A DNA stretch of 63,340 bases, filler included, from Guillardia theta CCMP2712 (Eukaryota; Protista; Cryptophyta): the NCBI RefSeq assembly GCF_000315625.1. It is 7 parts of 7 records of this genome, joined end to end, with 100 filler letters (N's around TTAATTAATTAA, not from the genome) between each part and the next. Parts side by side here need not be neighbours in the genome. Positions count along the whole stretch, not along the records: positions 31,310 to 40,547 come from NW_005434564.1; 6 more parts are not named here. One strand, given 5' to 3'. Of the stretch, positions 1 through 63,340 are shown in pieces. How positions within the stretch are numbered: position 1 is the stretch's first letter; each line of letters begins with the position of its first letter. Made by a program: the position numbers and the translations under genes. A model generated the notes under the pieces. That model worked only from the letters and a program-made list of their open reading frames with translations, searched no databases and was not told the origin of the DNA.

Positions 1-131
1 TGCCTCCTCCTCCTCCTCCTCCTCCCTGTCCCCTGCCGCCGCCTCCTCCTCTTCCTCCCTGTCCCCTGCCTCCTCCTCCTCCACCCCTGCCTCCTCCTCC
101 TCCTGTGCTTCTCTTTTTCAACTTCCCGCAG

Positions 132-550
132 GTGTTGGTGTCGGTCCCTTCACAGACCTCCGCAACATCCACGAGACTGACGACGTTCTCAGAGGTTTGC
201 TCACTCCCGTCCTCTCCTCCTCCCTTCTATTACCCCACCCCCCAACACAACCCGGCGCTCGTGCCTTCGCTCCCCTACCCCTTTCCCCCTCCCCTCCCTT
301 CCTGCTTCTTTCCCCTGATCTCGTTTGCTGCCTCTCCTCTCTCCCCCGTCTCTCATCCTCCTCTCCTTCCCCGTCTCTCCTCTCCTCCCCTTTCCCCCGT
401 CTCTCCTCTCCTTCTCTTTCAGGCATCGGCATAGATCGCGCGGCTCTCGCTGACCTGCTGCTGCCTGGGATCGACGGAGCTCGTCCTCGTCCTCCCAGGA
501 CCACACAGAAGGAGAAGGTCCATGATGGGTTCAGCTCAGATGACGAATGA
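132..550 (+). CDS. 3' exons of an unknown gene (exons about 132-194 and 423-550)
   Basis: AG/GT-bounded exons joined across a CT-rich intron read GVGVGPFTDLRNIHETDDVLR-GIGIDRAALADLLLPG...FSSDDE*; no family recognised. Confidence 0.5.
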
Positions 551-1234
551 TGAAGAGAAAAGTTCTCCAGTCATCTACTCTCCTCTCTTCTCTCCTCCTC
601 AAGTCAGACACGTCTCTCCCCTCCCCTCTCCTTGCTCTCTACGTCCTCTTCCTGTTGTTCTCTTCTCTTCAAGTTGATCTTGTAACTTTTGTAACAATTC
701 GTTCTTACTTCACAATCAGCCAATAACAGTGCTGTAAACATACTCTACATCCTCCTCTTCTTCTCAGCCTGCCCTTTAGACCCGTCAACAATTACAACAT
801 GGACATCCTCCTCCTCCTCCTCCTCCTCCTCCTCCTTCACTCTCTTCCTTGTTTACATCTTCTCACACGGACATGACGTGTTCCTGTTCCACATGCTGCG
901 GGTCGTCCCACAACCACTGTAGGCGAGGACAGTGAGACGAGTAGGAAGACAACTATAATACCTCCAGCGTCTCGTTGATCATCGCCAATTGTCGCTCCTC
1001 CTCTTCCATGTCCTCCTCCGATCTCTCCTGTACAAAACTTCACCATCTTCGCCTCCCCTCCCCTCCCTTGCCCTATCCACTCCACTAAACTCCACTCTTT
1101 TCCTCTGCTCTGCTCTGCTCTGCTCTCCTTTTCACCTCGAAGTCATATCCATCGTACTCGTCTGCTTCGTCCTGCTCAATCTCCACAGGATCCTCAACCA
1201 GGCTGGCGAGCAGCTGCAAGTCGCTTTAGCATCA

Positions 1235-2851
1235 TCACAGGAGGAGAGGGAGCGTGACCTCTCCGATGCTGAACGCACTCCTTCCTGCTTCCTCGCCCTC
1301 TTTGTTCGCTCCTCTCTCTTGCCAACAACTCGAGTTCGACTCTTCGACGATGAACTGAAGGTTCACAGCGATGTCTTCACCCTCGTTGCGTGACGTGTTG
1401 AGAGATGCTGACGTGTCAGTATCGACCATGAGGCTGGTGTCGGACTGCAAACGACAAAGTCAAGGACTCGCAGGAGCTTCCAACTTGCTCATACATCCTC
1501 GGTGAACACAATTTCTGCTCCCGTGATGTCCCTGTCTCGGTCAATCGCTTCCTGCAACGATGCAAGCGCCGTCTCTGTCCACTTGTGATCCTGTTTCAAT
1601 GTGTCAGTCGTTCTGTCAGCACGAAGATTCCTTTGCCTCTTACCTTGCCGAGAGTGTCTCGGTTGATATTGTATGCAACCTCATAGAAACCTGCGAGGTT
1701 GTAAGAAGTGTTCCCTTCAACCATCACAGCTCTACTGATTGCTCTTCGATACTTCCCAGCCGCACACATAACATTTGCAATGTTGAAAGTGGGAACAGCA
1801 AGATCAGGGTGGTGAGATCCGAACTGCATTGCAAAGTTCAGAGAAACTTATATACAAGTTCAAAGTCACCTTCTCCATGATAAGGTGACAAGCAGATTCG
1901 TAGTAGTGCATGGCTTCTTTATATTTCATCTGATAGTAGTAACACAACCCCAGGTCTTGCAGCGTCGTAGCATTCATCTCATCGTCGCCCACCCTCGCGA
2001 AGATTTCGTTGGATTTCTTTACAGCAATTCGATCAGTGATCAACAAGGTCATTGCAACGAGACAAGAAACTTACCTGCAGGGCATCAGTCGCATGCTTGA
2101 AGAACGGAATCGCATGCGCTCCACTCGCATACTCCGCACAATGATATCCCAGCACATGCAACGCGCAGGCGACAGGCGACGACTGCATCCCACAAGCTTG
2201 CATCCGTATCCTCAGGCACTCCCTCGCATATCCTATTCCCCTCAGCGCTGCGAGATACCTCTCTCGCGCTGTCTGGCAGGCAGATACCGAGCCGCGTAGC
2301 ATATCGGCCAAGTTGTGGAGGGTGCTTGCAACCTCGGGGGACGAAGGGCCTTGAATTATCTTGTCAAGCACAAGAGCATCGTTGAGCATCTCTTCTGCCT
2401 CCGCGTATCTTCCGATCTGAGTAAAAAGCGTCCCACAGAGTTTCTGCAAGGTAGAGACAATAGGTGGAGGGACCGTTGAAGCTTTTAGGCATGCGATTTC
2501 TCTCTGGAAAGCCTTTACTGCTCTATCGTATCCCCCCGATGCCCTCAAGAATAACCACAACTGAACCCTCCGCGAGGCTCTCAAGAGACAAGCCATCCGC
2601 TTTGGCTCTGACAGACATTTCCTCGCTACCGTTTCTATCCTGCAAGCCGATCGAAAGGCATTGCACGATAGCTTGAGATTGTTCAAAACTCGCAAACAGT
2701 CGGAATTGGGATTCTCTGATTGACTCGAAGCATTCACCGCGTCACTTTGTAAGCAAATCTTGCAATCATCACCTGTCTCGACAACAGCAAAGAATACAAT
2801 GTTCTCCAGCACATCGTTGGGCAGCCATGGAAGATTTCGAGTTTTGAGCAT
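1235..2851 (-). CDS. Multi-exon TPR protein (kinesin-light-chain-type TPRs) with possible N-terminal F-box-like motif; 3' end approximate
   Basis: ORF 2033-2899 has TLFTQIGRYAEAEEMLNDAL and VASTLHNLADML; a GTAAG...AG intron joins to ATTLQDLGLCYYYQMKYKEAMHYYE and TSYNLAGFY; N-terminal LPWLPNDVLENIVFF resembles an F-box start. Confidence 0.7.
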
Positions 2852-3544
2852 CTTCAACTTTATCTTTGAGCTAGTGCTGAAGGTCCAGGGATCAATCAAC
2901 TGCCTTGCAGCTGCTTGTGATCCTTGGATTCAAGATAAAAAAATATGCAAAGAATTAAATGATCCGATCGGAGGAACTGACCAGATTTCAGTTTTCAAAC
3001 ATACTGCAAACAACAAGTATCAGGTACTGCTGCAGACAACTTAGTTTTCATTTCAATCAAATGGTTTGGTGGCTCTCAGAACAATATCAAGAGATTGAGA
3101 CCAAGGTAGTATCATTTACAAGCACTCTGAAATTCCCTACTACCCTCCTGATATAAACGCTTCAAGTTCCTGCAACTCAGTCCCAAAGCATCAGGTCCTG
3201 AACTTTCGATCTTTGAACAGGAGAAAATAAGCAAAACGAAAGCTTAGAGCAAGTAACATCATCCCATCGGTCCATTTCTACTTTCTCGTCAACTTTCGTT
3301 TCACTTTTCCCTCACCTCCTCGTCCTGACTGGCCTTTTCTCGAAGCCATTGCGTTTGTTTCCCTCCTCTGTCTAAATGAGGTATTACATCCTTAGTCTCG
3401 ATTCTCTTCCTTCCGTGTCCCTATCTTGTCATCTCATTCCCTCTCCTCCTCTCTCCTCTCCTCCTCTCTCCTCTCCTCCTCTCGTCTCTTTCCCTCCCCA
3501 CCATCTTTCATATCATTGCATTGCACACAAAACAGAACAACTTC

Positions 3545-6135
3545 AACCCAGCAAGTACCACCCTACCCCGGATTCAACCACCCCACATTTGCTTAAAAAT
3601 TCATTTTTAATTTTTAGTACCCCTCCATTGAAGCTACCCACCCGTACATTTGCCCTTACATTATCAATTAATTCACCCTACCCCAGATATCAATATACTA
3701 ACTCCCACCCACCTTTTTTCACACATTATCCTGAGCCATCAACTACCCACCCATTTCCTTTCTGACCCCTGTTGACCTGGTTTCCCCGAAATTATGATGA
3801 CCCTACCCACTCAGCCCCTTCTCTACCCCCTGACTTTTCGATTTGTACCCCTGGTTTTTCCATTTATCACCCCTCCTTATCCCACTTTGGTACATGGCGC
3901 ATGGCCCCCTGTGCCAGTAGTGATGACCCCACCCGTCACCGTTTGCCTGACCGACCCCTGGATGGGGGTCATTTAATCACCACCCCTTTCTTTCCCTTTA
4001 ACTACCCCCTCCTCCTACACCATGCGCCTGCTTACAAAGTACCCCCACCCTTCATCTCCCCTTGAAAAGACTCCCAGCGGCGGGCCCGGTGGCACGTTCG
4101 GGTCCGAAGTTCCGGCGGCGAGTCGGCGGCCCGGCCGGGTCCGGGCCGGCCAGGCCCGACCGGCCTGAATTCACTGACTTAGATTCAGTGAACGGCGGCA
4201 GCTTCCAAGGCAGAATTGACATGTTGAAACTTGGCCAGTGTGCAGCCGCCACCGTGTGCGCCGCCGTGATTCATCGTGACGGGCGGCCGGTCGTCCTAGA
4301 GCATGACGTGACTGTCGCAAAGTTTGACCTCGCCGGAGGGGCCCGGGCCGCCGGGCCCGCCGGGTCTCGAAGGGGCCGCGGCCCTGGCTGATTACCTCTG
4401 GCCGGCGGCCCAGCATGAAAACCGTTCCGACGGTGCGGGCCCGCTGAATTCAATGCGACTGAACCGTATGCCACTGTGACATATTGAACGGGAATAGAGG
4501 GGGTAGGGGGTTAAAATAGGGTAGTTTGGAACATTTCCGTGGGGGTACCTCATACCATGATGCGGTAGGGGTAGTCTGCGAGATGAAGCCAGTAGCATCG
4601 GATGGCCTGTCAATTCTGAGAAAGGACATGGTGGGGTGGGTGATTTTGCAGGGTAGGGGTGTTGGAATTTTCGGCAGAACCGGTAAATATACCCTCTATA
4701 GCACGGGTAGTTGAATATTTTTTGGGGGTAGAATTGTATTCGAGGGGGTGGAGTCGTCAGAGGGAAAGGGTCTATCCGGTGTTGTCCGGGTGGGGTAGTT
4801 TATTGGTCCCAATAGACACGGGGATATCTCGCAGGGGTCATTCAATCGTATGGAAACAGGGGTGGGGGTGATTTTTAGCTGGTCCTATTGAATGCGGGTG
4901 GTGGGGTGGTCTGTGTCCTATACTATGTGGGAACTGGGTAATGACATTCCAGGAATAGTGTGGTGGGGGTCATCTGGCCTTTATATAAAGTGGGTAGGGT
5001 GGCCTTGAAATATTGTAGCATGAAGGGGTAGTGAGAAACAAAGTGAGGTGGGGGGTTGAACATTTTTTTGGGCGTGATAGCTCATATCCAAGGGAGAGAA
5101 AACTATAAGTGCTCACATCATAAAATACCTGAAGATCCGTACTATAAGCCATATATGCTGGAAATTCTCATCTTTTGGCTTCTGGACCCGTGGACTGGAG
5201 GACTCTCGATTCTTAGACGTTCAGGGTGGGGTTCATTGATTGCAGGTGTTAGCAAATAACAAGGTAGGTGGTGTGTTTTTCTCTTTTGGCGGGGTACTCT
5301 TTCGATATTTTGGGGTGGAGAGATTGTTGCACGGGTACTGATAATTGGAAGGTGATGTCAAGAGTAGTTGAATCATGGATAGCGCTTTGAACATAGCAGC
5401 GTAATCGAAGAATAGAAATCTTCCATCAGATAGGAGATTGTCAGCGGCACAAGGAGGGGTATTGGTGTTTTACTCGACTCCAGCCTGGTGGGTCATCTGT
5501 TGAGCGAAGTTGGGGTTGGGTAGTAAAGTCCTCTGGAGTATTTTCCAGAGGGGGTGGGTACTCCTTTGTGTGTGGTGGGTCTGCAATTAAAATTGGAACC
5601 TTTATGGGGGTGGGTGAGACAGGACTGGATGATTTGAGTACGTGGGTAGTCACATAGATCCAAGAAAGGGGGTGGGGGTGGGGTAATCTTCGTCAAATTT
5701 TGGAGGTATGGGAAATGCAGCAGGTGGGTGGACTTGGTTTCTGGGAGGGTGTACGTGTCAAGGGGTAGGGTGTTCGATCAGTAGCAGAAAATTCCTTGGT
5801 GGGTGGTGTTCATTGATAGGGTTTCCTGTCGGAGGAGGGTAATTGGAGGGGTGGGGTGCTCCATGGAAGAGCAGCGTAAGCCCATGAGGTCAGGATCACT
5901 GATATCACCCGTACCAGGTACATGTAAAAGTTGGGTTATCGTCACTACCGGATCCTGATTTCGTGGAAATTGGGGATAGGGGTAATCAGCAATGCTTCTA
6001 TGACGGGGTGGATCAATTTCAAAGGGGGTGGAGGATAAAATAGAGTGAAATTGGGGGTGCTCGGTATAAGATTAGGGGTAGGGGTCAATGTTGGACAGAT
6101 AGGTGGTGGGGGTGTGATGGACAAGGGGGAGGGTC
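3545..6135. other. Intergenic block: C-rich arm, GC-rich motif core, G-rich arm
   Basis: CCCTACCCC/CCACCC-type motifs at 3545-4062; CCGG/GGCC/GTGAC-rich core at about 4075-4480; GGGGTAGGGG/GGGTGGGG-type motifs at 4495-6135. Confidence 0.7.
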
Positions 6136-6946
6136 CACCACGTCCGGCCCCTTGCGCGATGAGGGCTAGAGCAATGCTAGCCGCGCGGCATACTCCTGCT
6201 TCTGCTTCTGCTTCTGCTGCTTCTGCTTCTGCTGCCCCTCCTGCTAATCCTGTCCTACTTGATCAACCTCCTGCTTTCCACGACCTACTTGCTTGTACTT
6301 GTGCTCAAGATGCTTCAGACCCATATGCCTCTTTGATGCCCGTCTTGCTCGTTGTTGCGGCGGGCTGCCCCTTGTGCACTGATTTAGTTGCTTTTCGATC
6401 TCAACTCTTCCTTCCCGCATGGGGCTTTTTCTGATTGACCTCTTTCTCCACATCTTGCACTCTCCCCGTGCCTGTCCCATCTCTGGTTGCCGTCACGATG
6501 TGTGCCCGGTACTGGTTCACTGTATGCCCTTCCTCCTCTTCTCGAATTGCTGTGGCTACACACCATCTTTTCCGTCCCTTTACTCATCTTCATCGTATTT
6601 CTTTGACTTGCTGGTGTATCTTGCTGGTTGCTTCCGGTTCTTGGCACCATATTTCTGGCCTTCTTCCTATTCCCTCGTTTCTGATGCCCATTTTATTCTC
6701 AAATCTCTGGAAGAGGAGGGAGGAGCGGGTAGGGGAAAGAAAACAATTCATTCAATGAGCTGATTATTCCGAAAGGAATGTCTTTTGATTCGTGCTTGGC
6801 CTCTGATGCTTTCTTTTGTTTGGGCCAGACTTACAGAAGCTGTTGAAATGAAGTCCAGCAAAGCATGACAGGCTTTGCTTCGCTGCGAGTGAGAGGGATG
6901 AGGTGCTCTTGCTGCTGAAACAGCATTTCCTTGGAGGTTCAGCAGG

Positions 6947-9900
6947 ATGTTGACTCAGGAGGATGTCACGATAAGAAACACTCCGCCCACGAACCCCATT
7001 GCAGTGAACAAGCTGAGTAGCAGTTCTGGTACAAGTGATGCGTCCAGTCCCTCGGTGGAATCCCCGGGGCTCACTGACGGCGAAGAGTTCGATGAGAACG
7101 CAGAATATTGGTTGCTCTGTGCTGTGGTATGCTCAGGAAAGAACCTCTTTGTTGGGGATGAGCAGCTCGGGGATTTGTTCTGTATGCTCCATACGTCAGA
7201 TGGAGTATGCAGATCCAGAACGGTGACACATGTTTGTTTCGATCCTTGCAATGATTGACTTGCTCCTACAGGCGGTAACTGGAATGGTTTACAGTAACGC
7301 GAACCCTGTCTGGCCTTCCAATGGGAACGGCAACGCGTTTGTTTTGCCTGTGAGAAGGTCGAAAAGACAAACAGACCTCGTGATAACTATCTGGGACGGG
7401 AGCGAGAGTCTGGAAGAAGCCATTCCCGTGGGAAAAGTGCACATCAACCTCAAAGATTTCATGCAATTCCCGTCAGTCCCCAACGGTCATGCTCAGAGGG
7501 ATTCTGCTCCCCCACGTACTGAGACTGCTATGCTGCTGTTTGACGTTACTGATTCTGTTCTTTCAGGGTACGAATTTAAGGTAGAGTTGGTCCCTAGATT
7601 GGCTTCCATTAAGAAGGCGGATCCTAGCGTGACAGGCAAGCGTCCTGGGCTGGATGAGCCATTTCTAATTTTTTTGAATTCAGTCATGTTGGAGCGAGCT
7701 TCTCATGTTTTTGAAGGAGATGGGGCCAAGGATCAAGCTCTACATGATTTGGTAAATGGAGAAAGATTCCGGTGCCTTGAACCTGACAGTCTTCACAGTT
7801 GAGAAGGCTGGGAATCTCTCGAAGGAAAGACCGACTGAAACGCCTGATGCAGTGGGACAGAGAGTATCCAGGGCATGTACGTCCTGACGCTTCTTCTTGG
7901 TGTAATAAGCTGACGATTCTGTTGTGGTAGGGTATGAGCAAATCCTCCTCACAAACTCGCGATTACTCCCTGGTTGCGTTGCTCACTGACGAAAACTCTA
8001 CTCCATCTCACGACCAATACTGGATTGGGGGCAACCCCCCTAAGAAAGACCCGGAGGTCAATGATACTGACCAGACCCCCAACGGTGAGATGCTGGAGAG
8101 CAACCAAGGGGTCGAAGGGATGCTGGAGAAGCTTGCAAACGGAAATGGCAACAGTAGACTGGTTTCCGTCCCTGTCCGGGCACAGGCCGAGTTGCTCTCA
8201 AGAATCAAGCACGTCTCGTTGCAAGATGGCAACATCGTCATGGCCAAAGGTCGGATAATTCAGCATGCTCGAATGTGTGATCATGACACTCTCCGATGCG
8301 ATCAGGTACCAGCCCGACAAGTTTCTTCTACATTGTCAAGGGCGCATGCCTTGTCACCGTGGATGGGGAGGAAGTCAGCCGAATCGACGAAGGACAGTTT
8401 CTCGGTGCCTTGATACCACGATTCTTTCCTGCTTTGGTGGATAATACTCTTTCAAAGGTGAAATCGGAGTCATCTATGACAGTGCAAGAATTGCTGATGT
8501 ACTGCTGTGCCTACTCTTGTGTGTAAAAATCATATTAACTCGAAGTGCAGGTCAGAGCTGTTGGCGATACGGAATTGCTAGTGCTGAGTGGGGACGATCT
8601 TTGGCTTGCGATCGATATGTTTCCGGGTCTTTTCAGTGAGCTGACAAAAGTGGCAGAGATGAGGTCTGATTTGTATTGGGGTGTGGTTCATGCTTACTTC
8701 CTCAACAGGTTCGAACATGTGCAATCCCGCAAGGACTGGGGAGTCGACAAAGCAAATGTCGATATCAGCCCTGGCCCCTTGAAGGAGTTCTTGTTCTTCC
8801 TCAAGGAGATCGCTGCTGACATCAGCAAGAACAACAGCCAGAAGTCCAAGGCAAGCAACGGTATCAACATAAAGGAAGGACAAGTCATGGACGAGTTTTC
8901 GACCAGCGTCGAAGAATCTGTTAGAAAGAGTGATTATGAGGAACCCGACGTGACCGTATCGATGCCACCACTCATCGATGCTCAGCTCGATGAACAAGCT
9001 CTTTCGGCACGACTCAAGAGCATGGAGCAATCAGGAGCTTTCGGCCCCGTGACCAAGGCAGAAAAGAACAAGGGAATCAGGATACCGAAGCACCTCAAGG
9101 AAGGGCACTACAACACCCATGGCAGCTCGTTGAGAGGAGCAGTCATGCCGATGCTCGGATCGTTAGAGTATGCGAGGAAGGCAGGAGGGATGACGAGCTT
9201 TCTGTCTCCTCAGGGGAGCCGATGGGACCACATGTCTTCTAGCGACAGTGAAGGCAGTGAGAGCGGGAGTCCCGAGAGCGTCGACGGGTCTGAGACGAAC
9301 AACACGACGGTAGGAAGTGACTTGATGTGCGAGAGTTTCTGACGTCAGCGCGCGACAGGGGCCCAGCAGCTATGGCACGAGTGAGGGAGACGGAGATTTC
9401 ATCTCAGGAAGCTACACAGGAGAGTACAAGGAGTATCGACACGACTCGGAGAGCTCGGCTGAGAAGACGGCAATTGCTCACTCGGTCTCAAGTGCGGAAG
9501 GCCCCGATCGCGACAAGCCCAGGGCCGTGAAGCAGCAGAAGAGGAAGCCACGGCCCCGGAAGACCATCTTTCGCATCCGCTTCAGGAAACTGCACGACAC
9601 CTACACTGCTGAAGAACTCGGAGCAACTCCGAGGCGACTTTGGCGTCTGTCAGTGTCGGGTGTTTACGTCCAGTCCCTCAAGGTACTTGTGAAGCATTGA
9701 GGTCCCATGACTCTCCGTCTGAATGTTTTGCAGGAGTACGACATCAACGCTTACTACCTGCTGGAGGGCAGATACTGCCAGGACGGCAACGCTTTGATCA
9801 AGTCTGACGTCACCAGGGGCGACAAGTCGCAGCAGGAGGTCAGCTGGCCAAAGCATGTCACGATCGATCTCGAGGAAGAGTCTCTGCTTCCCAACAAGCA

Positions 9901-11491
9901 GCTTCGCTTCTCGGTGCATCAGAAGAGGCAGTTGTGGAGCGACAAGGTTGTGGGGTATGCGCTGGCCGACATCAGCGAAGCCATGAAGCGGCCAGGGGTC
10001 GCCATGCAGAGCACGTACCAGCTCTTCAAGGACAAGGTGAAGGCTGAATTCAAGCCCGAGGAAGAAGCGGCGCAGGACCAGGCAAGCAGCGCGTCCGACC
10101 TTGCCAACGGCGCTGGGCTCGTGCGAAGTCTGTCCGGTGGAAACTTGTTTGGGAGAATCCGCCGTCAGGCTGTGGACGCGAATGAGGAGGACGAGCAGAA
10201 CAAGGGGCGCGTCAAGGGGACAGTGACGTTGACCCTCGTTGCTCAAGACTCTGTTAAGCTGCCTTTCTGCCTCTCAGTCCCTCCACTGTGTACAGGACAA
10301 GCGATGTATGATGTAAGTTGATGGAAGAGGTGGGAGGAAGCGTCTGACTGTCCGTGTGCAGATTTTAGATCATGTGGGAAACAAGGTGGCGATGGTGAGT
10401 CACTCTCCAGTGAACCTGGACGCTGACACCTTGTGGCAGCTTCAGTACATCGGGCGGTCGAGATGCGCCTGGTGCACCAACGTGGACCCGTCGGACGCGT
10501 TCTACTCAGGGTTTCACGACGGAGACAAGGGGCCCCAGGTCGAGCCGTGCTGCAGTGCCTGCACCATGAAAGGATGGTCGGAGTGTGTGATCATGTGGGA
10601 CAAGGACGGTGAGGGACTGACTTGCACTCTGGGCGACGCTGAGCTGCTGTGGGTTAGGGGAAGTGAGACTGGGTAGCATCTTCACCGAGGTGACCCCGAG
10701 GAAGCATGCACGCGCACGCATCTGCGACCAGAACGAGACTCACTTCGCGTCTGTGAGGTGAGGAGATGCCGAGGGCCAGCCTTCCTGTCTCCCTGCGGCC
10801 TCTCTCTCCTTCCCTGTCTTGTTTTCTCCTTGCACTTGCCCTGGACTTGTAAACCTCTTCTCCTTCATCCTCCTCCTCCCGTGTTGTCCCTCATGTTCTC
10901 ACCACTCGTCTTCAGGGCTGTCTGCTCCACAAAGCCTGAGATTTGCACGAGCGTCAAGTTCAAGATCGTCCCGACGTTCTCGGAGCTCTCGATCAAGGCA
11001 ACGGGCAGCATCATCACGGGCAAGACTTGCTCCAGCTCCTTCCAGGCACCCCCCCATCCTGTCCTGCCGCCGCCCTCCAGCTGACATTGAGCGTCAGGTG
11101 TCGATCAGGAAACAGGACGAACATCACGAGCGAACGTCGTCGCACGAGGAGCACAGGAAGAGATCGGTACGACTCCTCTCCCTCCCTCCCTCCCTCCCTC
11201 CCTCCCTCCCTCCCTCCCTCCCTCCCTCCCTCTTTCATTGCTCTCGCCTTCCTGTCCTCCACTCATGTGGCTCTTGTGCAGAACCTGCGAGGAGGCGACG
11301 TGGTGGCAGACATCAACAGAGGAGGGATCAGGGACCCAGCCAACGTGCTAGTCCAGCCAGGAAAGGATGCCGTACGATCGGTGCTCATTGCGATCGGCAT
11401 CGACGAGGCCTGTCGGCTGAGACCCAAGTCGGTTTACGATGGTGTGACGTTCAAAGACAAGTTTGACAAGGAATACGACAGGGAGGAAGAG
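6947..11491 (+). CDS. Multi-exon protein with C2-like, cyclic-nucleotide-binding, second C2-like and C-terminal LURP-one/Tubby-like domains; boundaries approximate, could be two genes
   Basis: Spliced cNMP motif FFYIVKGACLVTVDGEEVSRIDEGQFL-GEIGVIYDSARIAD-VRAVGDTELLVL; C2-like LVITIWDGSESLEEAIPVGKVHINL and LRFSVHQKRQLWSDKVVGYALADI; VADINRGG...VLVQPGKDAVRSVLIAIGIDE resembles a LOR/Tubby C-terminus. Confidence 0.65.
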
Positions 11492-12243
11492 GTATTGCCT
11501 GCCGCTCCCCTTCCCACCCTCCTCTCTTCTCCCTCTTCCCCCTTCTTGTCTTCAACCCTCTTCTTTCCCTCTCCCTCCCGCTCCTCGTCTCCCTCCTCCC
11601 CTCCTCCTCTCTTGTCCCTCCCCTCGTCTTCTTCTCATGCTCCTACTGACACTCGTGCTCTAGCTCCCCGAGGCATCCGGCGACAAGCCTCTTGTCGCCC
11701 CCTTCCTGAATTAGAGAAGATGCGTGGAAAGAGCCAGACAGGAGGAGCAGAGGGGACGGGGGGGAGCGAACGAATGAGGGAGAAGGGGAGGAGGCGGAGG
11801 CTTCCGGCAACGTGTACGCTAGAGCATCTTGTACTTTAGTGGGGCTGGTGTGATATAGGAGGATATGGGAGGGCCTATGGTCCTGCCATGCGGGTAAATA
11901 AAACATACTATCTTCATCTCCTCCTCGTTCATCTTCTCCTCCTTCCAGTCCTCGTCTCCCTCTCCCTCTCCCTCTTCCTCCCTCCCTTCTTCTTGGTCCT
12001 TGGCTTCTCCTTTCTCCCCGTCTTCTTCTTCACCTTCGTCCTCTCCCTTCACTTCCCCCCCCTCCCCCTCTCTCTGCACAGCATGTTTCACCCTAAAGCT
12101 CGTCAGGCCCGCTGTCGGTCTCCTGCGAAGGTTCCTCCTCCTTGGAGCCTCCGCCACCCTGAGGAGAAACTTGAGGGAGGGAAAAGAGGAGGAGAGGAGG
12201 CAGGGAGTGGAGCGGGTGAGATAGGATGAAGATGGGGGTGGGG

Positions 12244-12343
12244 NNNNNNNNNNNNNNNNNNNNNNNNNNNNNNNNNNNNNNNNNNNNTTAATTAATTAAN
12301 NNNNNNNNNNNNNNNNNNNNNNNNNNNNNNNNNNNNNNNNNNN
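12244..12343. other. Artificial contig linker N44-TTAATTAATTAA-N44 (also at 19386-19485, 24125-24224, 31210-31309, 40548-40647, 47383-47482)
   Basis: Identical 100-nt spacer with stops in all six frames, present six times. Confidence 0.97.
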
Positions 12344-15300
12344 TGTCGCTATAGACCTCCTCTCAGTCAATGAAAGAGCCAAACTGTGGATTGACGACCT
12401 TCTGATCATCGACCAGTGGACGTCACTCAGCTCGTCAACCATCGAGCGTCAAGTCACTTCGGCATTGATAGGGACTGAAGTGAGAGAGTTCTTGAACATC
12501 CGTGTGGAGTATGAGTGCCTTGCGACTTCATCCATGTAAGGCAGCTCGTTGTTCTCGATCTGTCCTGACTTGACCCCTTCAGTGACTCGTCACCCTGTCA
12601 GCTCAACCTGACATGGGCTGATCCCAACAGCACTATGGCTCCTATTCCTCGCATCTCCTTGTTCCCCAAGACTGCAGTCGCCGACCTTCCAACATGGATC
12701 ACGGTGACCCCCAACCTTCCCAGCGAGATCTCTACAGTCCACGGGTATACTTTGAACTTCTAATGATAAAGGTCTGACGGCTAGTTCAGAATCGGATTGA
12801 CCATCGCCACAGCCGGGATAACGTCCTCGTTCAGAGTTGTCCTACGAGATGTGTACGGCAACGTGAGGTGGGGATACGACGATGTAGCTGTCGCCCGACT
12901 GTGGACTACGGCATGCGCAATGGCTCCTTACAATCACACTTGTCAAGACTTGATCCCTTCGGTGTTGTACGAGAACTTTGACCACTATGACCGTCTTGAT
13001 GGTACGACCTGGGACGTCCTGCTGACCGTCCTGACTTTTTTTTAGGCTCCCCGTTCCTTAGTAGCGATCTTGTCAACATGACTCAGACTGACTCTTGCAA
13101 CCTCCGATCGTTCTCAGCTCCTATCCCAGCTGCCTGGAACCTCTCCATCGTCGAACAGCACGTCTATGTCTCCTTTGCCGGTGGAGCGTGCGAAGGCAGG
13201 TGGACTAGGGTGTCAGCTGTCAACGGAAGTTGCCTCGTGCTCAACGACACGGCCTGGGACGACGGGCAAGTCCCATGTGTGGACGAGGGACCCTTGGCCT
13301 TCCACCTCTCCTACGGCCCATGGGCAATACCAGGCTTCCCTCCCCTTGCGTGCCCTAACTGTCCGAGACTAGTCAGGTCGTTGTACACGCCATCGACAGA
13401 GGAAGGCGTGTACGATGTTGTCTACACGCCTACTCGAAAGGGACAGTACAGTGTTGTGACTTCTATCGTCGGAGACGTCGGGCTGTTTGCCACGTACTAC
13501 TCGATGGATTTCAACGCGATTGGCAAGCCTGTCGGGAGCTCCACATGGGCCAAAGGAATGGAGAACGAGTTTGCGGTAGACTGGTCGTCGAATCCAAACA
13601 TACAGTCACCAGGTATCGATGTCTAAGAACATTGCTCCTCTGCTGCTTCTTGTAGTCTTCTCCATTTTCATGCTCCGCTCTCATGCCGCTTTCTGTCGCA
13701 CATTGAATCACATGGAATGACTTGGATTTCTCAGCTCCTCTCGGTTCCACTCCCAACTCCTTTGCCATGAGATGGACCGGGTTCTTGAACGTCGACGAGG
13801 CGGCAGAGCAGAGGTTTGAACTTCAGCTGGGGGGAGGCAGCGGCAGGTCGACGACGTCGGAGAGGGTGAAGATGTGGATTGACAACAGCATCATCATCGA
13901 TCAGTGGAGCTCCCTGGCCGTCATGAATCCCACAGGATCGATAGGTACGTATCCACACAGAGCTGAGAAATCTGTGGAGAGACATGATTCTTCCCACTGC
14001 TTACGGTTTGACGAGAGCTCATATGAATGATATTCATGTCAACAGGATTCGGCATTAGAGGAGGATTCTATGATCTAAGTATCTTGTACAAGGTGATTTC
14101 AAGTCTCCGACCTCCATCTCTTGTCTCTTACACTTCACACAGTGCATGGACAACAACCTGGGCTGTGGCGTCACTCTCAGAAGGAATTCAACCCTACTGA
14201 AAAGGGTTCCCGGCAAGCAAGTCTATCATAGGATCGACGTCCCGAACCCGCTCGGAGATCTGCTTGTGCGGGCTGCTGTTACGTGCGCATCGAGAAGGTA
14301 ACCTGCTTGCAAGTTAGTCGACATCTTGTGACGTTCATCACAGTTTTGCGTTCGGCGCTCAGCTCACCATCGCAACTGCTGGAGTCGAGGCTTCCTTCCT
14401 CGTTCTGTCAAGGTGACGAGGCTGATGGAAAGTGCGAGACTTCGTGACGGGAGTGCGGCAGAGATGCGTATGAGAATATCAACGATCACTTCACCCCAGA
14501 GTTCAAAGTCATTCTTGAAGGACAAGGTGAGAAACTCTCTCATCTCGTCTCACCTCATCGCCTCCCAAGGTGCCGTGCCCGTCTACCAGGCCAAGGTCAA
14601 GCTCTACCAAGAACCGCAGGGGTTGTACTCAGTGCACTATACTGCCAACGAGGCGAAATCTTATACAGTAATTTGAATTGTTCATCCTCCATTTCGGCTT
14701 GACGAACCTGGCAGGTGATGGCTCGGCATGGCCTCATGAACCTTCAGGGAGGGCCCTATGTGCTGCTTGTCAAGCCCAACACATTCTGCGCGTCAAAGAG
14801 CACGATGACAGGCAGCGGTTTGACCCTCGCTCAAGTGCTGCCAGCTGTCAGCACGTTTGAGATTCAGCTCCGAGACTCGTTCTCCAACAGGAAGACCAGC
14901 TCTACCAACGTGAGTCCCTTCCCAGCTGCTGAGCAGCTGAGGGAGATCTGACGGCTGCGTCAGGAGCGCGGACGGTTTGCTCTGCGCGTCACGAGGGACT
15001 TCTGGCCTCCGATTGACAACTCCTACATTCTCTCTGAGAGTGACATCGCTCTTGCCAAGCAAGGAGTACTTCCCACCGTCCATGCGCTGCTCGCTGCTGA
15101 CGGAAACGTAAAATTTCTCTAAACTTCCAGCTCCTTCTCGACTGACTTGCTCTCAGAACGGCACCCTCCAAGGATCCTACTCCCTATCTCCCTCTCCTTG
15201 GAGCTATGCCGTCACATCGCGCTTCCTGGGATCGTGGGGAGCAGTAAGACCAGTCCCTCTCCTCCTCCACAGCCACTGACCTCTTGCTGTAGCCTGGCAG

Positions 15301-16169
15301 GCTGGATGCAACATACTACGACACAGAAGGCAACATTTTCGTCAACTCGAGCTTCTTGGATGGAGCCTCCCATGACGTCCTGCAAGGTGAAGCTCCCAGC
15401 TCACTCCGCTCCTCCTCCTCCTCCTCTCCTGACGTCTCCCCTCCCCCAGCACAAGGACTGGCCAGCGTGTCCTGGAGTGGTTTCATCTCAGCTTGTTCAA
15501 CGATCTCATCATCAAACGCCTCTTCCTGCCTGTTCGGATCGGAGAACCCTCGGACGTTGCGATGGAACCTGACGTCTTCGGCCGATCGCATCAAGGTACA
15601 GGAGCGATTTGTCAGCTCCTCCCCTCACTGCTGTTCCACCAGCTCTGGATCGACAACAGCGTCATCATAGACCAGTGGACGTCGCTTGCAAGCTTGCAAC
15701 CGCAAGGTGAACAACTCCTCCTCCTCCACCACCACCACCTTCACACTCCACCACCACCTCCTCCCCCCCCTCCCCTTCCTGCTACCTCGTTCTCGTCTCT
15801 CCTCGTCTCTCCTTCTCCCTCTTGCTCTGTCCCCCTTCTCCTCGTGTCCTCCCCTCCTCCTCCTCCTCCTCCCCTCCTCCTCAGACAACAACCCTCCTAT
15901 CCTCTTCTCCTTGCTCACTGTCTGTGTCAGGTACAATCGTCTTCCCCGACGACCTCACTCTCCTAGACATCGTCGCGTATCACAAGGTACCCTCTCTTCA
16001 TCCTCCTCTCCCTCTTCTCAAGCTCCGGCAGGGCAACTTGACAAGTGCCGTTGAGCTGGACGGTCTGGTGGACGACACTGCCTCGAACTTCTTCCGCCCG
16101 ATTGAGTCCAGCCGACTATGGCAGAGGTTTGACCTGGTCAACTCGCCGTTCCCCGTGACCCTTGCGTGA
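12344..16169 (+). CDS. 3' part of a large multi-exon PA14 plus filamin/Ig-like repeat protein
   Basis: Three PA14-like motifs (ERAKLWIDDLLIIDQWTS, ERVKMWIDNSIIIDQWSS, LWIDNSVIIDQWTS); filamin-like TIATAGITSSFRVVLRDVYGN and GVYDVVYTPTRKGQYSV; many GT-AG introns; stop at 16167-16169. Confidence 0.75.
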
Positions 16170-16499
16170 TTCTGCTGCTCGAGCTGTATGTGTAGATGAA
16201 GTCAGTAAGGTTAATGTAAATATCTGAAGCAGTCCTCCGGTCCTTCTTTGACTGATGGATCTACTTCCTGCTGAGAAGCTTCATCTGTCACCAGCTGAGT
16301 CGCAGCTGAGTCGCAGGGGCAGTGAGTCGACGGTCGTGGCAGCTGGTACGGCACCACCCTTAACTAAACGTTTGTACCAGTTGATTCCAACGCTGAGGGA
16401 TGGCCCGTCCGACTGTCCACGTAACGCATGCGTAACCACCATCTGTGTAACGCCAGTGGTGTGGGTGTATGAGGGGGATGACTGGGAGTGCGGAAAGCC

Positions 16500-17846
16500 A
16501 TGACGGTAGACGGCAGCAGGAGGTCGAGCAAGAGGAGAAGGCTGGAGGGATCAGACAAGACGAGAGAGGAAGGAGAGGAGAGAGGGGACATCGAATCAGA
16601 CATAGAGAAGAGAGTGAAGAAAAGAGCGAAAGTATGCGAGCACGGGCGGGTCCGATCGAGATGCCAGGAATGCGGGGGCGGCAGCATATGCCAGCACGGG
16701 CGGCAGCGATCGGTATGCAAGGGATGCGGGGGCAGGAGCATATGCGAGCACGGGCGGGTCCGATCGGTATGCAAGGGATGCGGGGGCGGGAGCATATGCG
16801 AGCACGGGCGGGTCCGATCAGGATGCAAGGGATGCGGGGGCAGCAGCATATGCGAGCATGGGCGGCGGCGATCGGGATGCAAGGAGTGCGGGGGCAGCAG
16901 CATATGCGAGCACGGGCGCCAGCGATCGGGATGCAAGGACTGCGGGGGCAGCAGCATATGCGAGCACGGGCGGCAGCGATCGGTATGCAAGGTGTGCGGG
17001 GGCAGGAGCATATGCGAGCACGGGCGGGTCCGATCGAGATGCCAGGAATGCGGGGGCGGCAGCATATGCGAGCACGGGCGGGAGCGATCGAAATGCAAGG
17101 GATGCGGGGGCAGGAGCATATGCGAGCACGGGCGGCGGCGATCGGTATGCAAGGAGTGCGGGGGCAGGAGCATATGCGAGCACGGGCGGGTCCGATCGAG
17201 ATGCAAGGACTGCGGGGGCAGGAGCATATGCGAGCACGGGCGGGAGCGATCGGTATGCAAGGAGTGCGGGGGCGGGAGTATATGCGAGCACGGGCGGGTC
17301 CGATCGAGATGCCAGGAATGCGGGGGCGGCAGCATATGCGAGCACGGGCGGCGGCGATGGGAATGCAAGGGATGCGGGGGGGGGAGCATATGCGAGCACG
17401 GGCGGCCGCGATCGGTATGCAAGGAGTGCGGGGGCAGGAGCATATGCGAGCACGGGCGGGTCCGATCGAGATGCAAGGAGTGCGGGGGGGGCAGCATATG
17501 CGAGCACGGGCGGGTCCGATCGGGATGCAAGGAGTGCGGGGGGGGGAGCATATGCAAGCACGGGCGGGAGCGATCGGGATGCAAGGGATGCGGGGGGGGG
17601 AGCATATGCGAGCACGGGCGGCAGAGATCGAGATGCATGGACTGCAGGGGCAGGTGCATATGCGAGCACGGGCGGGAGCGATCGAAATGCAAGGAGTGCG
17701 GGGGGGGGAGCATATGCGAGCACGGGCGGCGGCGTTCGGTATGCAAGGAGTGCGGGGGCAGGAGCATATGCGAGCACGGGCGGCGGCGATCGGGATGCAA
17801 GGAGTGCGGGGGAGGGAGCAGCAGGTACAGACAGGCGAGGAGCTGA
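16500..17846 (+). CDS. Intronless zinc-repeat protein with 22 x 18-aa CEHGRxRSxCKxCGGxSI units
   Basis: 54-bp tandem unit with C-x-H-x6-C-x2-C in every repeat; basic NLS-like SKRRRLE and KRVKKRAK upstream. Confidence 0.8.
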   Translation: MTVDGSRRSSKRRRLEGSDKTREEGEERGDIESDIEKRVKKRAKVCEHGRVRSRCQECGGGSICQHGRQRSVCKGCGGRSICEHGRVRSVCKGCGGGSICEHGRVRSGCKGCGGSSICEHGRRRSGCKECGGSSICEHGRQRSGCKDCGGSSICEHGRQRSVCKVCGGRSICEHGRVRSRCQECGGGSICEHGRERSKCKGCGGRSICEHGRRRSVCKECGGRSICEHGRVRSRCKDCGGRSICEHGRERSVCKECGGGSICEHGRVRSRCQECGGGSICEHGRRRWECKGCGGGSICEHGRPRSVCKECGGRSICEHGRVRSRCKECGGGSICEHGRVRSGCKECGGGSICKHGRERSGCKGCGGGSICEHGRQRSRCMDCRGRCICEHGRERSKCKECGGGSICEHGRRRSVCKECGGRSICEHGRRRSGCKECGGGSSRYRQARS

Positions 17847-18433
17847 TCAGCTGCGGACCTGATGTTGCTGTGCAGCAGGAGGACTGGCTTGCAGGGACCG
17901 CACGGTCGCGCTCGGCAAGGAGGCAGCTGATGGGGGGAGGAGGGACGGCAGCGTGTGCTGGGCAGGCTTAGAGGGTGGCGATGTCGGCTCGGGATGGGAG
18001 ACGCATGAGGGGAACATGAACGAGTGCTGGGCGACGATCATGAACGGCACTTGCATGGCTAGAGCAGGGAGGGTGTCGGCTGGTACTTGGAGATTGAGAG
18101 CATCGTGTGGGAGGAGGGGCAGCAGCTTCCTGCGCAACGCGGGGATGGTGAGCGTCATTGCCAACAACGGAGAGCTCATGCAGGCAGACCTGGACATAGA
18201 GACCAAGGCGGGGGAGGGGAGGGAGGGACTTACACGGCATGCGGGAGTAGGACAGTCAGCCGGACCCCCACGCCGAAGACAACTGTCCCCGGGGGCGTGG
18301 AGTCACGATGGTGGACAAGGCAAGAGGAGAGGTAACGGACGCCTCGCCTCCAGGAGCACGGCCGCTAAGGAAACCCAGGCGTGATCTTGATTTATCAAAA
18401 GAAGTTCTAAACTGCCCTCTCGAGACTCTTTTA

Positions 18434-18620
<187 letters not shown>

Positions 18621-19485
18621 CAACCAAGAGCCCTCATCTTCTCCCCGATCTCGGGAGGGAGGGAGGGGCTTGGCTGTACGGTAGGCCCGCCTCATTCAAT
18701 GATCGCTGCGTTGTGCAGTCCGATGGTCCGAGCCTTGTCTGCTCGAGGTCCTGCTGGACCGGCGGGACGGTGATGAGTTCTCCGTGCCGGGCGAAGTGTT
18801 GCTAGCCCCGCTGGAGCTGGAGCTGGAGGTGGAGCTGGGGCTGGAGCTGGGGCTGGAGCTGGCAGCTTGTCCTCTTCCTCCTGTTCTTCTCCTCCGTGTC
18901 TTGTCCGGCTTTTCCTTCCACAAGGACATGGACCTTCTCTTCTGATCTGCACAATCTCCTTGGCTTCTTCTTCATACGGTTGAGCTACCCATCTTGGAGG
19001 GCGGACAGCCCGGCGGTTTGCAGAGAACAATGACAGGTTGCTCGTAGTTTCTTCACATCATGTCAGACATACACAAGAAGCAACAAGGACATGGACCTTC
19101 TCTTCTGATCTGCACAATCTCCGTTCATCCCATCTCCACCAGCGAGGGAGAACAAGTCCTCAAGCTTCAGATCTTGTCGACTTCCAAACAACCCGACCAC
19201 TTCAAAATTCCTTGTCTGGTACAAATGTCAGATAATATCTGCCGTCGTAGATTACATCATCGTCCTCGTTGTCGTCGTAATCGTCATCGTCATCGTCATC
19301 ATCATGATCTTCTTCTTCTTCTTCTTCTGCATCGTTGTCGTCGTCACCAACATCATCGTCATCACCTCTTGTCCTCCGCTCGCGTNNNNNNNNNNNNNNN
19401 NNNNNNNNNNNNNNNNNNNNNNNNNNNNNTTAATTAATTAANNNNNNNNNNNNNNNNNNNNNNNNNNNNNNNNNNNNNNNNNNNN

Positions 19486-21673
19486 AACCGCAATCATATG
19501 CACAACTCCATCGTTGCAGCCTGGGAATCATACTGTTTCAGTGCTGTGTGACGGCACTTGGATCTCCAGCAGCTACACTCAGATTCAAATATTGCATTCT
19601 GATATTGTAATGAGCCTCATCCCAAGCATAGGTTTTGTCAGCGGTGGCACTCGTGTATACCTTCAAACCAGCCACCCTGTGAGATCCGAGGCCTTTAGCC
19701 ATTGTGTTTTTGGTGACGCTAGTGTGGTACAAGTCCAAAAGAATGCACAAGATCAATATTTCTGTGTTACTCCAGCACACAAGCAAGGTAGTGTCGAAGT
19801 TCGAGTTGTGCAGAAGGACTCATCGTCATATGGAGGTCGTCAACCAGGCCCTTCCCTTTCGTTCTTGTACGTCGATGAGCCGGAGGTCACTGGAATCTAC
19901 CCTAGTCTTATCAAATCTGGTAAACAGACGCTGATCTCCATAACTGGGCGCAATCTGCTTATGCCAGAGGCCTTTTGCAGCTTTGGCAACACAGGAAGCA
20001 CTCGGGGGCGTGCCATGACGAGCACTCTACTTACCTGCATGGCACCGCCAATGCCACCAGGCCGATCATATTTACAAATCTCACCCAATCAAGTGGACGT
20101 TTTTGAAACTTCGGTCATAGTGAGCTGGCGAGATCTCATTGTATATTCCATCCGTCCTTCTGTAGTTCGTAACGGAGAAGGGACTCGTGTCGTAGTAGCG
20201 GGGCAGTTCCATGAATGCAAAGAGCTTTATTGTAGGTTTGGTTCCGAGCAGAAATCAGCTGCTGTGTATTCCTCGGCAACCGCAATCATATGCACAACTC
20301 CATCGTTGCAGCCTGGGAATCATACTGTTTCAGTGCTGTGTGACGGCACTTGGATCTCCAGCAGCTACACTCAGATTCAAATATTGCATTCTGATATTGT
20401 AATGAGCCTCATCCCAAGCATAGGTTTTGTCAGCGGTGGCACTCGTGTACACCTTCAAACCAGCCACCCTGTGAGATCCGAGGCCTTTAGCCATTGTGTT
20501 TTTGGTGACGCTAGTGTGGTACAAGTCCAAAAGAATGCACAAGATCAATATTTCTGTGTTACTCCAGCACACAAGCAAGGTAGTGTCGAAGTTCGAGTTG
20601 TGCAGAAGGACTCATCGTCATATGGAGGTCGTCAACCAGGCCCTTCCCTTTCGTTCTTGTACGTCGATGANNNNNNNNNNNNNNNNNNNNNNNNNNNNNN
20701 NNNNNNNNNNNNNNNNNNNNNNNNNNNNNNNNNNNNNNNNNNNNNNNNNNNNNNNNNNNNNNNNNNNNNNNNNNNNNNNNNNNNNNNNNNNNNNNNNNNN
20801 NNNNNNNNNNNNNNNNNNNNNNNNNNNNNNNNNNNNNNNNNNNNNNNNNNNNNNNNNNNNNNNNNNNNNNNNNNNNNNNNNNNNNNNNNNNNNNNNNNNN
20901 NNNNNNNNNNNNNNNNNNNNNNNNNNNNNNNNNNNNNNNNNNNNNNNNNNNNNNNNNNNNNNNNNNNNNNNNGGACTCGTGTCGTAGTAGCGGGGCAGTT
21001 CCATGAATGCAAAGAGCTTTATTGTAGGTTTGGTTCCGAGCAGAAATCAGCTGCTGTGTATTCCTCGGCAACCGCAATCATATGCACAACTCCATCGTTG
21101 CAGCCTGGGAATCATACTGTTTCAGTGCTGTGTGACGGCACTTGGATCTCCAGCAGCTACACTCAGATTCAAATATTGCATTCTGATATTGTAATGAGCC
21201 TCATCCCAAGCATAGGTTTTGTCAGCGGTGGCACTCGTGTACACCTTCAAACCAGCCACCCTGTGAGATCCGAGGCCTTTAGCCATTGTGTTTTTGGTGA
21301 CGCTAGTGTGGTACAAGTCCAAAAGAATGCACAAGATCAATATTTCTGTGTTACTCCAGCACACAAGCAAGGTAGTGTCGAAGTTCGAGTTGTGCAGAAG
21401 GACTCATCGTCATATGGAGGTCGTCAACCAGGCCCTTCCCTTTCGTTCTTGTACGTCGATGAGCCGGAGGTCACTGGAATCTACCCTAGTCTTATCAAAT
21501 CTGGTAAACAGACGCTGATCTCCATAACTGGGCGCAATCTGCTTATGCCAGAGGCCTTTTGCAGCTTTGGCAACACAGGAAGCACTCGGGGGCGTGCCAT
21601 GACGAGCACTCTACTTACCTGCATGGCACCGCCAATGCCACCAGGCCGATCATATTTACAAATCTCACCCAAT
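19486..21673 (+). repeat. Near-identical 792-bp tandem duplication (about 2.75 copies) inside the IPT/TIG gene
   Basis: Sequence recurs at +792 (19878/20670, 20181/20973); the 302-N gap fits the period exactly. Confidence 0.85.
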
Positions 21674-24124
21674 CATGGCGGAAAGCTTGTTGCAAGCCTG
21701 GCTATAGAATTTGTTGATCAGCCCGTCATCACAGCAATACAGCCTACACATGTTCTCCTTTCGAGCAGTAGTAGACAGGTTGTGACGCTGTATGGACAGC
21801 ATTTCATTGACAAAGAGATGATGTTATGTCGCTTTGGGCAACGAAAGACAGTGCGAGCTCAGGTGGTACAAGACAACAAGGTTTTGTGCATCTTTCCGAA
21901 TCTTATTTATGTAGGCAATATGACAGTTTCTGTTGTCGATCATAGTGGATTCTCTTCCAACGAACAGCAATTTGTTGTATTGCCTTCTATTTTGATAGAT
22001 AGAATTGTTCCATCCTGGATCCTTTGCACCATGCCGGCTGTACAGAAGAGCGGGACAGTGCTGATACGGGCAGTAGAGGGAGCCCAAGGGTCGAGTAGGG
22101 GCCTTGAGGGAGAAGTGAGGTATGTTTACTACAATGAGCCTGTGGTGACTCGCGTGGAGCCAAGCAGTGGCGCTCTGGAAGGGGGTACCATGCTGAGCCT
22201 GTATGGGCGGGGGCTGGAAGAAGGCAGCAATCTAACGTGCAGGTTCGGGACCGGAGATGCGGTCGCAGGCCGGCAAGAGACTTCTACGATGGCCACCTGT
22301 GTTGCACCCCCGCGCCCAGTCAAGGACGTCGTCTGGTTGCAGGTGAGCCTCAACGGAGGCGCGGACTTCTCCGGATCTGCAGTCGAGTACGCATATGAGG
22401 CCGGGGCTACGGTGGACGAGGTGAGGCCGTCCGCGGGAGATAGCGGGGTCGACGGTCAGACCGTGACCGTGATAGGCCGCCACTTCGGGTCGGGACAAGG
22501 GCTGAGCTGCTTGTTCGGGACAAGGGGGCGGGTACGGGGCATGCCGATGACGTCGACGGCGGTAGTCTGTGTAGCGCCGAGAGGGGGTCCGGGGGCGGTC
22601 GGGGTATCGGTGAGCAACAACGGAGTGGATGAAGGGCAAACAAGGGGCGGGTTCGTGTACAGCGGTGATCTTAAGGTAATACGCAAGGTCACCCCAAGCT
22701 CAGGGCCGTTGGCTGGGGGTACCAACGTGACCATAGCAGTCGACGGTTTGCGTCGGGCGGCGTTGTCATGGACGACAGAGAGACCTTGGGGTTGCGTTTT
22801 TGGAACCTCAGTCGTGCAAGCACAAGCTTTGACCACGTCGCTGATCAGCTGTAAGTCGCCTACAAGCTTGCGGGCAGGAGAAACGAAGATGTCGTTGGTG
22901 GACGATCTTGGTAACGTCGTTGTCAAGGGCAAGTCTGCATTCGTCTACTACGAGGGGCCAGAGGTAAGCTCGGTGGTGCCCAGCATAGGGAGACAGACGG
23001 GAGGTATGGTGGTAAGTGTCGTGGGCCAGGGCCTCATATCCCGAGATCCCGTTTGTCAATTTGGCCCGTCCATAGTCCAGGGCAAGGACGTTACGAGCCT
23101 TAGCTCATCAGTGCTGCTATGAGCACCGTGAACCGGCTAGTTTGCGCGGAAGAGGGGGGGTATCCTGGTGAGCCTCAACGGAGGCGCGGACTTCTCCGGA
23201 TCTGCAGTCGAGTACGCATATGAGGCCGGGGCTACGGTGGACGAGGTGAGGCCGTCCGCGGGAGATAGCGGGGTCGACGGGCAGACCGTGACGGTGATAG
23301 GCCGCCACTTCGGGTCGGGACAAGGGCTGAGCTGCTTGTTCGGGACAAGGGGGCGGGTACGGGGCATGCCGATGACGTCGACGGCGGTAGTCTGTGTAGC
23401 GCCGAGAGGGGGTCCGGGGGCGGTCGGGGTATCGGTGAGCAACAACGGAGTAGAAGGAGAGACCGCTAGCGGCATCGTCAGCGTGAGGTATGAGTACCGC
23501 TCAGGGATGTCAGCAAAGTCCGTGGTACCTAGTCAGGGACCGTCAGTGGGAGGAACGGTCGTGAGAGTGATGCTTGAAGGGACGATCGGAGGTGAGGACG
23601 GGACTGGGGAGTGGCTCTGTGTATTCGGAGACTCTATGAGCCGCGGGCAATTGAACGTGTCATCGCCGGACAACGCTTCCGTGGCATGCAATCTGCCACC
23701 ATCGATGCCCTCTACCGTCTCTGTACAAGTGCGACGACCGAGTGGACAGAAGCTATTAGGGGACCTAAGGTTCCAGTACGTACTTCAAGCCAGGCTCATA
23801 AGTGTATCTCCAAGTCAAGGTGGAGCAGGGGGAGGATCGAGGGTGACCATCACAGGAGAGGGAATCGGGCGAGAGGGGCTGAGGTGCTGGTTTGGGGACA
23901 AGGCCGTGGAGGGGAGAGGCGTGGAGTGGATATCGTCGAGTCTAATCAATTGTTTAGTGCCTGATTTTGGGCGTGTTCAACAATATATTTTTGTGCAGGT
24001 TCGCTGGTTTGATTCCTATATTCAAGACTCTCTTTTGTACCATGTACTGGAATCGCATGTCTCTTCTATATGGCCGTTGGCGTTCTGTTCGAAGCGTTCC
24101 ACGATCACGGTCCCCGTATTTGAG
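19486..24124 (+). CDS. Partial, apparently intronless IPT/TIG-repeat protein, interrupted by a stop at 23120-23122
   Basis: Repeated modules such as VTRVEPSSGALEGGTMLSLYG...CRFG...CVAPP...VSLNG and ISVSPSQGGAGGGSRVTITG; ORFs 19514-23122 and 23168-24124. Confidence 0.8.
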
Positions 24125-24248
24125 NNNNNNNNNNNNNNNNNNNNNNNNNNNNNNNNNNNNNNNNNNNNTTAATTAATTAANNNNNNNNNNNNNNNNNNNN
24201 NNNNNNNNNNNNNNNNNNNNNNNNAGTCATCTAAGACTTAATCGCAGG

Positions 24249-25179
24249 AAAATGACGAGAAGTCAAAGTCACTCTGCTTATCTGCCAAAGACCCCGAGGT
24301 GTCTCCTGAGGGGAGGGGAGGGGAGGGGAGGGGAGGGGAGGGGAGGGTGGTGAAGGGAGGAAGGAGAGTGACGGGGAGCAGGTGAGGGGATGGATGGACT
24401 GGGCAGACAAGGAGCTGGCGGTTCTTCTGTTCCCCAACCTCACGCGGAGCTTCAGCGAGTCGTACGAGGCCTTCAGCTACGTGCAGGAGGTTCCCACCTT
24501 CTCCCTCCTCGACAAGTACTCCAACCACGTGGCGGGGGCGACGGCCATGTGGCTGGCGCAAGGGAAACTCAAGAAGAAGTACAAGATAGAGGACGAACGA
24601 GCCGCTCTCGCCTCCTCCCTCTCTAAGTGGGCCGACGCCCTCGATAACAAACTCTTCCTTGGTGGCTCCTCCCCCAACCTCGCCGACCTCTGGTGAACCC
24701 TCCCCCTTCTCCTCCTGCTTCCTCCCCCTTCTCCTCCTGCTTCCTCCCCCTTCTCCTCCTGCTTCCTCCCCCTTCTCACTGCTCATTTCTCTTTTTCTCA
24801 CTTGTTATCTTGTATCTCACAACTTCTTCTTCTTCTTCTTCTTCTTCTTCTATCTCACTTCTTCTCCTATCTCACTTGTTCTTCTTCAGTGTCTTCGGCG
24901 TTTTGAGGGCCGTGGACGGCAGTGCAACACAGAAAGTGATCGAAGACTCTCCGGTAAGGATGGGGAAGGGAAAGGGGAAGGGGAAGAGAAAGTGAGGGAG
25001 GGGAAGAGACTGGGAATGAGACAGAAACAGCAGCGAGGAGACGGAAGTGTGGTTGGAATGGATACAAGAGCTGGTGTGTTGGGTTGCATAATGATTCGCA
25101 GGTGGCTGACTGGTACAAGAGAATGCGCGAGTTGGTTGGGGAACGAGGAGGAGCTCGAGTGGCACGAGAAGCCAAATAA
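24249..25179 (+). CDS. 3' exons of a prostaglandin E synthase 2-like glutathione S-transferase (C-terminal domain)
   Basis: WMDWADKELAVLLFPNLTRSFSESYEAFSY...LFLGGSSPNLADL-CVFGVLRAV...VADWYKRM, joined across GT-AG introns. Confidence 0.75.
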
Positions 25180-25217
25180 CGTCAAAGTTCATCACAAGTT
25201 TGTATTAGTTTACAAAG

Positions 25218-27625
25218 TTAGAACAAGAAACTGTCCCACACATGATCATTCTGTTCGCCATAAACAGGCATGTCTTGAAAGAAGCTTTCTTCCTCTCTCA
25301 GCAGCTCCGACCCAAACATCTCTCCGCTTCCCATCTCCGCCTCCTCCTGCCATCCCTCGAATGCAGGAGCAGGGATGTACTCGGCCTCCTGCTTCACGGG
25401 CATGTGCGTGCAATCCCCGCAAGGGGAGAAAGCGACGGAAGGCATTAGGTTGAGAGTCTCCTCGCTGACCGCCTGCTGCATCTGCGGGTGAGGACGGAGA
25501 GAGGAGAAGCCAAGGTCGCGCTTGACACCCTTGATGATGTGATAGACGAGCATCATCGAGGAGAACTTGGCGAACTGAAGCTCCTCGAACCGATAGTTGT
25601 TCACCTCCTGCAGCTTGTACCACTCGTTTCTGTTCATCGCCACCAGCCCAGTCTTCTCCCCGTCCTTCTCCTCCTCCATGCGGCCACTTGAAAGACCCAG
25701 AAGTACGCGGAGGGTCACTTGGGAGGAGGAGGCGCTCTCCTGCAAGAATGAGTGGATCACTCCCTTTTGCTGCGCGCAGGATAGCATGTGCGAGCATGCT
25801 GCGACTGCCTTGTCGATGGAGAACCAGCCGCCAGCCCCGCGAGCGAAGAAGAGAGACTGCGAAGGGTCTGACCCCGCATGAAGGTGCAGGCGAGCTGAGC
25901 TGAATCCCAGGGTGCGAGCATAGCGCAGGTAAGCCTCCATCACTGCGCTCTCTACCCTCGTCGCCTCCCCAACCTCCATCTGCTCATACAGCCCGTTGCT
26001 GTCCACGTGCGTCACTTCCACGCGCCCCGAGCCATCAGAGCAGCGGATCTCTTCGACGAACATGGTGAAGAAGAGCAGGTCCGACCCAATGAGCGTGTGC
26101 TGGAACGCGCAGATAGTCTTGCTCCTCACTTTCTCCTGCACCTTCTTGCCCCGCACCTTCGCCTCCCTCGACGTCTCACTGTTCGCGACAACCTTCACCA
26201 CGACGCTCCTGTCCTGGCGAGCCACTGCCTGCACAGACGAGGAGAGAAAGTCGCTGAGGGGGCAGGACTCGATGCTGGGAGAGGTCGGGTAGCAGGGCTT
26301 GCGCTGCCTGCGGTTGAGCTGGCGGGAGCCCTTCTTGCGGCACCCGGGGGTGCGGCAGAAGAAGCGGACGCTCTTGCCGTGAGCAGCCTCGTTGAAGAGC
26401 ACGCAGATCTGATGATACCAAGAGCCGCAGCCGTCGCACTTCACCCATCGATCGTCCTCCCGCGGCAAACCGGGCACATGGCGCTTTCATCGTCGTCCTC
26501 AAGAAACTCACGCGGGTCCGCACCATGCAGAGTCTCGGTCCTCTTGCGCTTCGCCGGCATGTTGGTCTTATCACACTGAGCCTGCAGGGGCCTCTTGGGA
26601 GGGACGGGGAGAGCGACGGGCTCCATGTCATCCTCGAGCTCAACAGCGGGAACGTGCGACTTCTTGGGAGCTCTGATGGTGCATTCGGGAGCGAAGGAGA
26701 GGGAGCACTTGACGTCGAACTCGTCGACAAGGGCCTTGACCTTGTCGCCCAGGCTCTTGGCGTCTTTGTCGCTCATGTAGGATCTCATCAGATGCAGCAA
26801 CTTCGCCTTCCCCTCGGCGGGGAGCAGGTGACGCAGCTGTTGAAAGACAAACTTCATGTACGCCGACTGCTTCATGCCCTCGGGATGACCAGCAACGCAT
26901 CCTGCGGTCTCGTACTGCCTACGCTTGACCTCGGGCACGCGCTTCTCGCTCCACCATCGCATAAGCTCCCTCTCAGCATCCGATGGCTCAACAACCTTGG
27001 GCTTCCTCACGCGGGCAGGAGGCGCCGGCTTGCTGCGGACATCTCCGAAGCTGATGGCTGGTAGGGGAGCAGGAGCTTGAGCGCTGGTGTGATCACGAAC
27101 AGGAAACTTGTTGACGTAGCTGTTATAGGAAGCAGCAGGAGCAATTCCAGCAAGGGCGCGGAGCTCTGCCATGTCGTCGGCAGAGGCAAGCTCTCCCTTG
27201 GGAGAGTCTCGCTGCTCGCTGAAGAGAGTCTGAAGCGTAGCTGACTGAGACATCATGGAGCGAAGGAAGGCAAGCACATCGCTGGCGGACATGCGGTTGC
27301 TCTGTCATCAAGTCAGCATCAAGGAGGAGAAGAAACAGGAGAAGAGGGAGAGGACAAGAGAGTGGAAGAAGGTCACCTTGTAGCAGTCCAAGCATGACTC
27401 AATCGCCTTCTTGGTGCCCGTGTGGGTCTCCAGCATCACTTGCTTCATCGCCTGCCACGTGAGGGGCGCTGGCAGCTCACGCTCGGGAGCAGCATTGCTC
27501 TTTGAGTGCGCTTTCATGTGATAGTCTGGCTCGTACTGATGCTCCGGAAAGAGAGTCTTGATGGAGGAGGCTTGATGAAACCCCGACGAGAAGTCATAGC
27601 TCATGGAGTTTGCACTTGAGTACAT
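25218..27625 (-). CDS. p300/CBP-like protein: PHD finger plus degenerate KAT11 HAT domain; one intron and a 1-nt frameshift at about 26460
   Basis: CPVC...WVKCDGCGSWYHQICVLFN; DLLFFTMFVEE; AYLRYARTLGF; NNYRFEELQFAKFSSMMLVYHI resembles the end of the p300/plant HAC HAT domain. Confidence 0.75.
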
Positions 27626-29097
27626 GCTCGCAAGGTTGATGGAAGATGAAGGGCTTTCAAGACGAGGATGCGATTGACCGAGAGGGATCAACAAGGAGCA
27701 GCAGGAAGAACAAGTCTCTGGCAGCGATGTTTGCCGTCGGCTTCTTCTTCCGCGCCACCCCGAGGGAATAATATGGAGACGCCCCCCTTTAAAAACTATT
27801 TTATATGAGAACCGAAATCAGAGTCCGTGGCACTCTGCTTGGTACAAATTAAAATTGTATAAATGTATATATCTGTTTTACATAGCGTAAAAGTATTAAG
27901 TTGGGGACAATAATAGGGGAGACAATCCGCTGACATCTCAACTTTTGGTATCTGGACTCTCAGGGGCTCTGAAACATTGCTTTTTCGATTCTATTTGCGC
28001 CTTACTGTGTTGCGTGTTTACTGTCAGTTTGCTTCTCGTTTTCGTTTTGGTCTTATGATTAGAAAAATCTCAATGTTTTGTTTTAATATTATTACGCATA
28101 TGTTCAAACTATTTTAGTTTTCGGAGCTGCGATATCGACAACTTGCAATGGAATGTGCTGACATGTGACATGTGACCTTAATGCTTACAAGGATTTTACC
28201 TAAAACCCCTCCCTACCTTTTTCTGAAAAATCTCGTTCAGTACCCCTGCAAACTAGAGATCTCAGCCCTCAACTACACCCGTACCAGTCTACACACTTGT
28301 ACCCCCCACCCCCATGTCCGTACCCCTGGTATCTCCCCTAAGATAGACCCATGCTGTACAGAGAATGTGGATCGTAGCTGTGACGGGGCTTGCTTGCAGG
28401 GGTAGGGGGTGGGGTGGAGCTCGTTGGTCAGCATGTGGCGGCTGAATGGTCGGAGGCCACGGACTGGGGCAAAGAGGCTGAAGGCCTGCAAGAGAAACAA
28501 TGGGGGGGTTGAGCAACTCCCTTCAAGTCCAGGGAGTAGACCAGGGGGTAGGGGTACCTGTGGGGCGGTGTAAGCCGATAAGATCGAGTTACAGTAGTGC
28601 GAGTCCGCCTCGTCCCTTGGTCGAGATATTTCTAGAGACATCGAGAAGCCTCCAGACAGCCCAGCCCTGCAACGATCAGCGAGAGCTCGGGGGTGGGGGT
28701 ACTTGCAGTCAAATGTGGGGGTAGGCTCGAAAAAGGTCTTCAAGGCTGACATTTTACAGCATGTGTCCTAGCTCGGTCCGAGTATCGTATCAATTGCTAT
28801 GGGGTATTGGTCCTAGCAACTGCATGGGCTTCCATGGAAGGGAGTCGACTGTAGCACATCAACAGCAGGGGGTAGGGGTGGTGAGGGTTGCTGATATATG
28901 GACGGGTACAAGTAGGGCCATTCAAGGGTAGGGGTCCATATAAGCATGATTGACAGAGTAGTTGGGGGGTGGAAGGTGGCAACAAAGAGTGTCAGTGTGG
29001 GGAAGAGGGCCTGAAGATGAGCGGGGAGGAGGGCTGGGAGGAGGGTGCCAAAAATGCATGAGCGAGATCAGCAGCAATGCTGACCAACTTGAGACGT

Positions 29098-29250
29098 GAC
29101 GATGATGACGATGACGACGATGACGATGATGATGACGATGACCTTTACTAACACGATGATGACGATGACGATGATGATGACGATGATGATGATGACGACG
29201 ATGATGATGATGATCACGATGATGATGACCTTTACTAACACGATGACGAC
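29098..29250 (+). repeat. (GAT/GAC)n microsatellite with a duplicated ACCTTTACTAACACG interruption
   Basis: Read directly from the sequence. Confidence 0.9.
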
Positions 29251-29821
29251 AAGCTTTGTTGTTGCTGACTCGTCATTGCAATCTGTGTCAATGCTTCAAT
29301 TTTTAATTCAGAAAGCGGGAGTGGGCGAGGTATTGGGACGAGTTTTGATGATCAAGACGCGATGGCATGAGGAGTAGAGTGAGGGGACGGTGAAGAGACA
29401 GTTGCGCATAAGGTGATCAACTAGATTGGCAGACATTACATGAGAGCGGAGATGGGATGGGGATAGGTTTTCAAATGGTTGCAGGATAAACAGTACAGTT
29501 TAACTTGCAAAACTGTTGGATATGGTATGTTGGATGTTTGTTTTGTATGTTTTTGATATCATCGTTTGGTTAACGACGATGATGACCCTGACCCTGACCC
29601 TGACGACACTGAAGACGATCATTATGTAGATGGTCATGGAGATCACTTGTGACATCCTTGATCTTGGATTCTTGTTCTGAGTCTTGCCTTGTGTTGGAGG
29701 ACTGCCATGTCTGCAAGTGACGGCCGCGTGACTCAAGCAGGGTCGCGTGATAAGATGATAGCCTCGATCGTGCTTGTGAGGATAGTTGAGCGAAGAGAAG
29801 AGGTGAAAGTATTAGGAGAGT

Positions 29822-30023
29822 AGGAGAGGTGAGAGGAGACAAGAGGAGGTGAGAGAAGAGAAGAGGAGGTGAGAGGAGACAAGAGGAGGTGAGAGAAGAG
29901 AAGAGGAGGTGAGAGAAGAGAAGAGGAGGTGAGAGAAGAGAAGAGGAGGTGAGAGGAGAGAAGAGGAGGTGAGAGGAGAGAAGAGGAGGTGAGAGAAGAG
30001 AAGAGGAGGTGAGAGAAGAGAAG
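29822..30023 (+). repeat. 20-bp purine-rich minisatellite (AAGAGGAGGTGAGAGRAGAS), about 10 copies
   Basis: Read directly from the sequence. Confidence 0.85.
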
Positions 30024-31309
30024 TCCCAGTCAGTCTCTTTCCCCTGCGCATCTCTCTCAGTCTCGATTCTCAGTCTTTCGTAGTTGTAGTGGTTCTGCTT
30101 CTGCCGCTTCTCACCAGCACGGCTGGTCAACGTACGAAGAACCCAGGAGAACCATGACTGATGTCTGCGAGTGACGCCAATAAACTTCAAGTAACTTGCA
30201 TCTCTCACTTGAGCCTTCCGACTCAGTCACTCATCTCGCCGGCAGCCACCGGGCCCCGGCGGCGGGCTTTCAAGCCGTGCCACTCCGACAGTTCGTGAGG
30301 CTCCGGGAGGCTCGCCCGATCGGACTCCGCCAAGTCTACAGTGAGTGAAGCCTTGAAGTGACACTGAGTCCGATCGGACGGACCATGGCCCAGTGGATCA
30401 TCCGAGGGATCGCCGGCATGCGGAGTCCGAAAGTTTCGTACCGTAGCGGTCTCAAGTTTCGGGCGGCTCGAGTCACCCTCCACCTGTGTCACTGATCAGT
30501 GAAGCGGCGGGCTTCCGAGCCGCGCTACTTAGTAGGGCCCGGCGATAGTCCTCAGTCAAGCATCCGATCAGCTCCTTCAGCGCCATCAACACAAGCCGCG
30601 CCGACACATCCGATCATAGTACACTCCCACACGCACACGGGTCACCGTTCGCCGCCCGGCACCGTCACTGTGACTGCCCGGCCGGTGGCAGTGAGCCTGT
30701 TCAGTCACCCGTCACATAGCGGACGGGCCGGGAGGCTCCGCCGGGAGTCGGACGGTCGGACCGCCGGATGAGCCGACTCGACCGGGGGCCCCGGCCCGGC
30801 GAGGCTGAGCCGGCGGGCCCGCCGGACCTGCCCGAGGTGAGCTCGGACGGGAGACTCATAAAGTTCTTCCCGTCATGGCTCGCGGCCTTGCATGCTCTCC
30901 CTTGCTCCTCCTGCTCCTCCTTCGCCTCTCCCTCGCCTTCTCCTTCCTCCCATGCCCGCTCCTTCTCCGTCTCTCGTCACCCTTCACATCCCTCTGCTCC
31001 TCCTCCTCCCCGTCGTCGTTGCGGACGAGACCGGCCGTCGCATCTCTTTGTGCCCGCACAGGGGACGAGGGAAGGAGAGGAAGGTCAGGCAAAGGCAGGA
31101 CGCTAAGGTGAGAGGGGAAGGAGGAGGGAGGCGAAGGCTGGGCAAATCATGAAGGAGGTTGCAGGGTGAGGATAGACGACATGCATGAGGGGATGGAGCT
31201 AGAGGGCATNNNNNNNNNNNNNNNNNNNNNNNNNNNNNNNNNNNNNNNNNNNNTTAATTAATTAANNNNNNNNNNNNNNNNNNNNNNNNNNNNNNNNNNN
31301 NNNNNNNNN

Positions 31310-33825
31310 CATCTCTGCGAATTTACTCAGTGCTATGAACAGGAGGCTAAGAGATCGACGCTCTATGTCGTCGCTCTCCGCCTCCTGCTCAAGCTCAGCA
31401 GCTGCCGTTGCCCGTGGCGAGAACGCGCTGCCCCTCCTTGCCTTCTTGCTCTCTCCTTGCACGCGAGTCCAGCGCTTGCTCTGCAGCCACTTCCCCAGCT
31501 TCTCCTTGAGCGCGTTGCGTCCCACTCCCTGCTCCTCTGGCATCTTCGCCCACTCTCCCAGCGCCATGAACTCCAGGCTCCCCGGAGAGTAGAACGTGTC
31601 GTGGAGGTTGCCAACGGCCTTGTCCAGGACCAGCTTGATCGGCTCGCTCGTCCCCGCCTCGTTCAAAGAAGCTGCATCTTCGATGACTGCTGACAGCTCG
31701 CTGACGAGCTGCATGTCCTCTTGGCTTGACGGAGATGCTGCCTCCATTGTGATCCTCTCCAGGTCTGTAAACTCCAGCCACTCTCCCTCGCTCTCCTCCT
31801 GTCGCTGCGCTGCGTCGCTGGTGCCCCGCTGACCAGCCGCCTCAGAGTCAGGCTCCTTGTCGAAGCCGACTGCTTCGAGCTTGGTTGCTGCGCCTTCGAG
31901 ATAGAAGGGCAGCTCCTTCATCATGCGTCGAGCATCCTCCGTGGAGCCGAGGAGGATGCATAGCTTGGACCCGTTCCAGGACTTGGTGTTCAAATCCTCC
32001 TCCATGTCGATGCCTTCAACGTTGATCTCGAGCCTGTTAGCGATCTCCAACAAGACTCTCTTGACTCTTGCGATAGACGTGTTGCCGCCGTTGCACAGCC
32101 CCTCCATCTCCTTCCTCGTGAAGCGACCAGATGCCGCCGTCGACTTGATGATGATCTTGATCTCCTTGCCGTCCTTGCCGCCTGCCTTCTTCTGCATCCT
32201 TGATGCCTTCTTCAACTTATTTCTGGACACAAAGCGATCAGCTGTCAACTCGACTGCGAGCGCCTCTCTGATCTTCGGGTCCTCGCTGAACAGAGTCAGG
32301 TGTACTCCCTCCATCGCTTCGCTCTCTCGGAAAGCTCGAAATGCTGTATCATTCGCCTCTGGGCAGCTCGAGGAGACGATCCACTCCACCTCCCTCTGTC
32401 TCCAGATGACGTTGGCCCCTACAGCGATGAAGCCTTTCTGACCTAAGCCTTTGTGGACTTGCTGTCCTGGCGCCCCAGCGACCAGCATGCCTGCCAGCGG
32501 CTGGAGTTGGACCGCTGCAAGGGACTGGCGCAGCAGCTGATAGCGATAGACGGCAGCTATCTCAGCCGTTGTCATGCCGCCCAAAGGTTAACAAGTGGGT
32601 CAGCTCTGCCAAGCTGCCCCCTTTGCCCCAGGGTCCTCTTCTTGGCTCGAATCTTGAAAGATCGATCGTGCACGATGCTCACATGTACAGCTGTGAACTT
32701 GCGACCATCGATCGCGAAGTCCTCTCTTCCCTGCCAGAGCTTCTCCGCTTGTGCATTGCGGAGGAAGGAAACAGTCACCGGGATCTCCTCAGCACTCGCT
32801 ATCTCGGGTCTATACGGAGCCTTCCACATGATTGCTTTACTCTCTTGCACTGAGTCTACGATCAGCCCGATCTCTTCAAATTTCTTCTTCAGCTTTTCTT
32901 CATGGTTGACATACACCGAGGAGATGCCCAGGAGAGTCATGGAGATGAAGGAAGTCACCTCGTTGCCTGCTGAGGCGGTGTATGTCTCGACCTTCTCCTT
33001 CTTGGCTTCTTCAATCTGCTGCATAAACCACTCTCTGGATGCGTCACTCCATCCAGTCATCGCTTCTTGCAGAAGCTCACGTCGTGCCTGCTGACATGTC
33101 GAGCGGATGGCTTCTGCGATAGCGTCGGGGCTGCATCCCTCCACAGCCTTGCAAGCCTGGGCTGTCCTGCTGTTCGGATAACGCTTCGCGAAGCTCTTCA
33201 CCCTCTCGACGAGATCAGCTTCGAGGACAGAGGCATCCACAAGTCCGCTCTGCGTGTATTGGCATGATCTCCGATACAGCAGGTTGCGAACATTTTCATC
33301 ATACTGAAGAACCATACTTAGAAAGCTATTTGAAGTATACAAACCTCTCGCTTGCAGCTTCCTTGGCGCCCTGGCAGCTTCCCCTACACCACGCGTGCAG
33401 CCATGGTGCCTGAAATAACCGGCGCTGGTGCCTGAAATAACCGGCGCTGGTGCCTGAAATAACCGGCGCTGGTGCCTGAAATAACCGGCGCTGGTGCCTG
33501 AAATAACCGGCGCTGGTGCCTGAAATAACCGGCGCTGGTGCCTGAAATAACCGGCGCTGGTGCCTGAAATATACGGCGCTGGTGCCTGAAATAACCGGCG
33601 CTGGTGCCTGAAATAACCGGCGCTGGTGCCTGAAATAACCGGCGCTGGTGCCTGAAATAACCGGCGCTGGTGCCTGAAATAACCGGCGCTGGTGCCTGAA
33701 ATAACCGGCGCTGGTGCCTGAAATAACCGGCGCTGGTGCCTGAAATAACCGGCGCTGGTGCCTGAAATAACCGGCGCTGGTGCCTGAAATAACCGGCGCT
33801 GGTGCCTGAAATAACCGGCGCTGGT
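31310..33825 (-). mobile_element. Putative 5' half of a non-LTR retrotransposon: 22-bp monomer array plus long intronless ORF1-like frame, truncated by the contig end
   Basis: ORFs 32572-33342 and 31310-32584 join with one extra nt in a T run; ATG at 33404 in GGCACCATGG context; RRM-like segments (LKKKFEEIGLIVDSV...VTVSFLRNAQAEKLWQGREDFAIDGRKF and KLCILLGSTEDARRMMKELPFYLEG); no RT inside the contig. Confidence 0.5.
33405..33825 (+). repeat. Tandem array of GGTGCCTGAAATAACCGGCGCT (22 bp, about 19 copies)
   Basis: Near-perfect copies with one variant (AAATATACGG) at about 33570. Confidence 0.95.
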
Positions 33826-34036
33826 CCCAAACCCCTACCCTAAACCCTAAACCCTAAACCCTAACCCTAAACCCTAAACCCTAAACCCTAAACCCTAAAC
33901 CCTAAACCCTAAACCCTAAACCCTAAACCCTAAACCCTAAACCCTAAACCCTAAACCCTAAACCCTAAACCCTAAACCCTAAACCCTAAACCCTAAACCC
34001 TAAACCCTAAACCCTAAACCCTAAACCCTAAACCCT
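33826..34036 (+). repeat. Telomeric repeat tract (CCCTAAA)n, about 28 units, internal to the contig
   Basis: Arabidopsis-type TTTAGGG repeat on the minus strand, with degenerate units at both junctions. Confidence 0.95.
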
Positions 34037-34059
34037 TAACGCTCCCCATTTGATCTCAA

Positions 34060-34600
34060 AAGCTACCGCTTTTGCTGCGACAAGTTCGCCGCTTGAACCA
34101 AGTCGTCTTGAATCAGCAGACCGCCCGGCAACTCCTACCGTCGATGAGATGTTGGAAAAGATCGCCGACACAGTCCGTCAAGGCAAAGCCCGTTTCAAAA
34201 CCGATGAGCAGCTACGTGTTCCTGATCGCCGATATCTCGCGTTCATTACACCGATTGGTCACTACCAATACAAGCGCCTACCATTTGGATTCATCACTGC
34301 CAGCAGCATATTCCAAGGATTCATCCAGCAGGTTCTCCATGATCTACCCCACACGTTTGCATACATCGACGACATCGTCATCGCTACGTATTCCACCTGG
34401 GAAGCTCATACAGATCACGTTCGCGCCGTGCTTCAACGCTGTCGCGAGCATCAGGTCTTCCTTAAGAGAGACTGAAAGCGCAATTCTTTCGCACTAGTGT
34501 TGACTTCTTAGGTCACCGTGTCTCCGCTGACGGCGTGACGACCCAACACTCCAAGACGGCGGCTATCTCCGCGTGGCCGCTACCGACCGTCCCGACTCAG
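34060..34600 (+). mobile_element. Degenerate Ty3/Gypsy reverse transcriptase fragment
   Basis: YRFCCD..RRLN, AFITPIGHYQYKRLPFG, FAYIDDIVI, then after a frameshift VDFLGHRVSADGV...AISAWPLP; internal deletions and frameshifts. Confidence 0.85.
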
Positions 34601-35520
34601 AGACTAAAAGTTTCCTTAGCCTCAGCCTCACACGGTCACCTGGCAGGAGAGTTGCCGCTCGAGTCTCCTCCCCATGGCCTTCGGTCGCCACCCGGTGACC
34701 TAATCCTCCTCCCGGGCCATTCAGCTTCCGCTCAGGCCTTCGAGTCCCCCTCTAAATGAACCCTAAACCCTAAGGAGTCATGCTATCGGCTCAAGGAACC
34801 GGTCGGAAGTTCGGCCGCGCAGAAGTCAAACTTGAAGCTTATTACTGCAGTGAGGCCCACTGAGCAATTTTTTTCTTCTTCGAAGTTCCCGCCGGTGTCA
34901 GGCCCTCAAGAATCCTCCGTCACGAGTACCGGCATCCTGATAATGTCCTCGTACTGATCGGATTTTTGACTTAAAACTTTGAGTAAACACACTGAGACAC
35001 ACACTAGTACTAGCACTGCAACTGCCGAAGTTACGCGTAACTTCGAAGAAATCACTCAATACTACACTGCTACTACTGCGTCAACTCACGAGTGGTACCC
35101 GAGAATGATCTTTTCTTTTTTTGGGGTCCAAATACTGCATGTTGACTTGGAATGAATCTGTAAATATGTTGTAATGAATAAACATTTTGCTTATTCATTT
35201 CAAATTGACAGTGAATAATTGGTAAAATGACCTTACCAATTGAACAAAAGCATTAGGCGTACGGAATTGTCAGGGGGAGGGAGGAAGAAGCACAGAGCGT
35301 GAGGGAAGTGAGGTCAAAGATGGGTGAAAGAGGTAGCACAGCTCATTGTTGGGAAACAGCTAATGCTGGCATAGTGAAGGAAACGAAAGAGACAGTTAAT
35401 GCTGGCATAGAGAAGGAAGCGAGCAATGTCTGATGCACACAGGAACATTTGTTGTGTTGGAATTCTAAAAACTTTTTGGGTTTAGGTAACCTGCTTGTCC
35501 GCTCCGGTTCGCCGAAACTG

Positions 35521-37614
35521 ATGGCCGGTCCTTCAACGACTCTGGCATGTCTTGTATGTGCCCTCATGTGCTCATCACTTGTATCTGCAGCCTTAAACAA
35601 CACTGTAGTTGATTATGGTTGTGATGGATGTCTCAAAGGGCAAACAATCACTGCTATGTACCTTGCAAACGATTACACTGTTAACGAGGCAGCCAAATTG
35701 AAAATGGAATCCTTGGGCCTGACTTATGATTGTAATGATCCCGTCAAAGCAGTGCCTGAATGCTTTCTGTATTCTAACTGGAACAAGGGAGTTGTGGGTG
35801 ACCTAGCGAACAAGATCTTCTCAAAACTTGGCGCAAACGTGATAGTAAAGACAAAGGCAAACTTCACGGCACAGTCAAAGGCGCTTTATAATGGACCTTC
35901 CTCATTCACTCGATGTGTCTATGAGGTTGCCATAAAAAACGTGGATGTTTGCATTGGGAACTTCTGGGAGACCAATGAGAGAAGACGTCTCGCTACCTTC
36001 ACATCAAGTGAGGAATGAAGTCTCTCTTCAATCGTCAACTGATCCATTATTGTAGGTTTTGATCTCGATGCAATGTTCTTGGTCTCCGCTCCCAAGAATG
36101 GAGTAGGATCCGACAGCTCGACTGATTTCAATCCTTCAGACCTGCTTGCCATTTTCAAGCCTTTCACTCCAGCAGTGTGGGGAGTGACAGTTGCATTCTT
36201 CTTTGCTACTGCAATATGCATGTGGATCCTCGAAGCCGGAGTTGACACTGTCAACGAGAACTTCTCTCATGAGAATGATCAGCTATGGAACATTTCTGGT
36301 TTCTTCATGAGCTTGTGGTTGTCGTTCATGGGATATGTCGGAGGCTCCCATGCACACATGGCAACAAGATGGCCGTCGCGGCTGATTCTGCTGGGTTACG
36401 GCTTCCTCCTTTACATCACGGTTTCTTCTTATACCGCCAACCTTGCGAGTTTCATGGTCAACAAGGCATCAGTTCCCTCGCTGATCAACAGCATCGCGGA
36501 CGCTGGGAAGAAAGGAGTGAGCGTCTGCGTCCTAGATGCGATGGCCAGCTTGATCTACAACTTCGTGCCTAAGGTGAGGGCCGCTGCTGCTTCGTCACTC
36601 CTGATACGTTCTGTTCCTGCAGGAGCAAGTTATTGGATATGACGTGATTGGACCAGCGATCGAAGGAATCTACTCTGGAAAGTGTGGAGCCGTGATAATA
36701 GGAAGGGACTACTATAAGCAGTACATAGTGGCTGAGAAGATCAACTTCAATGTCTGCAAGGATCCTTCGGATCCTAAAGGATTCGAGAAATGTCAAGACC
36801 CTACAAAGAAATCCACCAAGATCTGGCTTGACTGCAAATGTAGCGATTCTACCAAAGATCCCTCGGAATGCAAGAAAGATTGTCCTGACTATAGGAAATA
36901 CTGCGAGCTTCTCACTATTGCGGATGCAAATTTTCAAGTCTCTGTGCCAACTGGATTTCCAGTTGCTCGGGAGTTCGTTGATCATATTTCAGCATCTATT
37001 GTCAACTTTCGGCTTGACGGGACCATTGATCGTTTGTTCAAACTATACATCGACGACAATTTCCAGCCAGTTTGCACCTCAACCGCGGAGAGTGACTCGC
37101 TTGCTTTGGATCTTTTCAGTCTCGCAGGGACATACGTCATCTCAGGGGGCCTGATGGTCATCGGGCTGGTCATGGGAGTCATTGAGATTGTGATGAACAA
37201 GAAGAAGCAACCAAGCGAGGAGAGCGACAGCACGAGTCAGCGAGAAACAGAGGAGGATGTTCCCCTTGGAGTCGCAAAGAGAGCATTCGAGCTGGAGAAG
37301 GTCAAGCATGAGGAGCTCAAGGAGTTTGGACTTGTGGGCAGTGCCAATGATGAAAATGAGAGCGTACGACAACAAATTCAAGTGCTCAATTTCAAAATGT
37401 CGGAAGTGATTCATGAGCTCAGGGAGCTCAAGGTAAGTTTGTTTGAACCTTGTCCTTGCTTTTATGCCCTGGCTCGTTACAAACTGTCAAGCACTGACAT
37501 TGATCTTTGAAGGCAAAATCGCCGAGGTATGGCTCAGCAGACGCCAGCCTTGTCCTCGCATCTGAAGCGAAAGAACGCAGCAAAGGTGCGCATCTCGGAA
37601 GAGAATCTGCATGA
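35521..37614 (+). CDS. Ionotropic glutamate receptor-like ligand-gated ion channel (4 exons)
   Basis: Signal peptide; S1 VDVCIGNFWETNERRRLATFT; M1 IFKPFTPAVW; M3 VSSYTANLASFM; M4 LDLFSLAGTYVISGGLMVIGLV; three GT-AG introns restore the frame. Confidence 0.85.
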
Positions 37615-38205
37615 TGTGCAGGTTCAAGATTGACATGATTCACAGAAACTACTGCAAGTAGGAACAATAAGGAATCTGGGTTCTTCGCAAACAATTGGTG
37701 GCCTATGTCGTCATAGATATTTTGCATTCTCACATCGTGATTGTCACAACGCTAAAAGATATTATGTTCCTGTATTGCTAAAAGAAGATTCATTCCCATA
37801 TTGCTCAGGGATCTTCCATTCTCACTCACTTCATTGAAAGGCATCACATTCTCAGAGTTGACTGCTACAGTAATTGGTTGAGGATAAACAGGTTGGGTCA
37901 AGGGAAACTAAAGAAACGAACAACCGTCAGCAGATTAATACAAGGGTGACTAAGAGAAAGACGAGCTATGATAGGAACAATGAATACCGACGTAGGGTCG
38001 AAACAGAAGACGCCAGGCTCCGAGAATGCAGAGGAATGCTCCACAATGAGAAATGCAACACGATGCAACAGGCTGATGTATGCAGCAGCATCAATACGAG
38101 TCATCTAAGCGACGGACACCATCATCACGGCTACACTTCTCAAACTCTTTCAAGGCGCATCTATACGTATCGATGTAGTAAACAAAATTTGTAGTAACAT
38201 GATGA

Positions 38206-38767
38206 TACTCTAAGAACATACGAAGCGGGTAAGATCCTTTTTCTAAGAACATACGAAGCGGGTAAGATCCTTTTTCTAAGAACATACGAAGCGGGTAAGA
38301 TCCTACTCTAAGAACATAAGAAGCGGGTAAGATCCTACTCTAAGAACATACGAAGCGGGCAAGATCCTACTCTAAGAACATAAGAAGCGGGTAAGATCCT
38401 ACTCTAAGAACATACGAAGCGGGTAAGATCCTTTTTCTAAGAACATAAGAAGCGGGTAAGATCCTACTCTAAGAACATACGAAGCGGGTAAGATCCTACT
38501 CTAAGAACATACGAAGCGGGTAAGATCCTTTTTCTAAGAACATAAGAAGCGGGTAAGATCCTACTCTAAGAACATACGAAGCGGGCAAGATCCTACTCTA
38601 AGAACATAAGAAGCGGGTAAGATCCTACTCTAAGAACATACGAAGCGGGTAAGATCCTACTCTAAGAACATAAGAAGCGGGTAAGATCCTACTCTAAGAA
38701 CATACGAAGCGGGTAAGATCCTACTCTAAGAACATACGAAGCGGGTAAGATCCTACTCTAAGAACAT
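38206..38767 (+). repeat. 32/33-bp minisatellite TACTCTAAGAACATACGAAGCGGGTAAGATCC, about 17 copies
   Basis: Read directly; three recurrent variant sites; no unique spacers. Confidence 0.95.
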
Positions 38768-38799
38768 AGTCACTGTGATTGTTGCTGAACGAATAAGAT

Positions 38800-40400
38800 A
38801 ATAATACACGTATGTACCATATCTCATTGTCTCAATTGCAGAAGCATGAAGCATTTTGACAAGTTTAACAAGGAAGCAAGTCGCTGCTGCTATCTCTCTT
38901 ACACGCTCACAGTTGACGGACTTTGAAGGTGGATGGGGAAGCAATGAACGAAAACAAGACCGAAGATCCGAGATATCAATATCCACCCAGGCGACCAGAC
39001 TAACAGCAACAGGTCAGGACGAAAAGTGAACCGCCAGTTCAATACCTTCTCAACAAGCTGCCGAATTCTCAAGCTGCAAGCGAAAGAGACAGAGAGTAAG
39101 AAAAGGAGCGAGGCAGGAAAAGAGAGACAAGCAGACGCGAGGAGAGGAGAATGGGAAGGAAGGTGTGTGGATAACCAAAAGTACGAGAAGGGCGACGAGA
39201 AGGGCAATTTAAGGAGCAGGGAGCCGGGAGCAGGGATCGGGGAGACGGGAGCAGGGATCTATCAAGTGCAGAGTAAACCTGAAGTCTTCTCGCTGCATGA
39301 GCTGCTGAAGAGAAATACTGATATCAAGTCAGAACCATCAACGATGCGGAAACAGCAGCACCGAGATCTCCAGCGCCAATAATGCTGCGGGTTAGGCGGC
39401 CAGTTGATCTGATCCGCTCTGAAAGAAAACGAGTCAGAGAAGGAACGAGTGAACGTCTGAATCTCAGATAAGAATAAACGAAGCGACAATGAACGAAAAT
39501 GAGGGGCTTTGAAGGGTGGAGAAACAAAGGGGGCGAGAAGCAAAGGGAGAGGAAAAAGTGGGTAAGGAATAAAGCAGGATGGAAGGAGAGAATCCAAGAT
39601 GCCTTGGGTTTGGCGAAGCAAAATGATGATCCATAGCCAAGAAATCCTGAGCTGATTGTCAACCGACATGAACAAGAAAAGAAACAGACAGAAAGGCATG
39701 AGCATGAGCATGATGAGGAGTGGGTACAGAAAGGAGGAGAATGCGAAGAAGCAGACAAACAGCAGCATCAAAAGCCAAAGCCAAAGCAAAGCCGAAGCAG
39801 GAGCATACTCGGGAGCGAAAGAAGTAGGAGGAGCAGGAGCAGCAGTCGATGTAGGAGCAGGAACAGGAGCAGGAGCAGGAGCAGCAGTCGATGTAGGAGC
39901 AGGAGCAGGAGCAGGAACAGGAGCAGGCAGCATAGCAGCGATGGAGTACTGGCATGTTGAAGACATGCCTGAATAGGAAAGACGGCCCAGATTGAGGGAG
40001 ACCACATATGCTGCTCGACGATCATGGAGATGATCTGATATCATAGGTCACAAGCTCGATCCTGCTTGTCTCACTCGCCTCTGTCGAGAACTTGTGAGGA
40101 GGATCTCCCGGGCGCTGCAGCAGAACATTCCAGAACTCCTGGAGAAACCTTGAGAGGTCTAGAACAAGAGCGATAGAAGAAAGCGCAAGGTTAGGAAAGG
40201 CGAGCCGAGGCGAGGCGAGAACAGGGGATGCATGGCAAAGAAAGAAAGATTAGGGTTTAGGATTCTGGTGTTGACCTTTCGAAGATGAGCTGGCATTTCT
40301 TCCCACCATCCGGCAACAGTTGACATGTCATGGCAGGATGGAGTGCAAACAGACAAATAAGGATATCTGAAGCACACGTCACCTTGAGACAACCCCTTCC
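38800..40400 (-). CDS. Probable multi-exon gene of unknown function; boundaries approximate
   Basis: Short GT-AG-bounded segments (for example STGRLTRSIIGAGDLGAAVSASLM) between pyrimidine-rich introns. Confidence 0.3.
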
Positions 40401-41706
40401 TCTCCTTTCCCCTCTTTCCCTTTCCTTCCCCCCCCCCCCTCCCCTCCTCCTTCTATATGTTTAACAGTAGGATGGGGAGGTTTGGAAAGAGGAGATCAAT
40501 GAAAGGAGACATTTTGATGACGGAGAGCCTTGGAAAATTAGCCGGTTNNNNNNNNNNNNNNNNNNNNNNNNNNNNNNNNNNNNNNNNNNNNTTAATTAAT
40601 TAANNNNNNNNNNNNNNNNNNNNNNNNNNNNNNNNNNNNNNNNNNNNATTCTCTCCCTCTCCTCACAGGAAATCTCTCGGATTGAAGTTCCTTCTTTCCC
40701 TCCGTCTCAGGTCTCCTCCTCCTCCTCCTCCTCCTCCTCCTCCTCCTCTTCCTCCTCCTCCTCCGCCTTCTCTCCGCCTTCTCTCCACCTATCTCCACCA
40801 CCTCTTTGCCTCCTCTGCCACACCCTCCCCCTGACTCTGCCTCAGGCGCCGCTACCAGCTGTTCCTTCAGCCCGCGTCCTCCTCTCCTCCCCTCTCTTCG
40901 CGTCGCAGCCGAAGAATTGGTGGGAGTAAAGAAACAACATCGGCTAGGAAACGACATCGACCAACTGTCGAGGGTTGAAAGGGAACTTACTTCTTCATGT
41001 GAATGTTGTGTGAAAGCAAATTCTTCTTCAATGAAAGAACTTCATCAAACTACATTTAATGAATAAAGTACATATCAACATGTACAGCGAGGCTCAACGG
41101 AGCCCAGCTACGATAGAGCTGCTATCTTTTTTTCCGGATTGGGAGGTACAGATTGCGTTTCGTCCAAGTCCAGCTGGACGGAGCAGGCGTGCACCGCCTG
41201 ACTCCTCCTGCTTGGCTAGACGCCCCGCACCACCAAGATACTCAAGTCTCACCAAAGCCGACAGTCGAAAGAAGGTCCACCCCTCCCTCACGACTTCGCG
41301 GCCTTGGGTCTCCAGGAGCTCCCGGCAGTTACTGCACTCGTCTACTCTCACTCGTTCTGATCAGATCCAACCTGACACCCAGCTGCTTTCCCGGCTGCTG
41401 GATTACAGGGAGATCCAATCGAAGCAATCGTCCATAGGAGGCCACCTTGGCTAACCAGCTTTCTCGGCTGGCAAAAGAATGGCCTCGTCTGAACTCTCAA
41501 GCTGCTGTAAACTTGAGAGAGTTTCCCAACTGTTTGTTTTCACTGATCGGAGGTGCGAAGGATGTGAGACGTCCACCGCTCACCCTCGCGTTTTCCTTTC
41601 AGCGCCTTTGTTCAATGCTCCATCGTAACCTGAGCCACCCCCAATGCGGGGATGTGCCGGTCCCTTCACCTCTAGTATACCCCGTCCCCAGTATAGTGAC
41701 AATTGT

Positions 41707-42860
41707 TTAAGCGTGTACACTCAGGTAGTCATCGATGCCGATGCCATGCATGCCACAGAAACCGTTCAGTTCCATCATCTCATCTTCCATGTAGACATGC
41801 GAGCTGTTGTAAGTCACTTGCGCATCCTCTTGTTCGAACGGCAGAGACCAGACCGCTGAGTTAGCCAAGGCAGCCATGAGTTCTGCATCTCCTGCCTCGG
41901 TGGCGTCACCATGGCTGCCGGAAGCTGAACCTTCATGAGACTGCTCCTGCACCACTTGAGCGAAGCTCTCTGACTGTTCACTTCCCGCCTTGGCACAACC
42001 AGCCAACATGGCAATGAGATCTTCGTCCGAAGCTGCCTGTTCAATCGCAAAGTCTTTGGAATTCTCGCTTGTGAAGTCTTCTTCGTCAATGCCGGGCATT
42101 TCATCCATGCAGTCGTCCGCCTGCTCATCTTCGGCGCAATCGTGCACGGAGTCTCGCTCGTCGATAGACAGCTGAGCCTTCCCGTTCACTCCCTTCACCA
42201 CGAAGCAGATGTTTCCACTGCCCTCTGTCATCCTCTTGAGCATCTCCGGTGTGAGAGAAAGCTCAAGCTTCAACGGCTTGCCGTTCTCTTGCACGGTCGT
42301 TGCAATTCTCACCGGGACCTCTGAGTTCTTGGCGACTTCCCGCTTTGTTGGAGAAGGCCAGACCTGGCCTGCAGGAGTTCGAGTTTCACACTCGCGCTCT
42401 GCAAGCGGGGAAGCAACTCTCGCGTTGTAGGAGGGTGAGGTTGAAATAGACGACGTGGCCTCGTATTGACGGGGAGTTGTCGCAACAGAGGCGTCCGACG
42501 CACAGAAGGTAGGCGAGGAAGACCCGGAGCTATCCGTCTGATCCGCAACATCGTTCCACCGCGGGTACGAGCTTACAGCTTGCAGCAGGGAAGGATCATC
42601 CTTCGCTCCGGTCATTGCAGTCTCAAGCTTTCGAAGCTTCTTGTCCAAGCTCTTGATCTGAAAACGAAGTAAGCGAGTGTTCTCAGTCACCACAAGAATA
42701 ATACCTTGCGATACGGCCATCTGTTGATTCCGTTTTGGCGGCAGACCTTCTTCAAAGAGGTGAGGCAGATTCCCAGTTCCTTCGCAACGGCCTTCTCGGG
42801 CATTTTGAAGTACTTGGAAAGCTCTTGCATGGTGAGATCGACGGTTCTCTGAGTTGGCAT
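41707..42860 (-). CDS. RWP-RK transcription factor (one intron at about 42659-42704)
   Basis: LTMQELSKYFKMPEKAVAKELGICLTSLKKVCRQNGINRWPYRK spliced to IKSLDKKLRKLE; acidic C-terminus. Confidence 0.9.
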
Positions 42861-45800
42861 AGCTCTCTGATTCACCAGGTTCACGCTATTGTCTTGTGTT
42901 GGTGTCTTAATCTTGGTGTCTGAACCGAAAGGTGATGACACTCCGTGTATGTTGAAGGTGTTGATTTTTGTGATTTTTTGTTTGTTTTGTTTGTATTCCC
43001 GTTCCCTCTAGAAGATGTCGGTTACCTCGAGCTGCTCCGCAACTACGCAATCAAAACGAACGACCCACCGAGTTGAAGGACAAGTCCAACAGACTACGGG
43101 GGTGGATGGGGTCGTTCGCTCTGACCGCGCAGCTGCTAAGCCAGCTGTAGTGCTCTGATCAACTTGTCTCCTAGGAAGGAGCCCTCCTTGCAAAGTGCAA
43201 GCCTCCAAGTAGTTGAAGGGTGAGCTAGTGCCCCGTCGATGCCTTCAAAGGCTCACTCCCTCTCCCAGAGCTCCTGGGTCAGGATGATGAGGTCGAGACG
43301 CAGAAAGCGAGAGGGAGGGGGAGGACACGACGCGGGTGTAGCAGGGAGGGAGGGCAGCGGGAGGTGCGGGAGGATAGGAGCGAATTAAGCTCTGCCTCCC
43401 CTACTCCCACCCACCCCCTTTCTCGTTTCACCACCCATTGTTTTACCATTCTACACCCCACCCTTTTATATCACCCGTGGGGAATAAGACCACCCCTACC
43501 TTGGAATTCAACACTCACCCACTAACTTATCCCACCCTACCCACACATTGGACACTTTGTCCTGCAAAATATATTTTAAATGGTACTAAATGTATTACCA
43601 GAACAAAAACATTTTCTGTACTGGGTACATGGCATGTACTAGGAAAGCTTGCAGAAGTTCATTGAACTACTGTGATGTATGATATTATAAGTATTTTAAA
43701 TGGTACATCTAATTCAGTGATCTTGCAAGTTTCAGTACCAAAAATTATAAAATATCAACAACACTACCATTTTCTCTAAAGTGATATGTAGAATTCATCC
43801 AAGGACTCAGGTTGTTCAACTCGGTACAAATTGATGTACCGCAAACTTAAAAGTCGATGGGGTAGGGTGGGTAGGGGGTGTGGGGGGCCAGCTCCATAAA
43901 ATCGAGAGGTAAGCTGGTCATCGACAGGGGTGTAAGACTATTGTACAGGGGTAGTGGGAAAAAGGAAAACTGTACGTTATGGTAAGGGTGGGTCATTGAT
44001 AGTCGGATAGGGGGTAATCTGTTCGGAAGGAGCAAAAATGAGGGGTGAGGGCTGTAGGTGGAAGTCGGAACTCGGTGATTGTAGCAAGGGGGGTTGTTAT
44101 ACAATGTTATACAAGTGATAAATTAGTTTATTAATAACTCAACATATTTCTTTTCGGCAGCATTGGGATTGCTCCTGAGATTGAGGGGTTGCAAATAAGT
44201 ATTTTGAGCATCTTTATATTGCATTTACACGATGAAGCTTTTGTTTTTGGATATCTTTTGGATCAGCCGGTACCTTTTTGCATTGGTACTAAAGGTGTCC
44301 TACAAACATTTACCTGGCTCACGGGGGTGGTCTCGGGGGGTAGGGGGTTATTCGATCGCCAATAGAGACCTTGCATTGATCTTTCCGTCTGGCAAGATCC
44401 CTGACAGACAAGGGGACCACCCCTGACTCCCACCCTGTTTTAAATGACCCCTACCCCCTCTTGAAACTCTCCGATTCATGTCCACCCCACGATAGATATA
44501 ACACTACCGTGTCTTCCATGCGTTTTCTCCGAAGCACATCCGAGTATGACCCCCCCATGTTCGATGACCCTACCGAACATCTTCATGCCCCTGGATTCCG
44601 CCTAACGGTCAATCAACCCCACCCTTCCAGCGTCTTGCCTTGTACCTTTGTCTCCGTGCATAAAAATCTATGCGCCGCTGTTTCAGTATTACCAAGATCT
44701 TTGAGAATACTGTGATAAAACATCTAAGAAATGTTTCAAGAGCTGAAATGTATTCAAATACATCTTTCAATTTGAACATTTTTTCAGAACAGATTGAAAC
44801 ATCTAGGAAACATTTATGGAAATCAATATATCATCAATAGAATCTTGCACTTCAAATTGGTTAGGTTGCCAGGGGACCCACCAAGCTCCTCCTTGCAAGG
44901 ACACACCGGGGTAGATCGGATGAAACTCCTTGATAGGGTAGGGTCAAGTTTTCCAGGGGTCAGGGGTACATGTACGATCGACCATAAGGGTGGTAGTAAT
45001 AAAAGCATTCAAACTTGGGGGTAGGGTTATCGTTTGCCCGTCGTAAAGCGATGAGACTGATGAATGGGTTGCTATCGCTTTGTCATCAGTGCCGAATCAA
45101 AACCAATTTAAAATTCAAAGAGACTCTTTTTCACAGAGATGTGACCAGTGTTTAAAAATATAAAATACAGTAATGTAGCAACGGTCGTAAATACTGTCAG
45201 CAAGACTTTTGATCCAGTGGTAGTCCCCATCAAGGGTAGGTGGTGAAAACGGTGGGACGTTTTAGACCAGGGGGTGGGTCTTCATCTGAGAAAGGGGGTG
45301 GGTCTACAAAGTTAATGATGATCACCGTGTAGGGGTAGAGGAAAGCTTTGAGGTATATCCAGGTTGGTTTTGTAAAGGGCAAAGTGGGTATATTGTGGGG
45401 TGGGGTGGTCTTTATCCCATGGCTACTAAATTCGCAGTCAAATAACCAATATTTCAACATCTTCGTCAAACGTTCAAATTCAAAGACGAACAACAATCGG
45501 GTTTTCGAAAGTTGATCCAAAATGTGATACGACTGGATACAAGGCCTTAAAAAAGTTTCGGAGTGGGACCCCACCACCTTGCAAGATTCGGTGTCTTAGA
45601 CCGGTGCATCTGGGTTGCCGGGTGACTAATAACGGATCGATGGTGTAAAGTCCTATGCGAACATATCTTCTGTTTCAGTTTGAAATTGGATGGGAGAATT
45701 TGAAACAATTTGAGCAATGTGAGTTGAGTGCTGATGTCATCCCAATCCGGATCTATATAATATCCCTTTTGAAGAATCTATTTGTACCGGAGATAATCAA

Positions 45801-46584
45801 AATATTTATATAATTCTGTACAGTGCGCTACAGGAGCTTGACATTTAAATTTAAATGTATGTTTAAAATGGCCTCTGGGGCCTCAAGTGTCATCCATCCG
45901 ATCGGGACCTGGCCTCCTATAATAACCCTTTTACCTCACAGATCAGTTTACTATTATTATCAAGCTGTCCCATACCATATGAACTTACAAATATATTAAA
46001 TGTGTACCGCATACAGGTTGATGGTCATTAAATTGTTTTAGAGTTTTAAAGAATGACACCTCGACGCTCAAGGGCCGTCATCCTGTCATCGGTACAGTGT
46101 TTGCCTCAATCAGGCTCCGGAGGCTCCGACTTAAGTCACCTGCCGAGTCACGCCAGACCCGGCCGGGCCGGCCGCCGCGGCCGCCCGGCGGGGCCCGGCG
46201 TGACTGGCAGCGGCGGCGGCGCACTGACCGTACGGGCCGACCGGGACCGTGGCAGCCTCCGCGGCCGGGGAGTCAGCCTCAGCCGAATCATCCGACCGCT
46301 CCCGACTCGGCGAGCCTCCCCCCGGTGCCGCGGTGGCACCGGGAGTCACACGCAGCCGTCCGGCGGGCCGGGCCCGGCGCTCGCCAGGCACTCCGAGGCT
46401 CCGATCAGTGACTGACTACTCGGGCCGCACACGCGGCAAGTTTCGGCAGCGCCAACCCATCCAGCTAGTCACTGGGAATAGAAAATTGGCGTCGAATTTG
46501 GCGCACCAAAATGTCAATAGTTTTCGAAGAGCAGCATCAGGAGGAGGAGGAGGAGGAGGAGGAGGAGGAGGAGGAGGAGGAGGA

Positions 46585-46620
<36 letters not shown>

Positions 46621-47482
46621 GAAGCAGCAGCAGCAGGAGCAGCAGCAGCAGCAGCAGCAGCCATGAACGCTATCGAGCACCATGAACGCTCTCGAGCACA
46701 AGAACAGCAAGTTACCATGAACGCTCTCGAGCACAAGAACAACAAGTTAAGCAGGAAGGGTAGAGAGACAAGTTTTGTTAGAGCAGAGAGTGAGAGAGGA
46801 CAAGATTGAATAGATGCGTGGAATATGAAGTCATCTTATTCGGAAGATTATGCCAAAACAACGCAGTTATACTTTGACGATGTCGATCATAAGCCCATGA
46901 AAGAAGAAGAGCGCGAAGAGAGCATTGAGAAGGAATCCTCTCAGGATTCCCAGTGTGCATTCTCACTTCTCTGGTACCCACCATTGATGGCATGCAGCGC
47001 AGGAGGGTCGGGGATGCACGAGGACTTTGTCCGTCACGAGTCGTCTAGGCGATCGACCGGCAGCAGCACGCGTGAAGGAGATGGCTCCGCTGCGACCTCG
47101 CGCCTTGGCGGCATCGGGGTGGCGCTTTCACTGGGGGTCAGTCGAGACTTAGAAACGGCAGGGGAACGAGCGTTTTACATCTCCAAGCTCGACAGGTTCG
47201 GATGGCCTGCCAATGCTGAACTGCCAAATCTGACTGATCGTCTTCACTGTCTCGTTCCTCGCCTCCCTTCCTTCCTCCCTCTCCTCCTTCCTATCATGAT
47301 CCTCCCTCTCTTCCTCCCTCTCTTCCTCCTCCCTCCCTCCCTCCCTCCCTCCCTCCCTCTCTTCCTGCGAGCGTCGGGATTCNNNNNNNNNNNNNNNNNN
47401 NNNNNNNNNNNNNNNNNNNNNNNNNNTTAATTAATTAANNNNNNNNNNNNNNNNNNNNNNNNNNNNNNNNNNNNNNNNNNNN

Positions 47483-48013
47483 TCGGGGGTTTTTTATGTT
47501 TCCCTTTGAGATTTGAACCTTTTTCCAAAGGGATTTCCTTCCCCTTTGAAGGAAGGGAACGGGGGAGGGTTCGGCTTCCATGGCTATTGGCATCCCTTTC
47601 ATCCTCGTGGTCATGGCCAGCTGATCTGTTGCTGCCAAGAATGACGAGCGTCTTCTCAGGGTGGAATCTTGCGAAGAGCCGGCAAGAGGAAGGTTGAGGA
47701 AATATTTCAATGCCCCGTCCTCATGCGCAATGTAAAAGATTGCGCTGATAACAACATCGTCGTCAGGTTTCATATCTGTTGTCACTGTTTTACCTTGCAG
47801 CGTTCTTGGGGGGAAGATTGTTGGATCGAGAGGATGGGAACATGTCAGTATGTTACCAGTCGCTGCAGGTTCAAGGGCAAGATCTCACCTGTGCTGTTCG
47901 TGCTTCCTTACACAAGCAGAGGTCAACCAACAGCTGTCAAAACATGAAGCATTCAGTTGGAGAAAAAGGAAAAGGTGTGAGACGAGGAGCAAGACGGGGG
48001 GCAGGAGGAGGGG

Positions 48014-48055
<42 letters not shown>

Positions 48056-48279
48056 ATCTGTTGTTGTTGTTGTTGCTGCTGATGGAATGTGAAGATAAAG
48101 ATCACGGTTACAATGATATCGTGTTAGCTCTCACAGATAGAATGGAGTTGCGCAAGAAGGTGTGGCGAGCGCTTCTAGTGCAGAGGGAGAGGCGCGATAT
48201 GATGAGCGAGAAGTTCAGCTGCAGTTCAGCTTCTTGAGGAAGAATCATTTCGTCCGCATCTTGGAAAGATTTAGTTTGA

Positions 48280-48368
<89 letters not shown>

Positions 48369-48999
48369 AATTCCTCCGTTTCTGTTTTCTGATTCTCTCC
48401 CATACACCCCGGCCGCTCCTCCATCCTCCGTCTCTCCATCCCTTCCCTTCCTCCTCCTCGTCCTCACTCTCCCATCCTCCTCTTCTCGTCTTCTCCTCCC
48501 AGCCCCTCCCTCTGTCTCTCCGTCTCTCCGTCTCTCCTTCCCTCCTCCCTCCCTCCTCCCTCCTCGCTCTCTCCTCTCTCCTCTCTCTTTCCCTGCTTCC
48601 CACTTACCGTGGATCGCAACCAACAATCTCTGCGATGGCATGACATCCTACGGCCCAGTTCGCGTCAGAGCCAGCGGCTCCTCCCTCCTCTCACCTTCAT
48701 AATTTCGCTGACCCGCGACATGCTCTCGTCCAGGAGCCTGCTCCTGCTCGTCACTGCAGGACTCGAGCAAGCGACTGAACCTGAGCAGGTCGTTTCCCTC
48801 CTGGTTGTCGAGGTTCGCTAGCACAGAGCCACTGCAGGAAGGAGAGCAGAATTGAGATGTAGGGGAGAGAGGGGAAGGAGGAGAGGGAGGAGGAGGGAGG
48901 GAGAGGAGTGAGGATAATGATGATGATGATGATGTCAAATATGATGATGATGTTGATGATGATGATGATGGAGATGATGATGATGGAGATGGAGATGGA

Positions 49000-49039
<40 letters not shown>

Positions 49040-49303
49040 TCAAATATGATGATGATGTTGATGATGATGGAGATGATGGAGATGGAGATGGAGATGATGA
49101 TGATGATGATGATGCATGATGATGATGGAGAAGAAGAAGATGTTGACAACAAAGATAACATTCAAAAAGAAAGGTCCCGAGGTAAAGAAAAATGTGAAAG
49201 TCAATCTGTTAACCTGCATGCTGTCAACAGCTGCGCGATTGCCTTCAACAGATACTCATCCACTTCACTCGCCTGCAAACTCGCGAAATCAAAAACCAAT
49301 CCT

Positions 49304-49354
<51 letters not shown>

Positions 49355-52100
49355 TTCCAGATATGATCTTCCCTCTCCTACCGATGCTTCTCTTCTGAGG
49401 TCCCCTCCCATTCTCCTCCAGATCCTCGTTCTCCTCACTCCCCACCACTCTCCCTCCACCTGCTTCTGCTACCCTCCCTGTCTACTCCCTCTCGTCCTTG
49501 TCCTGGTCCCTCTCCTCCTCTCCATCCTCGTCCTCCTCGTCAACTCCAGCATCTCACCTGCAGCAAATGGTTGCACCAGGTACCCGCTGCAACTTCTTTC
49601 GCATGTTCCAGCAGCGCCTTGAGAGCAAACTCGACAAACTGAGTGTCTACAGTAGTAGAAAGTGAGAAGAACATCAACAAGTCACTCTGCTCGCTGCCTT
49701 CGCTCATCATTACACGACTCTTCTTGTAGCTCGTTATGGTCACCAGCGCCTGAACGGGAGTGGGAACGGATTAGGAAGTTCGACATTAACCACAGGGAAC
49801 ACAACAAGTCAAAGTTGATATCATTCAGGTGAAATGCAAACTCAACCAACGGGCAATCATGAAGCAAACAATCCATCGCACATCATATGAAGAAATATGA
49901 CAACTCAGTCGTCAACATCAACCCGTCCTAGCATGTTTGCATCAGTCGTTGTATCCTCACATGAGCACATTCTCTTCGACCAGCACATCTGCAATCACAT
50001 GTCAGAACGGAAGGAAACCAGAGCACAGCAGACGTTGACACCTGTTAGATAGAAAACTCAAGTCGACAGAGGAGAACGACGTAGAATGAGTAGCATGGGC
50101 ACAAGAGACAGCTTCTCCTGCTCGAAACATGTGACATGCTCCTCCCGGTCTTCCTACTCACTCCCCATTCCCTTCTTTTACCCCCCTCCTTCCACCTCCT
50201 CCTCCAGCCCCCTTTCCCCCTCCTCCTCCCTAACCTTCATCCTCCATCCCCTGCCTCTGCTTCTACCGCTTGCCCCTGCTGTTTCTTCTTCTCTTTCTCC
50301 CTCCTCTCCTCTCCTCCTCCACTCTTGACTTGCCGAGGAGACGAAGAGAGGCAGGAGGCCATAAAGTCTTCTCTTCCGTAGAGTACTTTGCGATGCGAAA
50401 CAGAGCGTTCCCAGCTGAGACCGAGGCCTCGTCCTCCCCGCACGTGACGAAAGAGCACAGCGTCTGCGAGTGAGAATGAACCAGAGGAGCAGGAGGAGGA
50501 GCCGCAGCTGAGGTACCTGAACCATGTCCTCGCTCGTCTTCTCCTGGACTGAAAGAGCCTGTACACCCCACCCGTCAGCGCCGCTGCTCCTCGTGGACGC
50601 ACAGCAGACTCGGTCAGAAACGAGGTTGCGGAGGATGCTTGCTCCGATGCGCCTGACCCTGTGGTTCCTAGCCACGACCATCAACCTGCATCCTGCAACA
50701 GCCAACAGGTTGACTGACCGGCTGCTCGAACACGACCGGAGCTTGAGCAAGACGCCAGGCTGAGCAAAGAGCTTCTTCTTCGCGTCGTTGCTGCTCAACT
50801 CGAGTCAAACGATCTTTCATCCCGTCAGCCCTCACCATCTCAGAAGATCATCGAGCGCCATCCAGGCGTCCAGTCTCGACGCTGGTGGTCCAACTTCCAG
50901 CAGCTTCATCAAAATCTGCAGCAACTTTACTATCGCCGAAGCAGACTGGCATGTCCGACCTCCACAGATCCTGCTTCTGTTAGAACGATCCTATTTCCCT
51001 TCTTGCTTGCCAACGCTCCGAGAGCAGGCTGTACGAGATCAAATACAAGCTTGCGAGAAAGAGGAGAGAGGAGGGGAGAGGTGGGAGGGGTGAGGAAGCG
51101 ATCGGGTAGTAGAGGAGGAGAAGGAGGAGGAAAAGGAGGAGGAGGAGGAGGAGGAGGAGGAGCAGCAGCAGCAGCAGGAGGAGGAGGAGGAGGAGGAGGA
51201 GAAGGAGGAGGAGAAGGAGGAGGAGAAGGAGGGGATGGAGGACGGGGACTAGGAGAGTTACCGCAGTCATGTTGAGAGTTTCCGAGATGTTGGAGATGTC
51301 AGCAACATCGAGGAGAGTGTCGAAGACTGGAGGGTCGGGTAAGGGAGCTGCACGGCTCTGCCAGCAAACAAGAACCTGTCGTCTGAAGGCTGCGGAAATC
51401 CGGACGGAGCGCCCGCTCGGTCTTGGACCCCTTGCTGTTGACGAAGTCTTCAAGTTGGTTGGAAGGGAATCGGAGGATGGGGATGAGACTGATAGAGCGA
51501 CTTGGTCTTGCCAGCCCCCTCCCTATCGACTTGAGCTCTGCCTCCTTCGCCTTCTCCAGCATCTTTAGCTTGTCCTTGCTAGATACCTTCTTCTTCCACT
51601 CCGCATGCCCCGGAACGTTCTCGTTCTGCGGCCTCTGCGTCCCCAGAGCTTGTGAGTGCTTGACCCGCAGGTCTTTGATCGCAACATTGAGGTATGCTGT
51701 ATCTGGTCTACCTTCAGCCTTCAACTTCCCCAACTTGAACATCCTTCAGTGCTACCACCCACTTGGACCGAGCTGGAATCTTTGATGTGTCCTCTTCATC
51801 CTGAGAAGCATCGAAGTTAGGAACGACGTATCGCATTAGAGCGATGAAGGGCAGCAGCAAACAAGGTCAATTCGTCTCCCGATCTTGATACGGCCGAACC
51901 CCCATGATCCAAAGCACCGCCAGGCGGAGTCCTCTGACATTTGCTGCTTGCTGAGTTCAATTCCTCGATTCATCTTCCTTCTTTCTCAACTTTGCCTGTT
52001 TGAACAGCCTTGCATCTACTCCTACCTGTCTACATGAATGTGATAGTGTGTCGTCTCCTCCCTGACGATCCATGATTGAGAGCAATGAACTTGTACATCA
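47483..52100 (-). CDS. Large multi-exon gene, possibly ARM/HEAT-like repeats; boundaries approximate
   Basis: Coding-like segments (NDAKKKLFAQPGVLLKL, VVARNHRVRRIGASILRNL, ISAIFYIAHEDGALKYFLNL) separated by microsatellite-filled introns. Confidence 0.4.
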
Positions 52101-52972
52101 CTGACCTCATCCCCGAACCCTAAACTACCTCCGACTTTCACAGTGTCTTCCTCCTCGTCTTGCTTTCGATCCTCCTCACTCTCTTCCTCACTCACTACTG
52201 CGGTCAACAGCATCTGCGTACAACTCCCTCTACCCCTACCCCCCAATATCTTCAACTTGATGCCTGGCTACCCTCCCATTCCATAACGTAAGAACCCCTC
52301 CCTTTGAACCTCATTACCCCACCTCTAGGGGGTACTGTCAACTTACAACCAGTTTTGAGATCATCCGATAAAAAAAGTCACCAGGGCAGACCGTGAGTGG
52401 GCCGCCGGGGTGGCCGCGGCGTCTCTGACATTCACGTTGTTGCCGGGAGCGGCGGATCATTGTACGGTCTCGAAGCCGCCAGTGCCAGTGCCGCCGAGTC
52501 ACTGCTCGGACCGGGTTTGTTGAACTGGCCTCGGCCCGGGCCCCCGACTCACTGCGGCTGGCCCCAGTGCCAGACCGTACGGTCCATCACCGTGACGGTG
52601 GCGGCCGCCGCCAGGCGACCGTGACCCGGGGAGACAGTGATGGTCAGCGTGACTCGCCGCGCCGGGGACTCCCGGGCCGGGGCCGCTTACTACTCAGTAG
52701 TTACTAAGGCAAGTTAGTAGCCGGGCTAACAAGTGACTCTTTGGAGGCTCATAAGGTGATTAACTTCGCTGAGCGACGGTTGATAACGCTTCCTTCGTTT
52801 AATTTTGAGCTGTGGGGTATCTTTCCTCAGTGAGTTGAAATCAGAATATTGATATATTCATAAACAGTAGAAATTAAATTAATTTAATAGTAAAATTTTG
52901 AAGCTTTGAGAAGGCCGCTGTAATCATATAAATAACGAGAACCATTCACGGAAAAGCTATATTAGGGCCGCC

Positions 52973-55506
52973 ATGGCAGGGAGGAAGATGATTGTCCCGG
53001 AGATAATGACGGAGGAGCAGGAGAGGCAGGACAACGACGAGCTGCACAAGAGGTTCCTCCCCTTCCTCCCTGCTCCCTGCTCCCTGCTCCCTGCTCCCTG
53101 CTCCCTGCTCCCTGCTCCCTGCTCCCTGCTCCCTGCTCCCTGCTCCCTGCTCCCTGCTCCCTGCTCCCTGCTCCCTGCTCCCTGCTCCCTGCTCCCTGCT
53201 CCCTGCTCCCTGCTCCCTGCTCCCTGCTCCCTGCTCCCTGCTCCCTGCTCCCTGCTCCCTGCTCCCTGCTCCCTGCTCCCTGCTCCCTGCTTCCTGCTTC
53301 CTGACCGCTCCTTGCTTCTTCTCCATCTCCTGCTCATGCTCTCGACCCTCGGATCATTCTCCTACTCTTACTCCCTTCTCCTTCTCCTTCATAAGCTCAT
53401 TGTGCCGTTCTTGTTCCTCCTGCCATTCATTTGATGATCCTTCACTACTGAGTTGCTCTTTCTGCCGATCCTACTATCCTGCCTCTCCTTCTGTTCACGC
53501 TACACTGCCCTGTATCCTTGGACGCACCTGAACCTCCTGATCCTGCTGGTTTCCATTCGTTATCCTCTTCGGAACATCTCTTATGGAATCTCACTCGAAT
53601 TCTCTTGTTCCATTACTCAGTTCTTTTCCTTCCCTCAACTTCACCTGATTCTGCTTGCCCGAACATTGTCTGATTTGATCGTTCGTCTGTGGATCATAGT
53701 TCATCTCCTGTTCCCCATCTCATCATCATCATCATCTCCAGCTCACCTCGCTCTTCTCCTGCTCTCTCTCTCCTCTCCCTTTGCTGCACGTCTAACTAGA
53801 GCCCTCGCAGCTTCCTAGATGAGAACTGGGCTAGGCCGCACTCAGCTACTGTGAGGAGGAAAGCTGAGTCGATAGCATTCTGCAACATCGCAGACAAGCT
53901 GACCATTCAGGAATCCTATCCTTGTCGTCTCGTCGAGGCTCACGCGCGTGTTTGCAGGATGAGCAGAGCCGGAGGAAGCATGGCTGGCACTTGGAGGACC
54001 CCGAGTACGACGTCGTTCACATCATGACCTATATGCGGCAGCGGGTACAAGGATGCTTGTGATGCGCAGGCGGGTTTGACCTAGCCCCAGCTGTCCAACT
54101 CCAGTGTTTTCCTTATGGAGTTTTTCCGCGATTATGATTCGACCAAGTAGGAAGGGAGCGGGAGGGCGTGTGGGTCTGACGGCGAGCAGGCGAGGGTACA
54201 TCTCTACCCATGACATGCTTCGCGGCCTCGACGGCTGCCGATGCTTTCAAGACATGTCGCGAGGAGAGAAGGGGCTTGTCGTCAGGTTCTTCAGGTTTGA
54301 GTCCTCTTGCTCGAGGAGGAGAACCAACGGATGTCGGGCAGCGAAGACAGGCCGCAGCAGTTCAAAGATCAGACGTTCAACTATGCTGTCTTCTGTGAAA
54401 TCCTGCAGCCCACCAACGACACTAGGGTTCAGATGAACAACGTGTAAGCTGCCGTCAGCGTCTCCGCTCCTGAGCTGACGGGTGAGACGGGCAGGTACCA
54501 GAGGCTCAAGGAGGAGCTCGACGCCTTCAACCCTGACATGTCGCTCGACTCTCCATACGCCATCCAGCCCCTCACGCCTGAGGGTGAGACGGCTGTTGCG
54601 CTCCCTGCCGCATGACTGACGGGGAGCAGGTGAGCTGCGCTGCAAGTACCTCAAGAGAAAGCTTAAGCACAAGATCACAAGCACCCGCGTGTCTGCTCGA
54701 GAGCTCCTGGGCGATTATGATCCGCACCTTAATGGAGGCACCGTGAGGAGGAGGAGGAGGAGGAGGAGGAGGAGGAGGAGGAGGAGGAGGAGGAGGAGGA
54801 GGAGGAGGAGGAGGAGTTGGCGGCGAATGGTGGTAGTGTTGGTGGTGGAGCGCTTGACGTGAGACCTTAGGTTGGCTGGATGAAGAAGACAAGCAAGCAC
54901 ACTCAGTTCCTGTGCAACCTGCCTGGCTGCATCTCCCGCTCACAGTACATGAGGGTGATGAGAGTGCTCGCGCTCCTGCTGCTCTGAGCGTTGGCTCAGG
55001 GGATGGTGCGCCTGGCCGGAGACCTGGGATTGACTGAGGACGATATGAACCTGATCTACTCGAAGGTAGTAGTAGTCGGTGGAGGAGGAGGAGGAGGAGG
55101 AGGAGGAGGCGGAGACGGAGGGGGGGGAGAAGGAAAACAGGGAAGGGAGATGAGAGATAAAAGGTGGAGGTAGTGGAGGTGGGGAGGTAGGGGAGAAGAA
55201 GGCTGAGTAGCTGGGAGGAGGAGGAGATAGTAGCAGGGAGTCGAAAGGAAGGAGAGCGGGAGAGCGGGAGAGGGAAGAGGGGAGAGGATGCATACGTTTG
55301 CTTGACTTGCTTGCTGTCAGTACGAGAGGAACGGAGCTTTCAACTACTATGCTTTCTGCAAGGACATGGACCGACCCTCGTCCCCCATCAAGTTCCGAGG
55401 TGATGAAACCTTGCTAGACGCGCCTCGGCTGAAACAGTGGGCAGAGGGAGGGAACAGAACGCCTCTCGACTTCTCCGGGAACCGAACTCCTCTCGATTTG
55501 ATGTGA
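52973..55506 (+). CDS. Multi-exon EF-hand-like protein
   Basis: FFRDYDSTK spliced to GYISTHDMLRGLD; NYAVFCEIL; LTEDDMNLIYSK-YERNGAFNYYAFCKDM; stop at 55504-55506. Confidence 0.6.
53066..53290 (+). repeat. (CTCCCTG)n heptamer satellite, about 32 copies, intronic
   Basis: Read directly from the sequence. Confidence 0.95.
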
Positions 55507-57988
55507 GCTTGCGTTCGAGTCCTTCACCTCGGGCTGGTAGGAAGGAGAGCTTGTTGCTGCATCAACTCGGACCACGTCCTTCAAGGCTTGTGAGGAGGTT
55601 GGGGCTGTACCGTTGCTACTTTCACACAGCTGCAATGAATCGGAGTAACTTCGCGGCTCACTGTTACTGAGTCAGCACGATCCCGCGGGGCCCTTCCGAT
55701 CCTCCCCGGCGACGGTACTACGGTAGTATCGTACGGTAGTACCCGGCAGTGACTGGACTCCCGCGGCCGCCCCGGGCCGCCCCGGGCCGCCCCGGGCCGC
55801 GGCCGGGTCAGCGCGGCGGCCTGATCACCGTAGTCAGAGTTTGACTCCTGGCAGGCTCGTTTCACTGAGTTTACTACTGCGGCTCGGCGGTGACTCAGCC
55901 TGGTACGGTCGGCTCCCGGTGGCTCAGTGAGTCACTCCTTGAACGCCTCTTCCTCAACAGTGACAGTGATCAAGTTCAACCGTCAACGCCGGAGACTTTT
56001 CACTAGAGTCAATACTCGGAGTAACTTGCTAGTACTACTCACTGACGGAGTTTGACTTTCAACCGCTTACTAGTTAGCTTCTCCATCCCTCGATTTACAG
56101 CCTTCTTGACCGTAGGCTGCGGCACTGGGCGCCGGTGGCAGTCACACTGGCGCCACTTTACCACTGAGTTGAACGGAAGATGACACTGACAGACCTCCAG
56201 CCTTAGCGCCGCCCAGGCGCTACTTTTCGGAACGGTGTGCGGTCCCGTGGGGTCCACCGTGACCCCTCAGGACGCCCAACTTCACCCCCACCCCTCGGAC
56301 CCACCGTCACTGGGACGGCTACCCCTCTTTCCAGCTCCTAGTACCGGTAGTGACCTGCTTCTGGAATACCCTGGCATCCGTGATCGCACTCTTTTGCTTC
56401 TGTTTGAAACCAGTGGTTCGGTTTCGGCTGCTGACATTTGGATGCGACCTTGGACATGAATCGATGCACTTTCGGGCATTGCTAGGTTCTCTTCGGTTCT
56501 CAAAAAGAATCTTTTCGCTCCGACTGGGCCCTGGAGATACACCTCTAACGCCTCTCTACTCACCTTTCAGTTAAACCTAGCGACACCCCACCCTATCGGG
56601 GGCCCCAACGATACCTCAACCCTTGTGGACCCCTCCTCTTGCCCAATACTGTCATATACAACAACACCGGTGGTCTGCACCCTCTCTGAAGATCACCCCA
56701 GACGAGTCCTACAGCTGTTTTGAAACGAATGACTGTGAATGTGCAAAAAAGAAATTTTACCACCCCTACCGGATAACCACCCCCAGCCCCTTCGAGTATC
56801 TCCTTCGGAATAGTACCCCTACTTTGACCATCACTGATCTGCCTGTGCCATTGTACCGTCCGTTGACCTGGAAAAGGACCCCCGGCACCTCATTCCCAAT
56901 GCTCACTCAACCAACCACCCGGGAAGTTCATTACCCTACCCCTTCGATATGGACCCCACCCCCTTGTGCTCACTTTACTAGTTATCTATTAATCGGACTT
57001 CTTGAGCATTACCCCACCCTATCCGTGACGGGAGTCCTCGTAACCACCCCACCCTCTGACGTAGCTAGTAACCAATACATGAAATCGAATTGTAATCCAG
57101 GGGTAGCAATACCCCACCCCCTGTTCGGGGGGCAGACTATTTATCCCGCCTCCTTTCGATGTGCTTTACCCCTTGAAGAAGACCCCTCCACCCCACCCCT
57201 ACCATCTCTTGAAACTCTGTTATCACCCCTCCTTCACAGTTGTTCGTACCCGGCTTTTGACGGTCGATTCATGATCTTTACCCCTCCGAGAACCTCAAAG
57301 TACCCTCTTAAACTCCACCCTCTCTTTTCCGTCCAACTACCCCACCCCTTCAAGTCCTACCGCCCTTATCCTCCGTTGCCCCCTCTTTCCTACTGCCAGA
57401 CCACTACCCTACCATGATTCAGGTTATTTCCTCTACCCACCCCTTAAATAATGTCCTAAATACTTACAAATTGACCGGCACTTTCGTTTTACCTGGGTAC
57501 CCTACCGGTGCTGTGCCGACGAGGTTTTTGCCTACAATTTTCCAAGGAAAAAAAGGGGGTAGAGCGACCCCATGATCTTTACCGTACCCCCATTTCCCAA
57601 GTACCCCATACCTCTGTTTGACTGATACACACACCCGTACAAATTAGTATAAAACGATGAGCAATGAGGGGGTGATGAGTTACCCCTACCACCTTTTTGC
57701 AATACCCCACCCAGTCAAAAGGGAAGGGGCTCCTATCCGCCCCTCTCAATTTAAGGAGTCCTCTCGTTCCTGCCCCATCCCACAGACTCATCGCATCCTC
57801 GACACGGCTTAGCTGTTCCTCCTCCTCCTTCCCTCCTTCCTCTGCTAGTCCCTTGTTCTCACCTGCTTCCCCCAAGATCCTGGTCTGCCCAATCCCATCT
57901 CCGCTCCCTCTTGCTTCCGGGCATCTCTGAACTTCATCAGACTGACAGGACTCTCCTTGCAACTCCGACAATCCTCCAAGCTAACGAA

Positions 57989-58438
57989 ATGCTGTCTGCC
58001 AAGAAGACTGAGATCTATCCACGAAGGAGAAGAGGAGAAGAAAAGTGCAGCCGCGAGCCGCTGTCTCTGGATGAAGAACAGATCACCAAGCTGTTCTGCT
58101 TTCGGCAGACGGAGGCAGCAGACTTTTTGGGGATCTCCCTAACGGCATTGAAGAATGCCTGCCGCCGGATCGGCATGCAAAAGTGGCCATATTCTAGAAA
58201 CCGAATCAAGTTTACGTGCGATTCCGAGCAGGGAAAGCTGCTTAAGAGCAAGGTCACAGGATCCGAGATCTCCTTTGCAGCATGCTGCACCGGGGAGGCG
58301 CTCTACGATGACCCAGACTGCCTTGCGGACCCGTCTGCCTCCCTCGAGCTCGACCCGATCGAGATCAAGATGCCGAAGCGCGTCTGGTACGATGAGGATC
58401 TCTTCCAAGAGGCCTTCGCCCATGTCGTCAAGAAATAG
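57989..58438 (+). CDS. Small intronless RWP-RK domain protein
   Basis: LDEEQITKLFCFRQTEAADFLGISLTALKNACRRIGMQKWPYSR. Confidence 0.85.
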   Translation: MLSAKKTEIYPRRRRGEEKCSREPLSLDEEQITKLFCFRQTEAADFLGISLTALKNACRRIGMQKWPYSRNRIKFTCDSEQGKLLKSKVTGSEISFAACCTGEALYDDPDCLADPSASLELDPIEIKMPKRVWYDEDLFQEAFAHVVKK

Positions 58439-59431
58439 TCGTGAGGTCTGAGCGCCATTTGCGTGTACAGAAGTTGCCGGCAGTCACCTCCCTCCTGCCT
58501 GCGGTGAAAGTCGAGCCCAGCTCTCTCTCTCTCTCTGCTTTGTAATCTTGAACTAATGATAGCGTGATTGTAATTAACTTGTTTCAGTAGTCGTCAGTGC
58601 TTCTTGTGTGCCAATGTATGCAAGATTGTTGTGTATAGAAAGAAGGCAATAAATAGAAGGAAGTGTAAATTTGTGATTTTGATTGTTCGCCACTCTTCTT
58701 TCAGAACGATTGCAGAAATCAAACACCACACTGATTAATGATTTTCGTTGTCGCTGCTTTTCCCTGAAAGATTGTTTGGTAGCTTGACAACGAGGATCCT
58801 GGCGGTATATGCTTCGATCTACATTTGTGTTGTTGCAACAAGGTAGAATTTCATAATGATTCAGATGATATAAGGGAAATGACGCAAGAAAGTTTCAAGA
58901 ATGAATTTTCAGCGGTCACTATGCTCGAGGATGTACACTCAAGGAATACGGTCTTGTGGTAGAGCAATCAACCCACATGTGTAAGTCTCAGGGATTTTGA
59001 GCTATGAAACCAACACATGGAGAGGATCAGCAAACAAGCAGGAGATATCAAACAAGGTCCGATGCGGCTGCTTCCAAGATGTTTCAGTCGCCATTCTCAC
59101 TGACTGCCGAAGTTTGTCGATGCCAGTCCATGGAGGAGGAAGTTCTTGTTGGACGTCTTCTTGTACCCTCCCCTCCTACCTACCCCACCCTACTCATTTA
59201 ATCCATTTCATTATGAAAATACCCTACTACCGCTAAGTTTTCTTTCAAGCAAGGGGTGGGGTACCCAGGACTTGTAATCCATGAGGCGGATCTTTTGCAA
59301 GCTGCGGGGCAGAGCAAGAGGATGACATGGGGAGGAGGTCTGGAGAAGCAGGAGCAGGAGCAGGAGCAGCAGGAGCAGCAGGAGCAGCAGGAGCAGCAGG
59401 AGCAGCAGGAGCAGCAGGAGCAGCAGCAGCA

Positions 59432-59468
<37 letters not shown>

Positions 59469-59743
59469 CAGCAGCAGCAGCAGCAGGGTTGAGCAGGAGG
59501 AGCAGCAGCAGGAGCAGAGGGGAGAGAAGAAGAAGGAGGATACAAGATGGAAGGATGGAAGAAGAGATGCGTCAGAATGGCAGTGAAGAGGAAGGGGAGG
59601 GAAACCGATAGCACAATGCGGTAGCCGATGAGCTGTAGGCGGACAGTGATATCAGAGAGCAAAAGATCCAAGATTGCCCTGCATTGACATGTCTTTTCAC
59701 TCTTGTTCGCAGGGCCAGCATACACAGGGGATGAGAGAATAGA

Positions 59744-60560
59744 ATGAGAAATGGCTCTAACTATCGATCAACCTGCAAGAAGGCCATCTTAGTCATCATG
59801 AGTGTCAAGAATGGAACCTTCGTTCTTTGGTGTTGTCTGATATGCTCAGTAACCTGCTCATCTGGTCCACTGGCTCCCTCCTTCTCAGAGCAGAGTCATG
59901 GTTATGCCGAGGTCGTCGATGCCAATCAGCCGCCGAACGGGATGATATCTCTTACCATGCGGCTGAATGGAGGAGTTTCAGGGAAGCGGAGGAAATGCTC
60001 AGCCCTCAGAAGGGGAGGATCAGTGAGAAAGCGAGAGAAGTTTCTGATGAGGAAGAAGGAGGAACGAATCCGAATGATGAAGAAGTTGAATGGAGGCAAA
60101 GATGACAAGTCTGAATCTGCTGAAGACCTTCCAGACGATATGGTGAGGGCACCCAGCTTTGAGCCTTCTCTCATTACTCCCCTTTCAGTCTCCCTCCTGT
60201 CCCTCTCCCTCCCTGCCCTCCCTCCCATCTCAACAGTGACTTTGCTTTCAGATTCCAGGTCCTTTGAAGGATCTTGCAGCTTTTGTACGCAACGTGTGAG
60301 GGTGGCATGAGATGACGCGTTGCTCTCAGAAAGTGATGAAGAAGAGAAGCTCGGTCACAGCTGGAGCAGGAGCCAAGACGAAGAAGGTCAACAGGAGGAG
60401 GGAGTATTGATGCATGACTGGATGGTATGCAGGCGCTTCAAGCAGCAAGAGAGAGTGGGGACAAGGAACAAGAGTTTGCTCTCCTCCTCCGACTCGGCGA
60501 ACTTCGACTAGCTAGACGAGTAAGTCCTGCGGCCCTTCAACCCACCCTTCCTCTCCCCTT
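59744..60560 (+). CDS. 5' part of an unknown gene, possible signal peptide; runs into an N gap
   Basis: 188-aa ORF with hydrophobic FVLWCCLICSVTC, an MRLNGG motif, a basic stretch and a downstream helical exon. Confidence 0.35.
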
Positions 60561-62007
60561 NNNNNNNNNNNNNNNNNNNNNNNNNNNNNNNNNNNNNNNN
60601 NNNNNNNNNNNNNNNNNNNNNNNNNNNNNNNNNNNNNNNNNNNNNNNNNNNNNNNNNNNNNNNNNNNNNNNNNNNNNNNNNNNNNNNNNNNNNNNNNNNN
60701 NNNNNNNNNNNNNNNNNNNNNNNNNNNNNNNNNNNNNNNNNNNNNNNNNNNNNNNNNNNNNNNNNNNNNNNNNNNNNNNNNNNNNNNNNNNNNNNNNNNN
60801 NNNNNNNNNNNNNNNNNNNNNNNNNNNNNNNNNNNNNNNNNNNNNNNNNNNNNNNNNNNNNNNNNNNNNNNNNNNNNNNNNNNNNNNNNNNNNNNNNNNN
60901 NNNNNNNNNNNNNNNNNNNNNNNNNNNNNNNNNNNNNNNNNNNNNNNNNNNNNNNNNNNNNNNNNNNNNNNNNNNNNNNNNNNNNNNNNNNNNNNNNNNN
61001 NNNNNNNNNNNNNNNNNNNNNNNNNNNNNNNNNNNNNNNNNNNNNNNNNNNNNNNNNNNNNNNNNNNNNNNNNNNNNNNNNNNNNNNNNNNNNNNNNNNN
61101 NNNNNNNNNNNNNNNNNNNNNNNNNNNNNNNNNNNNNNNNNNNNNNNNNNNNNNNNNNNNNNNNNNNNNNNNNNNNNNNNNNNNNNNNNNNNNNNNNNNN
61201 NNNNNNNNNNNNNNNNNNNNNNNNNNNNNNNNNNNNNNNNNNNNNNNNNNNNNNNNNNNNNNNNNNNNNNNNNNNNNNNNNNNNNNNNNNNNNNNNNNNN
61301 NNNNNNNNNNNNNNNNNNNNNNNNNNNNNNNNNNNNNNNNNNNNNNNNNNNNNNNNNNNNNNNNNNNNNNNNNNNNNNNNNNNNNNNNNNNNNNNNNNNN
61401 NNNNNNNNNNNNNNNNNNNNNNNNNNNNNNNNNNNNNNNNNNNNNNNNNNNNNNNGGTCCCGATGGTATGGCAGGAAAGTTAGCACGTCAGGCCAGCTGA
61501 CAACAATGTCCTCTCCCTTGTATTTTGCCCCAGCTGCAGCTCAGCAGCCTGTCTTTGAACTTCCTCCTCGTCGATCGACACCTAGATGTCTCTACTAGCA
61601 CCCGTCGATTCTTCCAAATTGAGCATACCTTTAGCATAGCTGCAATATGTAGCTCTTTGACTCGGGTCGAGTTAATGGTAATGGTGCAAACAGTCAGACT
61701 AGCCGGAGAGCTCCCACAGTCATGCGATCCTTTTAAGGACGAAAGCGTTGAAGATGATTCCGACCTCTCCCGTCTCCAATTCCGCAGCCTTGATCTCGAA
61801 CTAAATAAGGTTTGGTGGAGGAAGAGGAGGAGGAAGGAGCAATCGTCTCCCAGCAGACTTTACGTACAATCAATGAACCCTCCCCAAGGGACAAGGTGGG
61901 GCGGAGAGAGAGGGAGTGGAGAAGGACCAAGGGGGAGGGCAAACAATGCAAGACGAGGAGGCGGAAGGAGAGGAGAGGAGAGGAGAGGAGAGGGGAGGGG
62001 GAGATGC

Positions 62008-62740
62008 TCAGGTGAGCTCGGCGATGGGAGCTTCGGTCCGCCATAGTTCGTGCATCATTGTGAAGAGGTCCTCGGAGAGCGAGACCTGCAAGCAGAGTTG
62101 AGAGAGGTAGGAGGGAGGAGGGGCAAGAAGACGAGAGAGGGAGGACGGAGGGGCAAGAAGACGAGAGAGGGAGGACGGAGGGGCAAGAAGACGAGAGAGG
62201 GAGGAAGAGATTTTCACCTTGTAAGGAGTAGGGTTGAGGAATCGAACGTGATCATGTCTGAGGTTATTCAGCTCTTTCATCGCCTGACCTCGAATCTTCT
62301 CGAACGTCAGCAAAATCTCAACCGCTGCTCGTCTCCCCCCCACACCCCAAACCACCGCCACCACCTCCTCGTCCTCGTCCTCCACGTCCTCCGTCTCCCA
62401 GCCCCTTCCCCCTATTTTCTTCTTCCTCTTCTCTTTCCCATCTCTTGTTTCAGGTCTCTTCCCCCTCCTTCCCCTTCTGCACTTCTCCTTCACTTCCCTC
62501 CCGTTCTTGTTTCGCCTGCCTTCCTCTTCCTCTTCCTCTCCCTCACCTCTGCTATCGACGGGCTCGGAGGATCCTGCGTAGGTTTCCCGTCCCACACGAG
62601 CTCGAGCAGCTCGACGACCTTCTCGCTGTCAGCGGATAGCAGGAAAGAAAGGGAGGAGTGGGAGGAGAGAGATAAGAACCCAACCGACAGAAGATCTCAT
62701 CTCGGAATGAGGGATTTTACACAGCAGGCACAGGCGCAGT

Positions 62741-62774
<34 letters not shown>

Positions 62775-63130
62775 CAGAGGGCGCAGCAGCAACAGCAGCA
62801 GCACGGGAAGAAGGAAGTCGTCTTCACCGAGTTAGGCACGCATATCACTCGTTTCGTAGGATCAAGCGGATGCCTTCGAATGTTCGTCAGGGGACGGAAA
62901 CTTTCCCTTCCTCCTCACCTGCACATGACTCGCTCCCCCTGCCTCGGCTCCCCGTGCGCCTGCCCTCCTCGTCATCCTGACCTCCCTGCTTCTCCCCAGC
63001 TCACCTTCACCTCCTCCTCCAGCAGCAGAAGGTCGACGAGCGGGAAACCTGAAGGTCCGTCATCTCGCATGAGGGTCACGTCAGCAGCACCCGCTCGCCC
63101 GTAGAGTCTGTAGATCCGCTTCTTTCCTGC
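62008..63130 (-). CDS. 3' exons of a conserved-looking protein of unassigned family
   Basis: Spliced segments PLTNIRRHPLDPTKRVICVPNSVKTT and IRGQAMKELNNLRHDHVRFLNPTPYK-VSLSEDLFTMMHELWRTEAPIAELT*. Confidence 0.5.
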
Positions 63131-63340
63131 AGGATGAGAGCCAACGGGAGACAGCGAGTCAGAGCAAGAGGAGGAGGAGGAGGAGGAGGAGGAGGGAGGA
63201 GGAGGAGGAGAAAAGAAAAGGGAGCAGTGGACAAGTCAGGACAAAGAGGAGGAGGAGGGGGAGGGGGTAGTGGGCGGATGATGGGGAAGATGAGGATGCA
63301 TGAGGTCGATGAGGATGAGGATCATGTTTCTCGTTAACAA

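Follow-up and report, generated by a model that had tools for sequence, protein, structure and literature searches.

A probable ORF1-only, telomere-specific LINE in a subtelomeric array of the cryptophyte Guillardia theta

A few lineages, namely insects, Giardia, Chlorella, a fungus and rotifers, are known to have telomere-specific retrotransposons, which are central to ideas about the relation between telomerase and retroelements. The MoTeR1/MoTeR2 pair of Magnaporthe oryzae reportedly consists of an RT-bearing and a non-autonomous element, which share their ends, insert into telomere repeats in one orientation and carry short 5′ tandem repeats. In mouse L1, tandem 5′ monomers act as a promoter. 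In Drosophila, the HeT-A/TAHRE/TART elements include an ORF1 (Gag)-only form whose ends are also those of a relative with an RT (the TAHRE–HeT-A relation). SART1 and TRAS1 of Bombyx mori are telomere-repeat-specific, APE-type LINEs; the 3′ tail of SART1 joins the repeat at a fixed register, poly(A)|AGG, and its sense strand is the G-strand (PMC7265360). The Dualen/RandI LINEs of green algae are cited as combining an APE with a restriction-like endonuclease (Kojima and Fujiwara 2005, as cited in PMC9977147), and no paper on telomere specificity, a large ORF1 or monomers in Dualen was found.

The element described here probably belongs to a Guillardia theta system made up of a SART-like telomere-specific LINE and a HeT-A-like partner. 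As in SART1/TRAS1, insertion is into double-stranded telomere repeats and keeps to a single orientation; as in SART1, sense lies on the G-strand and the tail joins the repeat at a fixed register. The autonomous members likewise have an ORF1 and an ORF2 with APE endonuclease and RT, and canonical telomere repeats coexist with the elements. As in the Drosophila elements, an ORF1-only form has its ends in common with a relative that carries an RT, outnumbers it in head-to-tail arrays at chromosome ends and has an ORF under selection. In the literature searched, with Repbase and the G. theta genome paper outside its scope, no description of such a family in cryptophytes was found, in line with an earlier note on this DNA, which knew of none for this kind of genome.

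Layout and expression of the element

The window analysed is a stretch of 63,340 nucleotides from G. theta CCMP2712, of which positions 31,310 to 40,547 come from NW_005434564.1. The features of this piece that concern the element and its surroundings are the following:

31310..33315, minus strand: first ~668 of the 715 ORF1 codons of the ORF1-only element, truncated by the piece edge
33316..33383, minus strand: remaining 5′ leader (GGTGTAGGGGAAGCTGCCAGGG...), homologous to the autonomous LINE leader according to the junction listings
33384..33404, minus strand: uORF MAARVV-stop, 6 codons by translation, with its start in ACCATGG, where the last monomer ends
33404..33825, minus strand: 5′ monomer array, ACCAGCGCCGGTTATTTCAGGC ×19.2
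33826-33836: short degenerate junction between telomere tract and monomer array (minus strand ...GGGTAGGGGTTTGGG)
33837..34040, minus strand: telomere tract, (TTTAGGG)×29, the target-site flank proximal to the element 5′ end
34050..34475, plus strand: reverse transcriptase gene fragment of another retroelement (Pfam RVT_1, 3.1e-13), antisense to the array
34644-34735, minus strand: one degenerate copy of the 76-bp 3′-UTR repeat, part of an older relic (34644..34775 overall); blastn identity of 70–82% to the repeats of L001–L005, same orientation
34750-34775, minus strand: short telomere-like stretch of the relic, read in the sequence, which precedes the degenerate 76-bp repeat

Tandem Repeats Finder recovered ACCCTAA ×29.3 at 33837-34040 (98% matches) and the 22-bp unit ×19.2 at 33404-33825 (99% matches). 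Together with the sequence itself, this reproduces the minus-strand series that the earlier note had described, from (TTTAGGG)n through a short degenerate junction and the 22-bp array to ACCATGG. The last monomer runs into ACCATGG, the ATG of which lies at 33404-33402. This ATG had been taken for the start of the long ORF; it reads MAARVV-stop, a uORF also carried by intact copies, and spliced reads linking it with ORF1 were absent. The start of ORF1 is the ATG at 33315 (MVLQYDENV...), common to all subfamilies. Thus, the coding sequence, put at about 2.1 kb by the earlier note, is indeed intronless on the minus strand down to the piece edge at 31310 (~2 kb), but it begins at 33315 and not at the monomer ATG. 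The piece lacks only the last ~47 of the 715 codons.

A tblastn search with the window ORF1 gave three frames. Comparison with an intact copy and contigs revealed two insertions as the cause of the frame breaks, one extra A near 32639-40 and one extra T near 32583-85, rather than the two single-nucleotide deletions (about 33394 and 32584) proposed before. Because of these two frameshifts, the window copy itself is dead. Its ORF1 is 98% identical to GUITHDRAFT_121384 and 120524, and its DNA is 98.9% identical to the reference unit L002:12584-15251.

RNA-seq reads were mapped on 2141 letters, a stretch that excludes the greater part of the monomer and telomere arrays. The sense strand recruited 2730 reads, which reach the last monomers; none of them contains a splice joint, and some carry poly(A). 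Sense-strand polyadenylated RNA of the element therefore exists, and an internal poly(A) site may lie near 32822. For movement through an RNA intermediate, the lack of introns carries no information. The monomer array is a candidate promoter/initiator in reiterated form, or a candidate reiterated 5′ terminus. A 5′ intron (GTGTAGGGG...TTCTTCAG) joining the monomer ATG in frame to ORF1 was considered and rejected, as no splice joints were found in the RNA reads at the 5′ leader (depth 6–17); by eye, the in-frame join is also not conserved in the L006-type leader.

The RT fragment at 34050..34475, in which YIDD and LPFG motifs were read by eye, may derive from a retroelement of LTR-type appearance. 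It is broken off at 34041, the start of the telomere tract, and this position is probably the healed break on which the array was built. The window probably holds the proximal end of a G. theta subtelomeric array, in which a break was healed with (TTTAGGG)n and a 2.67-kb ORF1-only telomere-specific LINE was then inserted.

The ORF1-only unit and its autonomous relatives

The earlier note had assumed that an ORF2 was lost beyond the contig break. Instead, the complete unit of 2.67 kb, found in about 20 other copies, has a single ORF and no ORF2. It consists of 5′ monomers, the uORF, the leader, the 715-codon ORF1, three 76-bp repeats, a 190-nt 3′ UTR and a (TAA)n tail; the 3′ UTR end, TCTAATAAACTCACA(TAA)n, is common to the ORF1-only element and the autonomous LINEs. 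Individual copies have from 1 to about 30 monomers with a constant 19-bp core in registers of 19, 22 or 27 bp, and other lineages have unrelated 18–21-bp monomers at the same place. After the last monomer, a CATG-initiated uORF of 6–11 codons follows at 23 of the 23 complete 5′ ends, in all lineages. At the 3′ end, the blocks TTTAGAC and CTAGCATTCTAATAAA.TC.A plus a trinucleotide tail are common to four lineages, and the tails vary from (TAA)1–7 to (CTA)5–8. RNAalifold on the shared 3′ UTR gave −1.5 kcal/mol and 7 pairs, and hence no support for a conserved RNA structure there.

At least 46 G. theta proteins match ORF1, the best with 98% identity. In an exhaustive search, relatives were of cryptophyte or metagenome origin only, with transcripts of G. 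theta and Hanusia phi among them. Most units from different scaffolds are 97–99% identical to the reference unit (one copy, 92.6%), which points to recent spread. The dN/dS values, 0.10–0.36 among four near-identical intact copies and 0.14–0.18 among L006-type ORF1s, indicate purifying selection on ORF1.

Pfam detected no domain in ORF1 of three lineages, and a feature search of the ESM Atlas with ORF1 returned no usable match. The whole-protein model is mediocre (pLDDT 61.8, pTM 0.44), and its domain arrangement is therefore not interpreted. The best Foldseek rows for this model are multi-RRM proteins with E about 1e-3, and residues 381-484 match RRM and ACT domains with Z of 7–9, a range rated common by the tool. 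These rows are a weak hint at the RRM-like character that the earlier note had suggested for the ORF.

The identity of the ORF is better defined by its relatives with 30–33% identity, which belong to complete LINEs of 10.4–10.7 kb. The full-length homologues P0051 (31%) and P0052 (30%) align end to end with the window-type ORF1 and lie directly upstream of ORF2s of 2575 and 2481 aa. These LINEs have monomers, 3′ ends and telomere flanks of the same kind as the ORF1-only element, and their ORF2 encodes an APE endonuclease and a reverse transcriptase together with a zinc finger; one lineage also has a Ulp1-type protease. In Pfam, L007 ORF2 matched RVT_1 (4e-35) and Exo_endo_phos (5.9e-8), and L006 ORF2 matched RVT_1 (1e-28), Peptidase_C48 (3e-9) and, weakly, Exo_endo_phos. 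Among solved structures, the RT is closest to that of R2. Based on homology and synteny with ORF2, the window ORF is assigned as the ORF1 of a LINE. The ORF1-only element has the traits of a LINE derivative: ORF1 homology, no RT of its own, a shared 3′ end, 5′-truncated copies and variable tails.

At the ORF2 C-terminus, comparison by eye with the R2 motif list picked out CCHC, AH, PD, E and K..KY motifs. A search for a second, restriction-like endonuclease with phmmer and a 3-sequence profile against the PDB was blank, a homologue search with this region found one protein, and its AlphaFold model (pLDDT 45) was unusable. The autonomous ORF2 is unusually large and may have two endonucleases, besides the protease. 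Intact ORF2s were seen on metagenome contigs and not in the CCMP2712 assembly, where an L006-type copy in L001 is broken into three ORFs and the only uninterrupted piece seen, 5′-truncated, is of 1224 aa.

The contig ends within the element, the region is repetitive and the protein has no Pfam domain, so one may ask whether the telomere–monomer–ORF junction is an assembly artefact, or the ORF a host gene with a telomere-box promoter. Both are scarcely credible: more than 25 junctions, spread over nine G. theta scaffolds and three independent metagenome contigs, are built alike, contigs of other runs pass from a monomer into CCCTAAA repeats, and the synteny with ORF2 identifies the ORF as ORF1.

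Telomere target, orientation and array structure

In a target survey biased towards scaffold ends, whose loci were reached through ORF1 proteins so that copies elsewhere in the genome could be missed, telomere sequence follows each of the 26 intact 3′ ends, as a tract in 25 cases and in one (L010 8292) only as GGGTTT, a 6-base stub. The usual 3′ junction is TA|GGGTTTA. Every telomere tract at the 11 related loci is G-strand relative to the element sense. Eight related loci and the window lie 0–23 kb from a scaffold or contig end and point outward, and the copies form head-to-tail arrays at scaffold ends. Telomere flanks on both sides and a fixed orientation are what characterizes a telomere-repeat-specific LINE. 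The proposal of the earlier note, an outward-pointing non-LTR element with 5′ tandem monomers inserted into telomere repeats in the G-strand sense, is thereby borne out, with ORF1 homologues upstream of an APE/RT ORF2. Its expectation for the copies held as far as the adjoining telomere sequence is concerned, but the window-type units do not continue into an ORF2.

It is also conceivable that a subtelomeric gene or repeat family owes its spread and homogeneity solely to exchange among chromosome ends (by break-induced replication or unequal recombination, cf. yeast Y′), retrotransposition being ancient or absent. Short telomere tracts do separate the head-to-tail arrays, the units are mostly 97–99% identical across scaffolds, and an inverted block at one locus (L010 8666-13752) demonstrates that rearrangement occurs. 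This block and a few junctions without telomere repeats (L003 7256, 9645) count against telomere-specific insertion. Likewise, telomere repeats come after 3′-truncated elements or other sequences at L001 20844, L002 9815, L003 4725, L005 9765 and window 34041, as expected of healed ends. Against this, the junctions differ singly, in tail length, in monomer number and register, and in the telomere tract between units, which ranges from 1.5 to 29 units. Moreover, 5′-truncated copies straight after telomere repeats (L005 16798, L005 15947, L011 8769, L009 7871) begin at different internal positions, e.g., unit position 211 at L005 16798 and 1860 at L005 15947. Four divergent lineages are interleaved in one orientation, and the relatives encode endonuclease and RT; the truncated ORF2 at L011 8769 (aa 1258-2481) has no stop in its 1224 aa, at an identity of 97.7%. 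These features and the purifying selection on ORF1 make recombination as the sole process unlikely; next to insertion of the telomere-specific LINE, it probably contributes to spreading and homogenising the arrays.

The position of the elements at termini, the resemblance of the ORF1-only partner to HeT-A, and the erosion and healing that show elements reaching the very end of the chromosome would also suit direct attachment to chromosome ends without an endonuclease, primed by the 3′ overhang as for HeT-A, TART or terminal Penelope-like elements. However, priming by the G-strand would place antisense cDNA on the G-strand and turn the element 3′ end to the centromere. All junctions show the reverse, with sense on the G-strand and the 3′ ends pointing distally, so that end attachment is contradicted by orientation. 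It is very improbable also in view of the APE endonuclease of the autonomous relatives.

Differences from known systems and proposed mechanism

The Guillardia system differs from SART1 in its (TAA)n or (CTA)n tail instead of poly(A), in an ORF2 twice as long with R2-like CCHC/PD..E..K..KY C-terminal motifs and, in one lineage, the Ulp1-type protease, in an ORF1 of 700–715 aa with no Pfam match, in its 18–27-bp monomer arrays, in the abundance of the ORF1-only derivative and in its host, a cryptophyte and not an insect. SART/TRAS elements are defined by an RT of the R1 clade and a poly(A) tail; given the other tails and the different ORF2 architecture, the system is regarded as working in the way of SART1 without being classed with it. 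In contrast to HeT-A and TART, which attach with the 3′ end facing the centromere and go without telomerase repeats, the Guillardia elements have the opposite orientation, with 3′ ends towards the chromosome end. Their units are separated by telomerase repeats (TTTAGGG tracts), and insertion appears to be endonuclease-dependent. The Guillardia ORF2 may resemble that of Dualen/RandI: it combines a Pfam APE domain with an R2-like C-terminal CCHC + PD..E..K..KY set, but here the restriction-like domain is a candidate recognised by eye-read motifs, which the profile search did not match. Mouse L1 monomers are about 200 bp long, whereas those of Guillardia measure 18–27 bp and differ between lineages. 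The MoTeR 5′ repeats are said to be telomere-like variants, and the non-autonomous partner reportedly keeps no ORF1 homologue, unlike in Guillardia.

The following course of events is proposed for the favoured reading, insertion of an ORF1-only LINE into a healed telomere tract. An old chromosome break in an unrelated retroelement would have been healed by (TTTAGGG)n, and the ORF1-only element would then have inserted into this tract. The ORF2 of an autonomous relative would nick the telomere-repeat duplex on its C-rich strand, at CCC^TAAA or as much as 2 nt beyond, and the freed 3′-OH would prime reverse transcription with the (UAA)n or (CUA)n tail as template, so that the element 3′ end comes to lie distally. 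The ORF1-only RNA, which keeps the shared 3′ end, would be copied in trans, as is thought for HeT-A with a partner RT; both the trans-mobilisation and the nick site are deduced from the junctions. Chromosome ends would erode into the distal element and be healed by telomerase, and new insertions would then build up head-to-tail arrays, with the monomers supplying an internal promoter or start sites.

A wider and more doubtful idea, put forward tentatively, is that telomerase and a guild of retrotransposons jointly maintain the Guillardia chromosome ends. The ORF1-only element would then be a semi-domesticated end-buffer comparable to HeT-A, with ORF1 targeting RNPs to telomeres; the RT might re-copy the extreme 5′ end of the RNA into 18–27-bp monomer arrays, each new copy rebuilding its own promoter; and retrotransposon-assisted telomeres would have arisen independently in Cryptista, by way of a LINE with two endonucleases.

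The system accounts for some 46 gene models annotated as "hypothetical protein" at the ends of G. theta scaffolds, several of them with spurious introns, and gives markers for chromosome ends in cryptophyte assemblies. If the interpretation is true, a cryptophyte system is added to the known telomere-specific retrotransposons, one that combines SART-like insertion and a HeT-A-like ORF1-only partner under selection with short lineage-specific 5′ monomers and a conserved uORF.

Layout of the window copy and its repeat unit

On the minus strand, (TTTAGGG)n, a short degenerate junction, (ACCAGCGCCGGTTATTTCAGGC)n, ACCATGG and a long reading frame follow one another, and the frame extends until the edge of the piece at 31310. 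This arrangement, described in the earlier note, was recovered by Tandem Repeats Finder and by reading of the sequence, both arrays being near-perfect.

Features of the window copy and its surroundings
33837-34040, plus-strand reading: telomere tract, ACCCTAA × 29.3
33404-33825, plus-strand reading: 22-bp unit × 19.2
33384-33404, minus strand: uORF with ATG at 33404, translated as MAARVV-stop
33315, minus strand: ATG of the long ORF, translated as MVLQYDENV
34644-34775: relic 76-bp-repeat unit and short telomere-like stretch, proximal to the array
35449-37510, plus strand: intron-containing gene for an ionotropic glutamate-receptor-like channel (Lig_chan, 1.2e-12)
38206-38768: 32-bp satellite × 17.5, TACTCTAAGAACATACGAAGCGGGTAAGATCC, proximal to the array (Tandem Repeats Finder)

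On the proximal side of the array, the nearest unique gene is the channel gene, which has the pore motif SYTANLASFM and, upstream, a weak match to a solute-binding domain. The satellite has a 161-bp higher-order period and is unrelated to the element monomers.

The last monomer had been credited with the start codon of the long ORF, but the ATG at that position opens the uORF, and the long ORF begins at 33315, a start common to all relatives. Instead of two single-nucleotide deletions (at about 33394 and 32584), window ORF1 carries two extra bases less than 60 nt apart, an A at about 32639-40 and a T at about 32583-85, as located by tblastn against an intact protein, contigs of other runs and alignment with an intact copy. 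With these insertions, the window copy is a pseudogene within a family that is otherwise intact.

Around members of the family, nine G. theta loci were retrieved. About 20 copies are 97-99% identical to a 2668-bp reference unit (L002:12584-15251) and one is 92.6% identical; the window copy shows 98.9% identity. The other copies, about 20 in number, match a unit having ORF1 alone, so the proposed loss of ORF2 past the contig break is wrong.

Parts of the unit, in 5' to 3' order
1: 1 to ~30 short monomers, at the 5' end
2: CATG opening a uORF of 6-11 codons
3: leader of ~70 nt
4: ORF1
5: 76-bp repeat × 2.9
6: 3' UTR of 190 nt, terminating in TCTAATAAACTCACA
7: tail, (TAA)n

The units are arranged head-to-tail, with spacers of 1.5 to 29 TTTAGGG units. 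Monomer registers of 19, 22 and 27 bp occur among the copies, the window 22-mer being a register variant of the common 19-bp core, and other lineages have unrelated 18-21-bp monomers in the same place. In all 23 of 23 complete 5' ends, the uORF of 6-11 codons starts at the CATG that adjoins the last monomer, and its position is kept across lineages with unrelated monomers (e.g., window 33384-33404, L006 214, L007 79); it may be a conserved translational control or start-site feature. One ORF1-only copy in L001 is interrupted at 16015-18966 by a 2.95-kb insertion, the ends of which (CCATGGCATTT... and ...AAATGCCATGG) resemble the terminal inverted repeats found on DNA transposons.

The ORF1 protein family and its expression

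The C-terminal 425 codons of the window ORF match 46 proteins (best, 98% identical), nearly all of them entries of the type 'hypothetical protein GUITHDRAFT_...' from Guillardia theta CCMP2712, which fall into two subfamilies at ≥85% and ~50% identity. When 1.8 billion representatives were searched exhaustively with HMMER, only 47 relatives were recovered, and those looked up were G. theta genes or transcripts, Hanusia phi transcripts, or metagenome proteins. A 99%-identical protein (P0009) filed in EukProt under the dinoflagellate 'Heterocapsa arctica' (a transcriptome) is probably Guillardia contamination.

Intact copies of ORF1 have 715-716 codons and no introns. Several annotated gene models include spurious introns by which frameshifts, or indeed a telomere tract, are bypassed. 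The model of family protein P0003 (GUITHDRAFT_107157) crosses such a tract in a chimeric copy (L003 11093-11142); thus, some family annotations are artefactual.

No matching family was found for ORF1 in the Pfam search. The top Foldseek rows for its mediocre AlphaFold model (pLDDT 61.8) are multi-RRM proteins (Prp24, U2AF65, PSPC1/NONO) at E-values of only ~1e-3. Residues 381-484 resemble RRM and ACT domains with Z of 7-9, values flagged as common by the tool. Based on this model, an RRM-like fold is plausible but not established.

In one 2026 RNA-seq run, 2730 reads were on the ORF sense strand (1429 at ≥99% identity), none showing a splice joint, and sense reads reached the last monomers. 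T-run loose ends on 31 minus-strand reads mark an internal poly(A) site at about 32822, inside ORF1 and ~490 nt past its start. Read depth is maximal just upstream of this site (33181-32822), and therefore short 5' transcripts may dominate. Most of the reads come from other family copies, given that 611 of 615 disagree with the window base at position 32866. MMETSP transcripts of the family are also present. Four near-identical intact ORF1-only copies gave dN/dS ratios of 0.10-0.36, a noisy estimate given only 9-17 base differences, and L006-type ORF1s gave 0.14-0.18 (dS 0.4-0.6).

ORF2-bearing relatives

Three full-length homologues of the ORF, aligning end to end at 30-33% identity, were found on metagenome contigs of 10.4-10.7 kb, each followed immediately by a very long ORF2. 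These neighbors confirm the assignment of the window ORF as a LINE-type ORF1.

ORF2 of the three contigs (Pfam matches)
L007, L008: 2481 aa; Exo_endo_phos 5.9e-8, RVT_1 4e-35, weak zf-RVT
L006: 2575 aa; Peptidase_C48 2.8e-9, weak Exo_endo_phos, RVT_1 1e-28, weak zf-RVT

The Peptidase_C48 match, a Ulp1-type cysteine protease, occupies N-terminal residues 156-270 of L006 ORF2; none was detected by Pfam in L007-type ORF2. Among solved structures, the ORF2 reverse transcriptase is nearest to R2 (6e-19, versus 2e-11 for L1 ORF2p). The C-terminus is strongly conserved, and the CCHC, AH, PD, E and K..KY motifs discerned there by eye match the list for the R2 restriction-like endonuclease (RLE) (PMC4838377); neither a profile search nor a structure model yielded usable evidence of an RLE domain in this region. 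According to PMC9977147, Dualen alone pairs APE with RLE, and the motifs suggest, as a lead, that ORF2 may be Dualen-like in this respect.

The ORF2-bearing elements begin with monomers, CATG and a uORF, and terminate in TCTAATAAA..(TAA)n or (CTA)n, after which come TTTAGGG repeats. The CCMP2712 assembly has representatives of both types: in L001, the array is preceded by the 3'-terminal 5.8 kb of an L006-type copy, and L011 contains a 5'-truncated L007-type ORF2 (97.7% identical across 1224 aa). The window family is thus an ORF2-less derivative of these LINEs, retaining their 5' design as well as their conserved 3' blocks.

Telomere junctions and a proposed insertion route

At the loci examined, telomere sequence directly follows all 26 of 26 intact 3' ends (a TTTAGGG tract in 25, GGGTTT alone in one). 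The commonest junction is TA|GGGTTTA; 15 of 19 TAA-type ends read (TAA)n-TAGGG, and all seven CTA-type ends read (CTA)n-GGG. Relative to element sense, every telomere tract is G-strand, and in eight loci and the window the sense strand points outward, the nearest scaffold or contig end being 0-23 kb away. Insertion into telomere repeats in the G-strand sense, as the earlier note had it, is thus borne out. The inverted element block at L010 8666-13752, 22 kb from the scaffold end with a C-strand tract at 12660-12701, follows the same relation to element sense; it lies head-to-head with an outward-pointing array and is therefore a rearrangement or fold-back inside the subtelomere.

Telomere repeats also directly precede 5'-truncated copies (L005 16798, L005 15947, L011 8769, L009 7871), whose internal truncation positions differ, and follow arbitrary 3' cut-offs of elements and other sequences (L001 20844, L002 9815), including those of an L007-type ORF1 (L003 4725) and an L006-type ORF2 (L005 9765). 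In the window, such a cut lies at 34041, within an unrelated RT fragment (RVT_1, 3e-13). At L003 7256 and L003 9645, a 3'-truncated element abuts the monomers of the next without an intervening telomere repeat; template switching, non-telomeric-end insertion or a lost short tract are possible explanations.

At a chromosome end, only antisense cDNA could be added to a 3' overhang, so the element 3' end would face the centromere. HeT-A has this orientation, whereas the G. theta elements have the opposite polarity. For SART1 of Bombyx, target-primed reverse transcription with poly(A) joined to the AGG of (TTAGG)n has been reported (PMC7265360). The polarity in G. theta fits priming of the same kind, started at a nick on the C-rich strand of double-stranded telomere repeats. 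From this polarity and the SART1 parallel, we infer a stepwise scheme. The ORF2 endonuclease would nick CCC^TAAA, or at most 2 nt further given the TA overlap, and the (UAA)n or (CUA)n tail would be the first part reverse-transcribed. Truncation at the 5' end would arise as with other LINEs, and ORF1-only RNA would be copied in trans via the shared 3' end. Ends would then erode, be healed by telomerase and receive further insertions, with arrays probably homogenised also by recombination between ends.

Among the papers searched, none gave a description of telomere-specific LINEs in cryptophytes or of telomere-specific Dualen-like elements. Telomere-specific LINEs that have a Gag-only partner are already known; the host lineage, ORF2 make-up, ORF1 family, short monomers and conserved uORF are new here.
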